Counted from the first letter of the stretch, positions 1-64,000 are shown. The stretch is 64,000 nt of DNA from Promethearchaeota archaeon (GCA_030599585.1 JAUVNS010000008.1:64001-128000); one strand, 5' to 3'. Notes: generated by a model from the letters alone, not told the origin. Numbers and translations are program-made.

Positions 1-562
1 TTCTTAAGTAATAACCCTTATCTACAAGATTTTGAGCTACTCTTTGATTTGATTTGAGATTTTGAAACGAACTAGAATCAATCGTGGCTCTTGCTATAGC
101 TATAATTTCGTTCTTCTGATTAAAAACTGCGATAAGATTATTTTTTTTTAACTTGGGTGGGATCATAGTTATTACGCTCTTTAGGATATCGTTTCCATAG
201 AGAATTGATTTTTCTCCTTCTTCATTTATAGTAATTTTATTACTATTTGGAAGAATATGCTGATTACGCAAAAATTCAGCTCCTTCTAAGCTTAAGTGAA
301 AAATTCCTTTCTTAATGAAACCAAAATAAATACCCGCTGCATTTATATTCTCATTTCGTAATTTTTCTTCCAAAATATTACTATTTTCGTATGGAACTAA
401 ATAGATTAAAGGGAATTTGCTTTCTGTTTGCTCATCGTTAATAAAAATATAGAACCTATGATCTTTTTTCTTAAAATACGATAGTACTTCGGTTGATAAT
501 TTTTGAAGAGAATTAGTAATAAATGAGTTTTCAATTTTATTAATTAATCTAAAAGTATTCAA
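1..562 (-). CDS. NIP7-like PUA-domain ribosome biogenesis protein (3' end runs off the window)
   Basis: Not in the ORF track because it is truncated. Read by hand from TTG at 562: MNTFRLINKIENSFITNSLQKLSTEVL...AGIYFG...ILYGNDILK...QNLVDKGYYLR. The LYGND and DKGYYLR motifs resemble archaeal/eukaryotic NIP7. Confidence 0.65.
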   Translation of the reverse strand, partial: MNTFRLINKIENSFITNSLQKLSTEVLSYFKKKDHRFYIFINDEQTESKFPLIYLVPYENSNILEEKLRNENINAAGIYFGFIKKGIFHLSLEGAEFLRNQHILPNSNKITINEEGEKSILYGNDILKSVITMIPPKLKKNNLIAVFNQKNEIIAIARATIDSSSFQNLKSNQRVAQNLVDKGYYLR

Positions 563-650
563 TTCTCTTATTCTCCGTTAAAATAAAAAGAAATAAGTAG
601 TTTTATAATTATTAATCAATAAAGTTATTAAAAAATACTGTTGTCAAAAA

Positions 651-1367
651 ATGGGCATTCGTAAAATTGAGGACGAAATAGATTTAAGAGAAGCCATGAA
701 GAAAAAGGCAGCTGAGTTGAAGCTTAAAGACATGGAAGCAAAAGCTGCAACAGAAAACTTCACAAAAGAAAGGCTTACAGAATTAGCTAAGGCCCATGGA
801 GTCATTTTGGCGTTAACTCCCGAATTAAAGGCTGAAGTTAAAGCGTTACAAAAGAAGTTTAATATTCCCTCGTCCAAAATAATTACTGAACAGATTACAG
901 AAAACGATGTTTTGAAGAAATTTTCTAAAATAGATCATGAAAAGTTAGGAATGCTTGCTTACCAAAGAATTTTGATGCAGAAAGAAGAAATTGGAGTAGG
1001 ATTATTGCCTATTTCTAGAGTGTACGAATTAGTAAATACGGGAATTTTAAATGGGATATTAGATGTTAAAGATTTGTTAAAAGCTTTAAAACTACTCAAG
1101 AAGAATCATGTCATCGACGATTTGCAAGAATTTAGCTCAGGTATTGTAATGGTAAGATTTTTTCCAGTTCAATATACTACTGATCAAGTGAAAGTTGTAG
1201 GAGTTGCTAAAGATAAGGGTTTTATTTCTCTTGAAGACGTATGTATTGCTCTAAGCTGGTCTCAAGATCGAGCTTTAGAGACTTTAAAGTCATTAGAAGA
1301 CACAGGAATGGCGAAGTTAAGAGAATCTCTCCTTAAGGGAAAGCAATGGTACTTCCCTTCTTTATAA
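651..1367 (+). CDS. ESCRT-II Vps22/Vps36-like (EAP30-domain) protein
   Basis: Tandem winged-helix character (WSQDRALETLKSLEDTG), C-terminal YFPSL resembling the Vps22/SNF8 end, and position next to Vps25-like and Vps4 genes. Confidence 0.8.
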   Translation: MGIRKIEDEIDLREAMKKKAAELKLKDMEAKAATENFTKERLTELAKAHGVILALTPELKAEVKALQKKFNIPSSKIITEQITENDVLKKFSKIDHEKLGMLAYQRILMQKEEIGVGLLPISRVYELVNTGILNGILDVKDLLKALKLLKKNHVIDDLQEFSSGIVMVRFFPVQYTTDQVKVVGVAKDKGFISLEDVCIALSWSQDRALETLKSLEDTGMAKLRESLLKGKQWYFPSL

Positions 1368-1372
1368 ATGAT

Positions 1373-2263
1373 TTATTCTATTTTTATTTTAAATGAAACT
1401 TGATCATCCTCTAATCTAATAATCTTCCCCCTCTTTTCTTTCTCTAACATTTTAAAAATTTTAATAATATCATCATTGGGAAGTTTACTAAACGCTTTGT
1501 TAGATTCTCTAATTTCAAATATTAATATTGGTTCCAATGGAGAAATCTCCATAGCCCAATCATATATTTCCTCAGCCCAATTATCTAAGCTCTTCCAATA
1601 AACTCTTAATTTCTCTTTACTTTTTGATAACCATTCAGCTTGTTCTTTTTTAACTAATTCTTCAGCAATTTCCTCTAAGGCTTGTTTACGGTCTTCAAAA
1701 TTAGAAAAGGGTTTTTCAGATTCAGATTGTCGAAGATATAAAATATGAAGTATTGCATACCGTGCGTAATCGAAAAGAACTTTAGACCATTCGCTCTTCC
1801 AAGATTCATAGTCTTTCAAGTCAGTTTTTTTATTTGGAATTGAATACATAAATATATATCTTTTCTCTTCAAGCCACGGGTAATCGTTAAGTAACAATTC
1901 ATAAGTTGATATTTCTTTAGTAACAGCTTCTCTTTCCTTTACTATTTCTAGCTCAATCTCGCGAAGTTCTATTTCAATTTGAGCGGCGTTTTGTTCGTAT
2001 GTTTTTTGGTCTATTTCACCTAGTTTTGATGTGAGGAGATCTTCAAGTTTATTTAATCGCTCTTCAATTTCTTCACTTGGAAGCCCTTCTTGGATCGCTT
2101 CTGAAGCGATTTTTACTGTTTCATCTTCGATTTCTTTTAAATCCTTTTGTTTCTTTAGCTCTTTTAATCGAGTTAATTCCTTCCTTAAACCATCTAATTC
2201 TCTTTCAGGTTTTTCTTTTAAGTCCTTTACTGTATCTTCAGTTTTTTCTTTTTGCCGTTCCAT
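1373..2263 (-). CDS. ESCRT-II Vps25-like protein with N-terminal coiled coil
   Basis: SWKSEWSKVLFDY, AEW...VYWKSLDNWAEEIYDW and IFKMLEKEKRG motifs match the Vps25 winged helices. About 120 aa of Glu/Lys-rich N-terminal extension. Downstream of vps4 on the same strand. Confidence 0.8.
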   Translation of the reverse strand: MERQKEKTEDTVKDLKEKPERELDGLRKELTRLKELKKQKDLKEIEDETVKIASEAIQEGLPSEEIEERLNKLEDLLTSKLGEIDQKTYEQNAAQIEIELREIELEIVKEREAVTKEISTYELLLNDYPWLEEKRYIFMYSIPNKKTDLKDYESWKSEWSKVLFDYARYAILHILYLRQSESEKPFSNFEDRKQALEEIAEELVKKEQAEWLSKSKEKLRVYWKSLDNWAEEIYDWAMEISPLEPILIFEIRESNKAFSKLPNDDIIKIFKMLEKEKRGKIIRLEDDQVSFKIKIE

Positions 2264-2284
2264 AATCTACATCTTAATATGTTT

Positions 2285-3502
2285 TTAGTATTCTCCGAAT
2301 TCTGTAGCCCATTGTTCGTATTGGTGTAAAGAAGATCCTGTAGTCATAGGCTTTACTTTTTTTAAAGTTTTAGTAAAGTCTTTTAATTCAATATCCCTTA
2401 TAACAACTTCTTGATCGTTATTTTCCAGAAGCCCACCCATATCTAGTTCTCTAATTGGAAGCATTATAACTTCGCGACATACATTAGATATATCTCTTCC
2501 AGAATATCCATCAGATCTAACTCCTAACTCAATAAAATCTTCCTCGGTCATAGCCATATTAATACCTGCGGTGTGAATTTTAAATATTCCAACTCTGGCT
2601 GGTAGATCTGGAAGAGGAACATACACTTTTTTTTCAAATCTACTAAGCATGGCTGTGTCAATATCCCATGGTCGATTAGTTGCCCCTAAAACTAACAGAG
2701 GTTTTTTAGAGCCTGATTTAACTCCTTGAATTTCAGCTAACAATTGAGTTTTTACTCTCCTTTCTCCACCGCCTTCGTGACCTTCACCTCTCTTAGTAGC
2801 TACAGAGTCAATTTCATCCATAAAAATCAGACTAGGGGCTTTTATTCGAGCAACTTTAAAAAGTGAACTGATTAGCTTCTCACTTTCTCCTAACCATTTA
2901 CTTAATAAATCGGCTGATGAGACACTAAAAAAAGTTGCTTCACATTCTGTTGCTGCAGCTCTTGCTAATAATGTTTTACCACATCCTGGAGGTCCAAATA
3001 ATAAAATACCTGACCATGGCTTTCTTGCTCCTGTGAATAATTCAGGTCTCATAATTGGCAAGACTATAGCTTCTCTTAAGGCTTGTTTGCTTCCTTCTAG
3101 ACCTGCTATGTCTATCCATTTTACGTTAGGTGATTCAGTTAAAATAGTCCCCGATATTGAATCTATGATTTCTTGTTCTTCAGCAGAATATAACCCTTCC
3201 TCTTCTTTTGTCTCGCCTTCTTTTGGTTCACCTGGTTTACTAGAAGGTCTTCCTCTCTTAACGCGGGGACCACTTAAGTGGGCTTTAAGTACGGTAGCGC
3301 GATCTAAGTATTGCTCGATTTGTTCATGGCATTTCCGAATCATTATCGGATTTTTATTAAATTTTACGAATTGTATTAGGATTTCTGCTGCTCTTTGATA
3401 CTTATTTAGAGCTTGTCTATAATGCCCCTTTTCATCCAAATCAACGGCAGCTTGCGCTTCTTGAACGGCATATAGGTAAAGTTTACTATCAACACTACTC
3501 AA
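2285..3502 (-). CDS. vps4: Vps4 AAA+ ATPase with N-terminal MIT domain
   Basis: MIT helices (AVDLDEKGHYRQALNKYQRAAE, QYLDRA), Walker A GPPGCGKT, pore loop SKWLGESEK, Walker B FMDEID, ATNRPWDID, and C-terminal YEQWATEFG. TTG start. Confidence 0.95.
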   Translation of the reverse strand: MSSVDSKLYLYAVQEAQAAVDLDEKGHYRQALNKYQRAAEILIQFVKFNKNPIMIRKCHEQIEQYLDRATVLKAHLSGPRVKRGRPSSKPGEPKEGETKEEEGLYSAEEQEIIDSISGTILTESPNVKWIDIAGLEGSKQALREAIVLPIMRPELFTGARKPWSGILLFGPPGCGKTLLARAAATECEATFFSVSSADLLSKWLGESEKLISSLFKVARIKAPSLIFMDEIDSVATKRGEGHEGGGERRVKTQLLAEIQGVKSGSKKPLLVLGATNRPWDIDTAMLSRFEKKVYVPLPDLPARVGIFKIHTAGINMAMTEEDFIELGVRSDGYSGRDISNVCREVIMLPIRELDMGGLLENNDQEVVIRDIELKDFTKTLKKVKPMTTGSSLHQYEQWATEFGEY

Positions 3503-3723
3503 CGGCTATAACCTTTTAAAAGTAATTATTTATCTTATCTATGTTAAAATATTCTTAATATATATAGGTAAGCTAGTTCAATGTTTATTTTATTAATTAA
3601 TTCTTCCACATATATCAAATTTTCTTTTTAAAAAGGTATTGTAAACATTGGTCTACAACAAAAAATTATATAATCTTGAGTTTTCTTATATTATATAAAA
3701 ATAATAATAATTGATGAATTAAG

Positions 3724-4350
3724 ATGGGTTTTCTCAAAGATATGAGTAATTGGCTCTCAGGAGGCAAGAAAAAAGATACTGTTCGTTCTGCAACCGTCAA
3801 GCTTAAAGTGTTTAACAAAAGACTTATGAGGCAAACGAAACGCATGGAAATCACAGCAAAACAAGCTAGAGATAAAGCCGTTAGATTGCGAAAAGCTGGT
3901 GATATGGATGGGTCCGCATTCCACGCACGAAATTATCTTCAAGTTAAAAAACAAGCTAGGGCGATAGACCATTTTAGAACAAATTTAGAAGGAATGGTGT
4001 TCAAACTTGAACAGGCTAACGCAGTTAAAGACATTTCTAACATAATGACTGGCATCGCTGCTAGTCTAGGTGCTTTAAAGAGTCAATTGTCAGTCCCACA
4101 ACTAACCGAAATGATGACCGAAATCGGAATTGATATGGAAGACTTTGAAGTAACGCAAGAAATAACTTCGGATGGAATCGATAGTATGACGTTAGATACT
4201 GCTGTTTCAGATAGTCAAGTAAAAGATATATTAGGCGAAATCGATGCAGAGATTCAAGTTGAAGTTGGTGGAGCATTACCATCAATAGATCCTGATGGAA
4301 AAGTTAAAGAATTAGAAGAAGAGTTAAATAAATTAAAATCACGAGATTGA
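3724..4350 (+). CDS. ESCRT-III Snf7-family protein (Vps2/24/46 class)
   Basis: Basic N-half and acidic C-half helical hairpin, C-terminal MIM1-like ELEEELNKLK, divergent from vps4. Confidence 0.88.
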   Translation: MGFLKDMSNWLSGGKKKDTVRSATVKLKVFNKRLMRQTKRMEITAKQARDKAVRLRKAGDMDGSAFHARNYLQVKKQARAIDHFRTNLEGMVFKLEQANAVKDISNIMTGIAASLGALKSQLSVPQLTEMMTEIGIDMEDFEVTQEITSDGIDSMTLDTAVSDSQVKDILGEIDAEIQVEVGGALPSIDPDGKVKELEEELNKLKSRD

Positions 4351-4446
4351 GTACTAGCAATATTTAGTTCCTCTTCCTTCCTACCTACCAAAATTATTTA
4401 AGGTTAAACTCTATTTTTAATTTATTCTTAAACTCAATTTGAACGA

Positions 4447-5463
4447 GTGTTAAAAATGAATCCAGAAGTAATCGCAATTGGTAGTTGTACGCTTGATTGT
4501 ATGCTACAAGTTAAGGATATTCTTAGATTTGAGCTTTTAGATAAGGATATTATTAAAAAATATACAGCAATTGAATATAGTCACAAATTGAATGTAGATG
4601 GCGTTTTATTCGTTCCAGGAGGTTCTGCTGCTAATATTGCTTCAAATTGCGCAATGTTAGGCTTAAAAAGTGCTTATATTGGCGTACTTGGACATGACTT
4701 TTCTGCTGATATATGTTTAGATGATATGAAAAAGAGGGGCGTTGATTTATCGAATGTCATTCAAACTGATGAGGATTGTACTGCTTTTTCAGTAATTTTA
4801 AAAACAGAATGGGGAAAAGATCGAAGTATTTTAGCATATAAAGGTGCAAATAATATGTTAAAGCCCGAGGATGTCAAAGAAGAATTTTTTAAAGATATCA
4901 AAGCTTTTGCTTGGACTTCCTTGACTACAGAAAATGGATGTAGAGCAATCGAAAAAGCACTTACATTTACATTAGAAAATAATGGTAAAGTATTTGCTGC
5001 TCCTAGCATGTCAATCATTAAAAATAGTCCAAAATGGGCAAAAATTTTAATTTCTAACTCGGATGTAGTTTCCCTGAATAAAGAAGAAGCACAAGAATTT
5101 ACTGAAGAACAAGATACCGTGCCTATGATTCATAAATTTTTAGATATGGGCGTAAACTTAATATCTATTACAGATGGACCAAATGGATCCATAATTTCAG
5201 ACGGTCAAAATATAGTAAATAGTTCGATTTACGAAGGACCAGTTGAAGACACAACGGGTGCTGGAGACGCATTTCTAACTGGTCTATTAATATCTCGTCT
5301 AAATGGATTTTCTTTAGAAAAGTCCTCTAAAATGGCAACAGCTATGTCCTATTTAGAAAGTAAGGAGATTGGAGTTCGAGAGGGTCTACCTAACAGCTTA
5401 AAAGAATTAGAAGATTTTATTAACAATAATCAGATAAAACAGATTGTATCTAAAATTGTATAA
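4447..5463 (+). CDS. PfkB/ribokinase-family carbohydrate kinase
   Basis: PGGSAAN and DTTGAGDAF signatures. True start may be the ATG at 4456. Confidence 0.92.
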   Translation: MLKMNPEVIAIGSCTLDCMLQVKDILRFELLDKDIIKKYTAIEYSHKLNVDGVLFVPGGSAANIASNCAMLGLKSAYIGVLGHDFSADICLDDMKKRGVDLSNVIQTDEDCTAFSVILKTEWGKDRSILAYKGANNMLKPEDVKEEFFKDIKAFAWTSLTTENGCRAIEKALTFTLENNGKVFAAPSMSIIKNSPKWAKILISNSDVVSLNKEEAQEFTEEQDTVPMIHKFLDMGVNLISITDGPNGSIISDGQNIVNSSIYEGPVEDTTGAGDAFLTGLLISRLNGFSLEKSSKMATAMSYLESKEIGVREGLPNSLKELEDFINNNQIKQIVSKIV

Positions 5464-5558
5464 CATACAATTCTAATTACGTTCTGAGTTTTATGGTAAA
5501 AGATTAAATTTTAATTTCTTAGTGTATTTTTCATATCATTATACGACTTAAACAAAAA

Positions 5559-5660
5559 GCGCTGCTAGTATAGTGGTCAGTATACTCCTCATTTGGTAAA
5601 CTAATTTGGGTATAACAGGTTGCCAACTTGGTGACCCGGGTTCGAGTCCCGGGCGGCGCA
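5559..5660 (+). tRNA. tRNA-Gly(GCC) with 28-nt intron (5588-5615) at non-canonical position 27/28
   Basis: Acceptor GCGCTGC/GCGGCGC+A, D-stem GTAT/ATAC, T-arm CCGGG-TTCGAGT-CCCGG. Removing 5588-5615 restores the anticodon arm CCAGG-TT-GCC-AA-CTTGG. BHB junction: ATAC:GTAT central helix with 3-nt bulges TC|C and AA|C. Confidence 0.93.
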
Positions 5661-5663
5661 TAC

Positions 5664-5676
5664 TTTTTTTATTTTA
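5664..5676 (+). terminator. Oligo-T terminator of tRNA-Gly
   Basis: T-run immediately after the tRNA 3' end, typical of archaeal intrinsic termination. Confidence 0.55.
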
Positions 5677-5737
5677 TAGAATTTATTAAATATAATTCAA
5701 TTTTATTAGACTATGGGAAACTAAAAGGTGGTTTTAC

Positions 5738-5863
5738 TTGGATGATAAAGAAGTCGGTAGATATTGGGACGAAAATGCAGAAAACTGGATTAAACTAGCA
5801 AAGTTGGGATATGATCGATGTCCCTATTTTTTGATTACACGCTGTCGGAAACCAAAAATATAG
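5738..5863 (+). pseudogene. Internally deleted class I SAM methyltransferase remnant (41 aa)
   Basis: TTG start after an AGGTGG SD. Translation MDDKEVGRYWDENAENWIKLAKLGYDRCPYFLITRCRKPKI joins a typical methyltransferase N-terminus (YWDENAENW) directly to a typical C-terminal strand (PYFLITRCRK), with no SAM-binding motif between them. Confidence 0.55.
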
Positions 5864-5957
5864 TCTTTTACGAAAAACTTCGTGAAAGGTGTGTTTCACG
5901 ATCTGTTTACAGATGTTCAAAGAATAAAAAAAAAATAGTTAAAATTTTTATGATTTA

Positions 5958-7646
5958 CTAAATTGGTATTGGTATTGGTTCTTTCAAACCGTAATGGAGA
6001 GTTACAAATCCTACAACTAAAACAAAGAGTGCCAAGCCTGGCCAAAGAGAAGCCCATGGGGCGTCGTATAAATGTTGTCTAGCTCTACTAATATCGTTTC
6101 CTAATTGTATAAGCGTCGGATCGGAAAATCCAAGGAAACTTATTGCTTCGAATAACAAAATATTGAGTGCCATGAATAACGGGAAGTACGCAATTAGTTT
6201 TTTGGCTGTTAATTTCAAGCTGTAATTTCCCCTACTGATTAATAATGCGACCCCGGGGATCGTATACAGTGCCATAATGCTCATTGCTACTGAAACATTC
6301 TGTCCTAAAATACCTGTGAATAGTAAGATTCCGATAATACTAGGTATAATGAAAAGAATTACCGTGAGTCCCAAGACTAACCCTTTTAGCCACCTATGAA
6401 CTTTCGATAAATAACCAAATAACGATCCTATTGCAATTCCTATGAGAACGGAAAAGACGCACACTATTATCGATGTTGATACACCATATGCCAATCGTGC
6501 GAGTACGTCGCGTCCGAACATAGTTTGTCCCAAGGGATGAGTCGCAGATGGCGGATCCCAAGAACCAACATAAATACCCGTAGCTTCTTCGAAAGTAAAT
6601 GGCGTCAATACCTGCGGAAATATAGCAACTATTATCGTAAACACTACGATCGCTAATCCTATTATTGTTAATGGAGATTTCAGGCGATTAAATGTAAAAC
6701 CCTTAAAGTTTTGTCCTGAGTCGAGGTCATAACTAGCGCTTTCTTCAGCCATTTGTTCAGTTCTACCGAAAATGTTAGTAAATATTCTCGATTCCCTTTC
6801 TCCTAAGAGGTGATTGTAAGCTGTGTAAACGCTATTAGATAGGAATAGTATAATAACAATCAATAGGATAATACTAAAGATTATTGCATGAGTTACCCAA
6901 TAATCAGCATTGTGGATCGCTACTATAAAAAGGTTAAAAAATCCATTTATTCCGAACGTAATTTCGAGTAGGAAAAAACTTGCAATTAAGACGCTTGCGT
7001 TCATAATGATCTGTAGGCTATTTGACAAAATATGTTTTTCTTCCGATTCTTTTAAATAATTAGAACGAACCTGTCTTGTTGTAAGAAATAATGTTAACGG
7101 AAATAGTACGGAAGCCGGTAAAAATGGATCGCCGACCGCTGGAAAAAGTTCCAACTGAAATGCGAAAGTGTATTGGAACCACATCCCTACGACAAACACA
7201 GGCGTCGAAATACCTAAAATAATTAGAATTTGAATCAATCCTTTAACTAATTTATACCTAACTCTTACTGACAAGATTCCTAGTAAAATACCCGCGATTA
7301 AACCTAAAACAATAGGTAGTATTGTAAAACCTAAACTTTCTGGAATCCTGCTAGCCAAAAGATCAAATACGGGTTGGCCTGAAGCAATAGAAGCAGAAAA
7401 TCCTAGATTTCCTGTAAAAAAATCTCCAAGATACCTAAAGAACTGCTCGATCAAAGGTTTATCGAATCCAAACATGTGGAACATCATATTATATTGTTCT
7501 TGTGTAAAGGACGGAGGTAGATATGCAAGAACCGGGTCACCGGGTAATAGTCGAATCAAAAGAAAACTCAAGGTCAATCCGAAAAATAATGCCACGATAG
7601 GGAGTAAAAAAGTATAAATTATGTTTTTTTTAAGAACACTGGTCAT
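5958..7646 (-). CDS. Fused DppB+DppC peptide/nickel ABC-type permease lacking EAA loops
   Basis: DppB N-terminus (RLLPGDP, GFDKPLIEQF, GNLGFS) and DppC motifs (PPSATHPLGQTMFGRDVLARL, APWASLWPG) in one chain. Confidence 0.85.
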   Translation of the reverse strand: MTSVLKKNIIYTFLLPIVALFFGLTLSFLLIRLLPGDPVLAYLPPSFTQEQYNMMFHMFGFDKPLIEQFFRYLGDFFTGNLGFSASIASGQPVFDLLASRIPESLGFTILPIVLGLIAGILLGILSVRVRYKLVKGLIQILIILGISTPVFVVGMWFQYTFAFQLELFPAVGDPFLPASVLFPLTLFLTTRQVRSNYLKESEEKHILSNSLQIIMNASVLIASFFLLEITFGINGFFNLFIVAIHNADYWVTHAIIFSIILLIVIILFLSNSVYTAYNHLLGERESRIFTNIFGRTEQMAEESASYDLDSGQNFKGFTFNRLKSPLTIIGLAIVVFTIIVAIFPQVLTPFTFEEATGIYVGSWDPPSATHPLGQTMFGRDVLARLAYGVSTSIIVCVFSVLIGIAIGSLFGYLSKVHRWLKGLVLGLTVILFIIPSIIGILLFTGILGQNVSVAMSIMALYTIPGVALLISRGNYSLKLTAKKLIAYFPLFMALNILLFEAISFLGFSDPTLIQLGNDISRARQHLYDAPWASLWPGLALFVLVVGFVTLHYGLKEPIPIPI

Positions 7647-7765
7647 TTCGTTTTGCCTTTTTTTTTAAATTAATTTTGGTAGTATGTTTCATTAAGATAT
7701 TTACTTATATAAATATAGCAGAATCGTGTTATTACTTAATTTATCCCAAATAATATTAGATTTTG

Positions 7766-8611
7766 TTAGAGAGTACTGAGAAAATTAGAAACGTTCGAAG
7801 GTTTTGGGATTTTAACCTCGAAATAATGCTCAACGATTTCGTAAAGAAAGTCGAGATATGGTAATTGGATTTTTATGCTATGAACTTTTGCTATCTCTTC
7901 AATTACCTTTTTAGAAATAAGTTTCTCTTTCTTTTTCAAACTGTTGACTCTTTCAACAATTGTTTCAGAAAGTTCGTAAGATTTTTGGATTGCATTATGC
8001 AAATAAATTAAACTTGGTATAGGTTCGTATTCTTCTAAAAATTTTCTTACTAATAATCTTTCTATACTGATCTTCTTTGGATTAAGAATATCGTCGTAAT
8101 CTTGAAGGATTTTGTTGTTTTTCAGTATAATATCCTCTTTAAAACTCTCGAGTTGGTATTGTTCTTCTGATTTTACCCGTATAGACGTTTTATAGGAATT
8201 TTTCGTTATGTAGTTAAAAAAATTGTAGATCTGATCAACCATGAATGCTTGATCAGTAAGTATCAATACATTTTTCTTAAAAAAAATCGCTCGAATGATG
8301 TTTACTAATAAAGTGGCTGTCAAATTAAGTTTGATAAGGCTCACATCAATTGATTCTAATTGAGGAGACGTTTCAGGGTCCTTAACTGGTCGGGAAGTTA
8401 TTTCAGGAAGCTCTAATTGAAAATCTGCTATAAAAGTGTCTCTTACAGTAAGATTTTTGTCGATGTAAGCGACGAAAGAATGTTCACAAGCAATTCCTTC
8501 CGATACATTTACTGCAAAAACGCCTCTAACGGCTTTTTCCACTTCTTCCTCTGATACTTCAATGTATCCTATTCTTGAACAAGATGGACATCGAACTTCG
8601 AGCTTTTTCAT
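7766..8611 (-). CDS. Hypothetical protein with N-terminal Zn-binding-like module
   Basis: CPSC ... CEH motif and a long ORF with plausible composition. Confidence 0.7.
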   Translation of the reverse strand: MKKLEVRCPSCSRIGYIEVSEEEVEKAVRGVFAVNVSEGIACEHSFVAYIDKNLTVRDTFIADFQLELPEITSRPVKDPETSPQLESIDVSLIKLNLTATLLVNIIRAIFFKKNVLILTDQAFMVDQIYNFFNYITKNSYKTSIRVKSEEQYQLESFKEDIILKNNKILQDYDDILNPKKISIERLLVRKFLEEYEPIPSLIYLHNAIQKSYELSETIVERVNSLKKKEKLISKKVIEEIAKVHSIKIQLPYLDFLYEIVEHYFEVKIPKPSNVSNFLSTL

Positions 8612-8770
8612 TTATAAAAATCTCACTATTGTTATCAAATCAATATTGGAGTTTTTCTAGCAGTTACAATTAAATTTTAAACAATCAATTATATAAAGGT
8701 TAACTGAGTAAATAAATAAAAATTAACATTGAATATATAATTCTTTCAAGATTGTATAGTCTGTGAAAGG

Positions 8771-9250
8771 TTAATACCGATTTATCTTTGCATATTTCTT
8801 TTCAATCAGGTTAGCTATAAGTAAGGAGATTACTACTGCTAAATTTTCAGATATCAAAAATGCCATTACACTATTTAAAAAGATCAAGCTTATCCCATAA
8901 GTACTAAAAAATATAACAGCAAAAACAGGAAAGACTATTAATATCGGTCTAATAATGGGAAAATATAGTATTGTTCGAAACTTAGATGCCCCTGACCTTG
9001 ATTTTTGAAATTGGCTTCTCATTTTCTTCCTTTTTTCAACTTGGACAAAGGACTCAAATATAATAACTACTCCAAAAAACAGAGCTATGGTTGCGCCAAT
9101 CGGTATTAATATTACTACTAAATAATTCCCTACCCCCAGTATGAATTGAGCTAAGAATATAAACAATATTTGGAAAATTCCACATGCACCGAATAGCATT
9201 AAAGCAATTGGCATGTATTCCTTTGATGTCCAGCGAAATCTTATTGGCAT
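8771..9250 (-). CDS. Hypothetical 4-TM membrane protein
   Basis: Four hydrophobic segments with a basic loop. Directly downstream of tRNA-Val on the same strand. Confidence 0.7.
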   Translation of the reverse strand: MPIRFRWTSKEYMPIALMLFGACGIFQILFIFLAQFILGVGNYLVVILIPIGATIALFFGVVIIFESFVQVEKRKKMRSQFQKSRSGASKFRTILYFPIIRPILIVFPVFAVIFFSTYGISLIFLNSVMAFLISENLAVVISLLIANLIEKKYAKINRY

Positions 9251-9277
9251 TTTTATAGATTGTTTTTTGTTTTATAA

Positions 9278-9351
9278 TGGGCCCGGTGCGATTTGAACGC
9301 ACGACCTTCTCCACGTCAAGGAGACGTCATACCGAGCTAGACCACGGGCCC
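9278..9351 (-). tRNA. tRNA-Val(GAC)
   Basis: Reverse complement GGGCCCG...TCTCC-TT-GAC-GT-GGAGA...GTGCG-TTCAAAT-CGCAC-CGGGCCC-A forms a full cloverleaf with no intron. Confidence 0.95.
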
Positions 9352-9517
9352 GAGATTGATTTCCCTAATTTAAGTTTAAAAAATACTAAAATTTGAGATA
9401 ACTAATGTATATAATTAAAAAATAAATAATTTATTAGTTTTTTCTGAAAGATCACAAATCTAGTTAAACACGACTACTATTACTAAAAAAAATATAAAAA
9501 AATAATTAACGATATAT

Positions 9518-10735
9518 TTAAGGTTTTTTTTCTCTTAAAGCTCTAACCATTGGAACGTCTTTTCCTGATAATATTTCTAGCATAGCTCCCCCACCTGTAG
9601 AAATGAAGGAAACATCCTGAGCATAACCGGACATTTCGGCTGCAGTTCCCATTTCTCCACCGCCAATTACAGAAAGAGCTCCATTATTTTTAGCAGCGTC
9701 AGCCATTGCTTTAACCATGTCGAAAGTACCTTTTCTAAATACTTCTTTTTCAAAAATACCAGGGGGTCCGTTCGCAATAATAGTTTTTGCATTCATTATA
9801 ATTTCTGTGAATTCCTCTGTAGTTTTAGGACCTATATCACCAGTTACAGCGTTGTAATCCTTTAATTCACTGATAACGATTGCTTTGCGTTTCCCATTTT
9901 CTTCAATTATTAAGTCCTTTGGCAAAATGATCTTGTCTTTAAATTTTTCGTAGGTCTCCTTAATGTCATCTTTTGCCTTCTCTAAATCTTTTACTATTGC
10001 TCCTCGGTTTGCTTCTCCAGTATCAACTCCTATAGCCTCCAAGATTAATATAGCTGTTAAACCAGAGCAGAGTGCGTAATCTAATTTTTCGTTTTCAAAA
10101 TTGAACTTCATGGCTTTAAATTTATCTATAGCTTTAGCTCCTCCAATAAGCATAATCATTGGTTTTTCGGGGGACTCTAAGATTTTAGTCATGTATTCGA
10201 ACTCTTTAACGGTTGTGGGTCCTGCGATTAATGTTGGCCACCCAATTATCGAGGGTTGTGCTCTATGGGCTGCTCCAAATGCATCTGCGATGAAATAGTC
10301 GAATAATGGCGATAGGGTTTTAATCATCTCCAAGTTTGCTGCTTCAGAAAAGTCCTTAAATTGTTTAGTTTCAGGTTCCCAAGTTCGTACATTATTGAGG
10401 ACTAACACTTCGCCTACTTTAAGATCTTTTATTGCATTAGTGGCTATTTCTCCGAATACATCCTCTACGTATTTAACAGGGCGATCTAACAATTTCCTTA
10501 TTTCTTCAGCGTGTAATTCTAAAGAGATAAAATCTTTCTTGCCTGGTCTTGATTGATGAGCCATAATTACTACAGCACTCTCTTTAAGTTCTTCTAATGA
10601 AGGGATTAGAGCGTGAATTCGAGGTGATTCGCGAATTCTATTATTTTCAACATCGATATTAGAGTTAATATCGACTCTCATCAAAATTTTCTTTCCTTTT
10701 AAATCAACATCTTTATAAGATTTATAATCAAACAT
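9518..10735 (-). CDS. pgk: Phosphoglycerate kinase
   Basis: RVDINS, HQSRP, DAFGAAHR, GGAK, NGPPGIFE and STGGGAML motifs. Confidence 0.97.
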   Translation of the reverse strand: MFDYKSYKDVDLKGKKILMRVDINSNIDVENNRIRESPRIHALIPSLEELKESAVVIMAHQSRPGKKDFISLELHAEEIRKLLDRPVKYVEDVFGEIATNAIKDLKVGEVLVLNNVRTWEPETKQFKDFSEAANLEMIKTLSPLFDYFIADAFGAAHRAQPSIIGWPTLIAGPTTVKEFEYMTKILESPEKPMIMLIGGAKAIDKFKAMKFNFENEKLDYALCSGLTAILILEAIGVDTGEANRGAIVKDLEKAKDDIKETYEKFKDKIILPKDLIIEENGKRKAIVISELKDYNAVTGDIGPKTTEEFTEIIMNAKTIIANGPPGIFEKEVFRKGTFDMVKAMADAAKNNGALSVIGGGEMGTAAEMSGYAQDVSFISTGGGAMLEILSGKDVPMVRALREKKP

Positions 10736-10885
10736 TTAATCTCACTCTATTTGATTTTGGTTATAATAAATGGTAATATATTATATCAAAAAAAGGTTTC
10801 AAATGTTAAATTGGAAATTTGCAACTCTATTATAATCTTATGATAAGGTAGAAGTAGCAATTTTAATATAGTTTAATTATCGATT

Positions 10886-13036
10886 CTACCTAAAAAATTC
10901 TTTTACAACAAATTTACAGAACTGTGTCAATTTTTCTGCTAAATCTGTTCTATCAGACGATTTTGTTAAAATCCAGTTGTTACCATATAGTTTGTTGAGA
11001 TAATCTCCTTTAGCATCAATAGAAAAAGCATAAACTTTAAATTTTTTTTTAACATCTTGAATTTCCTTTATTGCGTCATTCAATCCATATTGAGTACCTG
11101 CAGGTTGACCATCTGAAATCATTAGGATTAATACATTCTTTTCCAGTTTAGCTGCTTCATGTTTTAGAGATATACCATCTAAATTGCTCCCAATGCGTTG
11201 ATGGCGTCCAAATTTATCAAATTTTTTGACATCTGGGTATTCTTCAAAATCCTTTAATAGAATATTTAAGGCGTCATATTCGCCAGTAAAGAGTACGATG
11301 CGCAATTGAGCAATTTCATAGAGAGATTCACATAACATTACCATAGCAACTTTAGCTGCTTCTAATTTGATTCCTGCCATGCTTCCACTGATATCTACCA
11401 TCATTAAGATTTTTAATTCTTTTTGTGTTAATTTTCTCGTGAAACACTTATTATATTTAAAATCGCTTGTAACTGCTTTAATAAATTTATTGTTTAATCG
11501 TCCTCTTTTTTGTGAGTTGTCAACATCATTTTCATTTCTCAAATCTCGAAATAAATACTTTAACTTAGTTATTATGTTGTTATGTGTCTTCACGATTTCA
11601 TTGTAAGATAATTCTATTGATCTCATATCTTCATTTTCAATGTAGACATCATTTACCTTTCTTTCGGTCTCATTAAATTGGTCTTGATTCTCAATTAACA
11701 AGAGCCTTCCTTCCATTGCAGTTTGAGAATCAGACACCAATTTACTAATTTCATTAATGAAATCAACATCTTTTAGGAGGACATTGTTATTTTGATTCTC
11801 TTTATTCAAAATCGCAATTAATTTCTCAATTTCAACAGCTTTCAGATTTTCGTTATCTTTACATAATTGTTTTAATTTTTCATAAGAGTCTAATTGCTTA
11901 AAATCATCCTTGGATAAATCAAATTCATTAGAATTAAGAACTTCTTTGAGGTAGTCTTTTATAGATTCAGTTTTTGAATCTCGTTCAACTTCTTCTATTA
12001 ATTTCTCAATGTCCGCCGTGTTTAGATTTAAGTCCTTAATTTTCTCAATTACTTTTTCACTAGCTGAACTTAATTCTGATGATTCTATTTTCTTATCCCG
12101 TTCAATAAATTCTTCAAAATGATTTATTAGAGGTTCGAGATCTACGGACGAATTATGATGGTACTCTCTCTCTTCAATATTATCGTAAAGGCAAGGATCT
12201 TCCATGAAATCTGAATTTTGAAGCTCTTTTAAATATGTTTCAGAATTTCCCTCTTCCATAATTTCAGATAATTCATTATAATCACCATTTTCGTCTGTTT
12301 CATAGTAATCATCGTAATTCGGCTCATGAAATGCTTTATTGTTTACATTTTGTGGAGAAACCCTAACCCTATTTATTTTTCTTTTCATGTAAAACTTCTT
12401 TAAAACCTTACACAATTGATCAATCGTAATTATCGATGAAGCGGGTGTTAGCGACTTCAATAGGAATTTTTTTGCCGTGGAAATCGCACGCCAATCTTCT
12501 TTGCTCATATTTCGCGTTCTAAATTTTGGCTTTTTTTGAAATTCTTTATAGTTTTCCATGTATAAATTAATATAAATGAGCAAATTTCCTGAGCACTTCA
12601 TTTTAAGGATTAATTCAGGAAGTAATTGTAATGTGAAGGTTCGCAAATTATTGTAGAATCCTGGGAATTTAATATTATTTAAAGAATTAACTCTTACATC
12701 TTCTACAACATTGATAACTTGTTTTATGAAGTATTGTGGTAAGTTGTATTTTTTTGAAAAAATGTCAATGAGTTTTATAAAAGATAACTCGAATGAGCCA
12801 TAACCTATATGTCCGCTTTCATGAGCAACTAAACCCTGGGCAGTAGTAATATCATCCTTTAACTTTTTTGGTAAATATATAAACCTTCCATCAGTAAAAG
12901 TAAGCAATGAATTCTGGTTAAATTCAATGTAAATATCCTTCTTTCCGCTTATTCGTTTTCCAATATTAATTAGAGCAAATAAATCTGAGAAGAAATCTTT
13001 TTCAAAAATATCATACAAAGTCAATAAATTGATCAC
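10886..13036 (-). CDS. vWA-domain protein (CobT/NorD-like) with N-terminal HExxH module
   Basis: AHESGH and NVVEDVRVN at the N-terminus, an acidic linker, and a C-terminal MIDAS DISGS with SDGQP. Confidence 0.85.
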   Translation of the reverse strand: MINLLTLYDIFEKDFFSDLFALINIGKRISGKKDIYIEFNQNSLLTFTDGRFIYLPKKLKDDITTAQGLVAHESGHIGYGSFELSFIKLIDIFSKKYNLPQYFIKQVINVVEDVRVNSLNNIKFPGFYNNLRTFTLQLLPELILKMKCSGNLLIYINLYMENYKEFQKKPKFRTRNMSKEDWRAISTAKKFLLKSLTPASSIITIDQLCKVLKKFYMKRKINRVRVSPQNVNNKAFHEPNYDDYYETDENGDYNELSEIMEEGNSETYLKELQNSDFMEDPCLYDNIEEREYHHNSSVDLEPLINHFEEFIERDKKIESSELSSASEKVIEKIKDLNLNTADIEKLIEEVERDSKTESIKDYLKEVLNSNEFDLSKDDFKQLDSYEKLKQLCKDNENLKAVEIEKLIAILNKENQNNNVLLKDVDFINEISKLVSDSQTAMEGRLLLIENQDQFNETERKVNDVYIENEDMRSIELSYNEIVKTHNNIITKLKYLFRDLRNENDVDNSQKRGRLNNKFIKAVTSDFKYNKCFTRKLTQKELKILMMVDISGSMAGIKLEAAKVAMVMLCESLYEIAQLRIVLFTGEYDALNILLKDFEEYPDVKKFDKFGRHQRIGSNLDGISLKHEAAKLEKNVLILMISDGQPAGTQYGLNDAIKEIQDVKKKFKVYAFSIDAKGDYLNKLYGNNWILTKSSDRTDLAEKLTQFCKFVVKEFFR

Positions 13037-13066
13037 CCCACTTACACATAAGAATGGTTTATTAAT

Positions 13067-14308
13067 CTAATCTAACACCGGACAGATTCGCCGCATAAAA
13101 TCCATTAAATCTTTATTCTTATTTCTATATAGCCACTTTATATAGCGAAATGTTATTTCTCCATTGCAAAGGTGGTTTTGTCTTATACTTTCCTTATAAA
13201 CCTTATGATATCCAAGTTTTTCAGTTAATTGGATGTAATCTTTTAAAGATGTTCTATGTCGTTGCCAAAACCACTCGAAAAATTTCCACATAAGACTTCC
13301 GTCTTCATTTTTATATTTACCATTTCCTAATTCAAACACATACGCTTCCACTTTACTTTTAAAATTGCTAATAATTTTGGCTTCTGGAGCTCTTGGAAAA
13401 ATTAAACCCGCTTTTATACTTGATTTAGCCTTAGAAATTGGAAACAAATATTTCTTTAAATTGTCTTCAAATAATTTTCCATCCAATATCATCGCGATAC
13501 TTTTCTTTTCTTCTTGGTTCTCACCTAATTTATTAATGATAACATTCTCAATATTATATCTTAAATAATCTGGAGACATATTTGATACAATTAAGCAGAA
13601 GTTAACAATTAACCTAGTAGAGAAAATTTTAGTTATCGAAAAATCTTTTATTGCTTGCTTTCTGATCTGTCTAGCAGCGTCTACAACAGTTTCAGCGACT
13701 ATTTTTTTACATCCTGATAGTTTAACAGCAATTTCGATCTCTTTTTGTTTTGTGGGATATGTTATTTCAGGGCAAACTAAGAAACGATCTTCAAATGCTT
13801 CTTGAAGTTTATTAATTCCTAATACACTTTTGTTCATTGTCCCAATTATAACAAGTTTACTCGTTTCTTTTAAACTACATCTTTCAAATCCTTTCGAAAT
13901 CAAGTTAATATGGCTTTCTGAGAGAAGGGAATTTAACGAGATTTGTTCACTTTCTCTAATTGCATTTATTTCATTTATAACAATAAAAGATATACCGTTT
14001 TTATTTGCATCTTCTATAGCTCTTGTCAATGGTCCATGATTGAACTTCGTATCGCCGTTAAATAACTCCCAATTCCCTTCGATATCTCTTCTATCAAGAT
14101 CTGGTGAACCATCAATTATAAAATATGAAGAATTGAAATCTTTAGCGAGAGATGTTGCTAAAAGGGTTTTACCCGTTCCAGGAGGACCGTGTAATAAGAT
14201 ACCAATACATCTGCCATTCCCTAAGGAATTAATTAAAGCCTTCAAATAGTCAAATTCATTTCTTTGCTGAATGTATTCAATATTTTTACTTATTGCTATG
14301 TCTGACAA
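13067..14308 (-). CDS. MoxR-family AAA+ ATPase (CbbQ/NorQ/CobS-like) with C-terminal extension
   Basis: GPPGTGKT, GPLTRA, INEIN (degenerate Walker B), TMN, AFEDRF and STR motifs. Lies upstream of the vWA gene. Confidence 0.88.
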   Translation of the reverse strand: MSDIAISKNIEYIQQRNEFDYLKALINSLGNGRCIGILLHGPPGTGKTLLATSLAKDFNSSYFIIDGSPDLDRRDIEGNWELFNGDTKFNHGPLTRAIEDANKNGISFIVINEINAIRESEQISLNSLLSESHINLISKGFERCSLKETSKLVIIGTMNKSVLGINKLQEAFEDRFLVCPEITYPTKQKEIEIAVKLSGCKKIVAETVVDAARQIRKQAIKDFSITKIFSTRLIVNFCLIVSNMSPDYLRYNIENVIINKLGENQEEKKSIAMILDGKLFEDNLKKYLFPISKAKSSIKAGLIFPRAPEAKIISNFKSKVEAYVFELGNGKYKNEDGSLMWKFFEWFWQRHRTSLKDYIQLTEKLGYHKVYKESIRQNHLCNGEITFRYIKWLYRNKNKDLMDFMRRICPVLD

Positions 14309-14621
14309 ATCGATCTCCTCCTACTAATATGAATCCTAATTAAATTGAAATTTAGGAAAATAACACTAGAATGATGTTGCTGAATATTGATTTTTGAATT
14401 TAAGGTAATTTATAATGGGTACACTAATGTATTTAAAAACTCACACCATCTTGAATTTCAAATAATTCTAAAAAATGTCTTAAAATTTAGCGTTTTAAAC
14501 CTATTTATATGAAAATGTTAAAAATAATATGTTGGAACATCTTTCTTAATTTATTAAGGCTAAAAGATTTCAATGAATATAGAGATTTGAACATTAAGTC
14601 TTATGAAATTTAGTTCGGTGA

Positions 14622-15407
14622 ATGAGATTGGATGATATCAGAGAAATATTAAATCGTTTGTTAAAAAAAGAGTGCTCAGTCGAAGAAGCAGAAAAATTGT
14701 TAAAGGCAAATGCTATTGAAGAGGTTGGAGATTTTGCCAAATTAGATATTTTTCGAAAATTACGCACTGGCGTTGTTGAGGTTATTTACGCGGAAAATAA
14801 AACCCCTCAGATGATTATAGAAATAATTTCTACATTCTTAAAAAGAAATAAATTTGCAATCGTATCAAGGTATAAAGACGAACAGAAGGCTTTAATTTTT
14901 AAAGAATTTGGTGGTAAAGAAGAAATATCATTAGATGTTAACGAATTGGCTAAAATTGTAATCGTAAAAGAAAAAGACTTCAAATTTAAAAAGAAGGGTG
15001 GAAGGATTGGGATAATTTCAGCCGGAAGTTCAGATATCCCTATTGCTGAGGAAGCGAAAGTAATTGCAGATTCAATGGGCTGTAAAGTATTTACCAGCTA
15101 CGATTTAGGAATTGCTGGTATTCATCGTCTTTTTAAACCTCTCAGTGAAATGATTAAAGAAGATATTCACGTAGTAATTGTATGCGCAGGGATGGAAGGA
15201 ACCTTGCCTGGAATTGTTGCTGCCCTCGTTGACATTCCGGTAATAGGAGTTCCCATATCTAGTGGATACGGATTAGGAGAAAAAGGTATTGGTGCTTTAA
15301 CAACCATGCTTCAATCATGCTCACCAGGATTATTAGTAGTCAACATTGATAATGGGTTTGGAGCAGGTGCTTCTGCTGCTTTAATAGCTAATAGCATCGC
15401 AAAATAA
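14622..15407 (+). CDS. larB: Nickel pincer cofactor biosynthesis protein LarB
   Basis: RTGVVEVIYAENKT, AGSSDIPIAEEA, AGMEGTLP, PISSGYG and VNIDNGFGAG motifs. Confidence 0.92.
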   Translation: MRLDDIREILNRLLKKECSVEEAEKLLKANAIEEVGDFAKLDIFRKLRTGVVEVIYAENKTPQMIIEIISTFLKRNKFAIVSRYKDEQKALIFKEFGGKEEISLDVNELAKIVIVKEKDFKFKKKGGRIGIISAGSSDIPIAEEAKVIADSMGCKVFTSYDLGIAGIHRLFKPLSEMIKEDIHVVIVCAGMEGTLPGIVAALVDIPVIGVPISSGYGLGEKGIGALTTMLQSCSPGLLVVNIDNGFGAGASAALIANSIAK

Positions 15408-15533
15408 ATTTTTCATTTAAGAGTTTCTTCTTACTATTTGTAAGAGATTACAAATTTTGTATATTTTTATAATAAGTTAATTTAAGATTATTATATTCTT
15501 AAAATAAAAATTAAAAAAACTATTATAAAAAAT

Positions 15534-16205
15534 GTGTACGTTATGGCACCTACAGCTGCGTCTCTTGAAGCGTTATCGAAATTGAGACAATTAAATCCTG
15601 TAACAGGATGGTATGTTGTTACTCTTTTAGTCATTGTTTTATATATCTACGGTGTAGAAATCAAAAAAGCAAGGGAGACTAACAATTGGAGCACTGTCTT
15701 TGCTGGATTAACATTATTAGGTCTTGACCTTATTAATGAAATTTGGAATGGCTTAGTATTTGCCTTTTCAAATTATTCTGCGTTTTGGACTACACCAGGA
15801 TCAAGTGCTTATATAATTTTAATTGGTTGGAACATAGAAATAGCATTTATGTTTTCGATCGGAGGTATTGTCTTCGCAAAATTTCTACCAAATGACAAAA
15901 AAAAGAAAATTTTAGGACTTCCAAATCGCTGGGCTATGGCAATCGGCTTTACACTGTTTTCAGTGTTTGTTGAGATTCTATTGAATTGGGGCAATTATTT
16001 AATATGGGAGTATGTGTGGTGGAACTGGTACAACCCCATTTTAATCTTTCTTATAGGTTACTTTCACTTTTTTGTGGGAGCATTTTATGTGTATGACCTT
16101 CCCGAAAGAAAAGAAAAAATTAAGGTAGTAGGACTTATCTACGGAATAGCTATCGTTCTTTTATGTATCTTTGGTCCCTTATTGATGCCTCTTGGTATCT
16201 TTTAG
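15534..16205 (+). CDS. Hypothetical multi-pass membrane protein
   Basis: About 6-7 hydrophobic helices, Trp-rich. Confidence 0.75.
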   Translation: MYVMAPTAASLEALSKLRQLNPVTGWYVVTLLVIVLYIYGVEIKKARETNNWSTVFAGLTLLGLDLINEIWNGLVFAFSNYSAFWTTPGSSAYIILIGWNIEIAFMFSIGGIVFAKFLPNDKKKKILGLPNRWAMAIGFTLFSVFVEILLNWGNYLIWEYVWWNWYNPILIFLIGYFHFFVGAFYVYDLPERKEKIKVVGLIYGIAIVLLCIFGPLLMPLGIF

Positions 16206-16417
16206 CTAATAAAAATCCTTTTTTTTTTTATTTTTTTTCTCAAATAACTATTTGAACTATTTTTTGCGGTATCCAAATGAAGATAATTCAGAACTGACAC
16301 CGATTTTGACCATTTTACACCTTTTAAATTGAATGTGAAAGTATATATATTTAGATTAACATAATTAATATTGAAATTACTAATTCTAAATATAAAAAAA
16401 ACTAACATACTATAAAG

Positions 16418-16960
16418 TTGAGACCGATGGTCGCAACAATTGATAATTTTGAAAAGTCTAAAGAATTTTTTAAAAGTGGCGATATTCTTAATGCCTTAGA
16501 GAGTTTTATTAAATCATTAGATCATTTAGATACTTCGAAAGACGCTAAAAAAGAAGAGTTAATTATGTTTTTGGAAAATCTGTTACAATATAGCAAGGAT
16601 AACAATCTTAGAAACGAAGAAGCTATGGTTTTAAGAGCTCTAGGAAGAACTCATTCTAAATTTAGAAATCATGTAGAAGGGTTAAAATATTCGTATCAGG
16701 CATTAAAAATTCAAAAGAAAATAGGGAGAAAGTTAGATATTGCTGAGAGTTTAGTTTTTATTGCTGAAGACCTCGAAATTTCAGGTAATTCTGACGAATG
16801 CATAAAATCTTTTACTGAAGCTGCAGAAATATTTCATGATTTAGGGAAACTAGATAAAGAAATAGAAATCAAAAACGAAATTAACCGGTTGGAAGTTTTT
16901 TCTGAACAAATAGTTAAAGATGAATTTAACTTAAAAAAATTCAATATAGATAACTACTAA
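16418..16960 (+). CDS. TPR-like helical repeat protein
   Basis: LRALGRTH...ALKIQKKIG...IAESL...AAEIFHDLG repeat pattern. Confidence 0.75.
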   Translation: MRPMVATIDNFEKSKEFFKSGDILNALESFIKSLDHLDTSKDAKKEELIMFLENLLQYSKDNNLRNEEAMVLRALGRTHSKFRNHVEGLKYSYQALKIQKKIGRKLDIAESLVFIAEDLEISGNSDECIKSFTEAAEIFHDLGKLDKEIEIKNEINRLEVFSEQIVKDEFNLKKFNIDNY

Positions 16961-17036
16961 ATCAATCCAAGTATGGCCACTAAATTTAAAAAAATCCTTT
17001 TTTTTTTTAATTTTATATAAAATGAGTAAGCTGCGG

Positions 17037-18326
17037 CTATGAATTAGTCTTGTAAAGCATTTCTATCACATTTTGACAATAAAACAGTATTTCTTTAACA
17101 GGTAGAGATGTATCTTTGCTGATTACTCTTAAATCTTCAAATTCAGGTTTTACATTGATGACTTCCGTTTTTTCTCCTTTTTTAATAAACGAGATTTTAA
17201 AATTCAGTTCATACCATTTACCATTAATTTCTATTTTTTCATTCACAATCTTACGATCGACGCAAACACGCTTACTTGAATAGAATCTTACACCAAGCGT
17301 ACCCAACTCTCTTAAAGTTTTAAGAATAAGATCATAACTGTGAGAAGGTTCACAAATGATTTTGATGACGTGACCTGGGCGATTTTTCTTAGTAATACTT
17401 GGGATTATTTGAATGTCTAGAATATCTTCATTTCCTAAAATATTTACAAAATTGCCTAATATTTCTCCTGATACATCGTCTACAGCTGTTTCTAGAATGT
17501 TAACTTCCTCAATATAATCACTTATAGGATGCAACTCATTAGAACGCATCAAATGCTTTCTCTCTCCGTAAAATAAACGAAGTGTATTCGAAAAAGCGTT
17601 AAACTCCTTTTGGCCGGTCCCACAGGACATCTTTAGCAAATTCATAGAAGGAACAAATTCTGAATGAGTAGGATTTAAATTTACCAATAACGCTGCTCCA
17701 GTAGGAGTTACTAGTTCCGCTTCAATAGGTCCTCCCTTTATAGACAAATTAGAGTTTTCTAATATTTTTACTGTAGCTGGAGCAGGGATAGGCAAGATTC
17801 CGTGAGCACTTTTTATTTTTCCACCACCAAGAGGTACTTCGCTACAATAATATGAGAAATCTGTGTCAAATCCTCCTAGAGTATCAATTACTTTTGTCAC
17901 TCCCAAAATATCAATTAGTGTGTCAACTGAACTTAATTCGTGAAGGTGTATATTTTCAATTGATTTTCCATGAACTTCAGCTTCGGCTTTAAATAAGGTG
18001 CTTAAAACATTCCCTGCAAACTCTTTAGCTGGATTCGAAAAATAGTTATTATTAAGATACTCATTGAGAGCGTTCGAAAGATCATCCGGAGTTCTATGAA
18101 TCCTAGATTCCTCTATTATTATCTCAAGTCTATTAGTTTCTATACCCATCCTTTTAACGATCTTTAGATCAAGTTCTAATTCAGATACACCTTTTAACCT
18201 ATTCTTTAAATCTTTCAAATTTGTGATAATTTGAGTTGGATCAGGTATTAAACCTAATAACGATGCTAATAACATATCCCCCGAGATTCCTGAGTTAGTT
18301 AAATCAAAATATATAGATTTCATCAC
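17037..18326 (-). CDS. larC: Nickel insertase LarC
   Basis: SGISGDM, AEAEVHG, HLHE, HGILPIPAPAT, ELVTPTGAA, ETAVDD, KKNRPG and KPEFED motifs, all in one ORF. Confidence 0.93.
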   Translation of the reverse strand: MMKSIYFDLTNSGISGDMLLASLLGLIPDPTQIITNLKDLKNRLKGVSELELDLKIVKRMGIETNRLEIIIEESRIHRTPDDLSNALNEYLNNNYFSNPAKEFAGNVLSTLFKAEAEVHGKSIENIHLHELSSVDTLIDILGVTKVIDTLGGFDTDFSYYCSEVPLGGGKIKSAHGILPIPAPATVKILENSNLSIKGGPIEAELVTPTGAALLVNLNPTHSEFVPSMNLLKMSCGTGQKEFNAFSNTLRLFYGERKHLMRSNELHPISDYIEEVNILETAVDDVSGEILGNFVNILGNEDILDIQIIPSITKKNRPGHVIKIICEPSHSYDLILKTLRELGTLGVRFYSSKRVCVDRKIVNEKIEINGKWYELNFKISFIKKGEKTEVINVKPEFEDLRVISKDTSLPVKEILFYCQNVIEMLYKTNS

Positions 18327-18480
18327 ATGCTCACTCTCATGATTAAAATAGGTGAATTTATACCTAGTAATATAAATAAAATAACAATACTAAAAATAAT
18401 AAACCGTTGTTATTTTATAATAAATTGTACTTAATTTCAATTTAATAGTTATAAATTTAAGATTAAAAAAATGGTTAGTT

Positions 18481-19215
18481 ATGAGTGAACTTCAGACTAT
18501 CAAATGTTACTTAGATCAAATACCAGCAACTTTTATAAAGTTGTTAGGTATAGATCCACCAACTGGAATGATTCCAGAGCCCGTCAAAGAGGTTGTTGAT
18601 CTCTATCATGGTATTGAACGAATAAGTGTAAGTATAATTGATAATTTTGGTTTATTTGAACTCACATTTAATAAACCCGAATTTATGATAACAAATTCTC
18701 AGGTAATGTTGCTTCTCTCCACCAAAAACCCTTATACTTTAGGCGTGTTACATCAAATGATGTATGGAGGATTCGAGTTTGAACCCAATGGATTTCATTT
18801 ATTAAGATACTTAAACGAACATGGAAAGAAATCATGCTTTGTTGGAAGAAAAAAAGACATCGCTAGATATGATGGAGGAACTCATTCGATTCCGAAAGAA
18901 ACGGATATGGCTACATGGGTTGAATCTGCGAAGGTTATTAATAATTTTGAAATGTCTTGGATGCATTATTTAGATTTTGAAAATCTTCACAAACAACAAC
19001 AAGCATTAAAACAAAGAACTCCTGAGGACTTGATTGATAAATTAATACTTCGCACTGATAAGTGGATTTTAGGAAATTACAAACAACTTAGAAATAACTC
19101 TCTAATGGTAATTTTAGGCGATCATGGGAGAGTTAAATTAAATTTAGAGTATTCTGGCAAGATAGCTCAATGGCGGGAAGCTAGCGTACCGATAGCTATT
19201 ATAATTAGGAAATAA
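18481..19215 (+). CDS. Divergent alkaline-phosphatase-superfamily-like protein
   Basis: IIDNFG near the N-terminus and LGDHG near the C-terminus recall the metal ligands of the AP/NPP/PglZ fold. Probably co-transcribed with nikR. Confidence 0.5.
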   Translation: MSELQTIKCYLDQIPATFIKLLGIDPPTGMIPEPVKEVVDLYHGIERISVSIIDNFGLFELTFNKPEFMITNSQVMLLLSTKNPYTLGVLHQMMYGGFEFEPNGFHLLRYLNEHGKKSCFVGRKKDIARYDGGTHSIPKETDMATWVESAKVINNFEMSWMHYLDFENLHKQQQALKQRTPEDLIDKLILRTDKWILGNYKQLRNNSLMVILGDHGRVKLNLEYSGKIAQWREASVPIAIIIRK

Positions 19216-19242
19216 GTATATCCTATTTTTATAAAAACTAAG

Positions 19243-19776
19243 ATGTCTAAAATGGAAGAATATAAGCGTTTTACAGTTTCACTTCCTAAAGAATTATACG
19301 ACAAATTTGAAGCTTTCAGGAATAATATTGGTATTTCGAGATCAGATAGTATAAGGAAGGCAATGTATTCTTTAATGGCTAGTGAAGAGAATATTACGAA
19401 AGCTTCTGGAACTGTTGTTGGTTGCATTCCAATAATTATGCTTCATGAACATTTTACAGATAAGCATGAAAAGGAAGATTCATCAGAACATTCTCATGAA
19501 ATTAATCATGACGATAAACACCATGATCACGAATACGATTCTAGACCAATTTACGCCTCTGTTCAACAAACGGATGAAATCCTGAAAAATGATATACAAC
19601 ATCATTTCTATGATGTTATTACATCAACTTTACATGTACATCTTGAATTTGAAAAATGTTTAGAAATTATTGCAGTGTCTGGACCCTTTGAAAGAGTAAA
19701 AAAACTTAAAGAAGCTTTACAAAGATTAAGGAGCGTCGTATCGATACAATTTTTTATCACTGATAAAGAATTTTGA
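19243..19776 (+). CDS. nikR: NikR-family nickel-responsive regulator with His-rich insert
   Basis: Ribbon-helix-helix (RFTVSLP...SRSDSIRKAM), C-terminal ACT-like domain with LHVHL...CLEII ligands, and a His/Asp/Glu-rich insertion. Confidence 0.85.
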   Translation: MSKMEEYKRFTVSLPKELYDKFEAFRNNIGISRSDSIRKAMYSLMASEENITKASGTVVGCIPIIMLHEHFTDKHEKEDSSEHSHEINHDDKHHDHEYDSRPIYASVQQTDEILKNDIQHHFYDVITSTLHVHLEFEKCLEIIAVSGPFERVKKLKEALQRLRSVVSIQFFITDKEF

Positions 19777-20081
19777 TTTAAAATTAAGTAGCACCATATA
19801 GAATGATAATCTTGCTTAAAAGGAAGAGAAAAGAATAAAAATTTTTCTTCAAACAAGAAAAGAATAAAGATAAGGCGATTTATGAAGTTTTTTTTATTCT
19901 ATTTGGTCGTGTTTATTGTGTGTGTTATAACTACAATAACAGAATTTCAATAAGAATAAACATACATTGGGAAATTAGTAATTTTTCAGAAATAAAAAAA
20001 AAGAATTATTTAATTAATAAAAAAATTTTACCTTGTAGATGCTTATGAACAATAAATTTATAGACCGAGAGAGGATTTTCT

Positions 20082-20279
20082 TTATAAATCCTTTTCTTGG
20101 ACTGTCTTTCTACCGTTCGCTTTTGCTCGTTTAATCGCTTTATCAAGAATATCAATTAAAGCATCATTGAGTGCTGGACCATCAATTACATCTCCAGATG
20201 TGTTACAATCTTTTGATTTGATGTATTCTCGAACTTTGGACTTAACAAAAAGGACATCTACGCTTGGTTTCTTTGCCAT
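20082..20279 (-). CDS. Small histone-fold protein (non-nucleosomal type)
   Basis: LFVKSKVREYIK...NTS...AIKRAKANGRKTVQEKDL carries the histone L2 RKT motif and ends just after RxTxxxxD. Strong GGAGG SD. Confidence 0.85.
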   Translation of the reverse strand: MAKKPSVDVLFVKSKVREYIKSKDCNTSGDVIDGPALNDALIDILDKAIKRAKANGRKTVQEKDL

Positions 20280-20686
20280 TTTTTATTCCTCCGTTAATTA
20301 TTTAAATATGTTTTAAAAATAAATTTGTGTTTAATGTTATATATATGAGTTCTGCTCATATTTAAAGTTAGTTGAAAAAACATCATAGGAGGTTAATATT
20401 TTGGGTGTACCAGCGATCTAAATTAAATTGAAATTTAACATGGTGTACTCAATGATCTTTAGGATTTGTGCATAATCAATGTAAATCATATGCTAGAGTT
20501 GCTACTTATGGAGTATCTTCTAACTTGAAAGTATGAGGGATGTTCAAGCTATTTTAAATTAGAATTAGATCATATGAACTTACTCACCTAATTTTGATTA
20601 GATGGATTTTTCTAATTTTAAAAATTAACAGTTTTAACTATGAATAACGAATCAAAAAGTAGGAAAAATTATTATCAAGCTTTAGT

Positions 20687-21688
20687 ATGAATTTTAAAAA
20701 TTCTGTTCTCACAAGAGCACCTACAAGAATTTGCGACATTGGAGGATGGACAGATACGTGGTTTTATCCAAAAGGAGCTGTATTTAGTTTTTGCGTGGAT
20801 CTCTATAGCTATGTAAGACTTGTTGAAAATAGAAGTAAGACGATAAATATTTTTGCTGAAAACCTTAAACAAAGTGCTGAAATTCTTAATTTAAAGAAAA
20901 TTGAATACAATGGTGTTTTGGATTTATTAAAATCAGCGATTAAAAGAATGAATATAGAAAATGGATTAGATATCTTTGTGAGAGCAGATGCACCACCGGG
21001 ATGTGGAACAGGTACTAGTGCGAGTGTTGCAGTTACTTTAATTTCTGCCCTCGCCACTTATAAACGATTAAATATGGATCAAAACAGTATTGCTGCTTTA
21101 GCGCACAAACTCGAAACTGAAGAACTTGGACTTGAAAGTGGAGTTCAAGATCAGTATTCCGCTGCATTTGGGGGAATTAATTTCATGGAAATTGATTATC
21201 CAGAAGTAACGCTAACCAAAATAGAACTTGATGAGAATCGTATTCTAGAACTTGAAAATCAGTTTATCTTAGTTTATTTTGGATCAAGAAGTTCTAGTCA
21301 GATGCATAATGCTGTTATAAGTAATTATCAAAACCGAGATGAGGCTACAATCAATGCTTTTGAAACCATAAGACAGTGTGCTTATGAAATGAAAGCTTCG
21401 ATTAATTCCGATATAGATGTCATTGGAGATCTTATCAATAGAAATTGGGAAGCTCAGAAATCTCTCCACCCCTTAATGATAAATCCCATAGTAAGTAAAG
21501 CAGAAAAAATTGCTAAGAGTAACGGTGCTATAGGGTTTAAATGTAATGGTGCAGGCGGAGGTGGTTCAGCTACCATTCTAGCTGAATGTGGTCACGAATA
21601 TCAGATTAAAAAAAAATTAATTGAAAACGGTTATACAATATTGCCATGTAAATTCAGTTTTACTGGCGTTAGAAGCTATGATAAGTAG
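20687..21688 (+). CDS. GHMP kinase, HddA-like (heptose-7-phosphate/sugar kinase)
   Basis: RAPTRI...GGWTD, PPGCGTGTS, GVQDQY and GAGGGG motifs. Confidence 0.88.
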   Translation: MNFKNSVLTRAPTRICDIGGWTDTWFYPKGAVFSFCVDLYSYVRLVENRSKTINIFAENLKQSAEILNLKKIEYNGVLDLLKSAIKRMNIENGLDIFVRADAPPGCGTGTSASVAVTLISALATYKRLNMDQNSIAALAHKLETEELGLESGVQDQYSAAFGGINFMEIDYPEVTLTKIELDENRILELENQFILVYFGSRSSSQMHNAVISNYQNRDEATINAFETIRQCAYEMKASINSDIDVIGDLINRNWEAQKSLHPLMINPIVSKAEKIAKSNGAIGFKCNGAGGGGSATILAECGHEYQIKKKLIENGYTILPCKFSFTGVRSYDK

Positions 21689-21804
21689 GGTTTCATTATA
21701 TAAAGAAACTAATTCTACTTTCATTTCTATTTGTTGATCTTTAATTTATATCAGAGAGGATGCAAAAGTTTGAGCTTTTTATAGTTTTAATATAAAAATC
21801 TATC

Positions 21805-22611
21805 ATGGGAATTCCCGATCACTCGGCAATAGTATCGAGGATAAAACAAACGCCTGAAAAATTAAAAATTCACAATTTATTTATTTTCAATAAATCAGGT
21901 ATATGCATTTACGGATTAAACCTTACAAATCTTTACCCTATAGAGCAGGAACAGCTTATTTCTTCTTACTTTACCGCCCTAATGTCGTTTACCAAGGAAT
22001 TGATTGGAGATAAAATCAAAACAGTGGAGATGGGGGGTGAAATAAAGCTCGTCGTGTTTGAAAAAAAAACGCTATTTTACAGTATTCTTTGTAGTACAAT
22101 TGAAAATTTAGAGTTTCTTGAAGAGTTAATTTCCAAAATTGAATCGCAATTTTTGAATTATGTTAAAAAAAATAACATTAGAACGGATTTAGAATATGTT
22201 TACGATGAGCATTTAAACTATCTTATAGAGGATATTATCAAGGAGCCTTTTACCAACAAATTAGATATCGGTAAACAAAAAGAAGTAATAAATTTTCTAA
22301 TCGATTTTAAATCAAATGACGATATCAAAGGTGTTATTCTTCTAACTCATAGAGGAAATGTAATTTACTCATCAATGAATGACAATATATTGAAGCCATT
22401 CTTAAAAGAAGTGGATTTTAGGGTGAAAATATCGAATAATTCTATTTTAAAATTATTTTATACCTCTAAAAATAAGGAGTTAATTTTTTCTGAAAATGTG
22501 AACGATTTGTTTATAGTTATTCTTATTTTTGAAAGTAAAATTAGATTTGGAATAGCTGAGTTTTATTTACAAAAAGTAGTAAGAAAAATCAAGAACTTAA
22601 TTGGAATTTAA
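21805..22611 (+). CDS. Longin-like + roadblock/longin-like two-domain protein
   Basis: IHNLFIFNKSGICIY...LISSYFTALMSF (longin-like) and IKGVILLTHRGNVIYSS (roadblock/longin-like). Confidence 0.65.
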   Translation: MGIPDHSAIVSRIKQTPEKLKIHNLFIFNKSGICIYGLNLTNLYPIEQEQLISSYFTALMSFTKELIGDKIKTVEMGGEIKLVVFEKKTLFYSILCSTIENLEFLEELISKIESQFLNYVKKNNIRTDLEYVYDEHLNYLIEDIIKEPFTNKLDIGKQKEVINFLIDFKSNDDIKGVILLTHRGNVIYSSMNDNILKPFLKEVDFRVKISNNSILKLFYTSKNKELIFSENVNDLFIVILIFESKIRFGIAEFYLQKVVRKIKNLIGI

Positions 22612-22750
22612 CTTATGATAGTGTTAAGGTAATACTATAAAATCTAAAACCTTCGCACTTGAAATGGAGAAACTGTAAACAATGATTCTTTATTATTTAT
22701 AAAATACAAATTAAAATATCTTAATAAATAATAAAATGTAAAAACCTAAA

Positions 22751-23266
22751 GTGAAATTTAACATGACTAAATCAGAAGAGGGATTAAAAACAGCATTTGC
22801 TGGTGAATCCCAAGCCAATCGGAAGTACTTGGCTTTTTCGAAAAAAGCTGAGCAAGAAGGTTTTCCCGGTGTAGCACGCTTATTCCACGCTGCTGCTGCT
22901 GCGGAAACGGTGCATGCACATAATCACCTGCGAGTCTTAAAAGGCATCAAATCAACCGCTGAAAATTTAAAAGAAGCAATTGAAGGGGAATTTTATGAGT
23001 TTACAAAAATGTATCCGGAATTCATAGAATATGCAAAAACTGATGGAAATGAAAGCGCTGAGCGTTCTTTTAATTACGCTAATGATGTCGAAAAAGTACA
23101 CCATGAATTATTCAAAAAAGCATTAGAATTACTAGAAAATGGGAAAGATTTAGATGACAAACCTATGTATGTCTGCGCTGTTTGTGGATATACCCATGAA
23201 GGAGACCCTCCAGATACATGCCCCGTTTGTAATTCTCCTAAAAAAGTTTTTAATAAAATCGTTTAG
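22751..23266 (+). CDS. rbr: Rubrerythrin
   Basis: AFAGESQA, ETVHA and EKVH diiron ligands plus rubredoxin CAVCGY...CPVC. Likely start ATG 22763. Confidence 0.95.
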   Translation: MKFNMTKSEEGLKTAFAGESQANRKYLAFSKKAEQEGFPGVARLFHAAAAAETVHAHNHLRVLKGIKSTAENLKEAIEGEFYEFTKMYPEFIEYAKTDGNESAERSFNYANDVEKVHHELFKKALELLENGKDLDDKPMYVCAVCGYTHEGDPPDTCPVCNSPKKVFNKIV

Positions 23267-23280
23267 AAACTTATTTTTTT

Positions 23281-24864
23281 TTAAATTATCCAAGGTTTAT
23301 AACCATCCTGTATTTTACGGAAATAATCATCAAAAGAGAATCCCAATTCCTTTTCAACCCTTCGCAAAGCTCCCATGGTTGCCCCATTAGCGTAATACCG
23401 TAAGAGCAATTTGGAAATAGAAGAATCACCCAAGGAAATAAGTGTTTGTAATCTCGCAGCATTGATTGTTCTTTTTGTATGTTTAAATTTAATTTTAATG
23501 GAAGAGAGACTTTTTAATTCTTCTTCTAAAGTTTTAAATCTCTGTATTAGAACATTTAGATTTTCAGATAGATAATAATGACACTTATTTTCATAGGGAG
23601 TGTTTAATTTAGGAATGAATGGGTTAATATTTACTTTTAGTTGATTTCCAGTAAATCCTAGCTTTTCAATAGACTTTAAGAGAGTGACTATTCCTAAAAT
23701 GTCGTCATCAGTTTCCCCGGGCAAACCGATTAGAAAATAAAATTTTATATTTCTAATTTTGGACTTGCGAATCATTTCTATAGCGTTCAAAATTGAGTTG
23801 TTTGAAATTTTTTTGTTTAATTCATATCTTAGCGAATCATTTCCTGTCTCAGGAGCTATTGTAATAGTTTTTACACCGCTTCGCTCAAGGATTTGAATAA
23901 TTTGGGGTGTAAGATGTTCGATTCTAATAGAAGGTATACTAAATTTTTTACCAGAATTAAGAATAAACTCACAAATTTCAGAAAATTTTGGATGTGAAGA
24001 GACACATGAGCCTATAAGGCTAAATTTTTCAAAATTTGAATATTTCAACCCATTTTTAATTGATGTAATAATTTCCTTGAAACTTTTATTTCTGAATGGA
24101 TAGTTATGAAAAGAAGATAAACAGAACTTACAGCAAAAAGGGCACCCTCTATTTATTTCAACAAAATAGTTTTCTTCAAAAATTTTTTTGATTTTATCAC
24201 TTTTCGATAATAGTTGGTATGTTGGAGTTGGTGATTGATTCAAATTTTCCAATACTGCACGATTTGTAGGATTATCGATACTTGGGATATAGATACCTTC
24301 AATTTTTGAAACTAAGTTAAAAAAATCTTCAATGGGATAATTTTTAGATTTGAAATCTAAGAATTCATCGAAAAAGAATTTCAGGTTTGGTTCTGCATCT
24401 CCAATAAAAAAAAGATCAAATACTTTGCTCATTGGTAAGGGATTAGATGTTATAGCGGGACCACCGCCTATTACTAGAGGATAAGGTTCTGATTTTTGAG
24501 ATAAATGGTTTAATCGTTTTTCAGATTCCAAAGGAATGTGTGCTTTCTCCAACATCCAGAGGATGTTTTTGAAATTGTTTTCATAATGAACGGAAAATCC
24601 TAAGATATCAAAAGCTGTAGGTAATAACTTAGTTTCAATGCTTCGAATGCGATTGATAGGGGAATAATCGTCAGAAGCGGGATATTTTATATTCTCTGGA
24701 AGGAAAAATCGTTCACACACATAATTTGGATTTGAATTAATCATAAAATAGAGCAATCTAATAGAATAAGAAGACATACCCAGCTGATAAATGTTCGGAT
24801 ATATTAATCCAAACGATAAATCAATTTTTCTCCAATCTTTAATAATTAGATTTTCTTCAAACAT
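23281..24864 (-). CDS. Radical SAM protein with N-terminal B12-binding-like domain
   Basis: YPNIYQLGMSS, GGPAITSNP, EINRGCPFCCKFC (CxxxCxxC), APETG, IGLPGET and PFIPK motifs. Confidence 0.9.
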   Translation of the reverse strand: MFEENLIIKDWRKIDLSFGLIYPNIYQLGMSSYSIRLLYFMINSNPNYVCERFFLPENIKYPASDDYSPINRIRSIETKLLPTAFDILGFSVHYENNFKNILWMLEKAHIPLESEKRLNHLSQKSEPYPLVIGGGPAITSNPLPMSKVFDLFFIGDAEPNLKFFFDEFLDFKSKNYPIEDFFNLVSKIEGIYIPSIDNPTNRAVLENLNQSPTPTYQLLSKSDKIKKIFEENYFVEINRGCPFCCKFCLSSFHNYPFRNKSFKEIITSIKNGLKYSNFEKFSLIGSCVSSHPKFSEICEFILNSGKKFSIPSIRIEHLTPQIIQILERSGVKTITIAPETGNDSLRYELNKKISNNSILNAIEMIRKSKIRNIKFYFLIGLPGETDDDILGIVTLLKSIEKLGFTGNQLKVNINPFIPKLNTPYENKCHYYLSENLNVLIQRFKTLEEELKSLSSIKIKFKHTKRTINAARLQTLISLGDSSISKLLLRYYANGATMGALRRVEKELGFSFDDYFRKIQDGYKPWII

Positions 24865-24909
24865 ACAGAAATTACCATAATTTGTTAGAACTTTGTACGA
24901 TCATGAATC

Positions 24910-25701
24910 TCACTTTAGTTCTTTTAATAATTTCTTAATTTCTTCAACAATTAAAGGTAATACTCTCCCAATTTTATGATTAATCACAACCTCTGCTTTC
25001 TCATCTAAATCTGTTGGCTGATCGTTTACAATTATTAACTTTCCCTTTTCTCTTAAAGTATATAACGGTAAGTCACACACAGGAGCGACTGAAAGAGAGG
25101 ACCCCGTAATTAGCATTACATCTGCCTTCTGAGCTAAAGCTTGAGATTGGTACATCTCGAACCGGGGTAGACCTTCACCGAACAATACAACCGAAGGTTT
25201 GAGGGGAGCAGCGCAAAAGTCACAGATAGGTCCTGTTTTCTTCTCTCTTTTTAATTTTCGATATATTTGTTCTTTCGTATAAGATGCTCTACATCCTAAG
25301 CAGCTAAACCTATTGACACTTCCGTGGACTTCATAAACTATTACAGAACCAGCCTGTTGGTGAAGTTCATCGATATTTTGAGTGATTATCGCTTTCAATA
25401 TGCCCATATCTTCGAGTTCCGCAAGAGCGTAATGTCCTAAATTTGGTTTAGCTTTGAATATATTCGGAGCAATCTTTTGAGCCATTTCCCAAAATTTCTT
25501 GGGATTTCTAAGAAAAGATTTGATGTTTCCATAAATTTCCGGTTTGTATTTTTCCCAAAGACCTCCTTCGCTCCTAAAATCAGGAATTCCAGATTCTGTA
25601 GAGATTCCCGCCCCAGTTAACGCTATTGCTTCTTTTGAATTAAGAAGCAAATTTGCTGCTTGCTGAATTTTCTTTTTTTCAAGTAAATTAATAATTTTCA
25701 T
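24910..25701 (-). CDS. cobB: Sir2/CobB NAD-dependent deacylase
   Basis: GAGISTESGIPDFR, TQNID, HG, zinc Cys pairs and GSSLSV motifs. Confidence 0.95.
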   Translation of the reverse strand: MKIINLLEKKKIQQAANLLLNSKEAIALTGAGISTESGIPDFRSEGGLWEKYKPEIYGNIKSFLRNPKKFWEMAQKIAPNIFKAKPNLGHYALAELEDMGILKAIITQNIDELHQQAGSVIVYEVHGSVNRFSCLGCRASYTKEQIYRKLKREKKTGPICDFCAAPLKPSVVLFGEGLPRFEMYQSQALAQKADVMLITGSSLSVAPVCDLPLYTLREKGKLIIVNDQPTDLDEKAEVVINHKIGRVLPLIVEEIKKLLKELK

Positions 25702-25960
25702 ATACTTTGGTTAAAATTGCTAGATTAGGAATTGAATATCGATACAATACTCTAATGGCTCGATTATTTTTATTATATTTTTAGAAATTATTAAAAGTTA
25801 CTTGTTATAGACGTACAGAAAAACTATAAAATTCCTAAAATTAAAATACGTCTTAAATTTCTTCTATTTAAACTTAATTCGAACAAAAAGAATTAAATTT
25901 TATTTAAATTTAAGTTCTTAAAGGGATATTTTAAGTATTTAACGATTGTCTTTTTAGAAT

Positions 25961-26848
25961 ATGATTACTGGGTTCTCTATAATCTTAGATGATGATGTGT
26001 TATACATTTCAAATGAAAACAAGTATCCAGCATTTGAAATAGTATTATTTGTAAAGAAATTAATAAGTAGTCTTAATCCCAAAAATTTTTGGCGTTTAAC
26101 TAACCTCTATTTCGAAGGAGAGACTGGTAAAGAACGAATGATAATAAAACACATTGTCACTGAGAATGATCAAAACCTTTTTTTTTGTATTACAGGTGAT
26201 TTCCTTTCTAATTCTGAAGAAGTTTCCAAGCTCATGGCAGAATATTACGAAAAAGTTACATTGAACTATAATACGGTAGAATTTATTCAAAAAGCCTCAA
26301 AAAATTCTGAATTTTCCAAAATCATCAAACTCATTACTGCTTATCTTTGGGATAAATATCGAGAGCCATTGGAAGATGAAGATATAGAGTTACAATGTTC
26401 TAATGTGGAAAATAAAATAATTTATTGTGGAATTTCTTCTCAAGGATTACCAATTATTTCACAATTATACGATAAAACACTTCTACACAACTTTCACAGA
26501 GAAATCACAAATGAAAATATAGAATTGCTTAGCTCAAATATTTCTGCTAAATTAGCCACGATAGCTATGAATACTCAAATCAGAGCTAAAACTAACATTA
26601 AGGAAGTTCACTTTGATGATTTAGGGGACAACGGATGCAAAAAACTAATTCTTTATAGTAATATTAACGATTACTCCTTAGATTTCATTGCTTCAGGGGA
26701 TTTTGTTAAAATTAAGGAAATTTTCAAACAATTGGAAGAGAGCTTCTCCAAGGAACAAGTTCTAAAGAACGAATTTATGGGTGATTTAAAACCTTATAGA
26801 TTTTTAAAAACTCATCTCGATGATATGATCCTTCAATTTGATCAATAA
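25961..26848 (+). CDS. Putative tandem longin-like protein
   Basis: Two ~140-aa alpha/beta units; the second begins IIYCGISSQGLPIIS. Confidence 0.5.
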   Translation: MITGFSIILDDDVLYISNENKYPAFEIVLFVKKLISSLNPKNFWRLTNLYFEGETGKERMIIKHIVTENDQNLFFCITGDFLSNSEEVSKLMAEYYEKVTLNYNTVEFIQKASKNSEFSKIIKLITAYLWDKYREPLEDEDIELQCSNVENKIIYCGISSQGLPIISQLYDKTLLHNFHREITNENIELLSSNISAKLATIAMNTQIRAKTNIKEVHFDDLGDNGCKKLILYSNINDYSLDFIASGDFVKIKEIFKQLEESFSKEQVLKNEFMGDLKPYRFLKTHLDDMILQFDQ

Positions 26849-26887
26849 TTCCTAAATTTCTAAATAAAATGTTTCTTTCTTATTCTT

Positions 26888-28177
26888 ATGAAAGCTGTTA
26901 TTTTAGCAGCAGGAAAGGGTACACGGCTTACTCCCATCACATCTCTTAGGCCAAAACCAATGATTCCTATTGGAGGTAAGCCATTATTAGAACATACTAT
27001 ATTAAACTTAAGAGATATAGGAGTTCAGGAAATTTTAATAATCGTTGGATATAAAGAAGAAATTATTAAGAATTATTTTGGTAATGGGTTATCTAAATTC
27101 AATGTTAAGATCGATTATGCTACACAATTAGAACACCTAGGGACTGCTCACGCTTTTGGTTTTGCTAAAGATTTCGTAGGAGACGATGATTTCTTTCTAA
27201 TGTATGGTGATTTATTAGCAGATCCACAAGTATTTAAAGAAGTTCTAGAGATTTATAAGAAAAGTAGCTGCGAAGGATTGATTTCATTATTTGAAGTCGA
27301 TAATCCACAAGAATATGGGATTATCTCCTTAAACAAAGAAGCCTTTGTTGAAAAAATAACTGAAAAACCTTCCGTAGAATTAGATCTCGGGAATCTAGCA
27401 AATGCTGGAATATTCATCTTTAACCCTTTAATATTCAAAGCTATAGAATTGACAGAATTATCAATACGGAATGAATATGAGTTTACTGATTCAATGCAAA
27501 TCTTGATTGACCAGTTAAAAGGAAAGATTAAAGGGTATGTTATAAAAGATTTATTCTGGAGTGATATCGGATTACCTTGGCACCTGTTAGAAGCAAATGA
27601 ATTCATTTTAAAAAGAATAAAACCCTGTGTGGAAGGAAAACTTGAAGAAAATGTAATTGTGTCAGGCAATGTTTTCATCGGAAAAAATACTTTAGTTAAA
27701 TCAGGTTCTTACATCCAAGGACCTTGTCATATCGGCGAAAAATCATTAATTGGTCCAAATGCGTATATACGACCATACACATATATCGGTAATGATTGTC
27801 ACATCGGAATGTCTGAGGTTAAGAATTCGTTAATTTTCTCAAATACCTCTATTCCTCATTTTAATTATATTGGTGATTCAATAATATGTGAAAATGTTAA
27901 TCTCGGTGCTGGTACGAAAATTTCTAACCTAAGATTTGATGGTAAAAGTATTTCAATGATTATCAAGGAAAAATCAATCGATTCAGGGAGGAGAAAATTA
28001 GGTGCTATTATCGGACCAAACTCACAAACGGGAATTAATTCCAGCATAATGTGTGGTAAAATAATAGGACGAGATTCGATAATAGGTGCTAATACGCTTG
28101 TAAATGAAGATATTCCATCAAATACAATATATTACAAAGATGAAAACGGGATAATAAAAAAGCATAGAAAAACATGA
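26888..28177 (+). CDS. glmU: Archaeal bifunctional sugar-1-phosphate nucleotidyl/acetyltransferase (GlmU-like)
   Basis: LAAGKGTRL, PKPM, EKP, hexapeptide repeats, HFNYIGDS and GRRKLGA motifs. Confidence 0.9.
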   Translation: MKAVILAAGKGTRLTPITSLRPKPMIPIGGKPLLEHTILNLRDIGVQEILIIVGYKEEIIKNYFGNGLSKFNVKIDYATQLEHLGTAHAFGFAKDFVGDDDFFLMYGDLLADPQVFKEVLEIYKKSSCEGLISLFEVDNPQEYGIISLNKEAFVEKITEKPSVELDLGNLANAGIFIFNPLIFKAIELTELSIRNEYEFTDSMQILIDQLKGKIKGYVIKDLFWSDIGLPWHLLEANEFILKRIKPCVEGKLEENVIVSGNVFIGKNTLVKSGSYIQGPCHIGEKSLIGPNAYIRPYTYIGNDCHIGMSEVKNSLIFSNTSIPHFNYIGDSIICENVNLGAGTKISNLRFDGKSISMIIKEKSIDSGRRKLGAIIGPNSQTGINSSIMCGKIIGRDSIIGANTLVNEDIPSNTIYYKDENGIIKKHRKT

Positions 28178-28202
28178 TATAATTGGATTTAATAATCCTA
28201 AG

Positions 28203-28934
28203 TTAAGTTTTAGAAAGCTTCCTAACACTTATTCGTTCTGTTCTTTTTATGTCGCTTTTTCGAGATCGCTTGACATCAACTTCGACTACCTCAAAGTCTT
28301 CATCTCTAGCTATGTATTCTGTATCTTCTCCACCCTCTGGAACGCTTACCAATTTACATTTAATGATAGCACAGTTAGATAGGGGATAAATAGTTTTAGC
28401 TATTCTTATGATTTGATTGGTAAATTCTTTATGAATCATTCCAGTAATGAACTTTTCATGGTTTAATGTTTTTGCGAACTCTTTTAAAATTTCTCTCATG
28501 ATTTTACGAATTACAATCTGTTGCGAACTTCGGGCTCGATTTATGGTAGTGCATATAATTGTTAATCTATAGACATATTCATCTTTAGTAGTTAGATTGA
28601 TTATTGTTTGAATTTTAGAGCTTCCTCTTCCGATTAATGATCTAACATAATCGTTTGTATAGGAATGCCCTAAAAACACAGATTGTGCTTGCTTTGCTTC
28701 TTGATTAACTTGGACTACTTTAAATTTCAATTTTAAACTTATATCGTCGTAACGGTTCGTAAAATCATATAATAAGGTTTCAATGGTTCTACCGTTAATG
28801 TTATTTTCCATTCCAATTATTTCGCCAATTGGCTTAAAATTGAAGCTTTTCGGGGCGATGACAGTATACCATTCTTTATCTTTAAATGAAACTCTCCTTA
28901 ATTTTGACTTCTTCTTTTTTACTTTCTGACTCAT
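28203..28934 (-). CDS. rps3ae: 30S ribosomal protein S3Ae (eS1)
   Basis: KEWYTVIAP, GRTIE, DYVRSL and KTIYPL motifs. Confidence 0.95.
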   Translation of the reverse strand: MSQKVKKKKSKLRRVSFKDKEWYTVIAPKSFNFKPIGEIIGMENNINGRTIETLLYDFTNRYDDISLKLKFKVVQVNQEAKQAQSVFLGHSYTNDYVRSLIGRGSSKIQTIINLTTKDEYVYRLTIICTTINRARSSQQIVIRKIMREILKEFAKTLNHEKFITGMIHKEFTNQIIRIAKTIYPLSNCAIIKCKLVSVPEGGEDTEYIARDEDFEVVEVDVKRSRKSDIKRTERISVRKLSKT

Positions 28935-28942
28935 ACCTTATG

Positions 28943-29401
28943 CTACCTCATCACTATTGTCCTAATTTTATCCGGGTCGTACTTAAAATCACTAGCTAGT
29001 AATTTTTTACCCTTGTAATACTTGATAAGTCTATAAATCTTGCTTTCTGTACGTTGTAAACCCAGTTTTGAATGCAAATCTTTATGGTTTGATTCCAAAT
29101 GTTTTCTTAAATTAAGAGCTTTTTTTACTAAATTAGTTAAGTCTTCTGGTAGAGGAGTTTCAATGTCATTTTCTTTAATTATTTGTGAAATTGATTTACC
29201 GGTGACTACTTTCACTAAAGGGATGCCATAAGAATCTCTTAATATTACGCCTATTAGGGATTGAGAAACCCCCTTTCTAGCTAGTTTAATGACTTCGTTT
29301 GATACTTCTTCAGACGAAAGTTCTACCCACACAGGTTTTTCTAATCTAGCTGGGCGTGTACTTCCAGACTTCCCTTTCTTTCTTGAGTGCATTCGAGCCA
29401 T
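28943..29401 (-). CDS. rps15: 30S ribosomal protein S15/S13e (uS15)
   Basis: MARMHSRKKGKSGS, IGVILRD, PEDL and ESKIYRLIKYY motifs. Confidence 0.97.
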   Translation of the reverse strand: MARMHSRKKGKSGSTRPARLEKPVWVELSSEEVSNEVIKLARKGVSQSLIGVILRDSYGIPLVKVVTGKSISQIIKENDIETPLPEDLTNLVKKALNLRKHLESNHKDLHSKLGLQRTESKIYRLIKYYKGKKLLASDFKYDPDKIRTIVMR

Positions 29402-29542
29402 TTTTTGCGTCCTAGTTTATGAATAATTTAATAATAGTAATTTTATTGATGAACAATATAAAGAATCATGTAAATTAAAATTTTTGAATTTAATAATTAA
29501 AACCTTATTAATCTAAATATATCATAGGAAATTATTGTACTT

Positions 29543-30130
29543 ATGAAACAAGAAAAAGAAATAATTTATTTTATTACTGGGAATAATCATAAGTTTAAGG
29601 AAATTAAAAAATTGTTCCAAAAGGAAGAAATAGATTACGATTTAAAGCAGAAAATCGCTGCAACTATTGAAGTTCAAGCATCTAGTATTAAAGAAGTTGC
29701 TCTCTTTAAACTTAATAGTATAAAAACAAATTTTAATAACTCTTATTTTGTTGAGGATGCGGGGTTTTTTATTGATGATCCTCTCAAAGGATTCCCAGGA
29801 GTATATTCCAAGTTTGTATTTAACACCATAGGTAATAATGGTATATTAAAACTCATTAATAATTATGGAAACACTGCTGCTCATTTTGAAGCTGTAATAG
29901 CGCTTTATTTTCAACCATTAGATAAAATTTTTACCTTTGAGGGATCAGTTGAGGGAAAAGTTTCAAAAGAAATTAAAGGTACAAGTGGCTTTGGATATGA
30001 TCCTATTTTTATTCCTAATGAATTGCCTAACAATACTTTTGGTGAATTATCTACGGAAGAAAAAAATTCTATTTCGCACAGAGCGAAAGCTTGGCAAAAA
30101 CTGTTAATTTTTCTCAAGAAGTATCAGTAA
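29543..30130 (+). CDS. rdgB: Non-canonical purine NTP pyrophosphatase (RdgB/HAM1)
   Basis: TGNNHK, EDAG, GFPGVYS, FGYDPIF and SHR motifs. Confidence 0.95.
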   Translation: MKQEKEIIYFITGNNHKFKEIKKLFQKEEIDYDLKQKIAATIEVQASSIKEVALFKLNSIKTNFNNSYFVEDAGFFIDDPLKGFPGVYSKFVFNTIGNNGILKLINNYGNTAAHFEAVIALYFQPLDKIFTFEGSVEGKVSKEIKGTSGFGYDPIFIPNELPNNTFGELSTEEKNSISHRAKAWQKLLIFLKKYQ

Positions 30131-30135
30131 TTATT

Positions 30136-33102
30136 TTAGAACGTTTGACGAAATATATCCATTACAGATTGCCTACTCAATTTAATGAGGATCAAATACA
30201 TCCCCAATATCCCGAAAAATATGGATAGAGAGAATACTCTAATTAAAACATCCACAGGGATTGAGAATACAATAGGCATTTCAGTCATAAGTCCTAAATT
30301 TGTTTCCATTAAATATGCACAAAAAGTGCCGATTAATGTTCCCATCGTTCCGCTACTCAACATAATAATCAAACTTTCAACCAAGAAGAGATTCCTTACG
30401 TTTCTTGTTTTCATACCCATAGACCTTAAAATACCAATTTCAAACTTTCTTTCTAACATTACTGCGTACATTGTGCTTACTAAACCAAAAATTGCAATAA
30501 CTATGGCAAACCAGAGTACAACTTCCATTAAACTGCTTTGTCGTTCAAACATTGATTCCATCATTTTTACTTTTGTTATCGCATCGTCAAGAAAATAATC
30601 TTTCCCTGTGGTTATATCACGTATTTCCTCTTTAGTATCTTCAATTATGACTTCAGAATCATCTTTAAGCTTGATAAAAGCTTTGTCAACTACCATATTT
30701 GCGTTCCATTGATCCTTAACATTCATTAATCTCATATAGTTATCTAAAGAAACCATAATCCCTCCACCTTCAGCAGTCGCTTCTGTAGTTCTAAAGTTAT
30801 AAAATCCTGGCATGCCACCAGAAATTCCAACAACACGGAATAATGTAATATTTCCAGGGTCGTTTGGAGTTTGAGGGTTGTATAATGTCAATCGAATATA
30901 TTCTCCGACATCATCAATACCAAAAACAGTCGCAAGAGACTTAGCGATGATACAAGTATTATTTTCCCTAAAGATTTGACTAAATGAATAATTAAATCCA
31001 CTTCCCGGACTACTCCAAATCATCAAATCATTATCCATTAATTTATAATAATTTTTCTCAATACCAATAAATCCTACTTCTAGACTATCAAAATCTGCTA
31101 GATCTGCCGCTTTTACTTGATATTTCTCTTCCGCTTGTTCAGTGTAAAACTCAAGTATGTTAATAAAAGCATCATTAATAGAGTCCTCATCAAAGCCACC
31201 TCCGCTCTCGCTAAAGTCGAATAAAATCGATAAAACGGAAGTTATGTCAAACATATTATACAAGGATATAGCGATTTCGTCTATTCCGTCAATAGAATTG
31301 AATTCTTGAATCGTATCGAGAGTAATTGCGTTAGTTTCGGGATCTATTCCCTGATTGATTAAAACTAAATCGGAACCATATTGGAATTTTAAATTTGTTG
31401 ACAAATTCTGTGATTCCATTTCTGTGACGCTAGTAATAAAGAAAATGAAAGAAAAACTAATCGCAAACATTACAATAGTACTTGTATTCCGTCTTCTGTT
31501 TCTTTTTAGCGATATTTTAATAATATGAGCATATTTCTTAATAAAAGGAGTGAAAGCTCCAATTAACAGGCTTTGTATGATTGGTGTAATACCCACTGAT
31601 GCGAAGACCATCCCAATTAATATAGCAGCAATAAGACCAATAAATAGACCGGCAATCAGCATCATATCACCCGACACAAATACGCTTGGTAATAATATAA
31701 ATACTAACATACCGATCGTCGCAAGTGCTGAACCAATTAAAAAAATCCTAACATTCATGCTTCCCTCTTTTTTTACTTCCCACCCTTCTTCTTTCTTGTG
31801 AAATGGCGTAATTGACTTAATAATATCAATTTTGGCAGTTTTCAATGCAGGAAATAAAGATATTACTAAAGAAACTATAGATCCCATGCAAAACGCTAAA
31901 ATAACCGTTTGAGGTTGAATAACAAAATCCATATTCTGCAGGGGAAAGTCTGTTAAAGTGAACAGTGTGTCTACGACTGGCGGTGTTCCAATAAGACCTA
32001 AGATTATTCCAATAATAGATCCTACAACTCCAATCATTACTCCTTCAAAAATTACCATTTTTACAGGAAAATTTTTTTTTCCTCCTACAACTCTTAAGAT
32101 CCCATATTCTCTAATTCTTTCTTCTGTAGATGTGGAAAGAATAGAATTTATTAAAATACCTGTAATAAGCATAGAAATTATCGTAATAAACCAAAAAATG
32201 ATTGTCATACCTATTAGCATAAACTGTTGGGCACTTATTTCTCCTAATTTTGGCATTGCTACAGTATATTCATTAGGATCTAGTCTTTGTTGAATTCGCG
32301 TACCTATTTCCCTAACTTTTCGCTTAGTGAAATCAATGTCGCTAACAACGTAAATTGATTGTGGATTTTCAACAGTACCCATTATTAAGTTAATTTCTCC
32401 TTCCCGCTGCAAAAATGATTGAGCTTGTTCTAGATTTATAATAACCAGAGCGTTTTCTAATTCGGTAAATTTTAAGTCTTGATTACAAATAGCCACAACC
32501 TCAACATCTAAAGTATATTGCTGATAATTCATGTGGATTGTATCTCCGATACTTACATTTAAGAGCTCTGCAACCTTCCATAGTATAACACATTCTCCCA
32601 TATTTGGTTTTCCAATATAAGAACTTCCTGTTTCAGTACCATTCTGATCTACCAAGTTTAAATCTCCCATTTGTCCATTACTAACTTCTTTTAAGAAATT
32701 AATGCCATAAACTTGTAACGAACCATTCGCATCAGTATTATCAGAAGATACTTTCACAAGCATCATAATTCGCGGAAATAACTCATCTACACCTTCAATA
32801 TTTGTTAATTCATTATCTATTAGTGTTTCATCAAAAAAAGGATCAAACGTTAAATCTGTATTTACGGCTTTAGATATTAGTATGTCGGAGCTTCCAGTGG
32901 TACTCGTTATAATCCCCATATAATTATAAGACATCGAATCGTTGATCATACCGATTGCGGTGAGAAGAATTATTGAAATTGTAATACCACTCAAACCAAA
33001 CAAAACTTTTGCCCGATCTTTTTTTATGTTTAACCAAGATTGTTGTAAAAATTGGATTCTGAGTTTTAATCTTAGTTTATATAATATGTTTTGTATACTC
33101 AC
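30136..33102 (-). CDS. Double FtsX/MacB-type ABC permease
   Basis: Two FtsX repeats (ERIREYGILRVVG; ERKFEIGILRSMG) with large extracellular domains. Confidence 0.9.
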   Translation of the reverse strand: MSIQNILYKLRLKLRIQFLQQSWLNIKKDRAKVLFGLSGITISIILLTAIGMINDSMSYNYMGIITSTTGSSDILISKAVNTDLTFDPFFDETLIDNELTNIEGVDELFPRIMMLVKVSSDNTDANGSLQVYGINFLKEVSNGQMGDLNLVDQNGTETGSSYIGKPNMGECVILWKVAELLNVSIGDTIHMNYQQYTLDVEVVAICNQDLKFTELENALVIINLEQAQSFLQREGEINLIMGTVENPQSIYVVSDIDFTKRKVREIGTRIQQRLDPNEYTVAMPKLGEISAQQFMLIGMTIIFWFITIISMLITGILINSILSTSTEERIREYGILRVVGGKKNFPVKMVIFEGVMIGVVGSIIGIILGLIGTPPVVDTLFTLTDFPLQNMDFVIQPQTVILAFCMGSIVSLVISLFPALKTAKIDIIKSITPFHKKEEGWEVKKEGSMNVRIFLIGSALATIGMLVFILLPSVFVSGDMMLIAGLFIGLIAAILIGMVFASVGITPIIQSLLIGAFTPFIKKYAHIIKISLKRNRRRNTSTIVMFAISFSFIFFITSVTEMESQNLSTNLKFQYGSDLVLINQGIDPETNAITLDTIQEFNSIDGIDEIAISLYNMFDITSVLSILFDFSESGGGFDEDSINDAFINILEFYTEQAEEKYQVKAADLADFDSLEVGFIGIEKNYYKLMDNDLMIWSSPGSGFNYSFSQIFRENNTCIIAKSLATVFGIDDVGEYIRLTLYNPQTPNDPGNITLFRVVGISGGMPGFYNFRTTEATAEGGGIMVSLDNYMRLMNVKDQWNANMVVDKAFIKLKDDSEVIIEDTKEEIRDITTGKDYFLDDAITKVKMMESMFERQSSLMEVVLWFAIVIAIFGLVSTMYAVMLERKFEIGILRSMGMKTRNVRNLFLVESLIIMLSSGTMGTLIGTFCAYLMETNLGLMTEMPIVFSIPVDVLIRVFSLSIFFGILGMYLILIKLSRQSVMDIFRQTF

Positions 33103-33132
33103 TATATCACGCTTTACTTACGATTGTTTTAA

Positions 33133-36100
33133 TTACCTATCTAATATACTAAATTTTTTACCCTTATATTCGAATTTTCTTAGAAAAATACCCTTTTCTT
33201 TTAATAATTCTTTTATTTCTTCAATTTCTCGCCTAACTAATCTAACTCCTCGACATTTTTTGTTCTTACAGTAAAAATTCTCTCCCGGTTTATCTTTAAA
33301 ATACCATTTACCGCAATTTATGCAATTATATGCAATATAGATTTGATCGTGATCGCACTTCGGACACATATAGTTAAATTTACTTGATTCAAACCAAGAT
33401 TGACAATACTTGCAGTGGAGGATGAAGGGATTCTTGTGTTCTTCTGGAGTTTCTATGACCTCTATTCTTTTAATGACTTTCTCTTTATCAAGTTCTTTTA
33501 ACCTTAGTTTCTCCGCAAAAATGTTTCTACGGTGTCTGAAACTAAATTTACCATATTTTTCTGCTAAAAAATAAGATATAATACCTATTATGATAACACT
33601 CACAATTACTAGGAACCAAATTCCCCAAGTTTGAAAATTCATTAACCCGTTTTCTACATCGACGTGAACTACTGATTCAGCTTTATTTCCTTCTGCATCA
33701 TAAGCAACGACCATTACTACATACGTCCCATCGTTATATTGAGTAGTATCCCAATCAAAGCTTAAAACCCCGGTACCGTGATTGAATTTCAGCAAACTTC
33801 TATCAACAATTTTGTCGTTGATATAGATATTAATACGATTTTCATCTATTCCAATATTATCGCTGATATTTGCCTCAATTTTAGTAATTGAGTTAACGAT
33901 TTCATCACTTAGTGGTGCACTAATTTCGATCGTAGGGGCGATGAAATCTGTTGATTCATCATAACCTAAATAGATATTTGATAGTAACCACCCATAACCC
34001 AATCCTGTTGTAATGTCGTTGGAATGTAAAGTAAATTTGATTATCACAATTTCATTAGAGTATTGCGAAATATCCAATGATTCGTTTCCTGCAAGATTTT
34101 CAGAATCAAAGTAGTATTCTTTCAATATATCCCAACTTTCCCCGTAATTACTTGAGATCGAAATTGTACACTTGTCAAGTTCGTCCTGTTCCAAAAAGAA
34201 TTCATTCTGTAAAGAAATTTCATAAGCAAAGTTCAAAAAGACATCGTATTCATCTCTAACATGTAAGGGGTATGTGATTAAATTAGCTTCCCAATCGGGT
34301 CCATATCCTTGTGAGAGACTACCGTAGCTTTGGCCTAAACCCCCATATATGAAGGGATTTCCAAAGCGATAATATAGATGCCAACTATTGTCTCCTTTTA
34401 ACCATTGCGTTAGCTCTTTTTGCATCGGATTTCCAGTGATAAAATAATCTGATAAAGACGCAAGCGTATAATCGAATCCAATTAATTTACCACTTTGATT
34501 TATGTTAAATTCGTAAGCAATAGGATTTTGGAAATTAAATAAATTATTATCTTGATTAAAGAAATTAGTAGATGTTAAAAACTTACCATCGTATACATGA
34601 AACCTAAAAGTCAGATTAGTAAGATCGTTTAATACGATTGATTTTACGAATTTAATTCCGCGAGGGTGGAAGGAGTTAAAACTCGAGTTCCAAGCACCAA
34701 AAACATTAATCATAGAGTAATTCTGATTATTAATTTCAATAAATACATATTCGGGATAATTGTTGTCGGAATCGAAGTAATATACCGAAAATGCGATTCT
34801 GTCGTATTTAAATCCTTGGATATCAGATATATTTTCATCTACATTAAAATCTATTTCAGGAGCTTGAAAGTTCGTATAGTTCTCTAGCGAGAAATAAGCC
34901 AACGTAAATCCTTTATAATTAATAGGATCGTAATCTTCATCTAATTCGGCTATAAGCCTGAATTGGACGTAATTTCCAATATATTGAGTTATATTTATTT
35001 CATCTAGAAACCAGTCCCTTTCTTCATTTGAATATGTTCTCAATGTAATCCATCCCGTCCAATTAGGATTTATCTGTAAATACATGAAATCACCCGAATT
35101 TAAGCTCGTTCTTAGCCCTATTTTAGCAACGACTTGCGTATTGTTCTTATTGATGTGGGTTATATTAAACAAGGGACTTCTTAATGTCCCGTTAGGAAAG
35201 GGATTTGTTATTATATATGGTTGGTAGGTATAATTTAATGGAAAATTATGATCTCTCCCGAAATATAATGCTGACCAATTTTCAGAATATAAGGTGGAAC
35301 GATTGTCATTCTGATTACTCTGATTCAACAATCCCCAACCTGTTCCATTATATGTCCATCCATTAAAACCATCGTTAAAATCCTGGAGATATGGAAATGC
35401 CTCACTATCATCCGGAAATTCGATATTGATATTTAATAACTCAGATAGTGGATATTTTGCATGGTGAGATCCATCACTTGCGTTAAAATAGTAGTAATAT
35501 TTTCCCGGTGTAGAAAATTTAACAAAATCACTTCGAAAAACGGCTCCATCAGTGTAATTATCATCAAAAGCGAAAACTTGAGTCATTGCATACTTTTTTG
35601 AAGTATTTACAATATACAAATATACTTCTTGAGGAGGTACATTTGAAGTATCGTTATCAAAATATTCTATGTAAAACCAATAATTATCAATAGTATAATT
35701 CTTAGCGGGCTCATTTCCATAAAATTGTTGTAGACTGATAACCGTATCATTTTTTGCCCCTCCGAAATAATTTATCTCGGTCATTTTTAATTCTGGAGTG
35801 AAATTATTAATCACGCTAGAAACATTCAAAGTAAAGTTACTCTTCCCTGAAATAGCTTTAACTATTACTATACATTCTGTTTGGTTATATTTTGGTGTGA
35901 AGTAGAAGAAATCTGAGTCCCCATACCACTTTTGTGCTGCTTGCAATAACAGTGGTTCTCCAAACCGGTTTGATTCATTTGCATATAGAAATAAATCTAA
36001 ATCTGCACTACCATCTACATTTGATAGATTGAAAATGTATTGAACATCTTCAATTAAATGCACCTTTCTTGCAAACACATGATTTTCCAAGGGATTTAAT

Positions 36101-37944
36101 TCTGAGCTTGTCAATTCGTAATTAATGGATTCATTTATCTCAATTTGTTTAGTTAAGGCATCAATCGCAGCTTGAACATTCATCCTTCCATATCCTTCAT
36201 GGACATCTTTCAGGTTAGTTAATAAACCATTAAAAAGATTTGGTGAGTAATCACTTTCATCTATTTCTGTTTTAGGATCGTCCTCTCTTTCGAGATTTGT
36301 TTCTGATGCAGTCATGAGTAATATAGCTTTTAACATTTTTACCCATTTCGTAAGATTCTGGTTATTCCATTCAGCCCAACTCCCCCATTTCGCATCTATT
36401 AAAATGTTTATTACCGCAGAAACGATAGCGGTTGATATTGAAGTGCCGATCAAAGCGGTTGTATCATTAGATTTTCCATCTGCACTTACAATTGAGCGAT
36501 GACCTGGGATTATACTACCTCCTGGTGCAACTATATCAGGTTTCAGAACGTTTTCTCCGACATTTCTTCCCATACTGCTATAAGAAGTTATCATGTCTTC
36601 ATCGTTGATCGCACCAACAACAATTGCATTTTTATTTACGCCTAAGCTGTTAAAAGGCTTCGTACCTTCGATGCCATTATTTCCCGCAGCAATCACAACT
36701 AAAACATGATTGTCAATGACTTCATCAATTACAGCATTAATTGCAGTCACATCTTCTCCTATAGTTCCAATGCTTAAGCACACTGAAATTATATGATGGG
36801 TAGTTCTATTTTGGATTACGCTTGCCATTGCCGATATTAAATCAGACACATACCCTTGTCCTGAACTATTTACTATTCTATAACTCAGAATTTTGGTAGC
36901 GTTAGCGATTCCATTAAAATGATTATAGTTCTCATAATAAGATTCGGGAAAAAATGACATAGATATGTTGAAAGAAAAGGCTGGAGCAGTATTACTTTTT
37001 TTATGATATTTAATATAAACATCATAAATCCCTCTTTTATTAGGGGCGACATTATGAATAATTGAATAAATTTGATTAGGATTTTGGATGGTGCTCGAAT
37101 TAACTAATGTAGAATTATAATACAATTCCAGCCAAAAAGTATCTATTTCATTCATCGGATAGTCGAAGCTGGAATTTATCCCAATATTTGCGCTACTTTT
37201 TGATATATTTACAGCGAGAATTTTAAGAGTATAATTTTTTGATGGTAAATAATCTTCAAATAGCTCCAAATGTGTGTAATTTCCATACATTTTAATTATA
37301 GAAGGGCTACTAGATTTATTGGTGAGGATGCCAGTGCCTGCAATAACAGAGGATATGAATGTTCCGTGACCATTTTTATCGGATATCAAATCATCGTCGA
37401 CAAAATTTTGCCAACCTACAATTTTATTCTGTAAATAGGCTTGATTAGGATTAATACCGCTATCTAAAACTGCGATAGAGGAATCAGTGTCACCGTTATA
37501 ACCATTGTTATACCATGTAGCATTAACTGATTGTGTTTGAGCGCTAGCATAATTCATCTGAACTTCAATTATTTCATCGGTATCGATATTAATATCGGGA
37601 AATTCACTCTTATATAAAGATAGATTTGTTAAAGGGATTGTCCCAGCAAATCCCGAGAATTCATTAAATAGTCCATTCCAATCTTCATTCTCTTTTAAAA
37701 TACCACCATAAGATACAAAACTATTTTTTGCGCTTACATTGTAATTTGAATTATTAAAAAAAACTATTACGTTTCTGTTACCATTGTTTGATGTACGTAG
37801 CGTATCTGAGAAGTCTTTTTGCTTCACAAGGTTCGCACCGTATAAATCTATAGTTTGAAATTCTAAAAGAAGACTAACACCAATATTTAATCCGAGGATA
37901 AGAAGTAAAACAACAAGATATTTTGATACTTTTTTCAAATTCAA
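33133..37944 (-). CDS. Large membrane-anchored S8 (subtilase) protease with C-terminal Cys-rich cytoplasmic tail
   Basis: N-terminal hydrophobic segment. Triad motifs VLDSG, NGHGT and GTSIST, oxyanion AAGN and KPDIVAPG. Then beta-rich/Ig-like domains, a TM helix, and CKYC..CPKC..CINC..CKNKKC. Confidence 0.9.
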   Translation of the reverse strand: MNLKKVSKYLVVLLLILGLNIGVSLLLEFQTIDLYGANLVKQKDFSDTLRTSNNGNRNVIVFFNNSNYNVSAKNSFVSYGGILKENEDWNGLFNEFSGFAGTIPLTNLSLYKSEFPDINIDTDEIIEVQMNYASAQTQSVNATWYNNGYNGDTDSSIAVLDSGINPNQAYLQNKIVGWQNFVDDDLISDKNGHGTFISSVIAGTGILTNKSSSPSIIKMYGNYTHLELFEDYLPSKNYTLKILAVNISKSSANIGINSSFDYPMNEIDTFWLELYYNSTLVNSSTIQNPNQIYSIIHNVAPNKRGIYDVYIKYHKKSNTAPAFSFNISMSFFPESYYENYNHFNGIANATKILSYRIVNSSGQGYVSDLISAMASVIQNRTTHHIISVCLSIGTIGEDVTAINAVIDEVIDNHVLVVIAAGNNGIEGTKPFNSLGVNKNAIVVGAINDEDMITSYSSMGRNVGENVLKPDIVAPGGSIIPGHRSIVSADGKSNDTTALIGTSISTAIVSAVINILIDAKWGSWAEWNNQNLTKWVKMLKAILLMTASETNLEREDDPKTEIDESDYSPNLFNGLLTNLKDVHEGYGRMNVQAAIDALTKQIEINESINYELTSSELNPLENHVFARKVHLIEDVQYIFNLSNVDGSADLDLFLYANESNRFGEPLLLQAAQKWYGDSDFFYFTPKYNQTECIVIVKAISGKSNFTLNVSSVINNFTPELKMTEINYFGGAKNDTVISLQQFYGNEPAKNYTIDNYWFYIEYFDNDTSNVPPQEVYLYIVNTSKKYAMTQVFAFDDNYTDGAVFRSDFVKFSTPGKYYYYFNASDGSHHAKYPLSELLNINIEFPDDSEAFPYLQDFNDGFNGWTYNGTGWGLLNQSNQNDNRSTLYSENWSALYFGRDHNFPLNYTYQPYIITNPFPNGTLRSPLFNITHINKNNTQVVAKIGLRTSLNSGDFMYLQINPNWTGWITLRTYSNEERDWFLDEINITQYIGNYVQFRLIAELDEDYDPINYKGFTLAYFSLENYTNFQAPEIDFNVDENISDIQGFKYDRIAFSVYYFDSDNNYPEYVFIEINNQNYSMINVFGAWNSSFNSFHPRGIKFVKSIVLNDLTNLTFRFHVYDGKFLTSTNFFNQDNNLFNFQNPIAYEFNINQSGKLIGFDYTLASLSDYFITGNPMQKELTQWLKGDNSWHLYYRFGNPFIYGGLGQSYGSLSQGYGPDWEANLITYPLHVRDEYDVFLNFAYEISLQNEFFLEQDELDKCTISISSNYGESWDILKEYYFDSENLAGNESLDISQYSNEIVIIKFTLHSNDITTGLGYGWLLSNIYLGYDESTDFIAPTIEISAPLSDEIVNSITKIEANISDNIGIDENRINIYINDKIVDRSLLKFNHGTGVLSFDWDTTQYNDGTYVVMVVAYDAEGNKAESVVHVDVENGLMNFQTWGIWFLVIVSVIIIGIISYFLAEKYGKFSFRHRRNIFAEKLRLKELDKEKVIKRIEVIETPEEHKNPFILHCKYCQSWFESSKFNYMCPKCDHDQIYIAYNCINCGKWYFKDKPGENFYCKNKKCRGVRLVRREIEEIKELLKEKGIFLRKFEYKGKKFSILDR

Positions 37945-40900
37945 AATTCACCTCCATCTTTGATTCCTTTTTTATTATAACTCTGCTCTTTGGATAGTGA
38001 AACTAGTCGGTCTCTTAAGGTATTTTCAACTTTTAGAACCGAATCGCTGTGTGATACTTTAAAGAGCAATAATTCGTTCCTTTGAAGTTCATACTTATTA
38101 GCCTTATATTTCTTAGTTTTCCAAATGAAAATCGTTAAAATAGTAAGAGCTACAAAAGCTGGACCTAGTACAAATAAAATATTAACTTCTTCTGGGATTA
38201 TCACTTTAACTTCAATAGAATTCGATCTTTCTATTACTTTTTGTAAGTAGAAGTATTCAATACTCGCAGGTTTCAGCCAGATTAAAACTTGTTTAGTCGC
38301 TTGAATTTTATAGGAAAATGTAATTTCCTCACCTGGTTGCAAACTCGGAGCAGTAAAAATAAGACTTCCGCTTATTAATTCAAACTCAATATTTGTAAAG
38401 CCAATTGCGTCACTAATGGTAATATTTTTCGCACAAATATTCCCGGTGTTAGTAACCGTTATGTTTACGGTAATAATATCCCCAATTTCTATTTGATCTT
38501 GATTAACCGATTTTATTATTGAAAAATTGATAAAACCAAGAATTAATGGCCTTGAAGAGGCAATTTGAATCGTGTTCTCCTCTAGGCAACTGAAATAATT
38601 GACTGAAGGATAGTAGTACCCTTTCCATCCAATTTTTTTTACAGAAATAGTAGAATTTATTAACTCATTGTACATAATTTCTGGCGTAACCACATTCAAC
38701 TTTCCAATAGGTGCTAAGTCTCCGTATTGATCGTTAAATGCAAGTGATATATTTGGAATCATTAATCCCGCAAATCCAGTATTTCTAATATAAATTGACA
38801 AGTTAAATTTTTCATCGATATCAGGAGCTAGAGTTGTGGAATTACAATAAATCTCAATCGTCCTAATATAAGGATTACGGGATAAATAATCGATTGGAGC
38901 AGAAAAATACACATCGTTTGGATGAGACTCTAATGTTGTAGAATTTAAATTTTGAATAAATTCTAAATTGTTATAGCTAATTGTTGTATTGCTAATTGTA
39001 GCCGTATTTGGAATGTAAAAAGAAAAAGAAATTTGTTTTTTCTCAGAGGGTGCAAGTTCAAAAATAGAATACTTTAGATAGTCTTTTTCGATTGTAAAGT
39101 TGAAAGGGTTATGAATAATTCCGGGGACCATAATTGATATATTAATATTTCTTGCGATATTTGATCCTACATTGCTAAAAACTAATGTGTAGTTATTTAT
39201 CACTCCCGTACTTGAACTATAGCTAGATAAGTAAGCATATGAGGTAATAGACGCCATATTGTAAGTACTTAAAGAGATGGTATTTGATATTTTAATGTAT
39301 TCAACTTTACCGCTTAAAGAAGTATAAATAACTCTAGAGCCTAAAACGGTATATTCGTTAACATCTCTGTAATAAAATTCTATATCTAAATCATTAATAG
39401 AAATATTAAATTTGTTAGAATTGATTCCCTTTACTTTTAAAATAATTGAATGGTTGTTTCTATTGGCAGGATCAAAAATCCATTCAAGTGTCCCTTGGTT
39501 TTTAATAAATGTGTAGGTTGCTGTGTTATTAATTGTTGTAGTCAAATACGGGGATATATCTTCAAAAACCTCCGAAGAAAAATTAAAAACTTCAAAATTC
39601 AAAACATCGGTAGTGTCTGTGTAATTAACAACAATTGAAATGCGATCTAAAGAATTGTTCGTTAGATCTATCACAGTTTCGTTCATAAAAAGAAAGTGTA
39701 CCTCGATTTCGTATTGATCAACATATTTCTGTTCTGATTCGAGTATCCATTCTTGGTTATCGTTGTTTAACGCCATTTGAGGTGAAGTTCCTTCAATTGA
39801 TAACCCCGAAATAATCGAAGGTATCTGTGGAAAATTTTCTTTAAGAGTAAAATTATATCTGTAAAAAGAAGAAAATGTATCAAAACCCTCAATTGAAAAA
39901 TTATCATTTGTATAAGAAAACGCTTCATTTGGTTCTAACTTCCAATTTTCACTATTCCAAATACTCTGTTCATTCGTGAAAGTATCTTTTAGCGATTCTG
40001 AAGATTGACCTATTGCGTCTAATGAAGAAATTAATTGTGGGTTACCTATTGCAATTAAATCTATCACATGATCCATATTTTCATTATAGGGTAAAAAATT
40101 AGTGAGATTGTTAATATCTGGAAAATAAATATCTACTATTCCTGTTCCTGTTGTATCAAAATAAAAAATGCGTGGATTCTTATCAAAGTTAAAAAAATCC
40201 TCCAAAGAAGTGTATTGACCAGCATACTCAATTCTGACAACCTCCCATATAGATTCTTTAAGATCTTCATCAAGTCCTAAAAGAACTCCGATTGGTCCCA
40301 CAATTATAGGAAAAATATCATCAAGTTCTATAGGTATTGAAGTAGGAACCCCCCAAGCAGTTTCGTTCCCTACATTTATGGCAGTAATATTAAATGAAAA
40401 GTCTTTATAAACTCCATTTGAGGCATTACCACCAATTAAGTCTTTTGTAATTACTAAATTTGGTTCTGAATTTGAAATTTTATATGTAATAACTAGCTCT
40501 TCAATTGGATTAAAAATTCCTGTAGGTATTCCTGGCAACCCTTGAATTCCGATCGCGTGTAGAAAATTTATAACATCTGCTTGATCGTTTAGGTTTACAG
40601 GTTTAACATAACTTTGCTTAAACCCATTGTCGTTAACCCAGAATAATTCAAACGAATAATCTTTTAGCGCTTGGATATCAAACTCTATTTCAGCGTAGTA
40701 AAGTAATAAGCCGATTTGCTCTAAAAGAAAGTCATAAAGTGTGAAATAGGAGGGTGTTGCATCGATTACATCAGTACAAAAAATATTAACATTAATTTCA
40801 CTCATAAAAGCGCCTATTAAAGAAATAAATATCTTTTCACTAGGTTTGAGCGACTCTCCTTGATATCCCATAGCATCCCATAAATTAAAACGATATTCGT

Positions 40901-41888
40901 CTTCGCTGATTTCAGTAATTCCACGAGCTGAACCTTCATATTGTATCATTAAACTCGTGTAATGTGATTCATTAGAAAGCGTGAGGGAACCAAAGGAATC
41001 ACCAAAATCACCAAAATCGTTCTGAGTCGATGTTTGATTAACCACATCTGAAAAATTTCCGAATAGGGAACTAATATCCGAAAATTGTTCAAATATATTA
41101 TCGATTTCAAGATTTTCTAAATAGCCTAAATCCAATGAATCAATATTAAAGTTTACCTGATCCATGGACTTATAAACATCATAGTCTAAGAAATCCAAGG
41201 AGTTTACCAATAGAAATGTTGAAGATAAATGTTGTGTATTAATGTATTCTTCGGAGGTTAAACGGTCAACATCTAAAGCTTTCCAGTATCCATCCATAGG
41301 TATGTTTTTTGTAATCTCATCAAAATAAATCTCCCAATTTGGATGATATCCTATAAATGGAAAGAAATAAGCGTTCGAGGAATTTATCATTATTAAATCT
41401 ATTTCAAATTTATTTTTTATAATATCTAGAGCCCGACTTGCCCTAAATGACACGTCTTCTTCGCTCATTTCTTCATTATAATAAAGAAATCCCGAAAAAC
41501 TGTTAAAACTCATTTCATATTGCTTACTATATGGATTCTCATTAAGAACGCGAGGGAATAATTCTGGAGTTATCCCGTTTGATGCACTGAAAAGGACATT
41601 ACATTTATAAAACGCTGGATCCCTCGTATCAAACTTAGGAAGAATATTTGTATCATTAGTGAAAAGTGATTGCTTAATAACCGATTTATTTCCTGCCACC
41701 AAGGCTTTAATTTTTTCTGCATATAGATCTGTTCCTGCAATATCAGAAATTTTTAGTAATTTTTCTTGAAAATTGGATTGTTCTTCGTAATCAAGTATAA
41801 ACTCTTGACTGATAAAATTGTCATCTAATGGGGAAAAAATAAAACTAAGGAAGAATAAAGTTATTAAAATTTCTTTAGAGTATTTCAT
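37941..41888 (-). CDS. Large membrane-anchored surface protein with DUF11/BatD-like Ig modules
   Basis: Signal peptide, many N-x-S/T sequons, repeated ITVTNTG/NVG modules and a C-terminal TM. Its stop overlaps the protease start by 4 nt. Confidence 0.75.
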   Translation of the reverse strand: MKYSKEILITLFFLSFIFSPLDDNFISQEFILDYEEQSNFQEKLLKISDIAGTDLYAEKIKALVAGNKSVIKQSLFTNDTNILPKFDTRDPAFYKCNVLFSASNGITPELFPRVLNENPYSKQYEMSFNSFSGFLYYNEEMSEEDVSFRASRALDIIKNKFEIDLIMINSSNAYFFPFIGYHPNWEIYFDEITKNIPMDGYWKALDVDRLTSEEYINTQHLSSTFLLVNSLDFLDYDVYKSMDQVNFNIDSLDLGYLENLEIDNIFEQFSDISSLFGNFSDVVNQTSTQNDFGDFGDSFGSLTLSNESHYTSLMIQYEGSARGITEISEDEYRFNLWDAMGYQGESLKPSEKIFISLIGAFMSEINVNIFCTDVIDATPSYFTLYDFLLEQIGLLLYYAEIEFDIQALKDYSFELFWVNDNGFKQSYVKPVNLNDQADVINFLHAIGIQGLPGIPTGIFNPIEELVITYKISNSEPNLVITKDLIGGNASNGVYKDFSFNITAINVGNETAWGVPTSIPIELDDIFPIIVGPIGVLLGLDEDLKESIWEVVRIEYAGQYTSLEDFFNFDKNPRIFYFDTTGTGIVDIYFPDINNLTNFLPYNENMDHVIDLIAIGNPQLISSLDAIGQSSESLKDTFTNEQSIWNSENWKLEPNEAFSYTNDNFSIEGFDTFSSFYRYNFTLKENFPQIPSIISGLSIEGTSPQMALNNDNQEWILESEQKYVDQYEIEVHFLFMNETVIDLTNNSLDRISIVVNYTDTTDVLNFEVFNFSSEVFEDISPYLTTTINNTATYTFIKNQGTLEWIFDPANRNNHSIILKVKGINSNKFNISINDLDIEFYYRDVNEYTVLGSRVIYTSLSGKVEYIKISNTISLSTYNMASITSYAYLSSYSSSTGVINNYTLVFSNVGSNIARNINISIMVPGIIHNPFNFTIEKDYLKYSIFELAPSEKKQISFSFYIPNTATISNTTISYNNLEFIQNLNSTTLESHPNDVYFSAPIDYLSRNPYIRTIEIYCNSTTLAPDIDEKFNLSIYIRNTGFAGLMIPNISLAFNDQYGDLAPIGKLNVVTPEIMYNELINSTISVKKIGWKGYYYPSVNYFSCLEENTIQIASSRPLILGFINFSIIKSVNQDQIEIGDIITVNITVTNTGNICAKNITISDAIGFTNIEFELISGSLIFTAPSLQPGEEITFSYKIQATKQVLIWLKPASIEYFYLQKVIERSNSIEVKVIIPEEVNILFVLGPAFVALTILTIFIWKTKKYKANKYELQRNELLLFKVSHSDSVLKVENTLRDRLVSLSKEQSYNKKGIKDGGEF

Positions 41889-41904
41889 AGTTTTTCATCT
41901 CCTC

Positions 41905-44900
41905 CTACATCGTTTCCCTATAAATATCTACAATTTTCTCTTTTCGAGATTTATTTAGTAATACTTTCATTCCTACTAGAGTAAAAATTATCGATATGGT
42001 AAAAATTACTAACATATCTGTTAATGGAAATACGGGTATATTTGGTAAGCCGCTAGTTAGATTCATAGACACACTTAGAAGTAGACTAGTAGCCCAACCT
42101 ACGAGGACACCTACTGTTCCACTACTTAACATAATAATTAACGACTCTATAATAAACATTCTTCCGATTTCTTTCCCTTTTAAACCTAAGGTTCTAATGA
42201 TGCCTATTTCTTTTTTTCTTTCAATAATTGTTGAATAAGAAGACGATAGTAATCCAAATAAACAGATAATTACAGTCGCATTCAAAGTCATAGAGAAAAA
42301 CACGGTAATAATTGTGAAAAATAATTGTTGTTGTGCAATCATTTGTTGTAAACTAGTTATCTCAAAATCAAAAGAGTTCTCATTTTCCCTTGTCAGTTTA
42401 TTCATGATAATCTGTAATGAACTTTGGGCATTCAGATTGAGTTTAATAAAAATCTTATCTAAGTATGGAATTGGGGGAATATCCATAATAATCATATAAG
42501 TTTCTTGAGAAATCATAACTCCACCCATATTAGCCGTTGCGGCCGATCTTCCAAATTTTCCAGAAAAGCCTGGCATAGATGCTGCTACTCCAACTATTTT
42601 AAATGTATAAATTTCAGACTCATCCCCCCTCTGTATTGCCATCCGAATAATGTCTCCAAGATACATATCCATACTTAAAGAAATACTCTCTGATATGATA
42701 CAGGTATAGAGCGGTTGTTCATTGAACAATTGTTCGAAAGATAGTTTGATTTCTCCCTGTGTAAATTCCATGTATTTATTGTTGACCGTAGACGGATAAA
42801 TTTCATCGACGCCTATTAGGCTTATTTCTTGTGTAGTTAAACCCGCGTAATCCCCAATCTCCGCTGTAAATTCTTTACCTTCTTCAGAATAAATTTGTGT
42901 TAAATGGTAAGGGCTGGCAATAACTGAGGATATCCTCTCGATACCATCAATTTTTAATAATTCTTCCTCGAAACTGCTCGTGAGGATTCTATTTGGATTT
43001 ACAGGAAAGCCATTATCTTGACTTGTTTTAAGTCCATTGACAGAGGTGCTAAGAAAATCACCACCCTCACCCCCACCCCCAAATAAGTTAAAACTTTCTA
43101 CTTCTTCAGGTTCAAGCCATCCTTCTGTTTCTATTACTAAATCTGAGCCAAAATTCAGGTTAGCACTTACTACGCTCTCGTTCGCTAAGAAGTTAAATAC
43201 ACTCGCAGTAAATATTACAAATGAAAAAGTAAATGCAAAAGTTATTATCGTGCTTGAGTTCCTTCTGACATATCTAAATATAAAGATTTTATATACTGGT
43301 GCTATTTTTTTGGTAAATACTTGAAAAAAACTAATGAACATTCTTAAAATTAAAGGTAAAAGGCCCAATCCTGCCAATGTCATTCCGATCAAAAATACTA
43401 ATAACAAAGCTATTAGTGTTCCGGACATCAAAGCAGCGTCTCCCGTATTTAATATCCTAGGGATAACAAACATTACAAATGCTCCATTGGCGGCCAATAT
43501 AATACCAACTATTAAAAGCTTATAGTTTACAGAAGCCTTTTTTTTAAGTTTATATAACACATCCTCCTTACGATATGGATGGATAGATTCTATTAATTGG
43601 AGTTGCATAACTTTAACAGCAGGGGAGATACTAACAATAAGCCCTACACTTATTCCAATGATATAAGCAATTAAAAAAGACCAAATTGTCGACGAGAAAG
43701 TTATATTTCCTGCTAAACCGGGAATCGATTCCGCTACAACACTCCCTGCTATCGGAAGTACGATATATTGAGTTCCTAATTGAGCCAGAATCAAACCTAA
43801 TATCGTTCCAATATTACATAGCAACAATCCTTGTACTAAAACTATTATTAAATTATAACGCTTGGTTGCTCCCAGTGTTCTAAAGATTCCAAATTCTCTT
43901 ATACGTTCCTCAACAGAAGTTTTTAAAATTCCGTTGATTAAAACACCAGATATTAACATAGAGATCATTGTGACAAATACAAAAATTATCGTCAACCCGA
44001 CGCTAAACATTTCAGAATAACCTAAGATGTCTAATTTGGGTAAGTTTATAGTATACTCGTTTAATCCGATTAGTAGTTGAACTTTCCCCGCTAATTTCTT
44101 GACCCGTTTTTCCGAACCATCGATATCCCTTGCGTCATACAAACTTTCCTCGTCTTTTAAAGTTAAAATTAATTCGTTACATTTTCCATTGAATGTTGTG
44201 TTGCCAAAGGTATCATAAATTGTATCTATATCAACAACAATCAAGGGTCGGTTCGCAAATACTATTGGCCATTTCAATTGAAAATCAAAAATCCTATGTA
44301 TGGTAAAATTTTTCACTCTGTAATAGGATGTATTTCCGTGCCATATTCCCATTCTAATTTCAATTGTATCGTTCTCAGCGTATTTAATTTCGTCGTTTAA
44401 GCCATAATATATAGCACATTGATCCAAAGCTAAATTGGAAATCGCTAACAAATCGTTAGTATCAGGCTTTAAAAAACTCCCAAATTGAAGTTGGTTTTCT
44501 AATTCAAAATCGATACCCGATATAATAACATTTCTCCTTTTATTTTCTAATTCTTGGGTTTCAAAACCCTTAGAATAGTTAACATTTCCCCATAGACTCA
44601 TCCTAGGAATAAAGGATTCAACTTCTTCTATATTATTTCCAATTGTTTCTATTACTGGCTGATAACTGAAATAATTCGACCGATTATAAGGTTCGCCGTT
44701 ATAATGTCTTACGGAAACATTAAAATCTTGTTGACCTGCATCAATACTAAGATAATCAATGAAAGTGACTGCTATAGAATCTGATAAAAATAGAATTAAC
44801 GCTAGAAGTCCAATAGAAACTGTAATTCCTAATACCCCAACAAAGGTCCTGGTCTTGTGACGGACGAAATCTTTTAAGGCGTATTTAAATACTATTTTTA

Positions 44901-44910
44901 TGTTAGTCAT
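41905..44910 (-). CDS. Double FtsX/MacB-type ABC permease (paralogue of 30136-33102)
   Basis: ERIREFGIFRTLG and ERKKEIGIIRTLG FtsX motifs. Confidence 0.9.
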   Translation of the reverse strand: MTNIKIVFKYALKDFVRHKTRTFVGVLGITVSIGLLALILFLSDSIAVTFIDYLSIDAGQQDFNVSVRHYNGEPYNRSNYFSYQPVIETIGNNIEEVESFIPRMSLWGNVNYSKGFETQELENKRRNVIISGIDFELENQLQFGSFLKPDTNDLLAISNLALDQCAIYYGLNDEIKYAENDTIEIRMGIWHGNTSYYRVKNFTIHRIFDFQLKWPIVFANRPLIVVDIDTIYDTFGNTTFNGKCNELILTLKDEESLYDARDIDGSEKRVKKLAGKVQLLIGLNEYTINLPKLDILGYSEMFSVGLTIIFVFVTMISMLISGVLINGILKTSVEERIREFGIFRTLGATKRYNLIIVLVQGLLLCNIGTILGLILAQLGTQYIVLPIAGSVVAESIPGLAGNITFSSTIWSFLIAYIIGISVGLIVSISPAVKVMQLQLIESIHPYRKEDVLYKLKKKASVNYKLLIVGIILAANGAFVMFVIPRILNTGDAALMSGTLIALLLVFLIGMTLAGLGLLPLILRMFISFFQVFTKKIAPVYKIFIFRYVRRNSSTIITFAFTFSFVIFTASVFNFLANESVVSANLNFGSDLVIETEGWLEPEEVESFNLFGGGGEGGDFLSTSVNGLKTSQDNGFPVNPNRILTSSFEEELLKIDGIERISSVIASPYHLTQIYSEEGKEFTAEIGDYAGLTTQEISLIGVDEIYPSTVNNKYMEFTQGEIKLSFEQLFNEQPLYTCIISESISLSMDMYLGDIIRMAIQRGDESEIYTFKIVGVAASMPGFSGKFGRSAATANMGGVMISQETYMIIMDIPPIPYLDKIFIKLNLNAQSSLQIIMNKLTRENENSFDFEITSLQQMIAQQQLFFTIITVFFSMTLNATVIICLFGLLSSSYSTIIERKKEIGIIRTLGLKGKEIGRMFIIESLIIMLSSGTVGVLVGWATSLLLSVSMNLTSGLPNIPVFPLTDMLVIFTISIIFTLVGMKVLLNKSRKEKIVDIYRETM

Positions 44911-44960
44911 TCGAATTATTGCGATAAAACGTACTTTTATAATAAAATAGATGAATTATA

Positions 44961-46139
44961 TCAATCTAAAATTAATTCGTCTCCCGAAATTTGTCCACTA
45001 ATATTATTTTCTTCTATAAGTTCATCCAAAATATCGTTAAAATGCTCTGGAAGGTTTGAAACGATCGGAATTGGGATGCTATTTTTAATATCACTAACTT
45101 TTATATTGGTTTTACCTTGAGACGCATACAAGTATTTAAATATCAGACTCTTGCATTTTTCCTTATTAATTTCGGCGTCCGTTTTCCTTTTATACTGCAT
45201 AATTTCTGTTTCTTTTAGGCCTCCAATTTTCCCCTCGTGAGTTAATTTACCATCTCTCATGTGATAAACTTTACTAGCGAATTCAGAAACCGCAGCATCG
45301 TGAGAAACCGATATAAATGTTGCTCCTTTTTTATTTAAATCTCTAATAAGATTCAAAATCATAATACCGGTCTTGGAGTCTAAGTCACCCGTCGGTTCGT
45401 CGAGAATTACTATGGCTGGATCGTTTGCAAATGCTCTTGCAATCGCTACCCTTTGTTGTTCTCCACCACTTAATTCTGATGGCGTATGGTGAGAACGTTC
45501 ATCCAATCCTACGAGGCTTAGTAAATCCATAGCTTTTTTTCTCTTACCTCTTTTACTTAACTTCCCAGAAAAATGTAAAGGGACCATCACATTTTCTAAA
45601 GCTGTCATCTGTGGTAGTAAATTATAGAATTGAAATACAAAGCCAATACTTTCTCTTCTTATTTCTGCTAAATCGTTGTCATTAAGCATAGATATATTAC
45701 GCCCTTCCAAGTAAATTTTTCCCCTCGTAGGTGTATCCAATCCGCCTACTAGGTTCAAAAGTGTTGTTTTGCCACTTCCTGAAGGACCCATTATATCTAT
45801 AAAATTTCCTTTATCAATCGTTAAATCAACGCCGCGTAGGGCCGCCACGGCTGTGGTTCCAAGTAAATATGTCTTGTGCAAGTTCTCAACAACAATTAAA
45901 TGGTCATAATCTCTGCCTACTTCTTTTTCTTGTTTTAATTCTAATTTGATTTTCTTTCTTTCTTCACGAGAGAGGGTAAGTGATTCCATTTTCTGCTTTT
46001 TTAATGTATTTTTTTGTTTTTTCATTTGCCATTTTCGAAAATCTTTACTTTCGTTTCCCTTCCATATCGCAAGTTTTCCAGTTTCGTTTTCGTATTCATC
46101 CATTTCCGGAGACTTTTTAACAATTCTTCTTTCAGACAT
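44961..46139 (-). CDS. LolD/MacB-type ABC ATPase with N- and C-terminal extensions
   Basis: GPSGSGKT, FVFQFYNLL, LSGGEQQRVAIARA, DEPTGDLD and SH motifs. About 80 aa extra at the N-terminus and about 85 aa extra at the C-terminus. Confidence 0.93.
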   Translation of the reverse strand: MSERRIVKKSPEMDEYENETGKLAIWKGNESKDFRKWQMKKQKNTLKKQKMESLTLSREERKKIKLELKQEKEVGRDYDHLIVVENLHKTYLLGTTAVAALRGVDLTIDKGNFIDIMGPSGSGKTTLLNLVGGLDTPTRGKIYLEGRNISMLNDNDLAEIRRESIGFVFQFYNLLPQMTALENVMVPLHFSGKLSKRGKRKKAMDLLSLVGLDERSHHTPSELSGGEQQRVAIARAFANDPAIVILDEPTGDLDSKTGIMILNLIRDLNKKGATFISVSHDAAVSEFASKVYHMRDGKLTHEGKIGGLKETEIMQYKRKTDAEINKEKCKSLIFKYLYASQGKTNIKVSDIKNSIPIPIVSNLPEHFNDILDELIEENNISGQISGDELILD

Positions 46140-46314
46140 TAAGTTTAACCCCTTTTTGAGTATAGAAATATAAATTATAGAACAAATACTAATATAATCA
46201 TAACTGCAGTAGAATTAGAAGTATTAGGAATGTTTTAAACCTTAAGATTCTATTATATTCGAACATCTAATAAATATAATTTTAGATATATGATGATTGA
46301 AATAGGAGTGAAAT

Positions 46315-47037
46315 TCATTTTCCTTCTAGGTATTTTAAAATTTTTAGACTAATATTTTTCTCAGCATCTTTATGTGTTCTAAATATTTCTGATTTTAAGT
46401 TATTAGGTAGTTTAATCAGCTCTTTCTGGTTATTATCAACTATTTCTGGGTTTTTCGCGACCCAATGAGTATCATTATCTGGACCTAGCTTTTCATAATC
46501 AAACTTTATCGTAGGTGTTATCTTGAATTTATTCTGTAAATATTCTAGAAGCTGGTTTTTGTATAAGTGTGGTGATTCCTTTATTAACAATTCCCAATCA
46601 GTTATAAATCTATCAATAATTATTTTTTCAACAACTTGTAAATTATTCCCTGAATCGATAAAAATCGCTCCACATATCGCTTCGAATATGTCTGCAAGTA
46701 TCGAACTGTCTTTTACTCTTTGCTTTTTTGAGGAAAAAATGTATTTCCACAATTCCATTCCCATCGCTATTTTATGAAAAGTTTGATTATCCTCTAAGCG
46801 TAGTTTAGTTTTAGTTAAGTTGCCAGGGTCAATTTCACCTTTACTATAGAGCTTCAAACTAAAGAGTAATTTGATTACAGCATCTCCAAGTGTTTCGAGG
46901 ATCTGATAAGAAGAAGTGTTATTTTCGTTAGCAAATTGGGATGTAGTTAAGGCTTGAAGCAGTATTTCTGGTTTATTAAAACGATAATTTATAAAATCTT
47001 GAAATTGATTTAGTATCTTTTCTGTAATCTTATTCAT
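46315..47037 (-). CDS. rnc: Ribonuclease III family protein
   Basis: LLQALT, SYQILETLGDAVI (signature ERLEFLGD), ADIFEAICGAIFID and YKNQLLEYLQ (start of a dsRBD-like region). Confidence 0.85.
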   Translation of the reverse strand: MNKITEKILNQFQDFINYRFNKPEILLQALTTSQFANENNTSSYQILETLGDAVIKLLFSLKLYSKGEIDPGNLTKTKLRLEDNQTFHKIAMGMELWKYIFSSKKQRVKDSSILADIFEAICGAIFIDSGNNLQVVEKIIIDRFITDWELLIKESPHLYKNQLLEYLQNKFKITPTIKFDYEKLGPDNDTHWVAKNPEIVDNNQKELIKLPNNLKSEIFRTHKDAEKNISLKILKYLEGK

Positions 47038-47091
47038 ACTTATATAAAATGAAGGGATAAATTTAAAAATTTAAATAAAGTTAGTTAGTAT

Positions 47092-47523
47092 ATGGAGCGA
47101 GAAAACATATTAAAAGCTCTTTCACTTATAGAAGACTTCGAGCAAAAAAATGTAGAAATAGATGAAATTCTTTCAAACTTGCCGATATTCTCTCGTATTG
47201 AACTTCTTCAGGAGATCACTCGAGATATTATTGAACAGAATAGTATTATTAAAGAACATGGATTTCCTAAGGAAAATATCTGTGATCCCGAATCGTCAAA
47301 TCAAGAGGTCTCATCAATAAATATATTAATTGATAATCTCGTTTCAACTATTCAAAAAAACCCTTCCAAGAAAGTGCTCTATTTAAGGTTATTCCTTGAT
47401 AAATTTAAAGATATTTCTGATCAAGATAAAAATGTTGTTATTCAGTCTATAAAAGATGAAGATTCTAAAGGTTTAAAAGAAAAAATATTATCTATTTTAA
47501 AAGTATTCAAATTGGAAGGATGA
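47092..47523 (+). CDS. Hypothetical helical protein
   Basis: 143-aa ORF filling the gap, with plausible composition. Confidence 0.6.
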   Translation: MERENILKALSLIEDFEQKNVEIDEILSNLPIFSRIELLQEITRDIIEQNSIIKEHGFPKENICDPESSNQEVSSINILIDNLVSTIQKNPSKKVLYLRLFLDKFKDISDQDKNVVIQSIKDEDSKGLKEKILSILKVFKLEG

Positions 47524-47590
47524 ATAGAAAAAAATAGATTTTATATGTTATCGATTTTAATTACTATACCCTGTTTGAACTTGTCTTATC

Positions 47591-48004
47591 CTATGCAGGT
47601 TCAACTTCATATTCAAACAGTTTCATTAAAATTAGAACATTTTTAATACTTTTTATTTTGATCCGGAAAGTGATGACTTTCCAAATAATTGATCCTATTG
47701 AAATATCATCCCCTCCCAAGATGTCTGCAAACACATTGGTTTTTGTTTCTATAAAACCATCCCAACCGAGAGCTTTTTTCGATATGCTCGATTTTGGGTT
47801 GTTTTCAATGCCCTCAACATAGATTTTACCCTTTTCTATCACTAGAAGGGCAGCTTGTTTTCCATCTTTGGGGTTTAAAAGAATTTTGATTAAAGAATCC
47901 TTATAATCTTCTTTAAATTGCTCGATTGTGTTAAGAACTTCTACTTCTTTAGCCACAACCTTAGCTATTCCTTTTAACCGCTTCTTTTTTTCTTCTTCAT
48001 TCAT
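47591..48004 (-). CDS. SCP2 sterol/lipid-carrier-like protein
   Basis: LVIEKGKIYV...DGFIET..VFADILGG...RIKIK pattern resembles the SCP2 fold. Confidence 0.5.
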   Translation of the reverse strand: MNEEEKKKRLKGIAKVVAKEVEVLNTIEQFKEDYKDSLIKILLNPKDGKQAALLVIEKGKIYVEGIENNPKSSISKKALGWDGFIETKTNVFADILGGDDISIGSIIWKVITFRIKIKSIKNVLILMKLFEYEVEPA

Positions 48005-48162
48005 AGCTAATCATTTTTACATTAATGTAAAATAGCGATACCTTAATTTCCTATCCTAATAAGTCTAATAATAGTAAAATATCTATAAAATTGTCTTTTT
48101 TAATGTTTAAATCTAAGAAGAAGAATGATTCTCATTCGGAGAGATGTTATCGCTCCGTGAGG

Positions 48163-48417
48163 TTAATAACTCTCAGCACCACCAGCATCAAAGAATTCTT
48201 CAAAAGCTTTTCTATCCTGGGCAGAAATTTTGGTATTACCCATAGTTTCTTTTACAACTATAGGAGCCGACTCCTTCTCGTCGTGTCTGATTTTTTTAAC
48301 TATCTTAAAATCATCTGGTTCGGCTTCTAAATCGAATTCTTTATCGCAAGCTTTGCAATATAATTTATTGTTTTTTGTCGGAATGATGAAATTATCACAA
48401 TCTGGGCAGAACTTCAT
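48163..48417 (-). CDS. RpoM/TFS-like protein with N-terminal Zn ribbon only (84 aa)
   Basis: MKFCPDCDNFIIP...LYCKACD matches the TFS/Rpb9 N-ribbon. The ATG at 48417 is more plausible than the track start at 48492. No C-terminal ribbon or ADE hairpin. Confidence 0.75.
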   Translation of the reverse strand: MKFCPDCDNFIIPTKNNKLYCKACDKEFDLEAEPDDFKIVKKIRHDEKESAPIVVKETMGNTKISAQDRKAFEEFFDAGGAESY

Positions 48418-48751
48418 GGTTTCGATTATCACTAATTTTTCGTTTTTTACTTTTTTAATCCTTAAGTGTCTTGTATAATCTTCTATCGTCAATTAATATG
48501 TAAAATAGTTAACATTTATAAATTTAATGGCGTCCAATGAGAAAAGTTGAGTTCAGATATTTAAACATTTCTATTACGTTATTATTGTATAACAAATGAA
48601 AAGGTTAGGATAGTTTAATTTATACAAGTGAAGGGTATGAGAAGTTATATGTTTATATTCAATCGATTTAAATTTAGCAAAAATACATATTTAATTAAAA
48701 AGTAATATTAAATTTTCTCAGCAAATGTAATTTTTAAGTGAGTTTTATACA

Positions 48752-49486
48752 ATGAGCCATTCGAAAAATCAAATTTTAATTATGGGACATCGTGGAGCAA
48801 GTATAATTGTTCCCGAAAATACTTTAAAAGCTTTTGAAAAAGCTATTGATCTTAAAGCGGATTTTATTGAGTTTGATGTTCAAGAAACCCTTGATGGAGA
48901 GTTGGTGATAACTCACGACGAAGATATTAAAAGAATAACTGGTCAGGATGGAATAATCTCTAAAATGACTCTCAATGAATTAAAAATGTTGGATTTTGGT
49001 GAAGGTGAAAAGATTCCTACATTGGAAGAATTAGTTAAATTAACAAAAAATAGGATTAAATTAAATTGTGAAATCAAGGTTAAAGGAATAACTGAAAAGG
49101 TGATAAAAATTTTTCGAAAATGGGATATTCTCAACACAACTATAGTGAGTTCTTTTATCCATGAAGAACTCTTGGCTATTCAAAAATTAGCACCTTCGGT
49201 AAGATTAGCGTCACTTGAACCAACTCCCGGGACAATAAAAATCGATTGGGTTAGAAAGAAGGAGATGATCGAATACTGTATTAACAATAAATTTTACGCA
49301 ATAAATCCAATTGTTATGATGGTAGATCAGCAGTTCATTGATTATGCCCATGCGAATGATATTAAGGTCTTTCCTTGGACAGTTGATTCGAGAATATCTA
49401 TAAAAAAACTCATAAGACTGGGTGCTGATGGGATAATAACTAATGATATCACTAAAGTAAAAGATATTATTAAATCATTTTCTTAA
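48752..49486 (+). CDS. Glycerophosphodiester phosphodiesterase
   Basis: GHRGAS, PENT, EFDV, HD, EIK, WTV and GIITN motifs. Confidence 0.95.
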   Translation: MSHSKNQILIMGHRGASIIVPENTLKAFEKAIDLKADFIEFDVQETLDGELVITHDEDIKRITGQDGIISKMTLNELKMLDFGEGEKIPTLEELVKLTKNRIKLNCEIKVKGITEKVIKIFRKWDILNTTIVSSFIHEELLAIQKLAPSVRLASLEPTPGTIKIDWVRKKEMIEYCINNKFYAINPIVMMVDQQFIDYAHANDIKVFPWTVDSRISIKKLIRLGADGIITNDITKVKDIIKSFS

Positions 49487-49534
49487 AAATTAAGATTAGA
49501 AGAGGTAATACTCACGAAAGAAAAAAATGTTGAT

Positions 49535-50233
49535 GTGCTTGTAATCGGACACAAGGGCGCGAGCTCAATAGCTCCAGAAAACACATTAAAAGCATTTCAG
49601 AAAGCTATTGAATTACATGCGGATTATGTGGAATTTGACTCACATTTAACTAAAGATGGTGAAATTGTCATCATTCATGATGCGGATACGTTTAGTTTAA
49701 CTGGAGTCCATGGTTTGATTAGGGATAAAACCTTAAAAGAAGTAAAGAAGTTAAATGCGGGTGAAGGCGAGCGAATACCCACGTTACAGGAACTCGTAGC
49801 TATTGCTAAAGGCAAAATTGGGCTCCAATTGGAAATAAAATCTACAGGACTCCTTGAAAGGATGGTAAAAATTTTAAGAAAAGAAAATTTAATTCAAAAT
49901 TCTATTGTTAGCTGTTTTATGTTTGATGAACTTTTAAAATTAAAGGAAATCGAGCCGAAATTAAAAATAGGTTTCTTACTACCAGCTGAATTAGTGCGAT
50001 CACGAATAATAAAAAGAAAAATTTTAAAATGTGAAAAAGAGGGTTTTTATGCCATCCATCCACATTTTAATACAGTTGATAAAGAGATTGTTGATTTTGC
50101 TCATACAAACGGTCTTAAAGTTAATGTATGGACTGTAAACGATCGTAATTCTATGAAAAAATTAATCCAAATGGGCGTTGATGGGATAATTACTGATGAT
50201 ATTTCGCTCGCTCTTAAAACAATCAGTTCATAA
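49535..50233 (+). CDS. Glycerophosphodiester phosphodiesterase (tandem paralogue)
   Basis: GHKGAS, PENT, EFD, HD, EIK, WTVN and GIITD motifs. Confidence 0.95.
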   Translation: MLVIGHKGASSIAPENTLKAFQKAIELHADYVEFDSHLTKDGEIVIIHDADTFSLTGVHGLIRDKTLKEVKKLNAGEGERIPTLQELVAIAKGKIGLQLEIKSTGLLERMVKILRKENLIQNSIVSCFMFDELLKLKEIEPKLKIGFLLPAELVRSRIIKRKILKCEKEGFYAIHPHFNTVDKEIVDFAHTNGLKVNVWTVNDRNSMKKLIQMGVDGIITDDISLALKTISS

Positions 50234-50328
50234 AATTATATTAACAACTGAAGTAAACACAATAAAATATTTTAGTCAAGTTCTATTATATTTGTTAATA
50301 ATTATTACGAATTTTTCTTAGTTTAACA

Positions 50329-51816
50329 ATGTCTTCATTACAAAAATCATCTATAGATTTTAAACGATTATTCTTTCCAAGAGCTATCGGTATTATTGGA
50401 GCAAGTCATCATCCTGCAGGTGGTGGTTTTTTTGTTCGATCATTGAAAGGTAAATTCAAAGGAACAACCTATTTATTTAATCCAAGATTAGCTGGAAAAA
50501 CATTACATGGTCAGAAAGTTTACTCATCAATCCTGGAAATTTCTGAACCAATAGATTATGTTATTATTGCGGTTCCTGCACGCCTGGTTCCAAAAGTTTT
50601 AGATGAAGTAGGTCAAAAGTCCGTTCCCTTTTGCACAATTTTCTCTTCAGGATTCCGCGAAGTTGGTAACGAGGATTTAGAAAAAATAACTCTTGAAACA
50701 GCTCGTAAACATAAAATACGTATCATTGGCCCAAATTGTATTGGTGTATATAATCCGAAAGGTGGATTATTTTTTGCTTACGAACAATCCCGTAAGTATG
50801 GAAATTTCGGAGGAATTTTTCAATCAGGAGGAATTGCTCAAAATATATCCCAACTCATAGTATCTTATGGCTTGTATGCATCTAAATTCGTCTCTATAGG
50901 GAATTCCCTCGACTTATCTCCAGTTGAATTTTTAGAATATTTCTTAAAAGACGAGTATACAAAAATTATTGGCTTATACATTGAGAGTCTAAGGAATATT
51001 GAACAAGGAAGAAAATTTATGGATATTGTTAAAGAGTGTAATTTAAACCGTAAACCTATTATTCTTTGGCGGGCAGGATACGGAGAAGCAACTAAAAAAG
51101 CGATATTATCTCACACAGGAGGTTTGGCGGGTAACAACGAAATTTGGAAGGCTGTAGGAAAACAAACTGGGAGTTGCATAGTAAATAACTCAAATGAACT
51201 TGCTGCGTTAGCATCTGCTTTTAATTTAACTCGTTTACCTAATTCACGAAATGTTGGCGTGATTGGTATTGGTGGGGGTTCAACAATAGAAGCGATAGAT
51301 ATTCTAGAAAAGTACAACCTAACAATTCCTCAATTATCAGAGAAAAGTATTAGTAAAATGAAAAGATTCGTCCCTGATGTAAACACTAACTTATCAAATC
51401 CCATAGATCTAGGTGGGATGGGAATTCAACCCAATATCTACTATCGTACGATATTAGCGCTTGATAAAGATCCTAACATTTCTTCTATTATTTTTATTAA
51501 AGATCCCGAGAGATTTGGAGGATTTTCTGACTTAATGGAAGAATTAGGCTACGGAGCATTAGATCTAAATAAAGAATTTATCCGATACATATCAAAAGCG
51601 AAGAGTGTATGTACAAAACCTATGTATTGCGTCATGCTGAAAATCAACGAGGGATTTGAAGAGTATAAAAGTAGATACAAATTCAAGCTAAAATTACTTA
51701 ATCGAAATGTTCCAGTATTTGAATCCTTAGATCTCGCAGGAACTGTTTTGGATAAACTAAATTCGTATCGAGAATTCTTACAAAAGCATAAAAAATATCC
51801 AAAAAGCAAAGATTAA
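50329..51816 (+). CDS. Acyl-CoA synthetase (NDP-forming) alpha-subunit-like protein
   Basis: IIGAS, FSSGFRE, GPNCIG, QSGG, SHTG (phospho-His) and NPIDL motifs. No ATP-grasp domain in this ORF. Confidence 0.88.
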   Translation: MSSLQKSSIDFKRLFFPRAIGIIGASHHPAGGGFFVRSLKGKFKGTTYLFNPRLAGKTLHGQKVYSSILEISEPIDYVIIAVPARLVPKVLDEVGQKSVPFCTIFSSGFREVGNEDLEKITLETARKHKIRIIGPNCIGVYNPKGGLFFAYEQSRKYGNFGGIFQSGGIAQNISQLIVSYGLYASKFVSIGNSLDLSPVEFLEYFLKDEYTKIIGLYIESLRNIEQGRKFMDIVKECNLNRKPIILWRAGYGEATKKAILSHTGGLAGNNEIWKAVGKQTGSCIVNNSNELAALASAFNLTRLPNSRNVGVIGIGGGSTIEAIDILEKYNLTIPQLSEKSISKMKRFVPDVNTNLSNPIDLGGMGIQPNIYYRTILALDKDPNISSIIFIKDPERFGGFSDLMEELGYGALDLNKEFIRYISKAKSVCTKPMYCVMLKINEGFEEYKSRYKFKLKLLNRNVPVFESLDLAGTVLDKLNSYREFLQKHKKYPKSKD

Positions 51817-51888
51817 AATCGTATATTAAAGTTTTATCACGCATACTATTAATTTAACCGTTTTTTAAATTTCCTTTCAGGAATCTTT

Positions 51889-52692
51889 TCATTTATCAAT
51901 GTGGCTCGTTTCTATAGGACGACCGGGACTTCCTTGGTAATAGAATTTTCCCGGTTTACCTCGCCAATTTTTATGCAATACTGTGTTTGGAAAAATTACA
52001 TTGTTATCAGTGGTTACAGCATTTGGACCCATTATAATTCCGGGATACAAAGTCGTGTTTTTTCCCATTGTTATTTTCATCATGCTAATTTTCCCAAATA
52101 TTGTATTTACAGCGTGACTTGAGAGAGCAGATGTAGGGTATACGAACACATTATCTCCTAATTCTGTAAATTCTAATCCTACGTAAGAGTCGCAATAAAT
52201 AACATTCTTCCCTAGGTTATTGTGGCTTACTCTACGCAAAACTCTATTAACGAGCCATGGGAAGGGAGATTTCGAAGTCAACCACATCGGAAATTTAATG
52301 ATAAATCCTCGCTTATGATAGTATTTCATCATTTTACCCTCCTTACTATTTTCATCTTCTAAGACTCTTTTAAACACACCTTCAGCAGGAGGAGATTTTT
52401 TATTCCATCTTCGCACCCATAACGCTGTAAACTCAATTAAAAGAATAAGGTAAACGAAATAAAGAAAAAAAAGAAATCCCGGGAGTATTAATAAATGAAT
52501 ATCTAAAGGAATTGAGAGTGGAATTATAAAACAATACTCAAATAACAAAAAAAGCCCTAAACAGATGTAGAGAGGAACTAAAAAACTTATGAAATTTATT
52601 TTAAAAAAGTCCAGAACGGGAAGCTCTACTACTTTATCCTTTTTCTGTTCAAATTCAGAATTTGTTTTTCCTACTCCTTTCTCATCGTTCAT
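51889..52692 (-). CDS. Membrane-anchored left-handed beta-helix (acyltransferase-like) protein
   Basis: Two TM helices followed by hexapeptide-like repeats (LGKNV, LGDNV, MGKNT) and a terminal GSPG. Confidence 0.65.
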   Translation of the reverse strand: MNDEKGVGKTNSEFEQKKDKVVELPVLDFFKINFISFLVPLYICLGLFLLFEYCFIIPLSIPLDIHLLILPGFLFFLYFVYLILLIEFTALWVRRWNKKSPPAEGVFKRVLEDENSKEGKMMKYYHKRGFIIKFPMWLTSKSPFPWLVNRVLRRVSHNNLGKNVIYCDSYVGLEFTELGDNVFVYPTSALSSHAVNTIFGKISMMKITMGKNTTLYPGIIMGPNAVTTDNNVIFPNTVLHKNWRGKPGKFYYQGSPGRPIETSHIDK

Positions 52693-52786
52693 ATTATAAT
52701 TATTACTAAAATCTTATAAAAAATTATTTACGTTAAATAAAACAGAAAGGAATTTGCTCAACAAATTAAAAAAAAAAATTCAAAAA

Positions 52787-54076
52787 TTAGATTTCTTGCG
52801 TTTCTACTTCTATTACCTCTTGTGTCGACACAACTTCTATCTCTGGTTCTTGTGGACGATCTAAATATCTTATCTTAGTGAAAAACCATAAAAAAATTGG
52901 ATTTATGATTCCTATTATAGCACTAACGAGTAAGAGATTCACAACACCCATTACACCCGCGAGCGGTCCAACTAATAACGCACCAATAGGTGCAATTGCC
53001 ATAGATACTGTGTGATCAATTGACATAACGCGCCCTATTTTATCGGATGGGACAACGGTCTGCAAAATCGTTAAGTAAGTAGCAACAGTAATGGGAAAGA
53101 TAATTGCTCCGAGAAACCCACCTATCATCATAAAGTAGAAATTTTGATATGGTGCTAGGATGATCAGTAAATAAAACGTGAAAAAAACCATCTCTCCGAT
53201 TAAATTGATCTTAATCTTGTTTTTCCATTCTTTCTTTATCGATGTAATTAAAGAGCCAATCACATTCCCTACTTGGATTGAACCAAAAAGGAAAGCTAGA
53301 TGAAACACAGATCCATCGTGTATAATATTTATGAAGTAGGGCCACAGCACTCCGAAGGGCCTAAAAATGAAGTTGAATATCATCGCAAAAATGATCATAC
53401 TTAAAAGACCCGGAATCGCCTTTACAATCATAAACCCGTCTTTAAATTCCCCCATAAATGATGTATTCTCAGTAGCTCTAGTTTCTTTAGCATTGAAAGG
53501 AATTCTTATCAAGAACAAGGGTACTAAGGCTATTAGGAAAGTTACACCGTCAATGAGAAATATATAAGTAATTGGGAATAACTCTAACAGTAAAGCTGAT
53601 AAAATCGGGCCGACCATGAAAATTAAGCCAGAAAACAAAAAATTTGCTCCGTTAACTCTGCTTATTTTATCTTTGGGAACCATTGAAGGAAGTATCGCGT
53701 GGAAAGTAGGGACTTGAAAAGCATAGAGCGTATTTCGCAATGTATGTATAATCAATATCATCCAAATATGCGTGAATCCAGTAAAAAAAATTAGAAATAA
53801 ACCAAAAGTCAAGATTGCTTGTAAGGAATCCACGGTAAAAATGATGGTTTTACGATTTAGTCGATCGGAAAGTACGCCTGCAAATGGAGTAACAATAACT
53901 TGAGGTAGAAAAATCAAGAATGTCGCTAACGATAGATAAAAAACACTCTGCGTCTCAATTGTGATCCACCAAGTGATAACAAAACCAATAATTCCTGAAC
54001 CCAATAGCGAAAATTGCTGTCCAGCCATAAAATAAAGGTAATGTCTAAACGATTTTTTTGTTCGTAATTCTTCCAT
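52787..54076 (-). CDS. MFS transporter (MefA/DHA3-like efflux)
   Basis: GQQFSLLGS, motif A GVLSDRLNRK, and about 12 TM segments. Confidence 0.92.
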   Translation of the reverse strand: MEELRTKKSFRHYLYFMAGQQFSLLGSGIIGFVITWWITIETQSVFYLSLATFLIFLPQVIVTPFAGVLSDRLNRKTIIFTVDSLQAILTFGLFLIFFTGFTHIWMILIIHTLRNTLYAFQVPTFHAILPSMVPKDKISRVNGANFLFSGLIFMVGPILSALLLELFPITYIFLIDGVTFLIALVPLFLIRIPFNAKETRATENTSFMGEFKDGFMIVKAIPGLLSMIIFAMIFNFIFRPFGVLWPYFINIIHDGSVFHLAFLFGSIQVGNVIGSLITSIKKEWKNKIKINLIGEMVFFTFYLLIILAPYQNFYFMMIGGFLGAIIFPITVATYLTILQTVVPSDKIGRVMSIDHTVSMAIAPIGALLVGPLAGVMGVVNLLLVSAIIGIINPIFLWFFTKIRYLDRPQEPEIEVVSTQEVIEVETQEI

Positions 54077-54156
54077 TTTTTTATCAAACCTTCAATTCTA
54101 TTTTCTTACAACTTAAAACCTTTTTCTTTAATACTTGATACCAAAGATTCAATTAA

Positions 54157-54194
54157 TAGTTTCGAATCGTGAAGTTTACGCATAGTTCGAACTA
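54157..54194. promoter_or_regulatory. Candidate palindromic operator upstream of the MFS gene
   Basis: Perfect palindrome TAGTTCGAACTA (54183-54194) and an imperfect copy TAGTTTCGAATC (54157-54168) in the divergent MFS/GNAT intergenic region. Confidence 0.4.
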
Positions 54195-54347
54195 CGGGAA
54201 AAGAAGCTAATTTAATAAATCTACAATTTTGCTCAACTTTCTTCCAAAATCAACTGCAAAATTTTTCCTTTATAAATCATCGTAGCATATTATCTTCCAG
54301 ATATTCCATAAATTTAAAAATAAAATAATAATAATGTTATGTAGCGT

Positions 54348-55595
54348 ATGGATGACCATTTAACTATATTTTCTAATACGGTTTCAAAATCTAAAGAAGA
54401 GATTGTTACACTTGAAGATATTTTTAACACTTATCCACATTTAACAGAGATTGATTTGGAACGAGGGCATGAATTCGTAAATTCTGTGAGGAATGGCAAA
54501 AAAGTACCATCACTAAAGTTTGCCACTGAAGAGGATGCTGAGGAAATAACTCAAATATTCAAAGAAGTTTACGATAATACTTACCCTTATAAAAAAATGG
54601 AATCCGTGTCAGAAGTTCAGAGAATGATAAGTGATCCTAATTATTATTGGATCGTTTTTACGCTTAAACCAGATATTACAGTTGGCTGTATTGGGATTCA
54701 CTTAAATTTTGAACTTAAAGTAGCAAATTTCTTCGGTTTCGCTTTTAGGGAGGGATTTCGACAAAAAGTTGATATAGCTACAGCGAGCTTAGCTTGTATG
54801 GTTGCTCCTGTATACAAATTTAGAGACAGAATTTTAATTTGGTATGCCGAAATTCGTTCAAGCTTTTCTAGCATTCAATATTTAGCAAAAACAGCAGGAC
54901 TCCTTCCGATAGCGTTTCTCCCTAATAAAGATATATTTTTTAACCATCCTGAATCAGAAATCTTGTTTACTATTTACGGAAGGGATGTTTTATTCAAATA
55001 CCGAAGCTCTAAAAAACCAGAATTAATCTCTCAAGCAATTTTTTGTTACTTCCATACATTTCAAAAATATAGTTTAGAATTACCTACCATAAAAAATTAC
55101 GAAAAAATAGAATCAGAATTGAACAATAGTGAAATTGCCCACAATAAAAACCAATTGCGAAAAAGAATTGAAAGAGATGAGTTTGGAAACGAGTTAATCA
55201 CTTTTTCGATAAAAGGAACAGATTCTTACATCCAATTTCAATACTATAAAAATATAAAAATTGCAGAAAAAACTATTTTTAAAGTTTCTAAAGTAGAAGA
55301 ATTACAATTATTTTTAAGAGAGATTAAGGCATTTATTATTACATCTAAACTACGGTATTTTGAAGCTTATCTCTCTGCTTATAATTCGGAACATCAAGCT
55401 CTCTTTTTTAATGCCGGATTTAAACCAACGGGATACATCCCCGCTTTTAAATACAACAGAACTAGGAATGATTTTGAGGACCAAGTGGTGTTTGTACATC
55501 ACGAAAAAGAATTAGATAAGTACGTTTATTTAATTCCCGAAACGGAAGAGTTTCTTAAGTCTATAAAATATTATAAAGAACTACAAAAGATTTAG
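54348..55595 (+). CDS. GNAT-fold protein (tandem/degenerate)
   Basis: LKFATEEDAEEI..YPY N-terminal GNAT start and QALFFNAGFKPTGYIP C-terminal motif. Confidence 0.65.
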   Translation: MDDHLTIFSNTVSKSKEEIVTLEDIFNTYPHLTEIDLERGHEFVNSVRNGKKVPSLKFATEEDAEEITQIFKEVYDNTYPYKKMESVSEVQRMISDPNYYWIVFTLKPDITVGCIGIHLNFELKVANFFGFAFREGFRQKVDIATASLACMVAPVYKFRDRILIWYAEIRSSFSSIQYLAKTAGLLPIAFLPNKDIFFNHPESEILFTIYGRDVLFKYRSSKKPELISQAIFCYFHTFQKYSLELPTIKNYEKIESELNNSEIAHNKNQLRKRIERDEFGNELITFSIKGTDSYIQFQYYKNIKIAEKTIFKVSKVEELQLFLREIKAFIITSKLRYFEAYLSAYNSEHQALFFNAGFKPTGYIPAFKYNRTRNDFEDQVVFVHHEKELDKYVYLIPETEEFLKSIKYYKELQKI

Positions 55596-55627
55596 AGTCT
55601 ACATATTGGACACTTACTATTTTTAGG

Positions 55628-56674
55628 GTGAAGCAAATTTCAAATAAGGATGGATTAAAAAATAAACAAACAACTTCTATGTTTAGCATTGAAGTTGAAG
55701 AACAACCCAACGAAATCCTAAAATGGCTATACATTGGCACAAACTTACCCGTTTGGCCCGAGTTCTACCCATATATATTGCACGATCTTAAAGCATTTCG
55801 AACGAAATCGTTACTTCTTAAAGAAGAAGGTAATATTGCTGGTCATGTATTGGTCTTTCATGAGGATACTGAGATTCTTTATTTTGGTTTTTTTGGCGTT
55901 TTTAACAACGTAAAAGAGAAAATTGAGTTTTTGTTAAGCAAATTAATAGATTACGGTAAACAACATAATTTTCATAAAATTATCGGACCGATAAATATTC
56001 CAATTCCAATTTATGGATGGGGATTCTTGGAAAAAGATAGTATTGCAAATTTATATGTTGGAAAGCCTACTAACCTTCCTATTTATCAAGAGATGTTTTT
56101 TCAAAAAGGATTTAAAGTTAAAACAAAAGAAATCTCGCTTGAGGGACCAATATTTGAAGTTGATAGTAAAATTATGAGAGCGTATGATTCTGAAAACTAT
56201 GAAATGTTTCATCCAAACAATTGGGAAGAAGTATTAAAATTTAAGGAGACTTTTTTCAAATTGAATGAGAATCTTCCTCCTGAATCCGTTATTACTCCCG
56301 GGACAGAAAATCTTTACGAAAATTATATTAAATTTATAAAACAATATGGAGATCTTTTTCTGATTAATCTTCTCAGATATAAACCAAATAATCAGATAGT
56401 TGGTTGCTTTTTTTGTTTACCGAATCCCTTGAGGAAAAATGAGAGAGGAAATTTTGACTCAGCAGAAGCCTTTATAATATTAATTAATAAAAAGCTGCAA
56501 AATCAAGGTTTAGGTGGAATATTAATGCTCTATGCGGTAAATGAAGGTTGGAAGAACAATATTCGGTATAATGTGTCTCCTTTTGAGATTAGTTCAATAC
56601 ATAGTATAACGCTAGCGAAAAAATTTGGTTTCAAACATAAAAGAACTCATTTGATCTTGGAGTACTTAATTTAG
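55628..56674 (+). CDS. Two-domain GNAT N-acyltransferase
   Basis: YFGFF, IIGPIN, QKGF, acetyl-CoA motif LQNQGLG and AKKFGF. Confidence 0.75.
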   Translation: MKQISNKDGLKNKQTTSMFSIEVEEQPNEILKWLYIGTNLPVWPEFYPYILHDLKAFRTKSLLLKEEGNIAGHVLVFHEDTEILYFGFFGVFNNVKEKIEFLLSKLIDYGKQHNFHKIIGPINIPIPIYGWGFLEKDSIANLYVGKPTNLPIYQEMFFQKGFKVKTKEISLEGPIFEVDSKIMRAYDSENYEMFHPNNWEEVLKFKETFFKLNENLPPESVITPGTENLYENYIKFIKQYGDLFLINLLRYKPNNQIVGCFFCLPNPLRKNERGNFDSAEAFIILINKKLQNQGLGGILMLYAVNEGWKNNIRYNVSPFEISSIHSITLAKKFGFKHKRTHLILEYLI

Positions 56675-56770
56675 CCTAATTCACCCACTTATTTATATTT
56701 ATAGACTGTTATATTCTATTATAAGATTAATTAACTAGTTCTTATTAGAACATACTGAATAAACACATTT

Positions 56771-57499
56771 TTGTGGTATGAAATGCTATTACAATCTATC
56801 GACCAATCAAGGATATTAATAATTTTTACAGGTCAATTGATCTTAGCAAGTATCTTCCTATTTATCGCAATTAAACTACTTATACGCACCCGACCACGCC
56901 CTATAATTACTTTAAGTATATTATATATTTTATCCCCTGCTGGTTTTATATTTAACGTATTACATGTTCTTATAGCAGCAATCCAACCTGAGAATGTAGT
57001 ATTGTTGAGAGTTATTTATTTTTTTTCTTTTTATCCACTTTTGTTTTCTCCGATTTTTCTTCTAACATTCATAATAAGTATACTGAAACTAGGAGATGTA
57101 TTTACAATAAAAAAACAATTGATAATCACTTTGATTTACGGTTTTGTAACCTTATTGATATTTTTTATACCTGAGGGAATAACTTTCACTGAGCAATGGC
57201 GACCGATTTATAGTTGGGGCTTCTTTACAGCGATTTACATTTCATTTACAATATTTGTTACTATACCAACAATTTGGTATTCGAGACGATTAATAAAAAC
57301 ATTTCAAGATAGGATATTGAAGAAGAAGCTCACGACCTTTTTAATTGGTGTATTTGGGATGTATTTTGTTGTTTATGGAGCAACTCTTTATCTTACATGG
57401 CAAAACCCTCTTTTTACTACGATTTGGAGTGTAGTTACTTTTTTTCTAATGATCCCCTCAGCTATTCTCATCTATCTTGGAATTGGGAGAGAATTATAA
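56771..57499 (+). CDS. 7-TM membrane protein (sensor 7TM-like, stand-alone)
   Basis: Seven hydrophobic helices and no cytoplasmic output domain. Confidence 0.7.
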   Translation: MWYEMLLQSIDQSRILIIFTGQLILASIFLFIAIKLLIRTRPRPIITLSILYILSPAGFIFNVLHVLIAAIQPENVVLLRVIYFFSFYPLLFSPIFLLTFIISILKLGDVFTIKKQLIITLIYGFVTLLIFFIPEGITFTEQWRPIYSWGFFTAIYISFTIFVTIPTIWYSRRLIKTFQDRILKKKLTTFLIGVFGMYFVVYGATLYLTWQNPLFTTIWSVVTFFLMIPSAILIYLGIGREL

Positions 57500-57629
57500 A
57501 AAACTCTTTTTTTATTGAACTTCTAATTACTATTTTGTTTTTACCGACTTTTTTTATACAACATCCAAAAAGAGCATTTAAATAGGAATTCTTTCATAAT
57601 GGAAATGTATAAGAATAATTGTAATTGAC

Positions 57630-58016
57630 ATGTATGAAGTTGATCATATTAAATCTTTAAGTGATGTTCCCGATAATATTTCTAATCTTTTAACGGAGTT
57701 AAAAGAATTTAAAGAAGATTTCAAAATAAAAGTTGAATACTGTAAAGATAGATACAAAATTACATTATATGAGTCAACAGTTAATCGTAAACTAAGCATT
57801 ACAAGATGTATATTAATGGAAATATCCGAAAATCCATGCTCGTATTCAATTCATTTGTTTAATAAACAAATACAAAATTCTGGCAATGGAGAATTAAAAA
57901 AAGTTTATGAGGTAGAAGTAGAAGGGGAAAACGATTTTAGATTGATTAAACAAGACGTAAAAGATTTAATCGAAGGTAAAAAAGGAGCTTCTTTTTCCTC
58001 TAATTACCCATTATAA
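57630..58016 (+). CDS. Hypothetical protein
   Basis: 128-aa ORF with no recognised motif. Confidence 0.55.
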   Translation: MYEVDHIKSLSDVPDNISNLLTELKEFKEDFKIKVEYCKDRYKITLYESTVNRKLSITRCILMEISENPCSYSIHLFNKQIQNSGNGELKKVYEVEVEGENDFRLIKQDVKDLIEGKKGASFSSNYPL

Positions 58017-58116
58017 GTTTTTTCCAATTAAATACTAATTTTTTACTCTCTGATCTATTAAATGCCATCGAATAATTTTCATCATTAAATCCATTTGCAT
58101 TTTTTACTAGGGTGAA

Positions 58117-59028
58117 ATGTATTTGAAAGCTAAACTTGTAGATGCTCAAACAGCATCCTCTGTAATCGCCATAAAAGACGATTATATTTCTAATTTTAGC
58201 GAGTTTGACTTACAATCTCGCTTAAGAACCTCTAAATCGGTATCAAAAGAAGATTTATTGGAATTTCTTTCACGACAGACAGTTGATTGGACTAATTCTG
58301 AGGAAATTGTCGTTAATAGAATTTTTAGTGAATTGGACATTTGCTATAAGCCGTATAAAGAATATCTATTGGACAGCATAAAGATTATCAAAACAACAGG
58401 TCAAGAAGAATGCGACGCCGCTTACACCAGGAATAAGTGTATATATGTCCCAAATTCTATGGTTCAATGGCCATACGACGAATTAAAAGAACTAATCGCC
58501 CACGAGCTTTTTCATGTAATCAGTACTACCAACCCAAAATTCAGGAATGATTTATATCTTAAACTAGGATTTACAGCTTGTCCCGAATTAGATGTCCCAA
58601 ACGAATATAACCATCTATATGTGTCAAATCCGGATACTATTGGGAAGAATTCCTATGTGGAATTTGAAAACAACGGGGCTCAGATAAAAGCAGTGCCTTT
58701 TCTCTACTCTAAAACTCCGTATAGCGGTGGTTATTTCTTTGAATATTTCCGCTTTACATTTCTTGAGTCTGAATTGGAACAAGATAAATGCGTGCCGATA
58801 TATGAAAACAACCGACCAAAATTCATTAGTCCTCCACATAAATTGTTTGAGATGTGCAAAGAAATCGATCCCTACAACAACCAGCACAGATTACATCCAG
58901 AAGAGATCCTGGCCTATTATTGGAGCCTATTACCCTTTTCTGAATCAAAAATAGAACCTTACAAAAGAAGTTATCTCGTAAAGATTCGGAATCTCTTAGA
59001 GCAGGAAGGAACCAGTGTATTTAGTTAA
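58117..59028 (+). CDS. HExxH zincin-like putative metallopeptidase
   Basis: AYTR...LIAHELFHV...NPD...HPEEILA, where a downstream Glu may be the third ligand. GGTGA SD. Confidence 0.65.
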   Translation: MYLKAKLVDAQTASSVIAIKDDYISNFSEFDLQSRLRTSKSVSKEDLLEFLSRQTVDWTNSEEIVVNRIFSELDICYKPYKEYLLDSIKIIKTTGQEECDAAYTRNKCIYVPNSMVQWPYDELKELIAHELFHVISTTNPKFRNDLYLKLGFTACPELDVPNEYNHLYVSNPDTIGKNSYVEFENNGAQIKAVPFLYSKTPYSGGYFFEYFRFTFLESELEQDKCVPIYENNRPKFISPPHKLFEMCKEIDPYNNQHRLHPEEILAYYWSLLPFSESKIEPYKRSYLVKIRNLLEQEGTSVFS

Positions 59029-59084
59029 AAATCTAATAATAAAATTCTTTTTTTTTAATTTTTTACAAATATTAAATTACAGAT

Positions 59085-59648
59085 TTATTTTCCTACTATA
59101 ACCTGCTCCCACAGATTTCTCCTACTTTTAATAACTATGGCAACCATAAATAATCCCATTATCAGATTAGTTAGAATATTAGCAATTAAAAATCCCCGTT
59201 TTATATCACCATCGACTGCGAAAACAAGAACTAATACTCCAACAATGCTATTAGGGTCTACGAAGGGCCACAGAATTAAACTATATGGATGCATTGGAAG
59301 GTCTAAAAGGATGTGGAAAACATTTCCAAGCAGACAGGATAACACAAGAGCCGGGGTTAACTTACATACCTCTTTCACCTTAGCCTTATCGAGCTGAAAT
59401 AGTAACGAAGCTAAAATAGGATATAGTAGAACAGTAGCTAAAGTTGAGATTAGAGTTCCTATAGTGAGCGCGCCAACCAAGCTGTGTAAAATGAAATGGT
59501 TGTCGATACCTATGTTAAAAAAAAGGAATAATATTGGCACCTCAATATCGGGTATAAACGATCCAACGATTAAGCCCGGTAGATTCAATCTTTTGTTTAG
59601 TTTTGAGAGTCCCCATGCAACGGGGTAATGTAGTGGTGTGGCTGGCAT
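59085..59648 (-). CDS. Membrane-bound metal-dependent hydrolase (DUF4184/YdjM-like)
   Basis: MPATPLH, GSFIPDIE, HS, HILLD and LWPF motifs. Confidence 0.8.
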   Translation of the reverse strand: MPATPLHYPVAWGLSKLNKRLNLPGLIVGSFIPDIEVPILFLFFNIGIDNHFILHSLVGALTIGTLISTLATVLLYPILASLLFQLDKAKVKEVCKLTPALVLSCLLGNVFHILLDLPMHPYSLILWPFVDPNSIVGVLVLVFAVDGDIKRGFLIANILTNLIMGLFMVAIVIKSRRNLWEQVIVGK

Positions 59649-59762
59649 TTTTAAACTCCTTCAGCGTTTTTTATTAGAATTGTTCATTTATATTTACTTT
59701 TTCTACTTAGCTTTGTTAATTCTCATAAAATCAATATTTTAAGATTTATTTCAGATCAAGTG

Positions 59763-62423
59763 CTAATACGATGGCATTATAAATAAAGAAATAGGAAAAA
59801 ATGGAATAAAAAAACTAATAGGTAAAAAAATCGTTAGTATAAATATAGAGATTAATCCAGGTAGGAGGCTTCCGGTTTTTAAATAAATATATCCTAAGAT
59901 TAAGCTAATAAAGCTTGAACATATAAAATCTAAAATAACTAATGATATAATATAGGAAGATGAAACACCGGGAGATATATATGAAAAAATGGGAATGATG
60001 TAGACGAAGGCTTTTACGATGATAGTGATGAAAGTTTGCAATAATAGCGCCCATAATTGGGAGTATTTACCTACTAACATTGTTAGAATGATACCGCGAT
60101 GTAGTATCTCCTGCCAATAACAAAAAGTAAAAAGAGTTAATAAGATAACTATTATCTGTAAGTAACTTAAATTCAGTGAAGGTAAGTCTAATATTGCTTG
60201 AGTTATGAAGTAGATAATGAAGATCGAAGGAATAGTAAATAATATTGCTTTAATATGCTTTTTAAAAAAATTACTTTTCACCCAACTTAACCCTATGCAA
60301 TCTAAATATTGTTTAAACGGTTGTTTCCCATATGGAAGTCCAACATACTTAGGAATGACATATAACCATATAAAACCATAAAGAAGATTTGGTACTAAGA
60401 TAATTAATAAATTTTGAATTAACAATTTCAGATCTTCACTAAAGGAACGCGGGAGAAAAAAGGGATATGGGTCTATCATGGAAGAAAGGATTGCCATAAC
60501 TAAACTTATAAGAAAAAACAATAAGAAATTGATGATAAGTAGGATTACTATTGATAACCAAATATGTTTAGAGAATATTGTTGGGACAATATTTTTTTTA
60601 AGCGTTTTTTCCCTTGAAAAAAAGTCCTTATTAAAATCAGTCCATTTAGTTATGAGCCCTCCTTGATAAACTGGCAACATTATGTTAAAAATTAAGACTG
60701 AAATTAAGAATCCTAATACTATTACTGCCCAAAATAGAACCAACATACTATTGCTATCCTGGTGGTATAAAAAATTTATCCCAAACGATGTTATCCAAAA
60801 AAAAAGGATGTATGGCACAGAGATAATCAATGTCCATTTATACATTCGGTTTTTTGGATTATAATCTTCTAACACGTAAAATTTTGCTCTCTTTTTTCCG
60901 AAGAAGTTGATTTTTAAAATAAAAATGATTAATAAAAATAACCAAGCAAAGGGTAATGTGAAAAGGAAATTAATGAAGATAGATACAAAATTTGGAGAGC
61001 TAAGGTAAAGTAAAGATGGTAAGAGAGTTGCGCATGTTTGGATAAAATAGATTAATAATAATTTAGGTTTTGCTTGGTTTCGTGGAATTAGTGGTAAAGC
61101 GGCTATAATCGATTCTCCCCGATTATCAAAATTAGTTAAACCATAAACTATTAATCCTGAAAGAATAGGGCTAAAAGTTAATATACCAATCCAATTTTGG
61201 AAGAACCCTCTATCAAGTAGATTTATTGTTCCGATATCTTTAATCCCAAATGCTACGATAAAAATAAAAGAAAGCATTATCGGCATAATAATTGACATAA
61301 AAACTTTAAGATCTCTTGTAATTATGCGAAGATCCTTGCGAATATAAGCAATAAACGGTACACTAGGTTTTACATTCACTTTCACTTCTAAATGAGATGG
61401 TTTAGTAGTTTTTATTATGTTGATAGCTTTAAGCTTTGAAACGCTAATTCTCTCAATTGCTTTAAACGCTTTTCTAGATATCCCATATGTTATTATAACT
61501 AATAGTGCAAATCCAATTAGAGTACTTATCCAAAGTTGGAGAGATGCATGATTAGGCGCGATTAATAAAGAAATTAAAAAACTAGAATTAAATGGGAAAG
61601 GAATAAAACTCAAAATAATATTAATTATGGATTGGTATTCGGAAGCTGTAAATATAATGTAAAACGTCTCTATTGAGCTAAGGAACCATTGAATCAAAAC
61701 ATAACTACTGATGATGATAAAAATGTAACTCAGAATATTGATTAAGCGAATAAATAAAGTTCTTTTTGAGCTCTTATCATTTATATCTAAAATTCTATTT
61801 ATTCTTTCTCCAAATAATAATAAAATGCTAAATGATAATATCATATTCACAAAAGAAATTCCAAGGCATACCAAAAAAATTACTATATTTTGACTTCCAA
61901 TTAACATAGTAATCGGAAAGGCAAAAACTAAAACAATTATTGGTAAATCATAACTTCGAAATAAAGTAAAATAAACTATTCTCAAATATTTTCTTTTTGA
62001 AATGGGTAATGTCTCGAACCACTCAAAAATTTTCCCTGAGGTTATCATTGCTGTATCCAACATCCCCATTACAAAAAAACTTAGAAACTGTAAAGAAAAA
62101 TAAAAGGAAAAAAGTAAACCTCCTATAAAATAAACACCTTCAATTGATGTCGAACCCTGCGAAATAAGTCTGACAATTTCGAAATAGGTTAATAAAGGAA
62201 GTACAGGTATTATTCCAAATGTGATCGCAAAAAATAATTTTGTTAAAATAACTTTAAATTTTAGTCTAAACGGATGGCGGATATATTTTTCTAAATAGTA
62301 AGATTTAGCTCCTCCCTTCGATAATACTAATTCTTCAACAAGCAATTCTTTACTTGCATATTTTGCTAAACTAAATGATGTAAGAACCTCTTCTACCTTT
62401 AGATTTCTTCTTTTTATCTTCAT
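59763..62423 (-). CDS. Large polytopic membrane protein: ABC-permease-like region fused to a degenerate CPBP/Abi domain
   Basis: LPIS..., AYIRKDLRIITRD and ALPLIPRNQAKPKL permease-like motifs. C-terminal WQEILHRG and GYIYLKTGSL resemble CPBP motifs 1 and 4 but lack EE and His. Confidence 0.65.
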   Translation of the reverse strand: MKIKRRNLKVEEVLTSFSLAKYASKELLVEELVLSKGGAKSYYLEKYIRHPFRLKFKVILTKLFFAITFGIIPVLPLLTYFEIVRLISQGSTSIEGVYFIGGLLFSFYFSLQFLSFFVMGMLDTAMITSGKIFEWFETLPISKRKYLRIVYFTLFRSYDLPIIVLVFAFPITMLIGSQNIVIFLVCLGISFVNMILSFSILLLFGERINRILDINDKSSKRTLFIRLINILSYIFIIISSYVLIQWFLSSIETFYIIFTASEYQSIINIILSFIPFPFNSSFLISLLIAPNHASLQLWISTLIGFALLVIITYGISRKAFKAIERISVSKLKAINIIKTTKPSHLEVKVNVKPSVPFIAYIRKDLRIITRDLKVFMSIIMPIMLSFIFIVAFGIKDIGTINLLDRGFFQNWIGILTFSPILSGLIVYGLTNFDNRGESIIAALPLIPRNQAKPKLLLIYFIQTCATLLPSLLYLSSPNFVSIFINFLFTLPFAWLFLLIIFILKINFFGKKRAKFYVLEDYNPKNRMYKWTLIISVPYILFFWITSFGINFLYHQDSNSMLVLFWAVIVLGFLISVLIFNIMLPVYQGGLITKWTDFNKDFFSREKTLKKNIVPTIFSKHIWLSIVILLIINFLLFFLISLVMAILSSMIDPYPFFLPRSFSEDLKLLIQNLLIILVPNLLYGFIWLYVIPKYVGLPYGKQPFKQYLDCIGLSWVKSNFFKKHIKAILFTIPSIFIIYFITQAILDLPSLNLSYLQIIVILLTLFTFCYWQEILHRGIILTMLVGKYSQLWALLLQTFITIIVKAFVYIIPIFSYISPGVSSSYIISLVILDFICSSFISLILGYIYLKTGSLLPGLISIFILTIFLPISFFIPFFPISLFIMPSY

Positions 62424-62580
62424 TTGAAACCCAGAATAGCCATCTCTAAAGTAATATTAATCATGTAAAAATATAAAATTAATCCAATTCCAATTAGTAT
62501 TGTTGGAATAAATAGTAATTTCTTCTCATTTTCACTCATTTCTCTTTTGGTATGCTTTTCCTTATTAAAGATTCTGTAAT

Positions 62581-62880
62581 TTATTGATTCTTTAAAGATT
62601 TTCTGAATGCTCGAACCTTACTAAATGTATAAGAAAATATACCAATACATATAGCACTGGCAAGAAAGTTAGAGATGGACAATGATAAAGTATAGGAATA
62701 TGTAAGTTTATCGTATGGAAAAATATTAGTCCTGGCATAAATTAAAACAGGAACTGCAAAGAATATTGCTACTGCGAAAAATGAGGAACCAGTACTACTC
62801 AGAACACTTAAATAAATTGCCCGTTTTTTCGTTAACCTTATACCGAGCCATCTTATTTCATTATTTTTGTTTTTTTCCAT
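62581..62880 (-). CDS. Small 2-TM membrane protein
   Basis: Two hydrophobic segments, basic termini and a GGGTGA SD. Confidence 0.6.
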   Translation of the reverse strand: MEKNKNNEIRWLGIRLTKKRAIYLSVLSSTGSSFFAVAIFFAVPVLIYARTNIFPYDKLTYSYTLSLSISNFLASAICIGIFSYTFSKVRAFRKSLKNQ

Positions 62881-63080
62881 AGTTTTATTTTCACCCTTGT
62901 GTGTTATTTTATAATTTCATTCTTTGTTATTTAACCATTTTGTTACCCTTCTATTTGATATAAAAAACTGAAGTGAGAATGTGTTCCGGAGTTTTTATTG
63001 ATTTTTTAAAATATAAAAAGCTTTAGAGAAAAAAGGTTCGAAAATAACATTTTAAAAATAAAGGTTAAAAAAAAAATAAT

Positions 63081-63155
63081 TTAATACCTTACTGCGGCAA
63101 TATGATATCCCGTTGGGTTTAGGATTGATTTGGCTCCCTTTTCTTTTCTTTTCAT
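63081..63155 (-). CDS. 24-aa micropeptide C (MKRKEKGAKSILNPTGYHIAAVRY)
   Basis: ATG..TAA, 75 nt. GAGGT at 63164-63168 sits 8 nt before the ATG. Followed by a T-tract on the coding strand. Confidence 0.75.
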   Translation of the reverse strand: MKRKEKGAKSILNPTGYHIAAVRY

Positions 63156-63250
63156 ATTCTTTTACCTCGTTTTTTTAATTTGGTTTTGTTTTGTGTAGTA
63201 TTTGTCGTTAAATTGTGAATTTTTAATTATTCTAAAAAAAATTATAATTA

Positions 63251-63325
63251 CTAAAATATATCAAAACGGTCAGGAATATATCCTGCGTTTCTGATTATTA
63301 TCGTTCTTTTCTCTTTTTCTTCCAT
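63251..63325 (-). CDS. 24-aa micropeptide B (MEEKEKRTIIIRNAGYIPDRFDIF)
   Basis: ATG..TAG (then TAA), 75 nt. GAGGT at 63334-63338 sits 8 nt before the ATG. Confidence 0.75.
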   Translation of the reverse strand: MEEKEKRTIIIRNAGYIPDRFDIF

Positions 63326-63389
63326 CTTTTTTTACCTCGCTTTTTATTCTTTTTTTTATTGGTTTAAAAAATATTAAAAAAAATTTATA

Positions 63390-63464
63390 TTAAAATCTAA
63401 AAACTAAATTCTCTGGATTGAAGTTTTTCGTAAATTTAACTTCTTTTACTCTGGTTTTACTCAT
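63390..63464 (-). CDS. 24-aa micropeptide A (MSKTRVKEVKFTKNFNPENLVFRF)
   Basis: ATG..TAA, 75 nt. AAGGAGGT SD with GAGGT at 63473-63477, 8 nt before the ATG. Confidence 0.75.
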   Translation of the reverse strand: MSKTRVKEVKFTKNFNPENLVFRF

Positions 63465-63723
63465 AAGCTTTTACCTCCTTTTTTTTTTTTTTATTTTTTA
63501 TTTTTGTTATTAAATTATAATATCCATAAAATCCATATTTAGTTTTCAGATCAAAACTCTGAATGGACTTTTAAATATTTATTGAACTGTATTAGGAAGA
63601 AATCGATTTGGCAGGGTAAACGACATCAAAAATAGCAGAAATTAAGAATTCAAAAAAACAATAAAGGATCGTTATTTACATCGACAGATAAACTAAGTGA
63701 GAAATAACCAAAATTCCAGAGTA

Positions 63724-64000
63724 TTAACGGTATAAATTGGTCCCTCTTCCTAATATTTCTTTCACAACTCGTTTGTTTGCCTGAAAAGGATTTATAATCT
63801 TCTTTTTTGGAAATTCTAAAGGAGGTGTAAAGACTTGTTCTTTTTCGATCAGTAAATTATAGGCTTGATGTAAGAGAAACTCGAGATTGATAACGTCTTC
63901 GTTGTTATAGGCAAGCAATGTATCAAGATATTCTTTCTCTTTAGTTTGTTTATATTTTTTCCACAAGAGCACAGCAGAATAGCCGTCCAAGTCTTCAAGA
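63724..64000 (-). CDS. C-terminal part of a YprB/RNase_H_2-like exonuclease (5' end outside the window)
   Basis: DGYSAVLLW...LLAYNNEDVINL matches the YN.EDV motif of this family. Confidence 0.75.
   Translation of the reverse strand, partial: LEDLDGYSAVLLWKKYKQTKEKEYLDTLLAYNNEDVINLEFLLHQAYNLLIEKEQVFTPPLEFPKKKIINPFQANKRVVKEILGRGTNLYR

Follow-up and report, generated by a model that had tools for sequence, protein, structure and literature searches.

Tandem micro-protein genes genetically coupled to a family of wHTH/TPR regulators in Loki-type Asgard archaea

In the Rgg/SHP and ComR/ComS systems, the peptide genes encode about 17–35 amino acids, are usually unannotated, and begin with a charged N-terminus. 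The psm-alpha operon of Staphylococcus aureus consists of tandem genes for peptides of about 21 residues, each with its own ribosome-binding site, and its products (PSMs) are amphipathic helices that act as secreted cytolysins under the control of AgrA. RRNPP-type peptide–receptor systems are known from Bacillota and the mobile elements of these bacteria (PMC10075063, PMC9765709). The archaeal genes analysed here resemble those of Rgg/SHP, ComRS, and PlcR/PapR in that a tiny peptide gene adjoins, and is often divergent from, the gene for a cytoplasmic regulator of HTH plus TPR-type repeats. They further resemble Rgg/SHP and ComR/ComS in the several paralogous pairs per genome and in the fast, lineage-specific diversification of the peptides. 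With psm-alpha they share the tandem arrangement of micro-genes that fall below annotation cut-offs, each with its own translation start.

The stretch of DNA that we analysed—hereafter called the “window”—comprises 64,000 nucleotides of a Promethearchaeota archaeon (GCA_030599585.1 JAUVNS010000008.1:64001-128000). Near its end, three ORFs of 75 nt each, including the stop codon, lie on the minus strand and encode 24 residues each: A (63390-63464), with the core motif NFNPENL and a final F; B (63251-63325), with the core RTIII...GYIPDRF, which belongs to the best conserved subfamily; and C (63081-63155), with the core ILNPTGY and a final Y. All three have an A-rich leader, and in each the Shine–Dalgarno (SD) motif GAGGT stands 8 nt before the ATG (minus strand; 63473-63477 for A, 63334-63338 for B, and 63164-63168 for C) and is extended to GAGGTAAAA. 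Runs of T on the same strand begin 4–10 nt past the stop codons, with 8 T after A (63376-63383), 8 T after B (63234-63241), and 10 T after C (63067-63076). These oligo-T tracts are probable archaeal terminator or pause signals, and each peptide gene is probably bounded by its own. A preliminary description of the window had reported the three 24-codon ORFs with their peptide sequences, the identical initiation geometry with its T-tracts, and the residues common to B and C (K4, E5, K6, I11, N13, and a GY); recomputation from the sequence reproduced all of these exactly.

The 3′ end of the 16S rRNA in this genome is GGATCACCTCCT, and GAGGT is therefore a true complement of the anti-SD sequence. 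Only 3.3% of the ORFs of at least 150 residues in the whole genome have GAGGT between positions -17 and -3. Counted over both strands, the 4.85-Mb genome contains 112 instances of GAGGT-N8-ATG, hardly more than of the neighbouring spacings; this corresponds to about 0.005 expected per 400 nt of one strand, as compared to the three seen here. Because of this rarity, three occurrences within 400 nt are far beyond chance, and we infer that each ORF is translated from its own strong SD site.

Are these ORFs genes? A genome-wide scan for SD-led short ORFs found a second full A-B-C cassette (C22:128964-129384), just outside the window and about 1.9 kb from the window cassette, as well as two A-B pairs, one on contig C34 and the other on contig C45. 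(A weak A-like match on C26 was rejected, as it lies inside a gene.) Between the two full cassettes, A is 71% identical (17 of 24 residues in the second copy, A2), B 77%, and C 62% (C2). Orthologs of A with 23–26 residues are present in G002, G005, G016, G013, G081, G106, and G148, and those of C in G002 (22 residues, through an in-frame 6-nt deletion), G005, and G047. A DNA search and a profile of the B family together detect cassettes in many species of the same genus, and the A-B-C order is unchanged wherever all three occur. The products have 22–26 residues throughout the family (32 in one A subfamily), and nearly all members have RAGGT 7–9 nt before the ATG and an oligo-T tract afterwards. 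The B profile, built from nine members, gives 27 matches at E < 1e-3, all in one genus; 26 of them are free of internal stops, with stop-to-stop frames of 23–34 codons, while about 110 genomes of other genera yield no credible match.

The pattern of sequence change also bears on this question. In a four-species alignment, the indels within the ORFs are of 6 nt and those in the spacers of many other lengths; the oligo-T tract is invariant, and B and one spacer block are highly conserved at the nucleotide level. In metagenome contigs from other sediments, which are short and are interpreted here for the parts that they cover, 1-nt indels are confined to the spacers, and C carries a 6-nt deletion, the in-frame one of G002 recurring in one contig. 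In B, the diversity at third codon positions is 0.405, as compared to 0.205 and 0.218 at the first and second positions, while A and C have little third-position excess. Pairwise pN/pS values range from 0.2 to 1.8 on very small counts, and are near 1 between the two cassettes. From these comparisons, we regard the three ORFs as real, unannotated micro-protein genes, and their family as one kept as coding sequence yet fast-evolving, mainly in the charged N-terminal part.

When A, B, and C are aligned, they display one architecture. The initial Met is followed by 6–8 residues rich in K, R, E, and N, then by a hydrophobic strand of 4–5 residues, and then by a turn of the [GAS]-[FY]-N-P type or of the form N-P-T-G-Y. 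The peptides end in a hydrophobic-charged-aromatic C-terminus, which is their most constant feature. In most members, a central N-P or another proline stands 5–10 residues from the C-terminus; several subfamilies have no proline. The sequences of A, B, and C contain neither a signal peptide nor a long hydrophobic stretch. They match no Pfam family, the locus has nothing near the threshold in Rfam, none of the exact 24-residue products occurs among about 15 billion predicted proteins, and a search of the ESM Atlas for this system gave no match. A reading as C/D-box small RNA was rejected by eye, as the boxes differ between the two cassettes. The locus occurs in DNA metagenome runs from sediments and cold seeps, with no RNA run among those listed. 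The peptide family is confined to one family of Loki-type Asgard archaea. The preliminary description had proposed that selection acts on a family of peptides whose length and SD spacing are conserved: A, B, and C indeed form three conserved subfamilies in a fixed order across species. Its expectation of conserved homologues held for ORF, length, SD, and triplet indels, and found little support in dN/dS, with pN/pS spread from 0.2 to 1.8 on tiny counts. Its remark that this is not a described archaeal system agrees with the lack of Pfam and Rfam matches and with our literature searches, which turned up no report of such a module in Asgard archaea.

What accompanies the peptide genes? We regard the second cassette, just outside the window, as the ancestral one. 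In at least seven loci, each from its own species, it is divergent from the gene for a wHTH/TPR regulator of about 988 residues (L001:5910-8876 in this genome), and by coordinates it is adjacent to the regulator in six more genomes. The Pfam scan of the regulator, with 31 matches and no RRNPP-specific family among them, places two winged helices of the HTH_45/MarR type at residues 23–168 and TPR families at about 580 to 960. In an AlphaFold model of residues 185–580 (mean pLDDT 77), one more winged-helix-like unit is followed by a disordered linker and by TPR helices. Foldseek returned weak, generic TPR matches for this model (E about 0.01); those of the first TPR units include the C-terminal-peptide binders HOP TPR1, PEX5, Tah1, and Sec72, and no RRNPP receptor appears in the top 50. 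A sequence search of the PDB with the regulator gave no match. The regulator family has 391 database homologs at E <= 1e-5, and the best 120 of them (from Promethearchaeota/Lokiarchaeota MAGs) are, where named, called only “TPR”, “winged helix”, or “hypothetical”. A search of three genomes from the sister family yielded no member of the regulator family.

Between the ancestral cassette and the regulator lies a conserved ORF of 89–95 residues that begins with M-A-Q (in this genome on the minus strand at G000:C22:129461-129745, or L001:5461-5745, 1.5 kb past the window end). The MAQ family as a whole has 70–95 residues, starts with M-[AV]-Q, and stands between the regulator and the peptides in most modules. 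Its 112 database clusters are, where named, labelled only “hypothetical protein”; a few homologs carry a recorded PF27216, and a version of Pfam that lacks this entry gave no match for MAQ. MAQ is predicted to end in one long helix (pLDDT 84–91 over residues 50–90). A complex prediction for residues 190–988 of the regulator with the 95-residue MAQ scored 0.00, a value that favours neither outcome. We considered whether the peptides are the C-terminal tail of MAQ in stand-alone form, and rejected this: just one of nine cognate pairs (G146) scored above shuffled sequences, and the MAQ tail is predicted to be helical.

The divergent promoter between the regulator and MAQ contains a perfect palindrome, GAAGTTCG-N2-CGAACTTC (G000:C22:129839-129866, L001 about 5839-5866), accompanied by further GAAGTT half-sites. 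The palindrome occurs nowhere else in the genome, is conserved in G005, and is therefore the likely operator. Two genes for alpha/beta-hydrolase, peptidase-like proteins (S33 and S9-type matches) and one for an MFS transporter lie 5–8 kb from the ancestral cassette in six species. We also note a 376-residue protein with a gelsolin repeat and SAP/HeH/Ish1-like C-terminal motifs, a eukaryote-like domain mix, whose gene (L001:8909-10039, minus strand) adjoins the regulator in six species. Leucine-rich-repeat (LRR) proteins are encoded on the far side of the cassette in two genomes (L025:8351-9439 in G002 and L032:4782-6572 in G014), and the G002 protein also has a winged helix (HTH_45) and is thus a second type of repeat-plus-wHTH protein encoded beside the peptides.

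Since synteny among close relatives is weak evidence, we examined the paralogs of the regulator, drawing on the upstream DNA of 20 paralogs from other species and 12 from a second genus. The family has 2–8 copies per genome in the genus, with a clear break between orthologs (at least 64% identity) and paralogs (at most 55%). In two genera, paralogs that are only 45–55% identical come with SD-led, diverged peptide genes of their own on the divergent strand. In many of these modules, a MAQ-family gene (70–95 residues) starts about 220 nt from the regulator start, and in most of them, a peptide ORF of 22–28 codons with SD and oligo-T starts about 510–525 nt from it. The paralog modules with peptides are those of G019/G017/G009/G048, G082, G146, G022/G001/G065, G014:C8, G122, and G084. 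Their peptides have diverged in sequence and kept the architecture; they include a group ending in NPAYIMY (four species), three further types in genus g1, and two in g12. In three modules (G005, G014:C8, and G122:C30), MAQ is missing, and the regulator is faced directly by the peptide genes.

The background of ORFs that pass the same filter is 0.033 per kb per strand, and with stricter, family-like criteria the whole genome contains three non-family ORFs. Against this low background, at least six independent paralog groups with a peptide in the same geometry are therefore not a coincidence. The position beside a receptor thus holds for the ancestral cassette and for at least six paralogous regulator groups in two genera, and not for the window copy. 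The co-occurrence is found mostly within one genus, and many instances are therefore orthologous rather than independent. The remaining four regulator paralogs of this genome lack a peptide cassette of this kind, and three of its four peptide loci, including that of the window, are far from any regulator. A supposed peptide upstream of two paralogs (L057 and L058) was rejected, as it is the C-terminus of a 71-residue MAQ protein.

Among the paralogs of this genome, two on contig C21 face different genes. One, of 637 residues, is divergent from a gene for a 183-residue Rab/Ras-like GTPase, followed by an SD-led ORF of 18 codons (G000:C21:101955-104224; the cassette of GTPase and 18-residue ORF spans C21:101955-102772). 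This module shares with ours the wHTH/TPR regulator family and a divergent cassette ending in a tiny SD-led gene, but has the Rab-like GTPase instead of MAQ, and its micro-protein has no sequence relation to A, B, or C. The other, at C21:115873, faces a MAQ-like ORF of 65 residues that begins with M-T-Q-A-Y.

How, then, did the window cassette come to stand alone? It is 77% identical to the ancestral cassette at the nucleotide level and has neither regulator nor MAQ as neighbours, and by this comparison we take it to be a recent, lineage-specific orphan duplicate that has lost these neighbours and gained a different promoter block. Some metagenome contigs join both cassettes across the 1.9 kb, which suggests a single cassette in related populations. 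Upstream of A lies a conserved non-coding block (63478-63588, minus strand) with putative promoter and operator roles, which contains the inverted repeat AGTTTT-N6-AAAACT (63541-63558) and a TATA-like AT box near 63503-63524. A block of about 100 nt with these elements (AGTTT-N6-8-AAACT and the TATA-like box) is common to the window cassette, the C34 and C45 loci, and their orthologs; in this genome, its motif occurs at the three peptide loci and in one unrelated match. The C34 pair lies between genes for a CCA-adding enzyme and an aEF-2-type GTPase, and the C45 pair near a HAD hydrolase gene. The upstream regions of aEF-2 orthologs in five genomes of other genera hold no peptide genes.

The flanking genes differ among the four loci of this genome, and those downstream vary from membrane genes and RNase_H_2 to an aEF-2 paralog, a HAD hydrolase, and an LRR protein; unlike leader peptides or attenuators, the cassettes have no single conserved downstream gene. 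The two cassettes on C22 are separated by a 299-residue RNase_H_2 (PF13482) gene on the minus strand (window 63724-64000, on to L001:3724-4623), which is context only. It belongs to a multi-copy unit of about 0.93–1.0 kb, with copies on C12, C38, and C19 (about 88% nucleotide identity) and a fragment on C30, and this repeated unit may be mobile. Synteny with this gene, suggested earlier as a check, was not borne out: it is near the cassettes in the locus of this genome only, and is absent from the cassette loci of relatives. A microsatellite of the (TTTTG)n type, about 60 nt long, lies on the minus strand between the second cassette and RNase_H_2 (L001:4770-4835).

Downstream of the window cassette is the gene for an 886-residue polytopic membrane protein (59763-62423, minus strand), whose residues 756–858 match Rce1/CPBP marginally (22.9 bits against a cut-off of 22.4), and which overlaps the stop codon of a 39-residue membrane ORF by 4 nt. 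A functional link of the peptides to the 886-, 99-, and 39-residue membrane genes downstream or to RNase_H_2 was rejected, as none of these is near the cassettes of relatives. Pfam scans of the neighbours at the window and ancestral loci contain no RiPP maturase. Further SD-led micro-ORFs came to light elsewhere. A 13-codon ORF (M-P-I-F-K-L-K..., with an AAGGT SD-like site; L006 2674-2715, plus strand, and L007 2311-2352, minus strand) is conserved in both G002 and G005, where it lies about 1 kb from the cassette. Others with A-rich leaders encode a very basic protein of 39 residues on C24 (minus strand, rc index 369030) and a hydrophobic, single-helix peptide of 28 residues on C39 (rc index 6758). 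These last two suggest that hidden small genes elsewhere can also be recognised by GGAGGT with an A-rich leader.

What the comparisons show directly is that the genes exist, that they are conserved, and that they are linked to the regulator family across its paralogs; together, these findings suggest an undescribed archaeal peptide–regulator circuit. Translation, binding of the peptides to the TPR domain, and the regulatory effect are the steps that we infer. We propose, at a probability of about 0.5, that the peptides act within the cell as partners of their cognate TPR regulators, docking by their C-terminus and feeding back on the shared promoter. The home module of the family consists of a regulator, with a long TPR array and two to three winged helices, and of a divergent cassette that encodes MAQ and one to three peptides of 22–28 residues. 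TPR domains are peptide-binding modules, and most likely the hydrophobic-charged-aromatic end of the peptide docks on that of the regulator. The docked peptide would then alter the action of the regulator at the shared divergent promoter, closing a feedback circuit with the logic of the Rgg/SHP or PlcR/PapR systems. Orphan cassettes, such as that of the window, may serve as extra, separately controlled inputs. We more tentatively consider a wider reading, in which this would be the first peptide–receptor signalling in Archaea, with TPR regulators each tuned to their own 22–28-residue peptides, the pairs diversified like bacterial pherotypes, and the orphans adding inputs.

The linkage itself fits a target as well as a ligand, since divergent gene pairs commonly consist of a regulator and its target. 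The peptides might thus be only a regulated output of the wHTH/TPR regulators, effectors that do not bind them and have targets of their own, as antagonists or as inhibitors or adaptors of, for instance, some other protein with affinity for a hydrophobic-charged-aromatic C-terminus. The pairing of the same regulator family with other cassettes (the Rab-like GTPase with its 18-residue ORF) and the conserved promoter block that the orphan cassettes have of their own at three loci speak for such an output, and the rapid sequence change, with pN/pS near 1, is in keeping with peptides that are antagonistic or driven by interactions. Nevertheless, no conserved candidate target, immunity gene, or transporter is found beside the cassettes, and the regulators have no evident ligand domain other than the TPRs, which as a class are peptide-binding modules; we consider this account rather unlikely.

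The peptides may, with a still smaller chance, be precursors that are cut after the central proline, so that a C-terminal signal or natural product of 5–10 residues is exported and sensed again, as in quorum sensing. Mature RRNPP peptides are C-terminal fragments, and most members have the proline at a suitable place, but it is missing from several subfamilies. The peptidase-like hydrolases and the MFS transporter near the ancestral cassette could provide processing and export, but they are conserved only as part of orthologous synteny; similarly, the window copy is followed by the 886-residue membrane protein with its weak CPBP/Rce1 match, but neither this gene nor the 99- and 39-residue membrane genes are near the cassette of any relative. 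There is no adjacent RiPP maturase, and the sequences lack a signal peptide or long hydrophobic stretch, while remaining compatible with leaderless export. Finally, it is highly improbable that the SD-ORF-oligo-T units are untranslated cis-regulatory or small-RNA elements (attenuators or ribosome-binding decoys) with chance frames in AT-rich DNA, for although A and C have little third-position excess and B and one spacer block are highly conserved as nucleotide sequence, dozens of copies that differ by 25–60% in their proteins retain the frames, ATG, and stop, 26 of the 27 significant B-family matches are open, indels are multiples of three in the ORFs and not in the spacers, B has a twofold third-position excess, the differing downstream genes leave no common attenuated gene, and Rfam gives no match.

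No closer relatives of eukaryotes are known than the Loki-type Asgard archaea, about whose regulatory biology, to our knowledge, almost nothing has been established. The peptide genes described here are invisible to standard annotation, and yet form a conserved, multi-copy, fast-diversifying family that is coupled to a lineage-specific expansion of TPR regulators. If this coupling reflects binding, the peptides would be the first candidate ligands for these regulators, and peptide–receptor regulation, so far a matter of Bacillota and mobile elements, would extend to Archaea. If the peptides are also exported, these archaea, the prokaryotes most closely related to eukaryotes, would have peptide quorum sensing. 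In practical terms, a strong SD together with an oligo-T tract is a flag for hidden micro-genes where a genome rarely uses SD.

How does the proposed module compare with the known systems? In contrast to psm-alpha, the peptides here are highly charged, have a central proline, and are linked to TPR regulators. Among solved structures, the first TPR units of the regulator come nearest to the TPR “carboxylate-clamp” domains (HOP TPR1 with the Hsp70 tail, Tah1/Sgt2/Sec72, and PEX5 with PTS1), through matches that are weak, with E about 0.01, and of a generic kind for units of three TPRs. These clamps bind extreme C-termini, and the C-terminal end is also the most constant part of our peptides, which nevertheless have no EEVD-like or SKL-like motif. 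As compared to Rgg/SHP and ComR/ComS, the host is archaeal, and the regulator is larger (640–1000 residues), with two or three winged helices in place of an XRE-type HTH and a much longer TPR array. An extra MAQ protein, up to three different peptides per cassette, and orphan cassettes are further differences from these two systems, as are the hydrophilic peptides, which have no export-competent hydrophobic part, and the absence of a conserved exporter, protease, or importer nearby. The regulator bears no sequence relation to the RRNPP receptors (Rap/Rgg/NprR/PlcR/PrgX/AimR) and no clear fold relation as compared on residues 185–580. Membership in RRNPP fails on receptor homology, export signals, and taxon, while the Pfam matches and the model agree with one RRNPP hallmark, a cytoplasmic protein in which TPR-type repeats are fused to a DNA-binding domain. 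By analogy, the peptide genes and the TPR regulators would thus form a module of RRNPP-like logic, built from unrelated parts.
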